The position numbers and the translations under genes were made by a program. DNA of 64,000 nt, taken from positions 22,444,001-22,508,000 of the forward strand of contig NC_043018.1 in NCBI RefSeq assembly GCF_006345805.1. Reading direction: 5' to 3'. The notes under the pieces were generated by a model. The model had not been told where the DNA came from. It made no database searches and was given only the letters and a program-made list of their open reading frames with translations. This DNA is from Octopus sinensis (lineage: Eukaryota). This document shows positions 1 to 64,000 of the stretch, one piece after another; the stretch's first letter is position 1, and the number at the start of each line of letters is the position of its first letter.

Positions 1-229
1 AATACAACAAACGGGACAGTTTATGCGAACAAGTTCAAGGTTGAAAGTTCAAGGTGAGAAATGTGTAGACGTCGTGGTATATTTTTTAAGGATTTCACAT
101 CAATGCAAAGTCACTTTGATCCGCGAAAGAGAGGTGCAGCCAATGGTAAGTATCCAAGAGGTAAAGAAAATCCAAGGTAGAGGTAAGTGTTGATAGTGGT
201 ATTGGTATACAAGCCACTACGGTTATTTA

Positions 230-685
230 ATGTAAAGTCTTCCTCAAATCACTCTCTTGCTATTTACTCTCTTCCAAGAACATTTTCACTCACTCTTATC
301 TCTTAGCTTCCCATACATTTTACTCATGTATCTATCAGCGTCATAGACAAAACAAATATTACATCGCCATCGCCATCGCATTCTATTGTCTACCTGTCAA
401 CACACACACACGTGAATAGTTTCAGTTTATTCGTTGCACACTGTGTGTGTGCGTTTGCGTGTGCTGTAGCCCAAACTAAGAAAAGCATTTGACATATACA
501 CCACAATGTGAGTTTTCTCTAAATTTTGCTAATTGGGGTTTGAAATTTTAAAAAACCGGACCTGGCAAAACCCGATGCATTCTACTCTTAAAGATGCTAG
601 GTAATTGTAATTGAAGAAATCATATATTGTTGATTTCTATAAGAGACAAAGGGAGGCAGATAAAATCTGCCTTTTATAATATAGA
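230..685 (-). mobile_element. Non-autonomous Helitron, 5' portion (same family as 702-2357)
   Basis: 421-685 aligns by eye with 2090-2357. Ends in the subterminal palindrome AGGCAGATAAAATCTGCCT and TTTTATAATATAGAT, which is A|TC on the minus strand. Confidence 0.6.
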
Positions 686-701
686 TATATATATATATAT
701 A

Positions 702-2357
702 CTAGCAGTATCGCCCGGCGTTGCTCGGGTTTGTTTCGACCCGCTGGAATTGTAATTTTGAAAAGTAAAAATTTTGTGAACATTTTTCTGGTCGAAATAC
801 ACCGAAAAGTGGCGACACAGCAGTGAAAAAATCGTAAAAAATAGGGATTTTCATAGAAAAAAGCATCTTTTTGATGTAAATAATTTTTGGTGTTAACATG
901 GTCCGATTTGAATTTTATGTTCTACGGAAGGAAGAGCAACCCTTCTTCTACCATACTCTCAATTTTGGTCAACTTGCGCCGCAGGGTCTCGGAGGAGATA
1001 GTGTTAGTTGAAGGTTACCATTCTAGGTGCCTGAGTAACAACCTCGCGGATTTACAGATAAATGAATTAATTACTATTTTACAGAATAAAATTAAATAAT
1101 TCTTGAAAATTAATTAATATTAATATTTTTTGAACAAAGTAAATAATTTTTAAAACTTAAATAATAATTTTTTTTACACAAACGCGAACGGGGAAAAGGG
1201 GTGGCGAATTCAATTTACATACCTAAATTTTTTCTTTTTCATGAGATTGTAGCAAAATAGTAGTGAATTATATAAATACCAGCAGTAAATTTTTTTTTCT
1301 GGGGTATTTTTTTTCAACCTCGTCACATATTTGCCCCTTTCAATTTAAACAAAGTCTTAATTAAGCAATTACGGCAGCTTAGCAATGGTTTCAATACAGG
1401 CGTGACATGTGTATCTCAATTGTTCAAAACCCTTCGAATTTTTCGCACGTGATGATATCATAGTAAAAACTTCAATTACGCGCGCTTAGAAGTACGCTCG
1501 CAAATTAATACTACCAAAATTTTGAAGTTCGCGCCCGCTGTTGTGTGTGTGTGTGTCGTGCTTTAGGTGTACGTAGGTATGTGTTTTTTGTGGTGTGTGT
1601 CACTGAAGCCATACATATATACATACATAACCTCTCTCTCTCTTTTCTCTCTCAGTCACTCACTACAAAAAGTGAAAAAAAAAGTTCAGTTATTCTGTCT
1701 TTCACTCTGTCTGTCTCTTTACACACACTAACAAAAGCACTTCACTTACACACCACACTTTCTGTGTCGCACAACCCATCAAACACACACACACACAACA
1801 CACACACTCACGCACGCAACATGTACATCAATGCTTTCGGAGTGAAATGTTAAAATATTGAGTTTTCTCGAATTTTGTCTTAATTGGGGGTGAAATTGAA
1901 AGAAATATATTATGGCATGACCGAATGGAGTACTTTGAAAAATCTTAGGTAAACTCTAATTGAAGAAATTGTGTGAGAGAGTAAATCGTTATGTATTTAT
2001 TTGTTTCTGTTGCTGTGTTTTTTTATTTTTTGAGTAGTAGTGTGTTTAAATACTTTCAGTTTAGTCTTCCTCAAATCACTCTGTCGCTATTACTTTCATT
2101 TTATTCGTGCACACTGTGTGTGTGCGTGTGCGTGTGGTGTAAACCACATTAAGAAAAGCATTTGACATACACACCAGAATGTGAGTTTTCTGTAAATTTT
2201 GCTTAATTGGAGTTTAAATTTAAAAACTGGACCTGGCATGACCCGATGCATTCTACTCTTAAAAATGCTAGGTAAATTGTAATTGAAGAAATCCTATATT
2301 GTAGATTTCTATAAGTTACAAGGGAGGCAGATAAAATCTGCCTTTTATAATAAGAGA
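702..2357 (-). mobile_element. Non-autonomous Helitron, both termini present
   Basis: Minus strand starts A|TC at 2357 and ends CCCGAGCAACGCCGGG (hairpin) + CGATACTG + CTAG|T at 702. These are the canonical 5'-TC, 3'-CTAG, subterminal hairpin and AT target site. No Rep/Hel ORF. Confidence 0.75.
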
Positions 2358-3310
2358 TATATATATATACCGCTTGGATCGCTTTCAATGCCAATACGTC
2401 CCGTCCGATTCGCTCCAAAATTTACAGGGACATGTAGAAATAGGTGACGAAGCTCGTGGGCTACCTTAGAAATCCCTATCTTAAAAGGTTGTGGTTGCTA
2501 GGGGCATCTCTCCTCACTCACGCTATTTCCTCCTACCCTCTCACTCCCCTTTATGTATAACTTTGATAGATCCACTACCGTTATTAAAGTATCTGTCACT
2601 CTCGCTATATCCTCTCTTTTTCACTCACTCTGTTTCTACCTTCCCATTACATCGGCGTTCTTTTACGTATCTGTCTGTCACCAACAACACACGAGCATGA
2701 GAACAAATATTATGAATCAGATATTCTTGCGTTCATTTATATGTATGTGTGTGTGGGTGTTCTATATATAAATATGTATATATAATGTATGTGTGTGTGT
2801 GTGTTCTATATATGAATATGTATATATAATGTATATGTGTGTGTGTGTTCTATATATAAATATGTATATATAATATATGTGTGTGTGTTCTATATATAAA
2901 TATGTATATATAATGTATATATACAAAGTGTATATATCTGTAGTTATGTATATTAAACTTTCTCATACTTTTTCATAGTTATATATATTTTTAAACAAAT
3001 TATAAATATAATTTAATAATTTTTATTTTCAATTTAATTTAAATTTTTCTATTTTATATTTTCTATATTATATTTTTTTATGTTTTTTTTTGGTTTTTCA
3101 CTGTTTGATTTGCCTAAAAATTCCATTTTTCACTTTTATGATTATACCCAGAGTGCTCTAATCGAATATGAACTGTCTTCCCATTGGCGGACGTTTGTCT
3201 TTTTTTTTTGAAACGAACACAGCCCCTCTTCGTTTTAAAACAATAAAACAATACTACCTAATACATTGGTCCAACAAACAAAACATCACCCACTCTCATT
3301 CTTTTATGTA

Positions 3311-3878
3311 TCTGAGAATGTGTGTCTGTCTGTCTGTGTGTTTCCCTAAAACTTGAGAACTACACAACAATTTCATTCAAATTTTACACATGACTTACTT
3401 AGGGTATAAGGAGTGTGTTGAGCTGGGCTCTGGGTGCCATTGGGCTCACTGTCCACGGCTACGAGACCACAGTGAGCGCTATGGCGACCAGAGCTCGCCC
3501 TGGGCGCCATTGGGCTCACTGTCCACGGCTACGAGACCACAGTGAGCGCTATGGCGACCAGAGCTCGCTCTGGTCGCCACAGCTTCACGAGGGAGGGAAG
3601 AAAGGAGATAAGCAACACAGGTGCAGGCGTGAGCATGGACGCCAACTCGCCGCCATCGACACACGAAAAAATATGCGTTAAAATGGAAAAAGAAATGATG
3701 TTAATTATTTTTAAAATAGACTCACCGTAGACGCGCGCTAATACCCAGACGGGCTCGATATGAATCACAGCTATAAGGTACCCGAATTTGGTTAAACTGC
3801 ACCGCAAAATGTGGGAGTAGTTAGGAATCTAAACGTAGGAGACAGACAATCACACAACTACAGTTTTATATATATAGA
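3311..3878. mobile_element. Composite of two Helitron 5' ends facing inward
   Basis: Left end A|TCTGAGAATGTGTGTCTGTCTGTC on +. The right part (3680-3878) matches the 5' half of the minus-strand Helitrons at 20530-20925 and 25422-25813. Confidence 0.5.
3428..3578 (+). repeat. Two copies of the 70-bp palindromic unit
   Basis: CTCTGGG(T/C)GCCATTGGGCTCACTGTCCACGGCTACGAGACCACAGTGAGCGCTATGGCGACCAGAG twice. Same unit and same CTTAGGGT left flank as the array at 17245. Confidence 0.9.
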
Positions 3879-4200
3879 TATGTATATATAAGGATGTGTG
3901 TGTTCTATATATAAATATGTTATATAATGTATGTGGTGTGTGTGTGTGTGTGTGTTCTATATATAAATATGTATATTATGTATATATACAAAGTGTATAT
4001 ATCTTTATTTATGTATGTTAAACTTTTCATACTTTTTCATAGTTATATATATTTTTAAACAAATTATAAAATAATTTATAATTTTTATTTTCAATTTGTG
4101 TTTGGTTTTTCACTGTTTGATTTGCCTATTAGTGGTTTTATCTCTAATTTAATTTATACAGATCTATATCTCATTTGTATACATTTGTATATATAATGCG

Positions 4201-4276
<76 letters not shown>

Positions 4277-5159
4277 GTGTGCATTAGGTAGTCGGTCGAT
4301 TCAGCTGAAAATATGCATACCTATGTTAAAAGTGCTGGCAAGTTTGCATGACAACTATTTTTTTCCTCAAATGAAAGGCTTCACATCTAGGACAAAATTC
4401 CTCATCTTATAAAATGTGGCCCCAGTAGACCCGAATGAAATCGGGTTATGTTAACCAAAATGTGAAAAGTGGTCTAAATGGGGCTGGAATGGGATTAAAA
4501 TTTAAAGGAGCGGGTGTTTAGGAATTCTCTGTTACATCAAGCTAAAAAATTTGCGCCAGCCTTTTAATCGTCAATGTGTTGCCGTCCATGATAAAGAGTC
4601 CATGATAAAGAGTCCATGGTGAGTCTACTGTCGTGAGAAAGAATCACTTCAAAACTTGGTGTTTACGAATTTTCTTTTACATCAAGTTGAAAATTTTACG
4701 CCAGTCGTTAAACTGTCACTACGTTGCTGTCCGTCGTTAAGAAGTGCCAGCCATGGTGACTCTACTATCCTCAGATTCTATCACTTCAAACTTTGGTTTC
4801 CAATATTTTACTATTTTTCTTCAGCTCGCAAGTCCGTCTGTCCCTCCCTTTTAAATGTTAGCATTTTGCTGTCTGCCTTGAAGCAGACTTTTCCATTATC
4901 ACTGCCTCATATTCTGATTGATCTTTCTAAATATTTTATTTTTCAAATTACTCAAGATCTTCTGTTGTTTATAAATGTGAGAGAGATAGATAAAGATAGA
5001 GAGTAAGAGAAAGCGAGGAAGAGTCCGAGAGATAAGAAAACTAAGAGAGTGGGAAAGTGAGAGAGAAAGGAGAGAGAAGAAAAAGATACGGAAAATCATC
5101 ATCACCATCATCATGGTTTAACGCCCGTTTTCCGTGCTAGCAAGGCTTGGACAGTGTAT

Positions 5160-8100
5160 ACATTCAATACATTTATATATATATATATATATATATTATA
5201 GATATATATATATATATATATATAAATATATATAATGTATACATTTATATATATATATATATATATAATATGTATTATATATATATATACATATAAATAT
5301 ATATAATTTGTATACATTTTATACATATAATATAAATAATTTGTATACATTTATATACATATATATAATTTGTATACATTTATATACATATATATAATTT
5401 GTATACATTTATATACATATATATATTTGTATACGTTTATATACATATATATAATTGGTTACATTTATATACATATATATAATTTGTATACGTTTTAATA
5501 CATATAAATAATTTGTATACGTTTATATACATATATATAATTTGTATACGTTTATATACATATATATAATTTGTATACTTTATATACATATATATAATTG
5601 TATACATTTATATACATAATATATTTGTATACATTTATATACATATATATAATTTGTATACATTTATATACATATATATAATTTGTATACATTTATATCA
5701 TATATATAAGTTGTATACATTTATATATATATATAATTTGTATACGTTATATACATATATATAATTTGGATACATATATATAATTTGTATATATTTGTAT
5801 ACATATATATAATTTGTATATATTCATATACACATGTATAATTTGTATATATTCATATACACATGTATAATTTGTATATATTCATATACACATGTATAAT
5901 TTGTATATATTCATATCACATAATAATTTGTATATATTCATATACAAATATATAATTTGTATATATATCATATATATAATTTGTATATATTATATATATG
6001 TTATAAATATATACAAATTATATGTATAATTATATATAGTTGTATACATTTATATACAAATATATAATTTGTATACGTTTATATACATATATATAATGTA
6101 TACATATATATATTTGTAAGATATATATAATTTGTATATATTTGTATACAGATATATAATTTGTATATATTGTATACAGATATATAATTTGTATATATTT
6201 GTATACAGATAAATAATTTGTTATATTATATTCATATAATAATTGTATATATTTATTGCATATATATATTTTGTATATATTCATATGCATATATATAATT
6301 TGTATATATTTATATAACATATATATAATTTGTATATATTTGTATGCATATATATAATTTGTATATATTTATGTGCATATATATAATTTGTATATATTCA
6401 TATGCATATATATAATTTGTATATATTCATATGCATATATATAGTTTGTATATATTCATATACATATATATAATTTGTATATATTCATATACGTATATAT
6501 AATTTGTATATCTTCATATACGTATGTATAATTTGTATATCTTCATATACATATATGTAATTTGTATATCTTCATATACATATATGTAATTTGTATATCT
6601 TTATATACATATATATAATTTGTATATCTTTATATACATATATGTAATTTGTATAGCTTCATATACCTATATGTAATTGTATGTCTTCTATACATATATT
6701 TAAATTGGATATCTCATATACATATATGTAATTTGTATATATTCAGATACAATAGGTAATTTGTATATCATCATATACATATATGTAATTGTATATATTC
6801 ATATACATATATATAATTTGTATATATTCATATACATATAAATAATTTATATATATCATATACATATATATAATTTGTATATCTACATATACATATATGT
6901 AATTGGTATATATTCATATACATATATGTAATTTGTATATATTTCATATTATATATATAATGCTGTATATTCATATACATAAAATAATTTGTATATATTC
7001 ATATACATATAATAATTTGTATATCTTCATATACATACATGTAATTTGTATATATTCATATACATATATATAATTTGTATATATTCATATACATATATAT
7101 AATTTGTATATATTCATAACATATATATAATTTGTATATATTCATATACATATAAATTGTATTATATTCATATACATATATATAATTGTATATATTATAT
7201 ACATATATATAATTTGTATATGTCATATACATATATATAATTTGTATATATTCATATACATATATATATTTTGTATATATTCATATACATATATATAACT
7301 TGTATATATTCATATACATATATATAATTTGTATATATTCATATACATATATATAATTTGTATATATTCATATACATATATATAATTTGTATATATTCAT
7401 ATACATATATATAATTGTATATATTCATATACATATATATAATTTGTATATATTCATATACATATATATAATTTGTATATATTCATATACATATATATAA
7501 TTTGTATATATTTATATACAAATATAAAATTTGTATATATTTATATACATATATATAATTTGTATATATTTATATACATATATATGATTTGTATATATTT
7601 ATATATATGTATATAAATATATACTAATTATATTTATAATTATATATATTTTGTATATATTTATATACAAATATACAATTTGTATACGTTTATATACGTA
7701 TATATAATTTGTATACATTTATATACATATATATATAATTTGTATACATTTATATACATATATATAATTTGTATACATATATACATATATATAATTTGTA
7801 TGCATATATATAATTTGTATATCTTCATATACATATATATACTTTGCATATTTTCATATACATATATGTAATTTGTATATATTCATATACATATATGTAA
7901 TTTGTATATATTCATATACATATATGTAATCGTATATCTTCATATACATAATGTAATTTGTATATCTTCATATACATATATAAATTTGTATATATATTCA
8001 TATACATATAAATAATTTGTATTATTCATATACATATATATAATTTGTATACCTTCATATACATATATGTAATTTGTATATCTTCATATACATATATGTA

Positions 8101-11100
8101 ACTTGTATATCTTCATATACATATATGTAATTTGTATATATTCATATACATATAAATAATTTGTATATATTCATATACATATATATAATTTGTATACCTT
8201 CATATACATATATGTAATTTGTATATATTCAGATACATATAGGTAATTTGTAGATCTTCATATACATATATGTAATTTGTATATATTCATATACATATAT
8301 ATAATTTGTATATCTACATATACATATATGTAATTTGTATATATTCATATACATATATGTAATTTGTATATATTCATATACATATATATAATCTGTATAT
8401 ATTCATATACATATAAATAATTTGTATATCTTCATATACATATATGTAATTTGTATATATTCATATACATATATATAATTTGTATATATTCATATACATA
8501 TATATAATTTGTATATATTCATATACATATATATAATTTGTATATATTCATATACATATATATAATTTGTATATATTCATATACATATATATAATTGTAT
8601 ATATGCATATACATATATATAATTTGTATATATTCATATACATATATATAATTTGTATATATTCATATACATATATATAATTGTATATATTCATATACAT
8701 ATATATAATTTGTATATATTCATACTACTATATAATTTGTATATATTCATATACATATATATAATTTGTATTATTCATATACATATATATAACTTGTATA
8801 TATCATATACATATATATAATTTGTATATATTCATACATATATATAATTGTATATATTCATATACATATATATAATTTGTATATTCATATACATATATAT
8901 AATTTGTATATATTCATATACATATATATAATTTGTATATATTCATATACATATATAATAATTGTATATATTCATATACATATATATAATTTGTAATATT
9001 TATATAAAATATAAAATTTGTATATATTTATATACATATATATAATTTGTATATATTTATATACATATATGATTTGTATATATTTATGTATATGTATATA
9101 AAATATACTAATTATATTTATAATTATATATATTTTGTATATATTTATACAAATATACAATTGTATACGTTTATATACTATATATAATTTGTATACATTT
9201 ATATACATATATATATAATTTGTATACATTTATATACATATATATAATTTGTATACATATATACATATATATAATTTGTATGCATATATATAATTTGTAT
9301 ATCTTCATATACATATATATACTTTGCATATTTTCATATACATATATGTAATTTGTATATATTCATATACATATATGTAATTTGTATATATTCATATACA
9401 TATATGTAATTCGTATATCTTCATATACATATATGTAATTTGTATATCTTCATATCCATAATATAATTTGTATATATATTCATATACATATAAAAATTGT
9501 ATATATTCATATACATATATATATTTGTATACCTTCATATACATATATGTAATTTGTATATATTCAGATACATATAGGTAATTTGTAGATCTTCATATAC
9601 ATATATGTAATTTGTATATATCATATACATATATATAATTTGTATATTACATATACATATATGTAATTGTATATATTCATATACATATATGTAATTTGTA
9701 TATATTCATATACATATATATAATCTGTATATATCATATACATATAAATAATTTGTATATCTTCATATACATATATGTAATTTGTATATATTCATATACA
9801 TATATATAATTTGTATATATTCTATACATATATATAATTGTATATATTCATATACATATATATAATTTGTATATATTCATATACATATATATAATTTGTA
9901 TATATTCATATACATATATATAATTTGTATATATGCATATACATATATATAATTTGTATATATTCATATACATATATATAATTGTGTATATATTCATATA
10001 CATATATATAATTTGTATATATTCATATACATATATATAATTTGTATATTCCATATACATATATATAATTTGTATATATTCATATACATATATATAATTT
10101 GTATATATTCATATACATATATATAATTTGATGTATTCATATACATATAATAATTTGTATGTATTCATATACATATATAATTGGTTTATATTCATATACA
10201 TATATATAATTTGTATATATTCATATACATATATATAATTTGTATATATTCATATACATATATATAATTTGTATATATTCATATACATAGATATAATTTG
10301 TATATATTCATATACATATATATAATTTGTATATATTCATATACTATATATAATTTGTATATATTCATATACATATATATAATTTGTATATATTCATATA
10401 CATATATATAATTGTATATATTCTATACATATATTAATTTGTATATATTCATATACATATATAATTTGTATATATTCATATACATATATATAATTTGTAT
10501 ATATTCATATACATATATATAATTTGTATTATATTCATATACATATATATAATTTGTATATATTCATATACATATATATAATTTGGATATATTCATATAC
10601 ATATATATAATTTGTACATATTCATATACATATATATAATTTGTATATATTCATATATATAACTTGTATATATTCATATACATATATATAATTTGTATTA
10701 TCATATACATATATATAATTTTATATATTCATATACAATATATAATTTGTATATATTCATATACATATATATAATTTGTATATATTCATATACATATATA
10801 TAATTTGTATATATTCATATACATATATATAATTTGTATATATTTATATACAAATATAAAATTTGTATATATTTATATACATATATATAATTTGTATATA
10901 TTTATACATAATATAATTTGTATATATTTATATACATATATATAATTTGTATATATTTATATATATGTATAAAATATATACTAATTATATTTATAATTAT
11001 ATATATTTTGTATATATTTATATACAAATATACAATTGTATACGTTTATATACGTATATATAATTGTATACGTTTATATACGTATATATAATTTGTATAC

Positions 11101-11245
11101 GTTATATACATATATAATTTGTATACATTTATATACATATATATAATTTGTATACATTTTATTACATATATATAATTTGTATACATATATACATATATAT
11201 AATTTGTATGCATATATATAATTTGTATATCTTCATAGACATATA
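5160..11245. repeat. AT-rich 29-bp satellite, left block
   Basis: Unit AATTTGTATATATTCATATACATATATAT; period 29 measured at 7326/7355. Contains variant sub-domains and kb-scale higher-order blocks. Confidence 0.95.
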
Positions 11246-13260
11246 CAAATGTGCAACTCTCCCATGAAAAAGAAAGAGCAGACAAAGAAGCCTGGGCTAT
11301 AACAAAAAAAAAAATCTAACCCAGAGCTTTCTACAGTATGCCAAAGAAACAGCTACAGTGCACTGTAGAATAGGGCCACTCCTCGAAAAGTATGGCACAC
11401 TTACAGGATAACCAATGAGGGTAAGTGAAATACTGAATGAGCAATTCAAGAGTGTTTTCACTCCACCCCTTGGGCATCTCCAAATCACCAATCCAACTGA
11501 CATTTTTACCACTGCAGATATAAAATCAGAGGCGGCGACGATAGATTACATCGATATAAAGGAAGACGATGTAACCAAGGCTATAGATTGAAATGAAAAC
11601 AGACTCAGCTACTGGCCCCGATGGATTCCCGGCAATCCTCCTAAAAGCATGTAAGAGAGTCCTAGCAAGACCACTGCAGTTCCTCTTTCAGAGCTTCCTT
11701 GCAGCTGGCAAACTTCCAGGAAAACTGAAGGAAGGGAAAATATGCCCCATTCATAAAGGAGGTAGCAGAGCGGAAGCCAAGAACTATAGACCTATCTCTG
11801 ACCTCACACATCAGCAAGGTCATGGAACGAATAGTCAGAAGGAAGCTGATCACCTTCCTTGAAGAGAATGACTTGCTGCCCGACACTCAACATGGTTTCC
11901 GACCAGGGAGAAGCTGTTTAACTCAGCTCCTACAACACTATGACTGGGTGCTGAAACGGCTGCTCAACCACTCAAATGTGGAAGTGATATATCTCGACTT
12001 TGCAAAGGCCTTTGATAAAGTCGATCATGGAATGTTATGTCACAAACTGCGTGATCTCAACATAGTTGGAAAACTGGGAGAATGGCTTCATGACTTTGTG
12101 AAGGATAGAAGTCAGGTGGTAGTAGCCAATGGGGCCACCTCCATTAACACACAAATAGTGAGCGGTGTTCCGCAGGGCACTGTTCTGGGACCACTACTGT
12201 TCATAATGGCCCTCTCAGACATGCCCTCAGCCACGCAGAGAGCCACGATCACAAGTTATGCAGATGATACAAAAGTTTCACAGGCAATACAGAACCCTGA
12301 GGACACTAAACACCTGCAATGTGAGCTGGACGAAATATACAAGTGGGCTGAAAAGAATAGCATGCAGTTCAATGCTGGAAAGTTTCAAGCTTTATACTAT
12401 CAGCATGCAAAACTGAATGCAATACCCAATGAATACACTGGACCCGGAGGGATTGCAATCCCAGAGGCACAATCAGTGCGTGTCCTGGTATTCACATGAG
12501 TGATGACGCGACCTTTCATGTACATGTTGCTAAAATGACAATGAAATGTAGACGGCTGGCTGGATGGATTCTTAGAACCTTTAGAACAAGAGAACAAGAA
12601 ACCATGATGGTCATCTGGAAGACACTTGTCCTAAGCCACTTTGACTATTGCTCTCAGCTATGGTCACCATCCAGTGTCAAGTTGATCACAGAACTTGAGG
12701 CGATCCGACGAAGCTACACAAAGAAGATAGCCTCTATGCAGAATGTAAGCTACTGGGAAAGACTCAAGAGATTAAAATTATATTCCCTGGAGCGTAGGCG
12801 GGAAAGATATGCCATAAGATACATCTGGAAGATCCTGGAGGGAAGTGTCCTGAACTTTGGCATCGAGAGTTACGCAAATGCCAGAACTGGGCGCCACTGC
12901 GTGGTGCCTAGGACTCCAAACCTGCCATCAAGATGTAGGACAAGATTCTGTGATAGCCTGGGCTTCCGAGGCCCACAGCTCTTCAATATCCTCACGAAGA
13001 ACCTGAGAGACCTGCATGGGGTGGATACAGATGTCTTTAAAATGAAGCTGGATCTCTTCCTGTCAGGTGTCCCAGATGAACAAACTTCACGGCAGGAGGG
13101 GCAGATGAGGGCAGCTGCATCGAACTCTCTCATGCACAAAATAGCATTTGCGAGAAAGCCTCCATGAAGTGAAACCAAGTAGCAACACCAAATGGCGGTG
13201 CCCCAGCATGGCCACAGCTCATAAGCTGAAACTAGAATCAATCAATCAATCAATCAATCA
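11246..13260 (+). mobile_element. 5'-truncated non-LTR retrotransposon (CR1/L2 group, Jockey superclade) with (AATC)n tail
   Basis: RT motifs GPDG, YRPIS, QHGFRPGRSC, YLDFAKAFDKV, GVPQGTVLGPLLF and YADD; C-terminal YSLERRRERY...RAAASNSL. No APE domain. Tail (AATC)n; probable short CATATA target duplication. Clade assignment is from recalled motifs. Confidence 0.92.
11593..13167 (+). pseudogene. LINE ORF2 reverse transcriptase, frameshifted into three ORFs (11593-11862, 11822-12499, 12496-13167)
   Basis: The ORF-track segments join into one RT plus C-terminal domain; YADD at ~12257. The frameshifts may be decay or read error. Confidence 0.9.
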
Positions 13261-16200
13261 TATATATACTTTGCATATTTTCATATACATATAAGTAATT
13301 TGTATATATTCATATACATATATGTAATTCGTATATCTTCATATACATATATGTAATTTGTATATCTTAATATACATATATGTAATTTGTATATATTCAT
13401 ATACATATATATAATTTGTATATATATTCATATACATATAAATAATTTGTATATCTTCATATACATATATATAATTTGTATATCTTCATATACATATATA
13501 TAATTTGTATATCTTCATATACATATATGTAATTGTATATCTTCATATACAATATGTAATTTGTATATCTTCATATACATATATGTAATTTGTATATCTT
13601 CATATACATATATGTAATTTGTATATCTTCATATACATATATGTAATTTGTATATCTTCATATACATATATGTAATTTGTATATATTCATATACATATAT
13701 GTAATTGTATATCTTCATATATACATATGTAATTTGTATATCTTCATATACATATATGTAATTTGTATATATTCATATACATATATGTAATTTGTATATC
13801 TTCATATACATATATGTAATTTGTATATCTTCATATACATATATGTAATTTGTATATCTTCATATACATATATGTAATTTGTAATCTTCATATACATATA
13901 TGTAATTTGTATATCTTCATATACATATATGTAATTTGTATATCTTCATATACATATATGTAATTTGTATATCTTCATATACATATATGTAATTTGTATA
14001 TCTTCATATACATATATATATTTGTATATCTTCATATACATATATATAATTTGTATATCTTCATATACATATATATAATTGTATATCTTCATAACATATA
14101 TATAATTTGTATATCTTCATATACATATATATAATTTGTATATCTTCATATACATATATATAATTTGTATATCTTCATATACATATATATAATTGTATAT
14201 CTTCATATACATATATATAATTTGTATATCTTCATATACATATATATAATTTGTATATCTTCATATACATATATATAATTGTATATCTTCATATACATAT
14301 ATATAATTTGTATATCTTCATATACATATATATAATTTGTATATCTTCATATACATATATTAATTTGTATATCTTCATATACATATAATAATTTGTATAT
14401 CTTCATATACATATATATAATTTGTATATCTTCATATACATATATATAATTTGTATATCTTCATATACTATATATAATTTGTATATCTTCATATACATAT
14501 ATATAATTTGTATATCTTCATATACATATATATAATTTGTATATCTTCATATACATATATATAATTTGTATATCTTCATATACATATATATAATTTGTAT
14601 ATCTTCATATACATATATATAATTTGTATATCTTCATATACATATATATAATTTGTATATCTTCATTAACATATATATAATTTGTATATCTTCATATACA
14701 TATATATAATTTGTATATCTTCATATACATATATATAATTTGTATATCTTCATATACATATATATAATTTGTATATCTTCATATACATATATATAATTTG
14801 TATATCTTCATATACATATATATAATTTGTATATCTTCATATACATATATATAATTTGTATATCTTCATATACATATATATAATTTGTATATCTTCATAT
14901 ACATATATATATTTGTATATCTTCATAACATATATATAATTTGTATATCATCATATACATATATATAATTTGTATATCTTCATATACATATATATAATTT
15001 GTATATCTTCATATACATATATATAATTTGTATATCTTCATATACATATATATAATTTGTATATATTCGTGCGCGTGTGTATAACTTGTACATGTTCGTG
15101 CGCGTGTGTATAACTTGTACATGTTCGTGCGCGTGTGTATAACTTGTACATGTTCGTGCGCGTGTGTATAACTTGTACATATTCATACACATGTGTATAA
15201 CTTGTACATATTCATACACATGTGTATAACTTGTACATATTCATACACATGTGTATAACTTGTACATATTCATACACATGTGTATAACTTGTACATATTC
15301 ATACACATGTGTATAACTTGTACATATTCATACACATGTGTATAACTTGTACATATTCATACACATGTGTATAACTTGTACATATTCATACACATGTTAT
15401 AACTTCTACATATTCATACACATGTGTATAACTTGTACACATTCATACACATGTGTATAACTTCTACATATTCATACACATGTGTATAACTTCTACATAT
15501 TCATACACATGTGTATAACTTCTACATATTCATACACATGTGTATAACTTCTACATATTCATACACATGTGTATAACTTCTACATATTCATACACATGTG
15601 TATAACTTCTACATATTCATACACATGTGTATAACTTCTACATATTCATACACATGTGTATAACTTCTACATATTCATACACATGTGTATAACTTCTACA
15701 TATTCATACACATGTGTATAACTTGTACATATTCATACACATGTGTATAACTTGTACATATTCATACACATGTGTATAACTTCTACATATTCATACACAT
15801 GTGTATAACTTGTACATATTCATACACATGTGTATAACTTCTACATATTCATACACATGTGTATAACTTCTACATATTCATACACATGTGTATAACTTCT
15901 ACATATTCATACACATGTGTATAACTTCTACTATTCATACACATGTGTATAACTTGTACAATTCATACACATGTGTATAACTTGTACTATTCATACACAT
16001 GTGTATAACTTGTACATATTCATACACATGTGTATAACTTGTACATATTCATACACATGTGTATAACTTGTACATATTCATACACATATATATAACTTGT
16101 ACATATTCATATACATATATATAACTTGTATATATTCATATACATATATATAATTTGTATATATTCATATACAAATATATAATTTGTATATATTCATATA

Positions 16201-17214
16201 CAAATATATAATTTGTATATATTTATATACATATATATAATTTGTTATATATTTATATGCATGTATATAATTTGTATATATTATATATATGTATATAAAT
16301 ATATACTAATTATATTTATAATTATATATATTTTGTATATATTTATATACAAATATACAATTTGTGTACGTTTATATACGTATATATAATTTGTATACGT
16401 TTATATACATATATATAATTTGTATACGTTTATATACATATATATAATTTGTATACGTTTATATACATATATATAATTTGTATACGTTTATATACATATA
16501 TATAATTTGTATACATATATACATATATATAATTTGTATGCATATATATAATTTGTATATCTTCATATACATATATATAATTTGCATATTTTCATATACA
16601 TATATGTAATTCGTATATCTTCATATACATATATGTAATTTTTATACCTTCATATACATATATGTAATTTGCATACCTTCATATACATATATGTAATTTG
16701 TATATCTTCATATACATATATATAATTTGTATATATATTCATATACATATATATAATTGTATATATCATATACATATATAATTTTTATATATTCATATAC
16801 AAATATATAATTTGTATATATTCATATACAAATATATAATTTGTATATATTTATATACATATATATTATTTGTATATATTTATATGCATGTATATAATTT
16901 GTATATATTTATATATATGTATATAAATATATACTAATTATATTTATAATTATATATATTTTGTATATATTTATATACAAATATACAATTTGTGTACGTT
17001 TATATACGTATATATAATTTGTAAACGTTTTTATACATATATATAATTTGTATACATTTATATACATATATATAATTTGTATACATTTATATACATATAT
17101 ATAATTTGTATACATTTATATACATATATATAATTTGTATGCATATATATAATTTGTATATCTTCATATACATATATATAATTTGCATATTTTCATATAC
17201 ATATATGTAATTTG
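13261..17214. repeat. AT-rich 29-bp satellite, right block, including GC-shifted variants at 15068-16140
   Basis: Same unit with TATATCTTCA variant, then AACTTGTACATGTTCGTGCGCGTGTGTAT and AACTT(G/C)TACATATTCATACACATGTGTAT domains. Confidence 0.95.
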
Positions 17215-18885
17215 CTTAGGGTCCAGGGAGTGTCAGGAGCAGGGCTCTGGGCGCCATTGGGCTCAATGTCCGCGGCTACGAGACAACAGTGAGCGCTATG
17301 GCGACCAGAGCTCGCTCTGGGCGCCATTGGGCTCAATGTCCGCGGCTACGAGACAACAGTGAGCGCTATGGCGACCAGAGCTCGCTCTGGGCGCCATTGG
17401 GCTCAATGTCCGCGGCTACGAGACAACAGTGAGCGCTATGGCGACCAGAGCTCGCTCTGGGCGCCATTGGGCTCAATGTCCGCGGCTACGAGACAACAGT
17501 GAGCGCTATGGCGACCAGAGCTCGCTCTGGGCGCCATTGGGCTCAATGTCCGCGGCTACGAGACAACAGTGAGCGCTATGGCGACCAGAGCTCGCTCTGG
17601 GCGCCATTGGGCTCAATGTCCGCGGCTACGAGACAACAGTGAGCGCTATGGCGACCAGAGCTCGCTCTGGGCGCCATTGGGCTCAATGTCCGCGGCTACG
17701 AGACAACAGTGAGCGCTATGGCGACCAGAGCTCGCTCTGGGCGCCATTGGGCTCAATGTCCGCGGCTACGAGACAACAGTGAGCGCTATGGCGACCAGAG
17801 CTCGCTCTGGGCGCCATTGGGCTCAATGTCCGCGGCTACGAGACAACAGTGAGCGCTATGGCGACCAGAGCTTGCTCTGGGCGCCATTGGGCTCAATGTC
17901 CGCGGCTACGAGACAACAGTGAGCGCTATGGCGTTGGTCGCACCACAATAAACAGGAGGCGAGGCTGTAGGGTTACCCGAGCATAAAAGATGAGCATTAT
18001 TTGTAATTCAATGGTACAACAGTGTAACAGTTTGCTTTGACATACACACTGCATAAATTGTCAAGTAAATGAGAGGCATCTTTGCCTCCACTGATTCAGT
18101 TGCAAAGTGTAGAGTAAAATTTATTTGATTGCAGACCTCCTTTCAGTCTTTTTATTATCACTCGGTCACACATAGTCCCCAGATGGTAACATTGATTTCA
18201 AGGCCTTCCCAGATGAGTGACTGGTTATTCGAAGACATTTATAGATTTTAAATTTATTCTGTCCAGTTACGTATCAGTATAGTGGTCATTTGCAAACTAC
18301 AGAGGTGACACTTTCATTTCTCCTTAGCTCTCACGTCAAACAGTTGTTAATGTTGCCTGTCACCTGGATGGTGAGGAATCCTACATTAGGAGTGGTAACG
18401 ACTAGGGTAGGGTAACTGACTGCTTATTGTGATCATTCGTCTTTTGGTTTCCTGTAGCTTTGCTCTCTTTTACAAACCCAGTGAACATATATTTCCTATT
18501 TCAAAGAAATTCAAACAATAGATATAAGACCCAAGTTAAAAAGATTTTCAACAATTCAACTTCTCTGGTTGACATTAAGATGCCCACCCCAACAGGGGCC
18601 TTAACTCTCACATTTTAGAGCTCCATGACCTTCATTTTTCAGGAACAAAATCTTTTTAACAAGTTAAATAAGACTGGAATTTTGGAATATGCGCATAAAA
18701 ATCAGGATTATGGGATACATGTGGCACGATTACAATTTTTTAGGGTGTGTGAGATTGAAATAACCCTCATCTGCAATTTTGATGAAATTCGAAACATAGA
18801 TATTCCAGTTCATCACAGAAGATATAACAGAAAAGTCTAATTCTCCAATTGAATGTAATCGGGTAACGCCGGGTATCTCTGCTAG
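17215..18885 (+). mobile_element. Probable Helitron remnant carrying the 70-bp array
   Basis: Left flank CTTAGGGT..GGAGTGT matches the Helitron-like segment at 3408. A 3' end CGGGTAACGCCGGGTATCTCTG-CTAG|T lies at 18860-18886. Continuity of the middle is not proven. Confidence 0.4.
17245..17933 (+). repeat. GC-rich tandem array, ~10 x 70 bp, each unit an imperfect hairpin
   Basis: GCGCCATTGG recurs at exactly 17251, 17321 ... 17881. Units are identical except one C>T near 17872. Confidence 0.97.
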
Positions 18886-19084
18886 TTATATATAAATATA
18901 AAAAAGTAAAAGATATGCAATAAATATAAATATGTATATAAAAGTAAAAATGTACATATATATATATATATATATATATTCTTTCTTTTCTTTCTTTTAT
19001 TCTTTTACTTGTTTCGACCCGAACACTTCTTTAAAGTAATTCTATATATTTCGCAAGAAAGAACAATAATATTATGTATATACT

Positions 19085-19259
19085 TGCCACCATCGGGGGG
19101 ACAAACACAAACACACACACAGTTTCCGTCTACCAAATTCACTCACAAGGCTTTGGTTGGCCTGAGGCTCTAGTAGAAGACCAAGGCGTCGCGTAATGGG
19201 GCTGAACCCAGAACCATGTAGTTGGTAAGCAGGCTACTTACCACACAGCCACTCATGCA
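19085..19259 (-). mobile_element. CORE-type tRNA-derived SINE (partial)
   Basis: Reverse complement of the tRNA-like head (TGGCTGTGTGGTAAG...GGTTCAGCCC) and of the core GCCTTGTGAGTGAATTTGGTAGACGGAAACTG. Confidence 0.75.
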
Positions 19260-19582
19260 TATGTATGTGTGTGTGTGTGTGAGTGTGTGTGTGTGTGGTG
19301 TGTGTGTGTGTGTGTGTTTGTGTGTGTCTGTGTGTAGTTTGACAAGTGTCAATGAACGAAACTCTCGCCCCCCGAGTCACTCTGTTGCTTCTGCTAAATA
19401 TTGATAAACACATTTATGACAACCTTTTTCAGATTCCGTCAACCAAATCTACTCACAAGGGTTTAGTCGACCCAGGGCTATAGTAGAAACACCCGCTCAA
19501 AGTGCCACGCAGCTGGACTGAACCCGGAACAGCTTACAACACAGTCACGCCTGCTTCTATTCACATATATACATGATATATA

Positions 19583-19806
19583 TTTCTTTTGCTACCCACA
19601 AGGAGCTAAACATAGAGGGGACAAACAAGGACAGTCAAACGGATTAAGTCGATTACATCGACCCAGTGCAAAACTGGTACTTTATTTATCGACCCCGAGA
19701 GGATGAAAGGCAAAGTCGACCTCGGCGGAATTTGAACTCAGAACAATAGACGAAATACTGCTAAGCATTTCGCCCGGCGTGCTAACGCTTCTGCCAGCTC
19801 GCCGCC
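19583..19806 (-). mobile_element. Deu/Nin-domain tRNA-derived SINE
   Basis: Head GGCGAGCTGGCAGAAGCGTTAGC...GAGTTCAAATTCC and central GTCGACTTTGCCTTTCATCCTCTCGGGGTCGATAAATAAAGTACCAG. Domain name is from recalled consensus. Confidence 0.8.
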
Positions 19807-20359
19807 TCTTGCATATAAATCTATGTGCGTATATAGACACAGTTATACATACACATACCTAGTCATGGATGGCTACACACACTAACACACACGTACACAT
19901 ACACATGCAAGTAGTCACACGAGTGTACACACAACCACACACATACGCACGCACACACACACACACATACACACTCGCACGCACGCACATAATCTCCTTT
20001 CCTCTCACCCTTATTCTTCTAAGCAAACACACATCTACACACACATAGAAAGGCATGCATGTACGCAGACATAAGATTAATTCGCGGCCAAATTTCAGGG
20101 CAGACGTTGAAGAGAAAGGACAAGCTATTGAAAAGGTCGCGAAAAATAGCGACGAACGGACTTTCACGAAGAAATAAAACTTTGATTGTTTAACCAAACA
20201 AACGATCGATTACGAAGTTGGTCAGATGTGTAACCATATCGTTATTGGCATAATAACCCTCCCAAGAATCAACAAGATGTATGTGTGTATACGTGTGTGA
20301 GTGTGTGTGCGTATGTGTATATATGTATGTGTGTATGTGTGTATATGTATGTGTGTGTG

Positions 20360-20492
20360 TGTGGCAAAAACAGACCGATAGAATAAGTACTAGGCTTACA
20401 AAGAATAATCCCTAGAGTCGATTTGCTCGACTAAAGGCAGTGCTCCAGCATGGCCAAAGTCAAATGACTGTAACAAATAAAAGAATAAAAGA

Positions 20493-20495
<3 letters not shown>
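20360..20495 (+). mobile_element. 3' half of CORE-type SINE
   Basis: GGCAAAA...CCGATAGAATAAGTAC...GGCAGTGCTCCAGCATGGCC...ATAAAAGAATAAAAGAG tail. Confidence 0.75.
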
Positions 20496-20529
<34 letters not shown>

Positions 20530-20530
<1 letters not shown>

Positions 20531-20922
20531 TAGCAGTGTCGCCCGGCGTTGCTCGGGTTTGTAAGGGAAATAACTATATAAGCATTTTTAGAGATGTAAA
20601 GTATAATAGCCATCTCAATATGGCTAACCACAAAGGGGGAGTGTTACTGTAGCTTTTTACATTCTGAGATTTAATAATACATTTTTAGAGAGTTACTTCC
20701 CTTATATAAACCGAGCGAAAATGCATTAAAATGAGGAAAAAATTATGGTAATTTTTTTTTTAAATCGTAAACTCATTGTAGACGTGCGCTAATACCCAGA
20801 AGGGCTCGATATGAATCACGACTATAAGATACCCGCTTTTGGTTACACTGCACCGCAAAATGAGGGAGTAGTTAGGAAACTAAATCGTAGGAGACAGACA
20901 CACAACTTCACTTTTATATATA

Positions 20923-20925
<3 letters not shown>
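20530..20925 (-). mobile_element. ~395-bp non-autonomous Helitron
   Basis: A|TC at 20925; CCCGAGCAACGCCGGG hairpin and CTAG|T at 20530; inserted in (TA)n. Confidence 0.8.
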
Positions 20926-20958
<33 letters not shown>

Positions 20959-20990
20959 ACATATATATACAGTATATATATATATATAGA

Positions 20991-21096
<106 letters not shown>

Positions 21097-21101
21097 CAGT
21101 A

Positions 21102-21153
<52 letters not shown>

Positions 21154-22066
21154 TATATATATACAGTGTATATATATATATAAAATTTGAGGGAATATTA
21201 TACATAACTTACAGGGAAAAATTCAATTTAGAAATACTAATTCAAATTTCACGAAATATAATATATATATAAAATTAGAAAAAACCACCTTTTATCAATT
21301 CAAAATGAACAATTAAATTACACCATCTAGAAAATTACATATAATAGAAATATTAAATATAAAATAATAATATACCGATGATTAAGTAATGTGCAAAATA
21401 ATAAATAAATCGTATATATCATGAATTGATAAAAGGTGTTTCTTTTTCTAATTTATATATATATATACAGTCTTTTCTGTTGCTTGACCATTAATACCTG
21501 CTATATATCTCTCTCTTGCTGCCTTCGAAATACACTGCCACACATACATAGACGCACACACACATACATGAAAGCAATTTCTCACACTCAAACACTCTAG
21601 CACTCATTCTTAAAATAATTCAAATATAAACACCAGTCATACAGAATACATTCACACTCTTTGATTTTCCTGTACCCCCCCCTTCTCCTAACCGGATTCT
21701 GACCTTGAACTATCTTAACGGACATTCTCGTCTGCTTTCACCCAGCTTGGCGTCAACGCATATAGATAGACAGTTTGTGCCATTTATTCCATGGGCTCCT
21801 CGCGAGCGTTTGTGAAAAGCTTGCTGTGCATTTTGCTGGAGAATTAAGTTCCTGGATTTTCCTGAAGAGAAGGCTGCAAAATGGACTCCTTATTCAATCC
21901 GAATTAGGGACTTTGCAGCCTTTGAAACACATGTAGAAAATAATAAAAGGGAATTTTGTTAAATCTTCGTTTCTTCCTACACTATATATATATATATATT
22001 ATTACACACATGTGAGTGAGAACACTTTGAGATATTTTTGGTATCTAACATATGTCAGATACTGCG

Positions 22067-22168
22067 AGCGCTGTTCTGATTGGTCAATCCATGGTGATGA
22101 CCCGAGGTCACGGTGACAGCGCTGCTTTGATTGGTCAATCCATGGTGATGACCCGACGTCACGGTGAC
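22067..22168 (+). repeat. 2 x 51-bp tandem duplication
   Basis: TGGTCAATCCATGGTGATGACCCGA at 22081 and 22132. Confidence 0.8.
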
Positions 22169-22264
22169 GGCACTACTTTTGTCATTCATAAGTTACAACT
22201 AAACGTGAAGAATTTAGTTATTGGGATAATAAAATATGGTCGTTTATTCGTGTGTAATAAATAA

Positions 22265-22365
22265 AATACCAAACTCATTCCCTATGGATACCGTATTTAT
22301 TACAACTCGTTTACAAGCCACTCGTTGTTAGAAATACGGTGTCCATAGGGAACTCGTTTGGTATT
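22265..22365. repeat. ~100-bp inverted repeat (collapsed MITE or RNA hairpin)
   Basis: AATACCAAAC/GTTTGGTATT and TTCCCTATGGATACCGTATTT/AAATACGGTGTCCATAGGGAA stems. Confidence 0.8.
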
Positions 22366-22620
22366 CTCTATATATATTCAGTCAAACTAATGCACCTGTT
22401 TGTTATTCCTGCACCTGTCTTCGTCTTTTGTTGTTTTCTGTAAATATATCCTTTTATATATGTGTGCTGCAAGATTCTTGATGTGAAACCGTGCGTTGAA
22501 ACAGATATTGTTGTATTTCGAGATAGTTATTTTTTCCCTCTTTTTGCCAAATAAACAGGCGCACTATATAATTCCCTTTTCACTCATTTATTACTGTTCT
22601 TATTCTAATTTATGCTTATC

Positions 22621-22665
22621 GTCCGGAAATCTTTCGTCACACCTCTGTGAACTCTTCAGCGACAC
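22621..22665 (-). ncRNA. Partly decayed minimal hammerhead motif
   Basis: GUGUCG-CUGAAGA-GUUCAC(AGAGGU)GUGAC-GAAA-GAUU-UC-CGGAC; stem I is imperfect. Confidence 0.45.
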
Positions 22666-22889
22666 TTTCTGTCTTCGTGTGTACTCTTGCTCCACTTTTA
22701 TACATATACACACATACGCGAGTAAATATACGGGTAAAACCCTTGTGGTATGCTATATAAAGCTCGTATAAAGTCTTACTCAAAGAAGGTGCATTTCACA
22801 CCTTGAATTGGTGATAATGATTACACAACATCTCACCAATGAACAAGTGTAAAAATGTGTCGAAACAATTGTAATGTTTATAGATAATG

Positions 22890-22986
<97 letters not shown>

Positions 22987-23521
22987 ATTATGTATGTATG
23001 TATGTATGTATGTATGTATGTATGTATGCATGTATGTATGTATGTATGTATGTATGTATGTATGTATGTATGTATGTATGTATGTATGTGTGGTATGTAT
23101 ATACTTACATATATATATATATGTATATACATATGCATATATGGGTTCAGGACGTCACAGAAGGTAAACAACAGAAAATACGAAATACGAAAATATGGAA
23201 TACGAACTTTTTTGCGAACAGCGAAAGAAACAATAGTATCGATAATGCCCGAAATTGCGTTTGACTCCTCTTGCTGATAACTGATGAAGAATTTGTGATC
23301 TTGTGTGTTTTCTGTTCGCCTGTGCATTTAGTATGTGTTCGTTTGTTTATTTACAATACGTTTATTTTTAATTATATATCTATAGATATGTCATATTTTC
23401 CGTTTGTTGTCTTTTTATTTAATCCTGAAGATATTATTTATGTAACGCACGCACTCATTAATCTTTTACCTATATATATATATGTGTATGCGTGTGTATG
23501 TGTGCGTGTGTGTGTGTGAGC

Positions 23522-23552
<31 letters not shown>

Positions 23553-24023
23553 CGTGTGTGTAGTTCAAATTTACAGAAAACAAACGACGAAGACAGGTGA
23601 AAGAACAACAAGCAGAGTTTGAAGGTTTTTTAGTTATAGAAATCGACCCCAGGACTTACTCTTTGGAACCCTAGCACTTATTCTATCGGTTTCTTTTTCC
23701 AAAACGCTAAGCTACGGGGACGTGTATATATATACATATATATATATATTGATGTTGAACTTAAAAATGGTCTATGACTATTTAATTTTTTCCCACTAGG
23801 CCGCTGGTGGCAAAAAGAATTCTAAAAAATTTTTTTGCCACCCTATATTGATTAATTATATATATATATTATATATAATGTGAAATAGAAAGATGAATAA
23901 TCTTGTTGTAGATTAATCAAAGTTAACCGATACCTTAGTAGCAAAATCACAGCAGTAAACAGCACGGTTGGAGGTACAACCATCTGGCGTTGCAACCGTG
24001 CGCTGGTGCGGATAATTGAAATT

Positions 24024-24288
24024 AAAACATTATTGGTGAATTGAAGAAATGGAGCTGAACGCAGATTGAACCGAAATCGTTTTATTTCATTCTACACGTG
24101 TTTCGAAGGCACAAATTACCAAAATCCGATTGAATAATGGGACCATATTGTGTCTTTCTCTTCAGGAAGAAAAAGGAAATCCGTTAGAGAAACAAAAACA
24201 GAACAGAGCGGAGCAAAAAAACGTGTAGAATGAAATAAAACGATTTCGGTTCAATCTGCGTTCAGCTCCATTTCTTCAATTCACCAAT

Positions 24289-24296
<8 letters not shown>
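24024..24296. repeat. Perfect 76-bp inverted repeat (24024-24099 and 24221-24296), PLE-type inverted terminus
   Basis: The arms compared base by base are exact reverse complements; the right arm runs into (TA)n. Confidence 0.92.
24090..24168 (-). ncRNA. Type I hammerhead motif with palindromic stem III and long stem II
   Basis: UUC-CUGAAGA-[GAAAGACACAA...UUGUGCCUUC]-GAA-ACACGUGU-A-GAA; core intact, cleavage triplet GUA, stem I only 3 bp. Confidence 0.7.
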
Positions 24297-24319
<23 letters not shown>

Positions 24320-24769
24320 GGCGTAGGAGTGACTGTGTGACAAGAAGTTTGCTGCCTGGTCACTAGGTCAAATAGATTTGGACGATGGAAACTGAAAAAA
24401 GCCCGTCGTATATACGTGTTTGTGGCACGGAGGGGGCTAGCTTCGTGCTTGTCCCAGACAACCGCTTGTTGACTTCCTTTCCATCCCCGCAACTTAGAAG
24501 TTCGACGAAATTAACCGATAGAATATGTCGAATGACTGAGACAAGTAAATGTTTTTTTTAGATATATCGTAGTAATATCTAATGTAGTTGTGGTTTACGA
24601 CCAGTCAGGACGTTACCATTGGTTTCACACTTTTTATACTCTTAGCAATATAAACGTCTCCCACGGCTAAGAACGTAAAAGGCACGAAAGCAAAGGTGAC
24701 TCCCTGACCGGCCATACCAGCCACATAGTTTCGGGTTCATTCACACTGCGTGGCACCTAGGGTTGCATT

Positions 24770-24910
24770 CAAAATTCTACCAGGACACCTGATGAAGGCT
24801 GGAGAGTAAATCAGCCGAAATTTTGTGGTAGCAACAAACAAGATGAGGACAAATATCCGTCCAATGTAAAAAATGTAAATATTGTACAGAATTCCTCATC
24901 TCTAAAATAT
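24770..24910 (+). mobile_element. 3' end of Poseidon-type PLE with decayed hammerhead (same family as 29620-29760)
   Basis: CTGATGAAGGCTGG-AGAGTAAAT-CAGCC-GAAA...ACAAGATGAGGACAAAT...AATTCCTCATCTCTAAAATATA is shared with the copy at 29641. Confidence 0.7.
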
Positions 24911-25421
24911 AGAACAATTTATGATTGTTTCAAAAATTCCATGTTGACTTAATCTTGCATCGTGTTTTTAAACGACTCCACAATTAATGATGTAGTCATA
25001 TCCGTTGTACAGATACCCCGTTCATAGAAATGATCCCTCGCAACTCTCTACAAAAAATAATATGCTGAAGTGTTTGTCTATCGCTTAAATATAGGACATT
25101 AATCAATGTTTATAGTGGACGGCACAGCGGTCACATTTATAAACATGATTTGAAAAATAAGTCAAAATGATTTTGTAGAAATAATTGTAAACTATGAAAC
25201 AAAAATAGTAACGCAAACTCCACTTTTCAGTGCTTATTACTTCTGTAACCCCTCAAGGAAACATGGACCCCTCCTTCACTCCTCTCCACCCTTCATTTAT
25301 GGTTTGAGAATAATTCTATAATTGTTGTAAACTGGAATGGAACTTACTCTTTTCTGCTCACATCTATTCACCATTTAATGCTACTTGCTTTGCATCTTTT
25401 AGAGAGATAGATTAGATATAA

Positions 25422-25813
25422 CTAGCAGTATCGCCCGGCGTTGCTCGGGTTTGTAAGGGAAATAACTATATAAGCTTTTAGAGAGTTATAGCCAAAAAAT
25501 AGCAAAAAAAATGCATTAAAAATGGAAAAAAATTCTGGTAAATTTTTTTAAATCGTTGACTCATCGTAGACATTTTTAGAGAGCTACTTCCCTTATATAA
25601 TATCGAAAAAATGCATTAAAATGGAAAAAAATGATGGTAATTTTTTTTTAAATCGTAGACTAATCGTAGACGCGCGCTAATACCCAGAAGGGCTCAATAT
25701 GAATCACGACTATAAGATACCCGTTTTGGTTAAACTGCACCGCAAAATGTGGGAGTAGTTAGGAATCTAAATCGTAGGAGACAGACACACAACCTCTCTT
25801 TTATATATAAAGA
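25422..25813 (-). mobile_element. ~392-bp non-autonomous Helitron
   Basis: A|TC at 25813, hairpin and CTAG|T at 25422; near-identical to 20530-20925. Confidence 0.8.
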
Positions 25814-25849
25814 TAAACTCAAAGAGCAACTAGAAAGTGAAAGTAGTTT

Positions 25850-26275
25850 CTAACTTAGGATGTCTCATAGATAGTGCTGGCAATGGTGTTGGAGGTGGTA
25901 GATGTGGTTATCATGGCAGTGGTGGTGTAGTGGTGACAGTGGATGTGTATGATGGCAGAAATTATAGTGTTGGTGTTTTTGTAGAGGTGGTTGTGGTGGT
26001 GGCGGCAGTGGATGATGATGATAATGATGATGATAGTAGTAGCAGCATTGATTATGTTAGGATGTCTCATGGATGGTAGAGTTGAAGACATTGCAGAGTG
26101 TAGTGGTGGTGAAATTGGTGATTTTGAATATGATGCTGGTATTGATCTTGGGGTTGTGGTTGCAGAAGATGGTTGTGGTGGTGGCATTCGAGGTTGTAGT
26201 AATGGTTGTAGTGGTGGTTGTGAAGATGATTCTGATATTGATAGTCTTTGCATTGAGGTGGTGGCAGAGTCAGAG
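25850..26275. repeat. (GGT/GAT/TAG)n low-complexity tract
   Basis: Degenerate trinucleotide repeats that produce spurious poly-V/M/H/P ORFs. Confidence 0.8.
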
Positions 26276-26639
26276 TAAATAATAAGAGCCGAGTTAACAC
26301 AAGATTCTTAAATTTCGGAGATCATAAGATTGAGAGCAAGAAGTTAAAAGTTCCAATACTGGCCCAATACCTACACCCCAGATTCTTCAACTATTTTATA
26401 AGAAAGGGGTTAATGGCAGGATAGGGATTCAGCTTTAAAATAAATTGTATAACAAAAAATACATAAATAAATTACTGCTCCAACGATGTAATTTTAGTAT
26501 ATGTGTATGTATGTATGTATGTGTGTGTGTGTAAGCAATGCAAACAATGGAAAATAATTTAAACACTCATTTTCTGATGTCTAAGGATGGATATTTATGC
26601 GTATGAATCTTTTTCTTTTTATTTTCTTTGAAATATAAT

Positions 26640-26967
26640 TCTAGGGAACTGAAAAAGCTGTGTACGATGCCAATGAGCGGATGTTTACGTTACAAACGAA
26701 TCTGTAGGTCTGTTTACGTTAACTACGTCACAAAATAGCTGTTTACTTCACAGTAACAATATTTTGAGAGGCAGTAAATAATGAGGTCGAAGAAAGAATA
26801 TCATTGTTTAAATTCGAATTATTAAACAACGTTAAACTTAGAAATTACAATTCCGTTTTCATTTTGGTTTACAATTATGTTTTCTTTTGACACATTCTAC
26901 CAGTATAACGAAGTTTCAAATTGTTTAGTTAACTAAGAAAATCTGGCCTTCAAACTGAAAAGATCCA
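26640..26967 (-). mobile_element. Unclassified dispersed repeat with terminus GGATCTTTTC(A/G)GTTTGAA
   Basis: 26890-26967 is the reverse complement of 47690-47770. The left boundary is approximate. Confidence 0.5.
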
Positions 26968-26978
26968 TACATATATAT

Positions 26979-27023
<45 letters not shown>

Positions 27024-27450
27024 CATTTATATATATATATAATATTTACCCACACACACACATATATATATATATACGTACACTCACACATACACACACA
27101 CCCACATGCTCACACACACATACATAAAACATTCTTGTTTCGATTTTAGAAATACGTTTATTCATTATTCTCATTCGTCTTCAACTTTCTTCTCCCTTTC
27201 AGCGCTTTCTCCTCACTGGCTGATCTCTAACTTATATTTCGTTATAAATACCATAAATACCATTTTTTTAAACATCAGGAGTTAGTTACTCGATACGCCA
27301 CAGTCGCAAAACTCCGAGTAATAGCAAAGGCTAATGTTAGCACAGTGTTTGTGTGCAAGTGTGTGTGTGTGAAGGTGCGATACTCAGCGATTAAGGAATT
27401 CAGCTCACGGTCATATGCAAGACCCTTTATTTCGCATTGCTCCAGTCCAC

Positions 27451-27853
27451 TCTCTTTTACTCTTTTACTCTTTTACTTGTTTCAGTCATTTGACTGCGGC
27501 CATGCTGGAGCACCGCCTTTAGTCGAGCAAATCGACCCCGGGACTTATTCTTTGTAAGCCCAGTACTTATTCTATCGGTCTCTTTTGCCGAACCGCTAAG
27601 TGACGGTGACGTAAACACACCAGCATCGGTTGTCAAGCAATGCTAGGGGTACAAACACAGACACACAAACACATACACATACATATACATATATATACAT
27701 ATATACGATTGGCTTCTTTCAGTTTCCGTCTACCAAATCCACTCACAAAACATTGGTCGGCCCGGGGCTATAGCAGAAGACACTTACCCAAGATGCCACG
27801 CAGTGGGACTGAACCCGGAACCATGTGGCTGGTTAGCAAGCTACTTACCACAG
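27451..27853 (-). mobile_element. Near full-length CORE-type SINE
   Basis: Head, core, internal (CA)n, CTTAGCGGTTCGGCAAAAGAGACC block and (GAGTAAAA)n tail, all on the minus strand. Confidence 0.88.
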
Positions 27854-28458
27854 CAAAAAATGAATTGTACCAATAATTCAAAAGGCTCAGCGTTGTCTCA
27901 TTTTTTTCCCACTGAGAACTCCATGGAATACTTTGAGAATTTGGATTTAGGATCAACACCACTTATGCCAATCCTATGGCTTCGATATCTTGATGACACC
28001 TTTATACCTTGGCCCCATCAGGAGGATTTCCAAGTATTGCCAGATCAAGTGATCTCAATAAAGCCATCCGTACAGTTCACAATGGAAAAGGAAAAAAAAA
28101 AATCAGCTGGCATTCCTTGAATGTATTAATAACACGCACTGAGTATGGGTTCAGGACATCCGTAAAACGCAATCCAATCTTCACTGGACAATACCTCAGT
28201 TCCAGTTCCCACCATCCATTCAGTGTAAAGAGAGGAATTGCTCAGTGCCTAAAACATCGATCAAAGAATATTTAGTAGCGATCCTAATACGCACCGCACA
28301 GAAATGATCAAGCTAAGTAACAATCTATTAAGCAACAACGACCGCTTTGTTCAAAGTCTCCCTTGACCTCAAGTGGCCTGAACTCTTTACATGAACACCA
28401 CCCTGTACTTAACTCCATGTCCCCCTACATGGCCTTGCTATTTGCTTTTGAGCCAAAT

Positions 28459-28500
<42 letters not shown>

Positions 28501-28904
28501 CCCAAAAACATACTATCCACACCAATTAGGAAGAAATGAGGGGATGAAACCCACAAACTCACCACAGTCTGTCTACCCTATCGGAAAGGCCTCTCGGAAA
28601 AAAATACTAAAGATATGCGGTCCATATGACATCAGGGCAGTATTCAAAAGTAATACAACACTTCGCAAAAATCTCCAATAGAAGAGAATATGACCAAACA
28701 CTGGCTGTACTCCATCCCATGCGGTTGTGGTAGGTTATACGAAGGTGAAACATGCCGCCCCCTCAAAATAAGGGTAGAGGAATATCGTAAAGCTGTGACA
28801 CGAAAAATCAGGTATAGCTGATCATGTATGGAAAAACGGAGACCACCTCGCCCATGGGAGGAAGTTAAAATAATAGACAGAGAACACCATTGGAAAATAC
28901 GAAA

Positions 28905-29375
28905 ACTAGAGCTGACAGAAACGTTAGCACGCCAGGCGAAATGCGTAGCCGTATTTCGTCTGTCGCTACGTTCCGAGTTCAAATTCCGCCGAGATTGACT
29001 TTACCTTTTATCCTTTCGGGGTCGATAAATTAAGTACCTATTTCTTTATTACCCACAAGGGGCTAAACACAGATGGGACAAACAAGGACAGAAATAGGTA
29101 TTAAGTCGATTACATCGACCCCAGTGTGTAACTGGTACTTAATTTATCGACCCCGAAAGGATGAAAGGCAAAGTCGACCTCGGCGGAATTTGAACTCACA
29201 ACGTAACGCAGACGAAATACCGCTAAGCATTTCGCCCGGCGTGCTAACGTTTCTGCCAGCTCGCCGCCTTAATTAAGTACCAGTTACGCACTGGGGTCGA
29301 TGTAATCGACTTAAAACCTTTTGTCTGTCCTTGTTTGTCCCCTCTGTGTTTAGCCCCTTGTGGGCAATAAAGAAT
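28905..29375 (+). mobile_element. Deu/Nin-type SINE, split by a nested antisense copy
   Basis: Head at 28905-29038, remainder at 29271-29375. Confidence 0.85.
29040..29268 (-). mobile_element. Full Deu/Nin-type SINE nested in a same-family copy
   Basis: Flanked by the target duplication AATTAAGTACC (29028-29038 and 29271-29281). Confidence 0.9.
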
Positions 29376-30025
29376 GGAAAACTAAAGAGGCAGCAGATAT
29401 GCTAGGACACAATAACATCCAAAGGAGACCGAGTGCAGATATGAGTAGAATATGGGAACCGGTATAAACGAAAGATACAAAAATATTAGGTTTATAAGAC
29501 CTAAAATTCTGGGTTCAATCCCAAGCAGTGACTTGAATAAATAATAATAACCAAATGCTAGTCCCAATTAAAAATATCTTAAGAATGAGAACAAAATACC
29601 CCATTAGTCACATAATAGGTTTTGGTTCAAAATTCCACCAGAAAACCTGATGAAGGCTGGAGAGTACATCAGCCGAAATGTTGTGGTAACAACAAGCAAA
29701 GTGAGGACACAAATCTGTCCAATATAAATAATGTACAGAATTCTTCATCTCTAAAATATATCTGTATATCTATCTATATATATATAGTTATGTTCGTAGC
29801 CACTCAGCATGGCTGTTCTGTTCGAATGGACTTTACTGCGATTTTTTTATTCACAAGAGAACATCTCTTCTAGCTGGTTAACGATGCATGGCTGCATCCG
29901 AGATATTGCGAGCAGGGAAGCGAACCCCTACAACATTCTATCTATGGGAGCAGCAGACCAGCCTGGTTTCAGGCTATTTCTGCCTCCTTTCAGTACGGGA
30001 CGCTGTATATGTATGCATATATATA

Positions 30026-30099
<74 letters not shown>

Positions 30100-30791
30100 T
30101 GTATGTATGTATGTATGTATGTATTATGTATGTATAGGCGTAGGTGTGGCTGTGTGGTAAGAAGTTTGCTTTCCTGCTTCGTCGTTCCGGGTTCAGTCCC
30201 ACGGCGTGACACCTTGAGCAAGTGTCTTCTACTATAGTCCCATACTGACCAAAGCTTTGTGAATGGATTTGCTTGACAGGAATCGAAAGAAGGAAGACTC
30301 GATGGCAGCCAAGGATGTTGGCTTATCCTGTTTTCTTTTTGGCTTTTGGGGCACCTATCATCGACCATCGTTGTTCAGAGAGCGGCATTGGCCGTGCCCA
30401 AAGCCGCACCTCACTTTAAAGAAGCATCATGTACGAGCATCACCTGACGAACAGTCATCGACACCTTATACTCGAGAACGGGGAAACGACTGTTATATAT
30501 GAATATGTGAGTGTGTTTCTTTACCACGGCTTCACAACTGGCGTGGGTGTGTTTACGTTACCGTGACTTCGCGGTTCGACAAAAGGAACCAATAGAATAA
30601 GTATCAAGCTTTAAAAAAAATAAGCATTGATGTCGATCCGTTCCAGTAAAATTATTCAAGGCGGTGCCCCAGCATGGCCGCAGTTTAATGACAGGAATAA
30701 ATAAAAGCTAAGATGTATAAATATACACACATACACATATATATATACACAAGTTCATGTTTAGATGTGTGTGTGTGTGTATATATATATT

Positions 30792-31199
30792 CTCTCTTTT
30801 ACTCTTTTACTTGTTTCAGTCATTTGACTGTGGCCATGCTGGAGCACCGCATTTAGTCGAGCTAATCGACCCCGGGACTTATTCTTAGTAAGCCCAGTAC
30901 TTATTCCATCGGACTCTTTTGACGAACCGCTATGTTACGGGGACGTAAACACACAAGCATCGGTTGTCAAGCAACGCTAGGGGGACAAACATAGACACAC
31001 AAACACACACACACCATACACATATATACATATATACGACAGGCTTCTTTCAGTTTCCGTCTACCAAATCCACTCACAAGGCTTTGGTCGGCCCGAGACT
31101 ATAGTAGAAGACTCTGGCCCAAGATGCCACGCAGTGGGACTGAACCCAGAACCATGTGGTTGGTTAGCAAGCTACTTACCACACAGCCACTCCTGCGCC
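30792..31199 (-). mobile_element. Full CORE-type SINE
   Basis: Head AGGCGCAGGAGTGGCTGTGTGG through the tail. A plus-strand head follows at 31338-31455, forming an inverted pair. Confidence 0.88.
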
Positions 31200-31207
31200 T
31201 GTGTATG

Positions 31208-31292
<85 letters not shown>

Positions 31293-31456
31293 GTATGTAT
31301 ATATATATATATATATATCTATATATATATATCCACCCGCAGGCGTGGCTGTGTGGTTCTGTGTTCAGTCCCACTGCGTGGTACCTTGGGCAAGTGTCTT
31401 TTGTTATAGCTTCGGGCCAACCAAAGTCTTGTGAGTGGATTTGGTAGAAGCCCGTC

Positions 31457-31488
<32 letters not shown>

Positions 31489-31585
31489 ATGTATATATAC
31501 ACACACACAGGTTTATATTTGTGTGTGTGCGTACGTTTATATGTATAAGACACACAAACACGCATATATGTGAGTATGTATGCAC

Positions 31586-31622
<37 letters not shown>

Positions 31623-32094
31623 AACACACATACATACGTACACACACACACACACACACATACACACACACACACACACACATGTGCCACCGTCACCTCA
31701 ACATCTTCATTTGCGTCTATATACGTATATATCTCTCTATGCTTATACCTGTCCGTCTTTGTCACCATCTCTATGAATGTGTGACTGTATGTGTGTGTGT
31801 GTGTGTGTTCGTGTCTGTGTTTGTGTGAGTGCGTGCATTTGTGTATGTATGTATGTATGTATGTATGCGTGTAACATCCCACTATTTGACTTCACCTCTC
31901 CGTTTATTTTCGTCTCTCTTCCACATCTTCTTCCACGGATTTCTCTCTTCGCCCGTTCTATATTTGTCTATAAAAAATGTGAGAGCTTTTACAAAACAAT
32001 CGCTAAAAATATACGCCAGTATCTCTAAGGTTGCTAACATACATTCGACATCTGCATCAAACCGAAATACCAGCGCACTCATCTGCTGTTCCAA

Positions 32095-32932
32095 ACACAC
32101 ACACGCAAACATACATGGAAACCCACGCACACACACACGCACGCACACACACACACACACACGCACGCACACACACACACACCGCACGCACGCACACACA
32201 CACCACACACACGCACGCACAGACACGCACGCACACACACACACACAACACACACGCACACACACACACACACACACACATACCACACACACGCACACGC
32301 GCGCGCACATACGCACACACACACGCACACACGCACACGCCGCACGCACACACACACACACACGCACACACACACGCACGCACACACACATACGCACGCA
32401 CACACACACACGCACGCACACACACACGCACACACACGCACACACACACACACACACACATTCCCGTGCATGGACACAGAAAACCATTCCTATCAACTCA
32501 CACATCCACTTTCAAAAGGACAAACAAACACACGCCCAAACCGACATAAACCATCTTCACCCACGAGCACCCAGACGCACGCCCAGGCCCCTCGACCCAG
32601 TATTCACACATCTGTCCATGATGAGAATTAAAAAGAATTCCTTTTGATGTATTAATTACTCTGTTAATTAAGCAGTTCCTAAATGTATGCATATGCTTTA
32701 CTATTGAGTTTATACACACAGTGGTTTCTCCGTATTTATCTCATCTGTTGACCAATCAGTTTCTGTCACTCAATATGACCGCTTGCTTTCGTCCATTTCT
32801 ATGTCCGAGTATATGTGGCTTTCATTCTGTTCCTACATGCACACACGTTACTCGTGAGTTCAGAAACTCAGACACACAAGCACACATACACAAATATGCA
32901 CGTACACATACGTACTCATGCGCCCAGAAGCT

Positions 32933-32971
<39 letters not shown>

Positions 32972-33226
32972 ACACACATGCATGCACACATACACGTACT
33001 TATGCGCCAGGAAGCTCAAACACACATACGCACCCACACATGTTCATGCGCCCAGAAGCTCAAACACACATACACACACACACACATACACACACATGCA
33101 TACACACACACACGTACTTATGCGCCCGTAGGCTCAAACACACATGCACACACACACACACATATACGTGATTATGCACCCAGAACCTCAAACACACGCA
33201 TAAATACACATGCGCCCAGAAGCTCA

Positions 33227-33269
<43 letters not shown>

Positions 33270-33300
33270 TCATGCTACCAGAACCTCAAACACATATACA
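32095..33300. repeat. Compound (CA)n/(CACG)n microsatellite and a CA-based minisatellite
   Basis: (CA)n-rich 32095-32460; recurring CACGTACTTATGCGCCCAGAAGCTCAAACACAC units at 32900-33300. Confidence 0.85.
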
Positions 33301-33537
33301 CACCTTCACACACAACAACACTCCAATCTTTTCCATTCGCCCAAGAATAGAAGAAAAAAAAAACAGATCCTCAAAGATAATTAACTCACCTAATTATTAT
33401 CAGCCTAATTATTATCAGCCGACATATGCTTGTTTTTTATATATAAATATAACTTAGACTTGCTGTTTTCTTTCTACTCGTCTGTCTGTTCGTCTACGCT
33501 TCAATACCAGATTCTCCCCCCCCACCTCTCTCCTTTC

Positions 33538-33539
<2 letters not shown>

Positions 33540-33588
<49 letters not shown>

Positions 33589-33589
33589 A

Positions 33590-33635
<46 letters not shown>

Positions 33636-33673
33636 GTATCTATCTATCTCTCTATCTATATATCTATCTATCC

Positions 33674-33732
<59 letters not shown>

Positions 33733-33733
33733 A

Positions 33734-33772
<39 letters not shown>

Positions 33773-33773
33773 C

Positions 33774-33804
<31 letters not shown>

Positions 33805-33805
33805 G

Positions 33806-33842
<37 letters not shown>

Positions 33843-33846
33843 ACTG

Positions 33847-33890
<44 letters not shown>

Positions 33891-33908
33891 CTATCTATCT
33901 TCTATCTG

Positions 33909-33960
<52 letters not shown>
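33540..33960. repeat. (TATC)n microsatellite
   Basis: Direct reading. Confidence 0.97.
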
Positions 33961-33962
<2 letters not shown>

Positions 33963-34278
33963 CATCCGTCGGATCCCCTGTCTTTGTTGATCTTTATATC
34001 CGACCATATGCGGGATCGTCTTCTCGCCATCATAATATCCATACACACATACATACATGCATAGATACATACATACATACATGTGCACACGAGCACACAT
34101 ACACACACATACACATACATGCACACACGGACACAGACGCACACGGATACACACCTGTGCACACTCATACACACACAGACACGCATGCACACATACATGC
34201 ACATGCGCACGCGCACGCGCACGCACATACTCACAGGCGCACACACATACATATACACAAATAACCACACGCACAAAA

Positions 34279-34318
<40 letters not shown>

Positions 34319-34565
34319 TACTACCTTCAACAATTACCAACGATTTTAACAACCACCTGCCTATCCCAAAACACGACCGTAGAACCAATTCGAAACCATA
34401 TCCTCCACATTTACATCGTGACTCGACTACGTTCCTCACAGAAAATCGCTTTCCAATAAACAAAAGCATCCCAAAAGCATCAGTTTGAAGAATTGGCAGA
34501 TGAAACGGTCAGTCACTGGAATATGCTGAACTCCTTTCCTTTCTTTATCCTTTTATATATTTCAG

Positions 34566-34612
<47 letters not shown>

Positions 34613-34619
34613 ATATATA

Positions 34620-34810
34620 TATAGGGAGAGTTTACTAAAAAAAAGCAAAAGACGAAGACAGGCGGTGTACAAAACAAACAGATGTATTAGTATAACGCTC
34701 GGGAATAGAAAAAGTCTTTTACGTTTCGAGCCTATGCTCTTCTACAGAAAGGGACACAGAAAAAACAAGGAGAGAAAAAAATGTGGTAGTAGCTAACGAT
34801 CTATCATGGC
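34620..34810 (-). mobile_element. Short PLE-type terminal fragment in (TA)n with hammerhead-like motif at 34716-34751
   Basis: CUUU-CUGUAGAA-GAGC(AUAG)GCUC-GAA-ACGU-A-AAAG on the minus strand. The AAGACGAAGACAGG motif also occurs at 22410 and 23585. Confidence 0.5.
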
Positions 34811-34848
34811 GTCTGTATGTATATAATATATATATATATATATATAAA

Positions 34849-35296
34849 ATATTATTAGAGACAAAACCACTATTTTGCAAAACAAACAAGGAAATACTTA
34901 ATCAATACATAAAATTTTAATAAATAGTCAAAAAATTTTGAGTTCCTTGTAGTTTCATGCTTGTATATGAAACTCACATTCTGCTGTTCTCGTTATTATT
35001 TGCCTCATCAAAAGAGTATTTTCACCCAAAATATCAGATCCTTAAATGTTTTATCATTCCTTACGTTTTCTCACTTTCCAACTTCAATGCCATGGCTTTC
35101 AAAATTCTTATTCTACATATTCTGCAATTTATTTATTAAATTGACTATTTATTAAATTTATGTATTGATTAGTCTTTCCTTGTTTGTTTTGCAAATAGTG
35201 GTTTTGTCTCTAATAATATTTTATAATATTTTACTATAAAATTGGATTTAATCCTAAATCTGATTTTTCCCTGTAATTTGGATTTATTCCCTAATA
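34849..35296. mobile_element. Inverted pair of a PLE-type 3' tail (34849-34932 and 35141-35296)
   Basis: Arms are reverse complements; the same tail occurs at 54670-54835; both ends abut (TA)n. Confidence 0.7.
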
Positions 35297-35300
35297 TTTA

Positions 35301-35366
<66 letters not shown>

Positions 35367-35619
35367 TACAATATGTGCATATTTTTGTGTGCGTGTATAT
35401 ATATAATGTGTGTGTGTTTACACATACACTTCTACATGAGAATGTGCGTAGTCTTTTGCTAATATCACTTTGTTTATGCACTTATGTTCGAATCCCTGTC
35501 GTTCTACATCTTATGGATATCTGTAGATCCCAATATTTCGATATATAAATGGGTGAGCCCATACATGAACTAAAACATATAAACACAAACAAAGCAACTA
35601 CAAAAATATATTTCTTATA

Positions 35620-35845
35620 CTTTATTGCCCACAAGGGGCTAAACACAGAGAGAACAAACAAGGACAGACAAACGGATTAAGTGGATAACATCGACCCCAG
35701 TGCGTAACTGGTACTTATTTAATCGACCCCGAAAGGATGAAAGACAAAGACGACCTCGGCGGAATTTGAACTCAGAACGTAACGGCAGACGAAATACGGC
35801 TACGCCTTTCGCCCGTCGTGCTAACGTTTCTGCCAGCTCGCTGCC
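35620..35845 (-). mobile_element. Deu/Nin-type SINE
   Basis: Matches 29040-29268. Confidence 0.85.
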
Positions 35846-36211
35846 TTACTACAAAAATATATTTCAATACCGACAGAAACCTCGTTGCACCCTGTTACTC
35901 AGCGCTCGTACATGCATGCACGTGAACAAATACGCATCTCCATCTATACCAGATCATGTGCAAGCATCCACGCACGCGTATGCCCACTCCCACGCACGCG
36001 TATGCCCACTCAAGCATCCACGCACGCGTATTCCCACTCCCACAAATGTATACTGACTCACCTGCACTCAGAGTATCTCTGACACGGCCTCACGCCAGTA
36101 TTCTCATTTCTATACATAAATAGAAACAACCAGACCCCACCGGAGGCAAATTAATTACTGATAATTAGTAATTATAATATATATATACATATATATACAT
36201 ACATATATATA

Positions 36212-36257
<46 letters not shown>

Positions 36258-36910
36258 TATGTACGTATGTATATGTATATGTATGTACATTGTGTGTGTA
36301 TGTGTGTTTGCATGTATGTATGCTTACATAGATATACATCGATGGTATCCCATTTACTTCTAAAAGAAAAAGAAATACTGACTACTTTTTTCTTTTGTAT
36401 CTGTTTCTAGTTGTCTTGGAGATAATAGTTCTTGAAGCAAACAAACTTTGACGAAGCAAGCATAAGGAAGAAAAAACTTTTGATTTACAACGGGGACTCG
36501 TCTTGCAGAACTAAATTTGCTTGTTTTGTATGTTGCACGATATATCAAATATTATAACATTCCAAGTTTTGAAAAATGTAATAAACATTTTAGGAGAAAA
36601 ATTCGTACTAAACATCTTCATTCAAAATTAAAATAAAGATAAATACGATGTTTTTTTGTTTTTGTTTTCATAAGAGGCCAGTGGAAATAGATCCACGTAG
36701 GGAACAAAAACGTCCTCAGAAGCGACAAAGAAAGGGACCCTATAAGTTTAAGGATTATTTCTTGTATGATTAATGCAGTTAGGCTTAAGGGCTGAATATT
36801 TATAAATGTGTACTTTTGTCGGGTCGACAAAAGTCTACGAAGTGGGAAATATTATGAAGGAGAGAATAAGTAATTATGGTTTTGTTTGGTAAATTTACGA
36901 AGCGGTTTCG

Positions 36911-37351
36911 TGTAGCAATTATGTAATATGGATTAGTTTTCAGTGTACTCACCGTGTAATATAGTTAATCATGTCAAAGTGCCAGAGAATATTCCAGAAT
37001 TATATTACATGATAAATGACATGTTTCATATAGTTAGGTGATATATGGGAGGCGCGGCTTACCTAGCATCCAGAAAGCTGATTGTTTAAGAACCAAGTTC
37101 TAGAAGTTACGAAGTCACGCGACTGTTTAGAAGATTCTAGGTTATATAAGGAGGACTTAGTCTCCGTGTGCAGGCAAATACTAGGCAAAAGTCAGTCAGT
37201 GTGAAGCTAATTGACAAAGAACTATATTCCACGAGACGTGTGTTTGAAGACACCAAGCTGTGCACGACGGCTTCCCTGGGCAACTTGGCTTGCTAGCCTG
37301 GTCTGCGGTTTCCCTACTTCCGACTTTTGCTGTTGGAGTCGTGTTGGTACA
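36911..37351. mobile_element. Possible solo LTR truncating the tubulin pseudogene
   Basis: TGT...ACA ends and an internal TATATAAG at ~37143. Tubulin similarity stops at its edge. No target duplication found. Confidence 0.3.
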
Positions 37352-38988
37352 GAAGGGAGGCCACGTTTTACAACAACTTTAAACCCTGCTGGGCACCGAT
37401 CCACAAACTGGATGGACTTTGTTTCAGTTGCTACAATAGCAGCATTAGCATCTTTGGAGACCACATCACCTCAGCACAACAGACAAGCCATGTACTTCCC
37501 ACTACGACGAGGATCATATTTAACCATCTGATAACCGGTTTCGAAACAAGCGTTTATCGTTTTAGAAACGGTTAATTGCTCGTGGTCCGCTTTCTCAAAC
37601 GATATAGATGCAGACGTAATCAATGAATCCGTGAATAAGATACCAAACTGATTGGGAACTCGGTTAAATCAACATTAAACCTCAAAAAAGCAGTAATGGA
37701 ACTCATCTTTTGAGCAATTGCACGATTCAAGCTAATATAACTTGGGTGCTCAACATCTAAATGGCTTTAACAGATTTCATAAATTGCTTTATTGTCCCAT
37801 AAAAACGCAATCACAATGTTCTAGAGTGGTACAAGTTTTTAGAATGGAATTGTGCGGTTCTATTACAGATGCAGAAATTAGTGGTACCGGATAAACTGAA
37901 AATTCAAGCTTTGTCTTTTTACCGAAGTCAATTATCAGAGGTTCCATTAAAAAAAGAAAGATGCAGAACCAGTGTCGGCACCGAAACTGGAAAATCAAGA
38001 AGCCTTGAAAGTCAGACCATTGGTCAGTCAATTTATGAATGTGGCCACACACCAAATCAACGATTTCCTTCCCAATAATGTAGTGACCCCTGGTGATAGT
38101 TACTAGTTGCGTCTGCCTTGCCACTGATGAGTTGATCCTGGTGGATTAATTGTATTTGCCAATCTTCCTTGATCTGGAAAATAAGATATTGCGCAATAAT
38201 CAGAATATATTAAGCTGGTAATAACAATATAATAATCGAAAGATTGTTCTCATATCAAAAGAGCATAAAAATGTAGATAACTAAATGTTTTAGAGTATAA
38301 TTTGATTTATCAGTTGTTCGATCGAATAAAAATCCTAATTCCATAACCAAACTTTTCCAGTAGTTACACGCATGACATGCACTTAGTTCCTCGATATATT
38401 GCTAACAATAACTACCTTCAAATAACGGATATATTTACAACAGAATTTCATTAATCTACTCATATTTAACCAATGTCATAGTCAACACATTTTACTGCCG
38501 CGATCAGTTCTGTTGTAAAACAGTTTTCCAATATCTAAGAATATCAGTTCTGTTGTACAACACAAATTTTCCAATATCTAAGATTATCTATCGGCGTTTG
38601 AGGATACAGCAGTGAAAAAAGAACCTCTCCTTCATTTCGTCACAAGTCTCCTTGAACTATTTTGCCAACAGAAAGACAATACAGAAGATTTGATTAAGTA
38701 GAACATCGAATGCACAGATTGTCAATTCGTTCTTTTACTCTTGTAAAAGAGTTTCATAACTTTATACTTGCTGACAACCGTGGGTTCTAAGTCAATAAGT
38801 ATAGCAGTAAGTACACGTTTCCCAGAACCTAACTCTAGAAAGAGCGTACCAGAAGAACCAGGCTCTTCAAATGATATCTGGTTAATTTGACTGAATACCA
38901 TGTTCAAGGCAATATCGTCCCCCCCCCCCCCACAAGCGTTACTAGTTTGGATTCGATCTTGTCCTATGTGTACGCTAATATATTCTCT
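37345..38988 (-). pseudogene. TUBA: Unprocessed alpha-tubulin pseudogene (exons 38988-38772 and 38173-~37345)
   Basis: REYISVHIGQ..NA..YCLEHGIQ..DLEPTVV | ..[89 protein letters not shown]. Acceptors ttctccccAG and ttttccAG; donor GCAAGT. In-frame stops and frameshifts; GGGTGSG has become GADTGSA. Confidence 0.93.
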
Positions 38989-53833: not shown

Positions 53834-54362
53834 TACGCCTAGATTAAACATATAACTACGAGGCAATCTAGCAATGTGACTCTTGCTTTATACATTATAA
53901 TTTTTCAAATCCACCGCGCAAGTGCAGTTTCAAATCCACCGCGCAAGTGCAGCAATATTTCGGCGTTTCAATATTTGATATCAGGGTGGTAAAGAATATA
54001 TTAAAATTTCTACTACCAGTGACCTAGCTTGTAAAAAATTAGTCAGTAGACCTTATATTATTCATATAAACACAGTGTACAATGTACATTTAAACACATA
54101 AAAGGTATCCGTCATAGGATTCCTTGCACGTTAGAAGGAACAGCTAAAATCTAAACTACTATTAGGGATAAACTCTGAAGGGAAGGAAAAATAAATACAT
54201 TTACAATCTACCATTTACCATTCCGAAGAAACCCCGGAATTATTTTATTTTATTTGCTGCCGAGACAAAACTGCGCTTGCGCGGTGGATTTGAAAAATTA
54301 TAATGTATAAGCACATGGCACATGCTGGATTGCTTCGTACTTATATGTTTAATCTAGGCGTA

Positions 54363-54431
54363 CCTGCTGATGATGACTTCACCTAGCAAATTATTTTATT
54401 TGCTAAAAATAGTCTGAAATCATGGTCCAGG
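54363..54431 (+). ncRNA. Type I hammerhead motif, GUC site
   Basis: CCUG-CUGAUGA-UGACU..UAGCAAAU(UAUUUU)AUUUGCUA..AGUCU-GAA-AUCAUGGU-C-CAGG. Confidence 0.7.
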
Positions 54432-54534
54432 AGATAGATGGTAAATGTATTATTTTTCATTCCCATCGGAGTTTATCCCTAATAGTGGTTTGGCTTTTAG
54501 CTGTTCATTCTAGCGTGCAAGGATACCTCTTATG

Positions 54535-54575
<41 letters not shown>

Positions 54576-54842
54576 TGCACATACTTGCATAAACACATTC
54601 TTGCACGCACTGGCACACATACACACAAACACACACAAACATATATATATATATATATATATAAATAATAAATATAGGGAATAAATCCAAATTTACAGGG
54701 AAAAAAATCAGATTAGGATTAAATCCAATTTTATAGTAAAATATTATAAAATATTATTAGAGGACAAAACCACTATTTGCAAAACAAACAAGGAAAGACT
54801 TAATCAATACATAAAAATTTTAATAAATAGTCAAAAAAAACG

Positions 54843-54885
54843 CCACTACAATTGTTTCTTGTCTTGATCGACAATCTTCAGGTGG
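54843..54885 (-). ncRNA. Intact minimal type I hammerhead motif
   Basis: CCAC-CUGAAGA-UUGUC(GAUCAA)GACAA-GAA-ACAAUUGU-A-GUGG; all three stems pair; palindromic stem III; GUA site. Confidence 0.85.
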
Positions 54886-55318
54886 ACTTCCAATCTAAAA
54901 TATCAATATTTTAAAATATAAAAATAATAATTTTAAAATAATTAAAGTATGAATGAAAAAATATAAATATATAATCCATATATAACCTATATATAATCCA
55001 TATAATCAATATATAAACAATATATAAACTAAAATAAACCTATCACAATTAATATAAAATATAAAATATAAAATAAAATATATAAAACAAAACAAAAAAA
55101 ATAATAATAATATAATAATAAACTATATATACACCAAACACATATACCTAATTATATATAACCATATCTAACTACATACACTAAATCACACCCCTATATA
55201 TATATCCCTATACATACACATAAAAACGTCTAGGCAACTATAAATAAATAAAATAGCTAATACTTCAACACAATACGTATTCATACTCACACACACACAC
55301 ACATACAACCCACATTCA

Positions 55319-57175
55319 CGCTCTAGAAAACGGACATCACTTAAAATTATGAACGGAGAAATGGAATAAATGGAATTAAAAATTATATCACTTGGTGTAA
55401 AACGAACAATACTTAAAAATTATGAATGATGAAAACAATGCAATAAAACAACAGACATCGCAAATAGACACAAATTACTACGAATTCCTAACAAACCTAC
55501 CATGATAAACCAAAACTCATAAAAAATATAATGAATAAAATCTCCCTTTACTAAACTCTATAAATACCTATATAGCAATCCCCCTAACCTAACATTCACA
55601 CACAAATACACACACGTAAACCACACACCCACGACATATACAAATACCCACACCACTTACACATCCTATACATACATATAAACCTCAACATATACTCCAA
55701 AAACCCACTCACCCCCACACAGACAATAAACACAAAAATTATGAATGGATTCTTTTATAAAACTACCATGATAAGCTAAAACTCACAAAACATAAATGAT
55801 AAAACCTCCCTTTACTAAACACTATAACATACTTATATAGCAATCCCTTTAACCTATACATTCACACACAAATACACACACGTAAACCACACACCCATAA
55901 CAATACAAACACCCACCCCACCACACACACCCACAAGTACATATAAGCCTCAACATATACACCAAACAAAATTACTTACCAAGGAACTTAACATATGTAT
56001 ATAAAAAGTATAACCGCTCTGGAAACGAACATCTTTTAAAATAATGAATGGAGAAATGGAATAAATGGAATTAAAAATAATATTCACGTGGCACAAAACG
56101 AACACCACTCAAAACTTATGAATGAAACATGTAATAAAACAACCAACATCGAAAATAGACAAATTACCACGAATTCCCTAAAAAAAAACATGATAAACCA
56201 AAACTCTAAAAATATATAACGATAAAATCTCCCTTGCTAAACTCTATAACAAACCTATATAGCAATCCCCCTAACCTAAACATTCACACACAAAAAACAC
56301 ACACGTAAACCCACAGACCCACGACTTATACACATACCTATACTAACTTATAAACCTCAATATACACCAAAAACCCACTCCCTCCCCACACAGACAAATT
56401 AACACATACATCCCAAAACCTAAATAACAAACCCATATACATTCACACACAAACACACACACACGCAAAACACATCACACAACAGATACATATACTCCCT
56501 CACATATACGCATATAATACTCACTAAACTCGATAATACAACAATATTTACACACCCACACTCATACAGATAAATAAATTATACAACTAAAAACTCACAC
56601 ACAATCTCATATACAAAACACTCCAATAAAAAACAACATTAAATACATCGTAATTAACCAGAATATCAAAAATAACAATATGACATAAGGAGAAATAAAA
56701 TACATACTTACAAGTCAGTTCAAATATGAAGTGAAATTAAATTCTTAGCCGTTAAAAAACCAAACCAAAATTACGTTACCATAGAAATATAACTTATGTA
56801 AAAAAAGAATACGCGCCATGGAAAGTAAACGTCATTTAAAATTATGAATGGAGAAACAGAATAAATGGAACTAAAAACTATATCCACGTGGCAAACCAAC
56901 ACTACTTAAAAAAAATTATTATGAATGGATTCTTTAATAAAACTACCATAATAAATTATTATATACAATTATGAGCTTTAGCTCATCTTAGCAGCTCTAA
57001 CAAACAACTTGCAGTAACCCAAATCTATTCTCGATGCCTGCTTACTACTACACTATTCCATTCCAATTCCAAGCAACGCTAGCCCACACCCGGTTACAAT
57101 TCCCAACTCCACCCATTCATTCACAATTTCAACGACGTCCAACTCCACAGCGCTACATATAAGCCTCAACATATA
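55319..57175. repeat. Strand-biased modular repeat (3 x module A ~115 bp; 3 x module B ~250 bp)
   Basis: Module A at 55319, 56014 and 56813 (AAAATTATGAATGGAGAAA.GGAATAAATGGAA). Module B at 55450, 55750 and 56140 (CTACCATGATAA..TATAGCAATCCC..CATTCACACAC..CCTCAACATATAC). The plus strand is visibly G-poor. Confidence 0.85.
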
Positions 57176-57489
57176 CACGGAGATTCGCTTTCAATCCGTG
57201 CGGATGGGTGAGAGTATACATTGAGTGTAGTGATGGGGCTCCCATTACTATACACATTTGTACCTGTGTGGTAGTCTCTCATGTGTATATACACGCACGG
57301 GTACAAATGCAGGGGGTACACGCGCACGGCATGTACGTGTACCCCCTCACATGTACATATGCATGCTAGTTGGGCTCGATATGTGCAACAATGTAATCGA
57401 GCCCGCATACATGCATATGGGCGAGTTGCACAATCAAAATACGCACACGTGTGTGTGTGCGTTCACTGGTTGTGCAATTCACCCATCTG
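57176..57489 (+). ncRNA. Candidate multibranch structured RNA or ssDNA element (antisense to the PLE ORF)
   Basis: Six stems read directly from the sequence plus a closing stem. Stem irregularities are mostly G-T on this strand. Function unknown. Confidence 0.6.
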
Positions 57490-58374
57490 GGTGTGAGTGG
57501 GGTAAGCGTATTGCTGTGGATGTCGAGCTTGATACGTATGTATATGAGTGTGTATTGGGAGGTTGTACGTATTTATTGTGTGCATGTGCTTCACGCACGT
57601 GCGTCCATGTATGATGAAATATATTGGGATTGCTATGTGGGTGTAAATTGGGTATAGAGGGGGGAGTTTTGTCATTGTATGGGTGTAGGTTTCATTTGTG
57701 ATGGTGGTTTGTTGGTGATTTAATATGTTCTGTATTTGGGGTTAGTTATGTATTATTCTAGTGTGTATAATTGTATACATATGATTGGTGTGAGTAGGAT
57801 TACGCCCATTTTTGGGGATGTATGTTTATTTGTCCGTATAGGGCGGGAGTGGCCGTTTGGTGTATATGTTGAGGCTCACATGCAATTCAGGTACGCGCGA
57901 ATGAAGTGGGCACTTATATTTGTTATGGGTGTGTATACTTTATTATAACAGACAATACCCAAATAAAATCTGTCAATTCAACATACCCAAATAAAAAACA
58001 AAAACAAAGGGATCGTAAACATTCACACATACATACAAAACTCAATAAAAACACCACTAAATAACACCCATCAACATATAAATATATCCTCCAAAATACA
58101 TATAACAAATGCATAATAAAAATACATAATAAAATAAAATAAAATAAAAAAAATATATATATAAATAAAGAAAATAAAAAAATCTAATATAAATTATTAA
58201 AGTTTTAACATACCATAAACTGTTATATTAATATACATTAAAAATGAACTAATTAAAACAAAGAAATATCAATAAAGACTAACTATAATTAAAGCCTAGA
58301 CTACATAACCAAAAAATATATTATCTAAACTAATTTAAACTAAACTAAAGTAACCTAATAGGGAACATTATTTG

Positions 58375-60133
58375 CTATTTATCATGAAACTTATTATATA
58401 GGTAAAGTAACTTATGTCTGCATTTTATTTTGCGCTCTTCACCAGTATTAAGTAAATTATCATACTTATAAAATAAAATTTCTTTAAACTCATTAGAGCA
58501 TAAATAACAACAATTAGCTCCTATAGTATATGATTTAGTTTTACAAATTATTTCCCAAATTTAACTATAATTAATATTTAGTGATTTAGACTCCAAATGT
58601 ACTTACTAAGTCCGGTTGAGTTGATTAAGTTTTTATTTTTAAAAGAATTCATATGTTGTGCGATTCTTAGTTTTATTTTTGAGGAAGTAGAACCTATATA
58701 AACCGCTTTTGGGTAATTATTATTCTTAAAGTTATTATCATGTAATGTAACTATACATTTATACACTACATCGTTAATATCACAATTATTATTTAATATA
58801 CAATTAGATTTATCTCTACATGTACAATTAATATAAGTCTTATCATTATTAATATTATTATCAAATAATTTCTTTTATAAAATTATTCAGTTTATATTTA
58901 TTAAATGAAGAAATAATGTTACAACATTATTAGTGGTAGAATAACCAACTCCAAATTATAAAAGAGAAAATGTTTCTATATTTACGATTATCTCTAATAA
59001 ATAGTTCTATAACATCTAAAATCTCTTTAATAATATTCGTTTTTACTTGATCTCCATAAGGAACTATTAACCATATTTTTATCTTAATAACCTTATTATT
59101 ATTATCATTATTATAAATATATTTATAATTCTTTATTTTTATAAAATTATTATCAAAATATATCTATGTACAGCATTAAGGAATTATTAATATTATTAAT
59201 TTTATCAATATAATTATTATAATAATTATTAAATTTATTTTTATTTTTATTATTCTTATTTATATTATTATTATTATTATATTTATTATTATTATTATAT
59301 TCTTATTTATATTTTTATCATTTTTATTATTTTTTTTATAATATCTATTATTTTTACCACTAAAACCTAACAAAATTATAATTATTATTAGAAGTATCTC
59401 GAAAATTATCAATTAAATCTTTATCACTAATATTATAAAATTTAATATTCCTATTATAACCTGCCCCTCAAGGGCCTCATTATAATAATTAGCATGTTTA
59501 TTAAAATCTCTATATCATAAGAGAGTAATGAAATACGTTTACTTATATTATTAATCAACGATTTTTTAATAGAAAATGTGTGATTACTATTAACATTTAT
59601 ATATGTAAGGTTCTCATTAAGTTATGATATGGTTGTGTTTTACCTGTAATAAGATAAAATAACATCTAAATAATTAACATTATAATTATCCTTATATATA
59701 GTAATACTAAACCAATCTTTTAAAGAAACTATATAGTTTTTTCTTATATACTTCTAGATTCCTATTAGTACAATTCTTTGTAACTAGTAGAAGAAGATTC
59801 GTCTCTATATAAACCACCCTCTATCTTAAGATTTTCTAATTGGAGTTCAGATAAAAGAAAAATACCTACTAAATCAGTAGCCTGTGCAGAATCTGGTGCT
59901 CCCCATAGGTATATCCAAAAATCTCTAGTATCATTCCTAGCCCATAATTTATTTTTATATTTAATTAGCGTTTCCTAGCCATTTTTTTAATACATTAACT
60001 TCTTCCCGTGACATACCCACTTATTCATTGCGAAAATAAGCGCTTATTAACACAATTTCATTAATAGAAGAATAAAATTATCTATATCTATTTGAATAAA
60101 TTATAACGATTTTTATCTTAATTTATAAAACCA
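58375..60133 (-). pseudogene. PLE polyprotein fragment: RT (motif A to thumb), Asn-rich linker, CxC region, GIY-YIG endonuclease; many indels
   Basis: Across frameshifts: WF..DIDNFYSSINE..DIPMGAPDSAQATDLVGIFLL..GGLYRD(D)..NYLDV..YINVNSNH..KRIS..YYNEALEGAGY..IWL.VPY..VKTNI..CTCRDKSNCILNNNC..VVYKC..VYIGSTS..RIAQHMNSF..LSKYIW..NWEII..CYLC..KCRHK; TAG at 58375-58377. Confidence 0.88.
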
Positions 60134-63100
60134 TAATATAAGTAAACGTATTTCATTACTCTCTATGATATAGAGATTTTAATAAACATGCTATTATTAT
60201 AATGAGGCCCTTTGAGGGGCAGGTTTATATAGGAATATTAAATTTTATAATATAGTGATAAAGATTTAATTGATAATTTTCGAGATACTTCTAATAATAA
60301 TTATAATTTTGTTAGGTTTAGTGGGTAAAAATAATAGATATTATAAAAAAAATAATAAAAATGAAAAAATAAAATAAGAATAATAATAATAATAATAAAT
60401 ATAATAATAATAATAATATATTAAATAAGAATAATAAAAATAAAAATAAATTAATAATTATGATAATAATTTATTGATAAAATTAATAATATTAATAATT
60501 CCTAAATGTGTTATACATAGATATAATGTTGATAATAAGTTTATTAAATAAAGAATTATAAATATATATTTATAATAATGATAATAATAATAAGGTTATT
60601 AAGAATAAAATATGGTTAAAGTTCCTTATGGAGATCAAGTAAAAACGAATATTATTAAAGCGATTTAGATGTTATAGAAACTATTTATTAGAGATAATCG
60701 TAAATATAGAAACATTTCTCTTTTAAAATTTTGGAGTTGGTATCTACCACTAATAAATGTTGGTAACATTATTTCTTCTTTAATAAATATAAACTGAATA
60801 ATTTTATAAAAAGAAAATATTTGATAATAATATTATAATGATAAGACTTATATTAATTGTACATGTAGAGATAATCTAATCTAATATGTATATTAAATAA
60901 TATATAATTGTGATATTAACGATTGTAGTGTATAAATGTATAGTTACATTAATGATAATAACTTTAAGAATAATATTACCCCAAAAGCGGTTTATAGGTT
61001 CTACTTCCTCAAAAAATAAAAACTAAGAATCGACCAACATATGAATTCTTTAAAAATAAAACTTAATCAATCAACCGGACTTAGTAAGTACATTTGGAGT
61101 CTTAATCAATAATATTAATTATGTTAATTGGGAAATAATTTGTAAAACTAAATCTATACTATAGGAGCTAATTGTTGTTATTTATGCCTAATGAGTTTAA
61201 AGAAATTTTATTTTATAAGTATGATAATTTACTTAATTATGGTGAAGAGCGCAAAATAAAATGCAGACATAAGTTTACTTTACCTATATAATAAGTTTAA
61301 TGATAAATAGCAATAATAGTTCCCTATTAGGTTACTTTAGTTTAGTTTAAATTAGTTTAGATAATATATTTTGGTTATGTAGTCTAGGCTTTAATTATAG
61401 TTAGTCTTTATTGATATTTCTTTGTTTTAATAGTTCATTTTTACTTTATTAATATAACAGTTTATGGTATGTTAAAACTTTAATAATTTATATTAGATTT
61501 TTTTTATTTTCTTTATTTATATATATATTTTTTTTTTTTATTTTATTTTATTATGTATTTTTATTATGCATTTGTTATATGTATTTGGAGGATAGATTTA
61601 TATGTTGATGGGTGTGTTATTTAGTGGTGTTTTTATTGAGTTTTGTATGTATGGTGTGAATGTTTACGATCCCTTTGTTTTTGTTTTTTCTTTGGTATGT
61701 TGAATTGACAGATTTTATTTGGGTATTGTCTGTTATAATAAAGTATACACACCCATAACAAATATAAGTGCCCACTTCATTCGCGGTACCTGGAATTGCA
61801 TGTGAGCCTCAAACATATACACCAAACGGCCACTCCCGCCCTATACGGACAAATAAACACATACATCCCCAAAAATGGGCGTAATCCCACTCACACCAAT
61901 CATATGATACAATTATTACACTAGAATAATACATAACTAACCCAAATATACAGAACATATTAAAAATCACCAACAAACCACCATCACAAAGAAACCTACA
62001 CCCATACAATGACAAAACTCCCCCCTCTATACCCAATTTACACCCACATAGCAATCCCAATATATTCATCCATACATGGACGCACGTGCGTGAAGCACAT
62101 GCCACACAATAAATACGTACAACATCCAATAACACTCTATCATACGTATCAAGCTCGACATCCACAGCAATACGCTTACACCCACTCACACCCGAGGGTG
62201 AATTGCACAACCAGTGAACGCACACACACACGTTGCGTATTTTGATTGTGTGCAACTCGCCCATATGCATGTATGCGGGCGCGATTACATGTTGTTGCAC
62301 ATATCGAGCCCAACTAGCATGCATATGTACATGTGAGGGGGTACACGTACATGCCGTGCGCGTTGACCCCCTGCATTTGTACCCGTGCGTGTATATTACA
62401 CATGGAGACTACCACACAGGTACAAATGTGTATAGTAATGGGAGCCCCATCACTACACTCAATGTATACTCTCACCCATCCGCACGGATTGAAAGCGAAT
62501 CTCCGGTGTATATGTTGAGGCTTATATGTAGCGCTGTGGAGTTGGACGTCGTTGAAATTGTGAATGAATGGGTGGAGTGGGAATTGTAACCGGGTGGTGG
62601 GCTAGCGTTGCTTGGAATTGGGAATGGAATAGTAGTAGTAAAGCAGGCATCGAGAATAGATTTGGGTTACTGTAAGTTGTTTGTTAGAGCTGCTAAGATG
62701 AGCTAAAGCTCATAATTGTATATAATAATTTATTATGGTAGTTTATTAAAGAATCCATTCATAATAAATTTTTTTAAGTAGTGTTGGTTTGCCACGTGGA
62801 TATAGTTTTTAGTTCCATTTATTCTGTTTCTCCATTCATAATTTTAAATGACGTTTACTTTCCATGGCGCGTATTCTTTTTTACATAAGTTATATTTCTA
62901 TGGTAACGTAATTTTGGTTTGGTTTTTTTAACGGCTAAGAATTTAATTTCACTTCATAATTGAAACCGACTTGTAAGTATGTATTTTATTTCTCCTTATG
63001 TCATAGTGTTATTTTGATATTCTGGTTAATTACGATGTATTTAATGTTTTTTTATTGGAGTGTTTATGTATATGAGATTGTGTGTGAGTTTTTAGTTGTA

Positions 63101-64000
63101 TAATTTATTTATCTGTATGAGTGTGGGTGTGTAAATATTGTTGTATATATCGAGTTTAGTGAGTATGTATATGCGTATATGTGAGGGAGTATATGTATCT
63201 GTTGTGTGTGTGTGTTTGTCTCGTGTGTGTGTGCGTGTGTGTGAATGTGTATATGGGTTTGTTATTTAGTTTTGGGGTATGTGTTAATTTGTCTGTGTGG
63301 GAGGGGAGGAGTGGGTTTTTGGTGTATATTGAGGTTTATAATTAGTAGGTATGTGTATAAGTCGTGGGTCTTTGGTTTACGTGTGTGTTTTTGTGTGTGA
63401 ATGTTTAGGTTAGGGGGAATTGCTATATAGGTTGTTATAGAGTTTAGCAAAGGGAGATTTTATCGTTATATGTTTTTAAGAGTTTTGTTTATCATGGTTT
63501 TTTTAGGGAATTCGTGGTTACTTTGTCTATTTCGATGTTGGTTGTTTTATTACATTGTTTCCTCATAAGTTTTGAGTGGTGTTCGTTTTGCCACGTGAAT
63601 ATTATTTTAATCCATTTATTCCATTTCTCCATTCATTATTTTAAAAGATGTTCGTTCCAGAGCGGTTATACTTTTTTATACATATGTTAAGTTCCTGGTA
63701 AAGTAATTTTGTTTGGTGTATATGTTGAGGCTTATATGTACTTGTGGGTGTGTGTGAGTGGGTGGGTGTTTGTATTTGTTATGGGTGTGTGGTTACGTGT
63801 GTGTATTGTGTGTGAATGTATAGGTTAAAGGGATTGCTATATAAGTATGTTATAGTGTTTAGTAAAGTGAGGTTTTCTCATTTATGTTTTGTGAGTTTTA
63901 GCTTTCATGGTAGTTTTATAAAAGAATCCATTCATAATTTGTGTTTATTGTCTGTGTGGGGTTGAGTGGGTTTTTGGAGTATAATGTTGAGGTTTATATG
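60133..64000 (+). mobile_element. Second, more 5'-truncated inverted copy of the same PLE (runs off the window)
   Basis: Reverse complement of 55675-59551; ORF remnant ends at TAG 61308-61310; copy of the structured element at 62193-62508. Confidence 0.85.

What the first reader, a model, noticed from the sequence alone, without database searches (positions are those of the whole stretch)
57176..57489. ~300-nt multibranch hairpin element with strand-specific wobble pairs beside a telomerase-related RT
On + there are stems at 57176-57200, 57226-57254 (13 bp), 57255-57309 (~16 bp), 57311-57347 (12 bp perfect), 57356-57419 (10+9 bp) and 57423-57480 (14+6 bp). GGATGGGTG/CACCCATCT closes the last five into one junction. 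About 8 stem irregularities are G-T on this strand and would be A-C on the other, implying selection on a single-stranded molecule antisense to the ORF. That molecule could be an antisense ncRNA or the first-strand cDNA (retron-like). The element sits where strand bias flips and is preserved at 62193-62508. I recognise no known family.
Basis: partly seen in the sequence, partly recalled or inferred. Interest (0 to 1): 0.88.

Follow-up and report, generated by a model that had tools for sequence, protein, structure and literature searches.

The report
Hairpin cluster inside a Penelope-like retrotransposon
The ~314-base hairpin cluster is real, but it is one copy of a locally repeated unit in the oversized tail of a decayed Penelope-like retrotransposon, and nothing here shows it to be a conserved RNA gene.

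Summary
57176-57489 folds far better than dinucleotide shuffles on both strands (RNA: + -161.9 kcal/mol, z -10.7; - -135.7, z -9.1).

The context changes the reading:
- The neighbouring RT is a frameshifted, 5'-truncated Hydra-clade Penelope-like element (PLE) on the - strand. It has a PLE-type hammerhead ribozyme at 54885-54843 and ends in a (TA)n tract.
- The "preserved" copy at 62193-62508 is the other arm of the element's head-to-head inverted duplication (55675-59551 against 64000-60133). It is not independent conservation.
- The cluster lies in about 3.5 kb between stop codon and ribozyme. Four relatives have 70-200 nt there.
- It is the only composition-balanced copy of a repeat unit. 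At least three neighbouring copies differ from it almost only by G>A and T>C. One is a fold-back copy that turns round at the tip of hairpin 6.
- The wobble polarity is weaker than claimed: 12 G.T against 4 A.C (p = 0.08). With DNA parameters the two strands score alike.

No Rfam family matches and no homologue was found outside the window.

Most likely this is a nested fold-back duplication product of retroelement replication or repair. A selected cis-acting structure is not excluded. Modest interest.

The parts
57176..57200 (+). H1: small 6-bp hairpin just outside the closed domain
   Evidence: Minimum-energy fold
57201..57489 (+). Closed multibranch domain. Outer 11-bp stem 57201-57211 with 57479-57489 encloses H2 57225-57253, H3 57255-57309, H4 57311-57347, H5 57353-57422 and H6 57425-57478.
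   Evidence: Pair counts 101 Watson-Crick, 12 G.T, 4 A.C, 8 transversion-type oppositions.
57453..57935 (+). Inverted (fold-back) copy of the cluster unit. It turns round at 57451/57452, the tip of H6. Its first 37 nt form the 3' arm of H6 and the 3' strand of the outer stem. The rest is C-poor (9%) and G/T-rich on the + strand.
   Evidence: z 18.7 against dinucleotide shuffles; aligned part 57453-57699: G>A 37, T>C 27 in unit orientation
55300..57175 (+). Tandem array of degenerate direct copies of the same unit, G 3-8% on the + strand. Examples are U0 55504-55743 and U1 56398-56603.
   Evidence: z 12.1 and 14.5; G>A 48 and 42; A>G 1 and 1
57936..58374 (-). A-rich (on the + strand), G-poor spacer between the stop codon and the repeat block. 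Parts of it resemble unit pieces in direct orientation.
   Evidence: (families D9, D20)
58375..60154 (-). Frameshifted, 5'-truncated ORF of a Hydra-clade Penelope-like element. It holds RT motifs, thumb, a CxCx5C linker, a GIY-YIG domain and CxxC...CxH. The stop codon TAG is at 58377-58375.
   Evidence: Defining motifs from PMC8557442 section 11.
54843..54885 (-). PLE-type minimal type-I hammerhead ribozyme: CCAC / CUGAAGA / UUGUC-GAUCAA-GACAA / GAAA / C-AAUU-G / UA / GUGG
   Evidence: The description in PMC4209133 matches. Relatives carry one 70-200 nt after the stop.
54641..54676 (.). (TA)n microsatellite at the left end of the composite insertion, the probable target site
   Evidence: Hydra-clade elements insert into (TA)n, and L003 shows the same.
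60133..64000 (+). Right arm of the head-to-head inverted duplication. It is a more 5'-truncated copy of the same element and runs off the end of the window.
62193..62508 (-). Second copy of the hairpin cluster. It is the reverse complement of the first and lies in the right arm.

Best explanation
The segment is a nest of DNA palindromes, not a free-standing gene.

**Shown**
- It is one copy of a roughly 250-300-nt unit.
- At least two degenerate copies lie in the tandem array to its left.
- A fold-back copy lies directly to its right. The turn-round point is the tip of hairpin 6.
- All of this sits in an abnormally long stretch between the stop codon and the hammerhead ribozyme of a Hydra-clade Penelope-like retrotransposon.
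- That element is present as two head-to-head copies.

**Inferred**
- The hairpins and the larger fold-back were made by repeated snap-back or template-switch copying. The copying took place on a strand of + polarity, which is the polarity of this element's first-strand cDNA. It could have happened during reverse transcription or during repair.
- The excess of G.T over A.C in the stems comes from a directional transition process, either G.T mispairing or deamination of single-stranded DNA. The flip of strand composition follows the orientation of the unit copies, which carry the same kind of directional G>A and T>C change, with the opposite sign to the cluster's own changes. Neither needs selection on an RNA.
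- On this reading the cluster has no function of its own.
For: **Context**
- Collinear tblastn and BLASTP matches to full-length relatives.
- 746 HMMER hits to the endonuclease region.
- Motifs fit the published Hydra-clade description.
- Hammerhead and (TA)n are present.
- A head-to-head arrangement with a 5'-truncated inverted copy is the published PLE insertion pattern.

**Extra block**
Relatives L003 to L006 have the ribozyme 70-200 nt after the stop. Here the distance is 3490 nt.

**Paralogy**
- The cluster aligns to U1, to U0 and to the reverse complement of its right flank with z 14.5, 12.1 and 18.7 against dinucleotide shuffles. The wrong-orientation control gives z 2.0.
- The offset stays constant across successive windows.
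- The inverted copy abuts the cluster at 57451/57452.

**Directional changes**
- G>A against A>G: 42:1, 48:1 and 37:7.
- T>C against C>T: 17:8, 17:2 and 27:7.
- For both wobble pairs of H6, two paralogues agree that the cluster itself changed A>G and C>T on the + strand.
- About half of the wobble T are TpG opposite a cG.

**Weak strand signal**
12:4, p = 0.077. DNA-parameter z-scores are equal on the two strands.

**No sign of selection between the two copies**.
Against: - The cluster alone keeps a balanced composition, even at its 88 unpaired positions (G 19%, C 22%). Its paralogues lost 67-95% of their G.
- The balanced island coincides with the limits of the folded domain. That is what purifying selection on a structure would give, and my explanation leaves it unexplained.
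- Error rates of 60-90% at G are far above ordinary polymerase error.
- The direction of change is inferred from palindrome logic, not from an outgroup: purine runs opposite pyrimidine runs need G.
- The purine/pyrimidine alternation of these sequences inflates transition-tolerant comparisons. Controls slid by 2 columns score almost as well.
- Only one independent locus is available.
Confidence: 0.45

Rival explanations
1. The cluster is a cis-acting structured module of a retroelement, for example a platform for RT or RNP binding, priming or packaging. Selection kept it intact in the active lineage. Its redundant duplicates decayed under the element's directional mutation bias.
For: - The island of balanced composition coincides with the folded domain.
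- Its loops are undepleted as well.
- At least three paralogues in the same array are saturated with transitions.
- Stability is very high on both strands.
- Structured 3' modules are required by several non-LTR retrotransposons (own knowledge).
Against: - The whole 3.2-kb block is absent from the four relatives examined, so it is not a general requirement of this clade.
- The G.T bias is on the strand antisense to the element's RNA.
- No independent copies exist, so no covariation can be measured.
Confidence: 0.25
2. A non-coding RNA, or a small-RNA precursor such as a hairpin siRNA or miRNA-like cluster, is transcribed from the + strand, antisense to the ORF, and its fold is under selection.
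For: - The + strand folds 26 kcal/mol better as RNA.
- G.T outnumbers A.C 12 to 4.
- H6 and H4-H5 give weak sub-threshold resemblance to miRNA precursor models.
Against: - The polarity is not significant (p = 0.08) and matches the G/T excess of the neighbouring flank.
- Rfam scores are 21-25 bits against gathering scores of 56-101.
- The stems have at most 26 bp, shorter than canonical animal pri-miRNA stems (own knowledge).
- There is no second independent copy and no expression data.
Confidence: 0.08
3. It is an assembly artefact. Fold-back chimeric long reads created the large palindrome and perhaps the local inversions.
For: - The arms differ mostly by indels and transversions, which looks like noise.
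- Palindromic chimeras are a known long-read artefact (own knowledge).
Against: - Head-to-head truncated copies are the published PLE insertion pattern.
- An independent assembly, L003, shows the same architecture.
- Short hairpins with wobble pairs and transition-saturated paralogues are not what chimeric reads produce.
Confidence: 0.07
4. It is a small foldback or MITE-type transposon, or another unrelated repeat, that happened to insert here.
For: - The window holds several MITE-like foldbacks.
- The domain has an 11-bp terminal inverted repeat.
Against: - There is no clear target-site duplication at the ends of the outer stem.
- There is no other copy in 64 kb apart from the palindrome partner.
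- The cluster is collinear with the neighbouring repeat units, so it belongs to the array.
- The other foldbacks in the window are single long hairpins.
Confidence: 0.05
5. It is a retron-like msDNA or msRNA template copied by the neighbouring RT.
For: A hairpin-rich element lies next to an RT.
Against: - The RT is a eukaryotic PLE RT fused to a GIY-YIG endonuclease. It is not a retron RT.
- The window is repeat-rich eukaryotic DNA with an animal-type LINE fragment.
- No retron RNA family matches.
Confidence: 0.01

Closest known systems
Complex tandem and inverted insertion structures of Penelope-like elements (Craig et al. 2021, PMC8557442; Hydra clade)
   Same: - RT followed by a C-terminal GIY-YIG domain.
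- A CxCx5C linker, no CCHH motif, and CxxC...CxH.
- A hammerhead ribozyme downstream of the ORF.
- Insertion into (TA)n.
- An inverted 5'-truncated copy abutting head to head.
   Different: - Hydra-clade elements are described as shorter than 3 kb.
- The four relatives examined have 70-200 nt between stop and ribozyme.
- This copy has about 3.5 kb there, filled with a tandem and inverted repeat array and the hairpin cluster.
Structured 3' UTR modules recognised by the RT of non-LTR retrotransposons, such as R2 and stringent-type LINEs (own knowledge)
   Same: A stable multi-hairpin RNA domain downstream of an RT ORF.
   Different: - No binding data exist.
- The domain is not shared by relatives.
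- The wobble bias lies on the antisense strand.
Hypermutated retroelement copies: G>A by APOBEC-type deamination of cDNA, or G>A with U>C by RT under biased dNTP pools (own knowledge)
   Same: Strand-specific, near-saturating G>A changes together with T>C in the paralogues of the cluster.
   Different: - The copies lie side by side in one array and not at dispersed sites.
- No clear dinucleotide context appears.
- One copy is spared.
Hairpins derived from (TG)n(TA)n(CA)n simple repeats, such as the mir-297/466 type
   Same: - Alternating purine-pyrimidine tracts that fold back on themselves.
- Weak Rfam resemblance.
   Different: - All scores are far below the gathering thresholds.
- Several stems, such as GGGGGTAC and GGGCTCGAT, are not simple repeats.
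Branched terminal hairpins of parvovirus genomes (own knowledge; an analogy of shape only)
   Same: Small palindromes enclosed by an outer stem.
   Different: - The position is internal, not terminal.
- There are no viral genes.
- There are five inner hairpins.

Membership tests
Hydra-clade Penelope-like element (the neighbouring RT) | RT followed by a C-terminal GIY-YIG endonuclease | tested here: met
   Collinear matches to P0062 residues 63-589 on the - strand, 60154-58411. RT pieces give E 3e-13 and 2e-9. The endonuclease region gives 746 HMMER hits. Relatives give a sub-threshold Pfam GIY-YIG match.
Hydra-clade Penelope-like element (the neighbouring RT) | [quoted passage not shown] | tested here: met
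   CTCRDKSNC, CYLC...E...N...CRH in the translation, compared with the description. This is a motif comparison by eye. BLASTP of the last piece alone was not significant.
Hydra-clade Penelope-like element (the neighbouring RT) | N-terminal RWK motif and DKT motif | not testable with these tools
   The window copy is 5'-truncated. The full-length relative P0070 has RIRWK and ADKT.
Hydra-clade Penelope-like element (the neighbouring RT) | Hammerhead ribozyme motif and insertion into (TA)n | tested here: met
   Hammerhead at 54885-54843. (TA)n at 54641-54676. The Rfam hammerhead models did not report it.
Hydra-clade Penelope-like element (the neighbouring RT) | Short element, under 3 kb | tested here: not met
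   At least 5.4 kb from 60154 to about 54680, because of the 3.2-kb repeat block.
Hammerhead ribozyme or retrozyme (for the cluster itself) | CUGAUGA...GAAA catalytic core inside the element; tandem monomers | tested here: not met
   No core pattern in 57176-57489. No ribozyme family at E up to 10.
Any Rfam family | Score at or above the gathering threshold | tested here: not met
   0 hits in the window at gathering thresholds. Only sub-threshold miRNA-like hits at E up to 10.
Retron | Retron-type RT with an adjacent msr/msd region, in a bacterial setting | tested here: not met
   The RT is a PLE type with GIY-YIG. The window is repeat-rich eukaryotic DNA with an animal-type LINE fragment. No retron RNA family matches.
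MITE or foldback transposon | Terminal inverted repeats, target-site duplication and many dispersed copies | tested here: inconclusive
   There is an 11-bp outer stem but no clear duplication. No other copy in the window. The source genome could not be searched.
Conserved structured RNA (a general test) | Covariation among independent homologues | not testable with these tools
   No homologue was found by protein word searches, exact ORF look-ups or DNA pattern scans. The single second copy shows only pair-breaking differences.

The most novel reading that the evidence does not exclude
The cluster is a selected structured module of a retroelement, acting as RNA or as first-strand cDNA, for example for RT binding or self-priming. 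It was kept intact while every redundant duplicate beside it was erased by a strand-specific G>A and T>C hypermutation process. That would be a natural experiment showing purifying selection on a fold within a single element.
Probability: 0.15. Interest if true: 0.6.

Novelty: new variant of a known kind. Interest (0 to 1): 0.3.

Why it matters
As it stands the finding is mostly housekeeping. A striking fold turns out to belong to the messy tail of a retrotransposon, and its "conservation" is an inverted duplicate.

Two things may interest specialists in mobile elements:
- A Hydra-clade Penelope-like element carries a 3.2-kb repeat array between its ORF and its ribozyme.
- A single unmutated, hairpin-rich repeat copy is surrounded by copies saturated with strand-specific G>A and T>C changes.

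If that contrast reflects selection, it would point to a cis-acting structure in a retroelement class whose mechanism is poorly known. If it reflects error-prone snap-back copying, it would be a fossil of how these elements build their tandem and inverted structures.

Tried and rejected
- **Rfam.** The search at gathering thresholds over the whole window and the search at E up to 10 over 54500-64000 gave only sub-threshold miRNA-like hits.
- **tRNA scan.** No tRNA gene in the window.
- **Bacterial promoter and terminator scan.** Uninformative.
- **Exact look-ups of window ORFs.** Nothing on record, so the source genome could not be reached.
- **Protein word searches.** The endonuclease fragment and the 171-aa ORF that overlaps the repeat both found nothing.
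- **Pfam on the frameshifted translations.** No significant family.
- **DNA pattern scans.**
  - Metagenome contigs gave two unrelated bacterial hairpins.
  - Genome contigs gave none.
  - Viral contigs gave none.
- **Hairpin clusters in relatives.** Scans of loci L003 to L006 found only palindrome centres and MITE-like foldbacks. None of them shares sequence with the block.
- **Protection of paired bases.** I tested whether pairing shielded the cluster from the G>A process. Rejected, because the unpaired positions are not depleted.
- **Cluster structure projected onto paralogue U1.** Purine/pyrimidine compatibility is only modestly better in register than when slid by 2 columns, because the sequence alternates. 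I do not rely on it.
- **Dinucleotide context of the G>A changes.** No clear preference.
- **MAFFT alignment of the ribozymes.** Poor, so they were parsed by script and by eye instead.

Full report
**1. The observation**

- H1 is a 6-bp hairpin at 57176-57200.
- An 11-bp outer stem (57201-57211 with 57479-57489) encloses five hairpins: H2 57225-57253, H3 57255-57309, H4 57311-57347, H5 57353-57422 and H6 57425-57478.

| Strand and parameters | Energy (kcal/mol) | z against dinucleotide shuffles |
|---|---|---|
| + strand, RNA | -161.9 | -10.7 |
| - strand, RNA | -135.7 | -9.1 |
| + strand, DNA | -83.3 | -9.2 |
| - strand, DNA | -75.4 | -9.7 |

A 150-nt sliding scan of 54700-58500 finds significant structure only at 57100-57550. 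So the fold is real and local.

It is not the only strong fold in the window. Several other places reach similar energies. The four foldbacks listed in section 10 are single long MITE-like hairpins, and the 15101-15400 region is a palindromic satellite. The GC-rich array at 17244-17933 was not inspected fold by fold.

**2. The wobble polarity**

The + strand fold has 12 G.U pairs and one 1x1 C.A mismatch. When bases that face each other in symmetric internal loops are counted too, there are 12 G.T, 4 A.C and 8 transversion-type oppositions. The two-sided binomial gives p = 0.077. About half of the wobble T are TpG facing a cG, which is the look of CpG decay. The polarity is a hint, not a demonstration.

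**3. The "preserved" copy**

The copy at 62193-62508 is the reverse complement of the cluster. It lies in a large palindrome, 55675-59551 against 64000-60133, 94.5% identical over 3951 columns, whose right arm runs off the window.
- Inside the cluster, the differences that fall in stems all break pairs in the right-hand copy, and none is compensatory. That copy folds to -136.7 kcal/mol.
- Over the whole arms, transversions and indels outnumber transitions. This looks like assembly noise.
- The two copies therefore count as one observation.

**4. The neighbouring RT**

No ORF is intact, but the - strand from about 60154 down to 58375 translates, across frameshifts, into recognisable retrotransposon protein.
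- It holds an RT core (GAPDSAQATDLVGIFLL...GGLYRDE) and a thumb (NYLDVIL...).
- A CxCx5C linker (CTCRDKSNC) follows.
- The GIY-YIG domain (VVYKC...YIGSTS...RIAQH) comes next.
- The translation ends with CYLC...CRHK.

An exhaustive HMMER search with the 98-aa endonuclease piece gave 746 hits. The full-length relatives P0070 and P0062 show RWK, DKT, CxCx5C, YRDD and CxxC...CxH. These are the features Craig et al. 2021 list for the Hydra clade of Penelope-like elements.

tblastn of P0062 gives collinear matches for residues 63-589. BLASTP of the RT pieces gives E 3e-13 and 2e-9. PLE RTs are the sister group of telomerase RTs, so "telomerase-related RT" is right.

**5. Ribozyme and target site**

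At 54885-54843 on the - strand lies a type-I hammerhead: CCAC / CUGAAGA / UUGUC-GAUCAA-GACAA / GAAA / C-AAUU-G / UA / GUGG. Helix III is one base pair capped by a palindromic four-base loop. This is the form described for metazoan PLE hammerheads, which are thought to act as dimers. The Rfam models did not report it.

A (TA)n tract at 54641-54676 ends the insertion. This fits the (TA)n preference of the clade.

The head-to-head arrangement, with one copy more 5'-truncated than the other, is the standard PLE insertion pattern. An independent locus, L003, shows the same thing.

**6. An oversized tail**

In four related loci the hammerhead follows the stop codon by 70-200 nt.

| Locus | Stop codon to hammerhead |
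|---|---|
| L003 | +190 nt |
| L004 | +68 nt |
| L005 | +98 nt |
| L006 | +98 nt |
| This window | 3490 nt (stop at 58377-58375) |

The extra sequence, about 55150-57950, has about 40% G+C against about 18% for the ORF. It shares no sequence with the relatives. It consists of tandem units with extreme strand composition.
- From 55150 to 57175 the + strand has G at 3-12%.
- From 57490 to 57935 it has C at 9%.
- From 57936 it is G-poor again.

**7. What the cluster is within that block**

Transition-tolerant alignment shows that the cluster is collinear with neighbouring units.

| Paralogue | Coordinates | Orientation | z against dinucleotide shuffles | G>A : A>G | T>C : C>T |
|---|---|---|---|---|---|
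| U1 | 56398-56603 | direct | 14.5 | 42:1 | 17:8 |
| U0 | 55504-55743 | direct | 12.1 | 48:1 | 17:2 |
| Right flank | 57453-57699 | inverted | 18.7 | 37:7 | 27:7 |

- The z-scores are and the counts, in unit orientation. The wrong-orientation control gives z 2.0.
- The axis of the inverted copy is at 57451/57452, the tip of H6.
- The 3' arm of H6 and the 3' strand of the outer stem are therefore the first 37 nt of the inverted copy.
- The flip of strand bias follows the orientation of the units.

Because runs such as GGGGG opposite CCCCC and GGGCTCGAT opposite ATCGAGCCC need G, I infer that the balanced, hairpin-forming state is ancestral and that the G-poor copies are derived. This is an inference and was not tested with an outgroup.

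CA-rich and GT-rich simple-repeat tracts are also common elsewhere in the window. Part of the skew may be ordinary for this genome.

**8. How it most likely arose**

I favour nested fold-back (snap-back or template-switch) copying, with confidence 0.45.
- The strand that carries the G.T pairs has the polarity of this element's first-strand cDNA.
- For H6, two paralogues agree that the cluster itself changed A>G and C>T on that strand.
- Self-templated copying with G.T mispairs, or deamination of single-stranded DNA, gives G.T over A.C without any selection.
- PLEs are known for complex tandem and inverted products. Their enzyme cuts and extends both target strands in vitro.

This reading leaves one thing unexplained. 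This one copy escaped the G>A and T>C changes even in its 88 unpaired positions. The island of balanced composition also matches the limits of the fold.

That contrast is the best argument for the main rival, a selected cis-acting module (confidence 0.25). Against that rival stand three points.
- The block is absent from the relatives.
- The wobble bias lies on the antisense strand.
- There is no independent copy.

The other readings score lower:

| Reading | Confidence |
|---|---|
| Antisense ncRNA or small-RNA precursor | 0.08 |
| Assembly artefact | 0.07 |
| MITE or foldback transposon | 0.05 |
| Retron-like element | 0.01 |

**9. Known families and novelty**

No Rfam family matches. There is no ribozyme core in the cluster and no tRNA in the window. 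No homologue was found outside the window.

The context is a known kind of element with an unusual tail, so I rate it a new variant of a known kind. Interest is 0.3. It would rise if other genomic copies showed covariation.

**10. Seen in passing**
- A CR1/L2-like LINE RT fragment at about 11200-13400.
- A 29-bp satellite at 14500-17214 and a 70-bp GC-rich array at 17244-17933.
- MITE-like foldbacks at 24001-24300, 28901-29200, 31080-31420 and 41801-42100.
- Near-identical CTGATGA...GAAA motifs (one base apart) at 24789 and 29647.

Noticed in passing
window 54843-54885 (- strand): PLE-type minimal type-I hammerhead ribozyme. Helix III is 1 bp with a palindromic AAUU loop. The Rfam models missed it. 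It lies about 170 nt from a (TA)n tract at 54641-54676.
   Followed up: yes
window 55150-57175, 57490-57935: Repeat copies with extreme, orientation-linked strand composition (G 3-8% or C 9%). They differ from the hairpin cluster almost only by G>A and T>C. The cause is unknown: hypermutation, error-prone copying, or ordinary drift of simple repeats.
   Followed up: partly
window ~11200-13400 (+ strand): Frameshifted CR1/L2-like LINE reverse transcriptase fragment (Pfam RVT_1, E 1e-24) embedded in very AT-rich tandem repeats. It indicates an animal genome.
   Followed up: partly
window 14500-17214: 29-bp AT-rich satellite of about 94 copies. The unit is partly self-complementary and folds into one long hairpin.
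   Followed up: no
window 17244-17933: 70-bp GC-rich (63%) tandem repeat, 9.9 copies at 99% identity, strongly self-pairing.
   Followed up: no
window 24001-24300, 28901-29200, 31080-31420, 41801-42100: Single long near-perfect foldbacks, MITE-like. The one at 31080-31420 surrounds a (TA)n/(CA)n tract.
   Followed up: partly
window 24789-24820 and 29647-29678 (+ strand): Near-identical CTGATGA-AGGCTG...CAGCC-GAAATTTT motifs (one base apart) 4858 bp apart. This may be a minimal hammerhead of another repeated element.
   Followed up: no
window 55675-59551 vs 60133-64000: The two arms of the palindrome differ mostly by indels and transversions. This suggests long-read assembly noise, so the broken ORF may be less decayed than it looks.
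   Followed up: partly
L003 5289-8270: A related Hydra-clade element in an ENA metagenome contig shows the canonical layout: (TA)n on both sides, an inverted 3'-end fragment at the 5' side, and a hammerhead 190 nt after the stop.
   Followed up: yes
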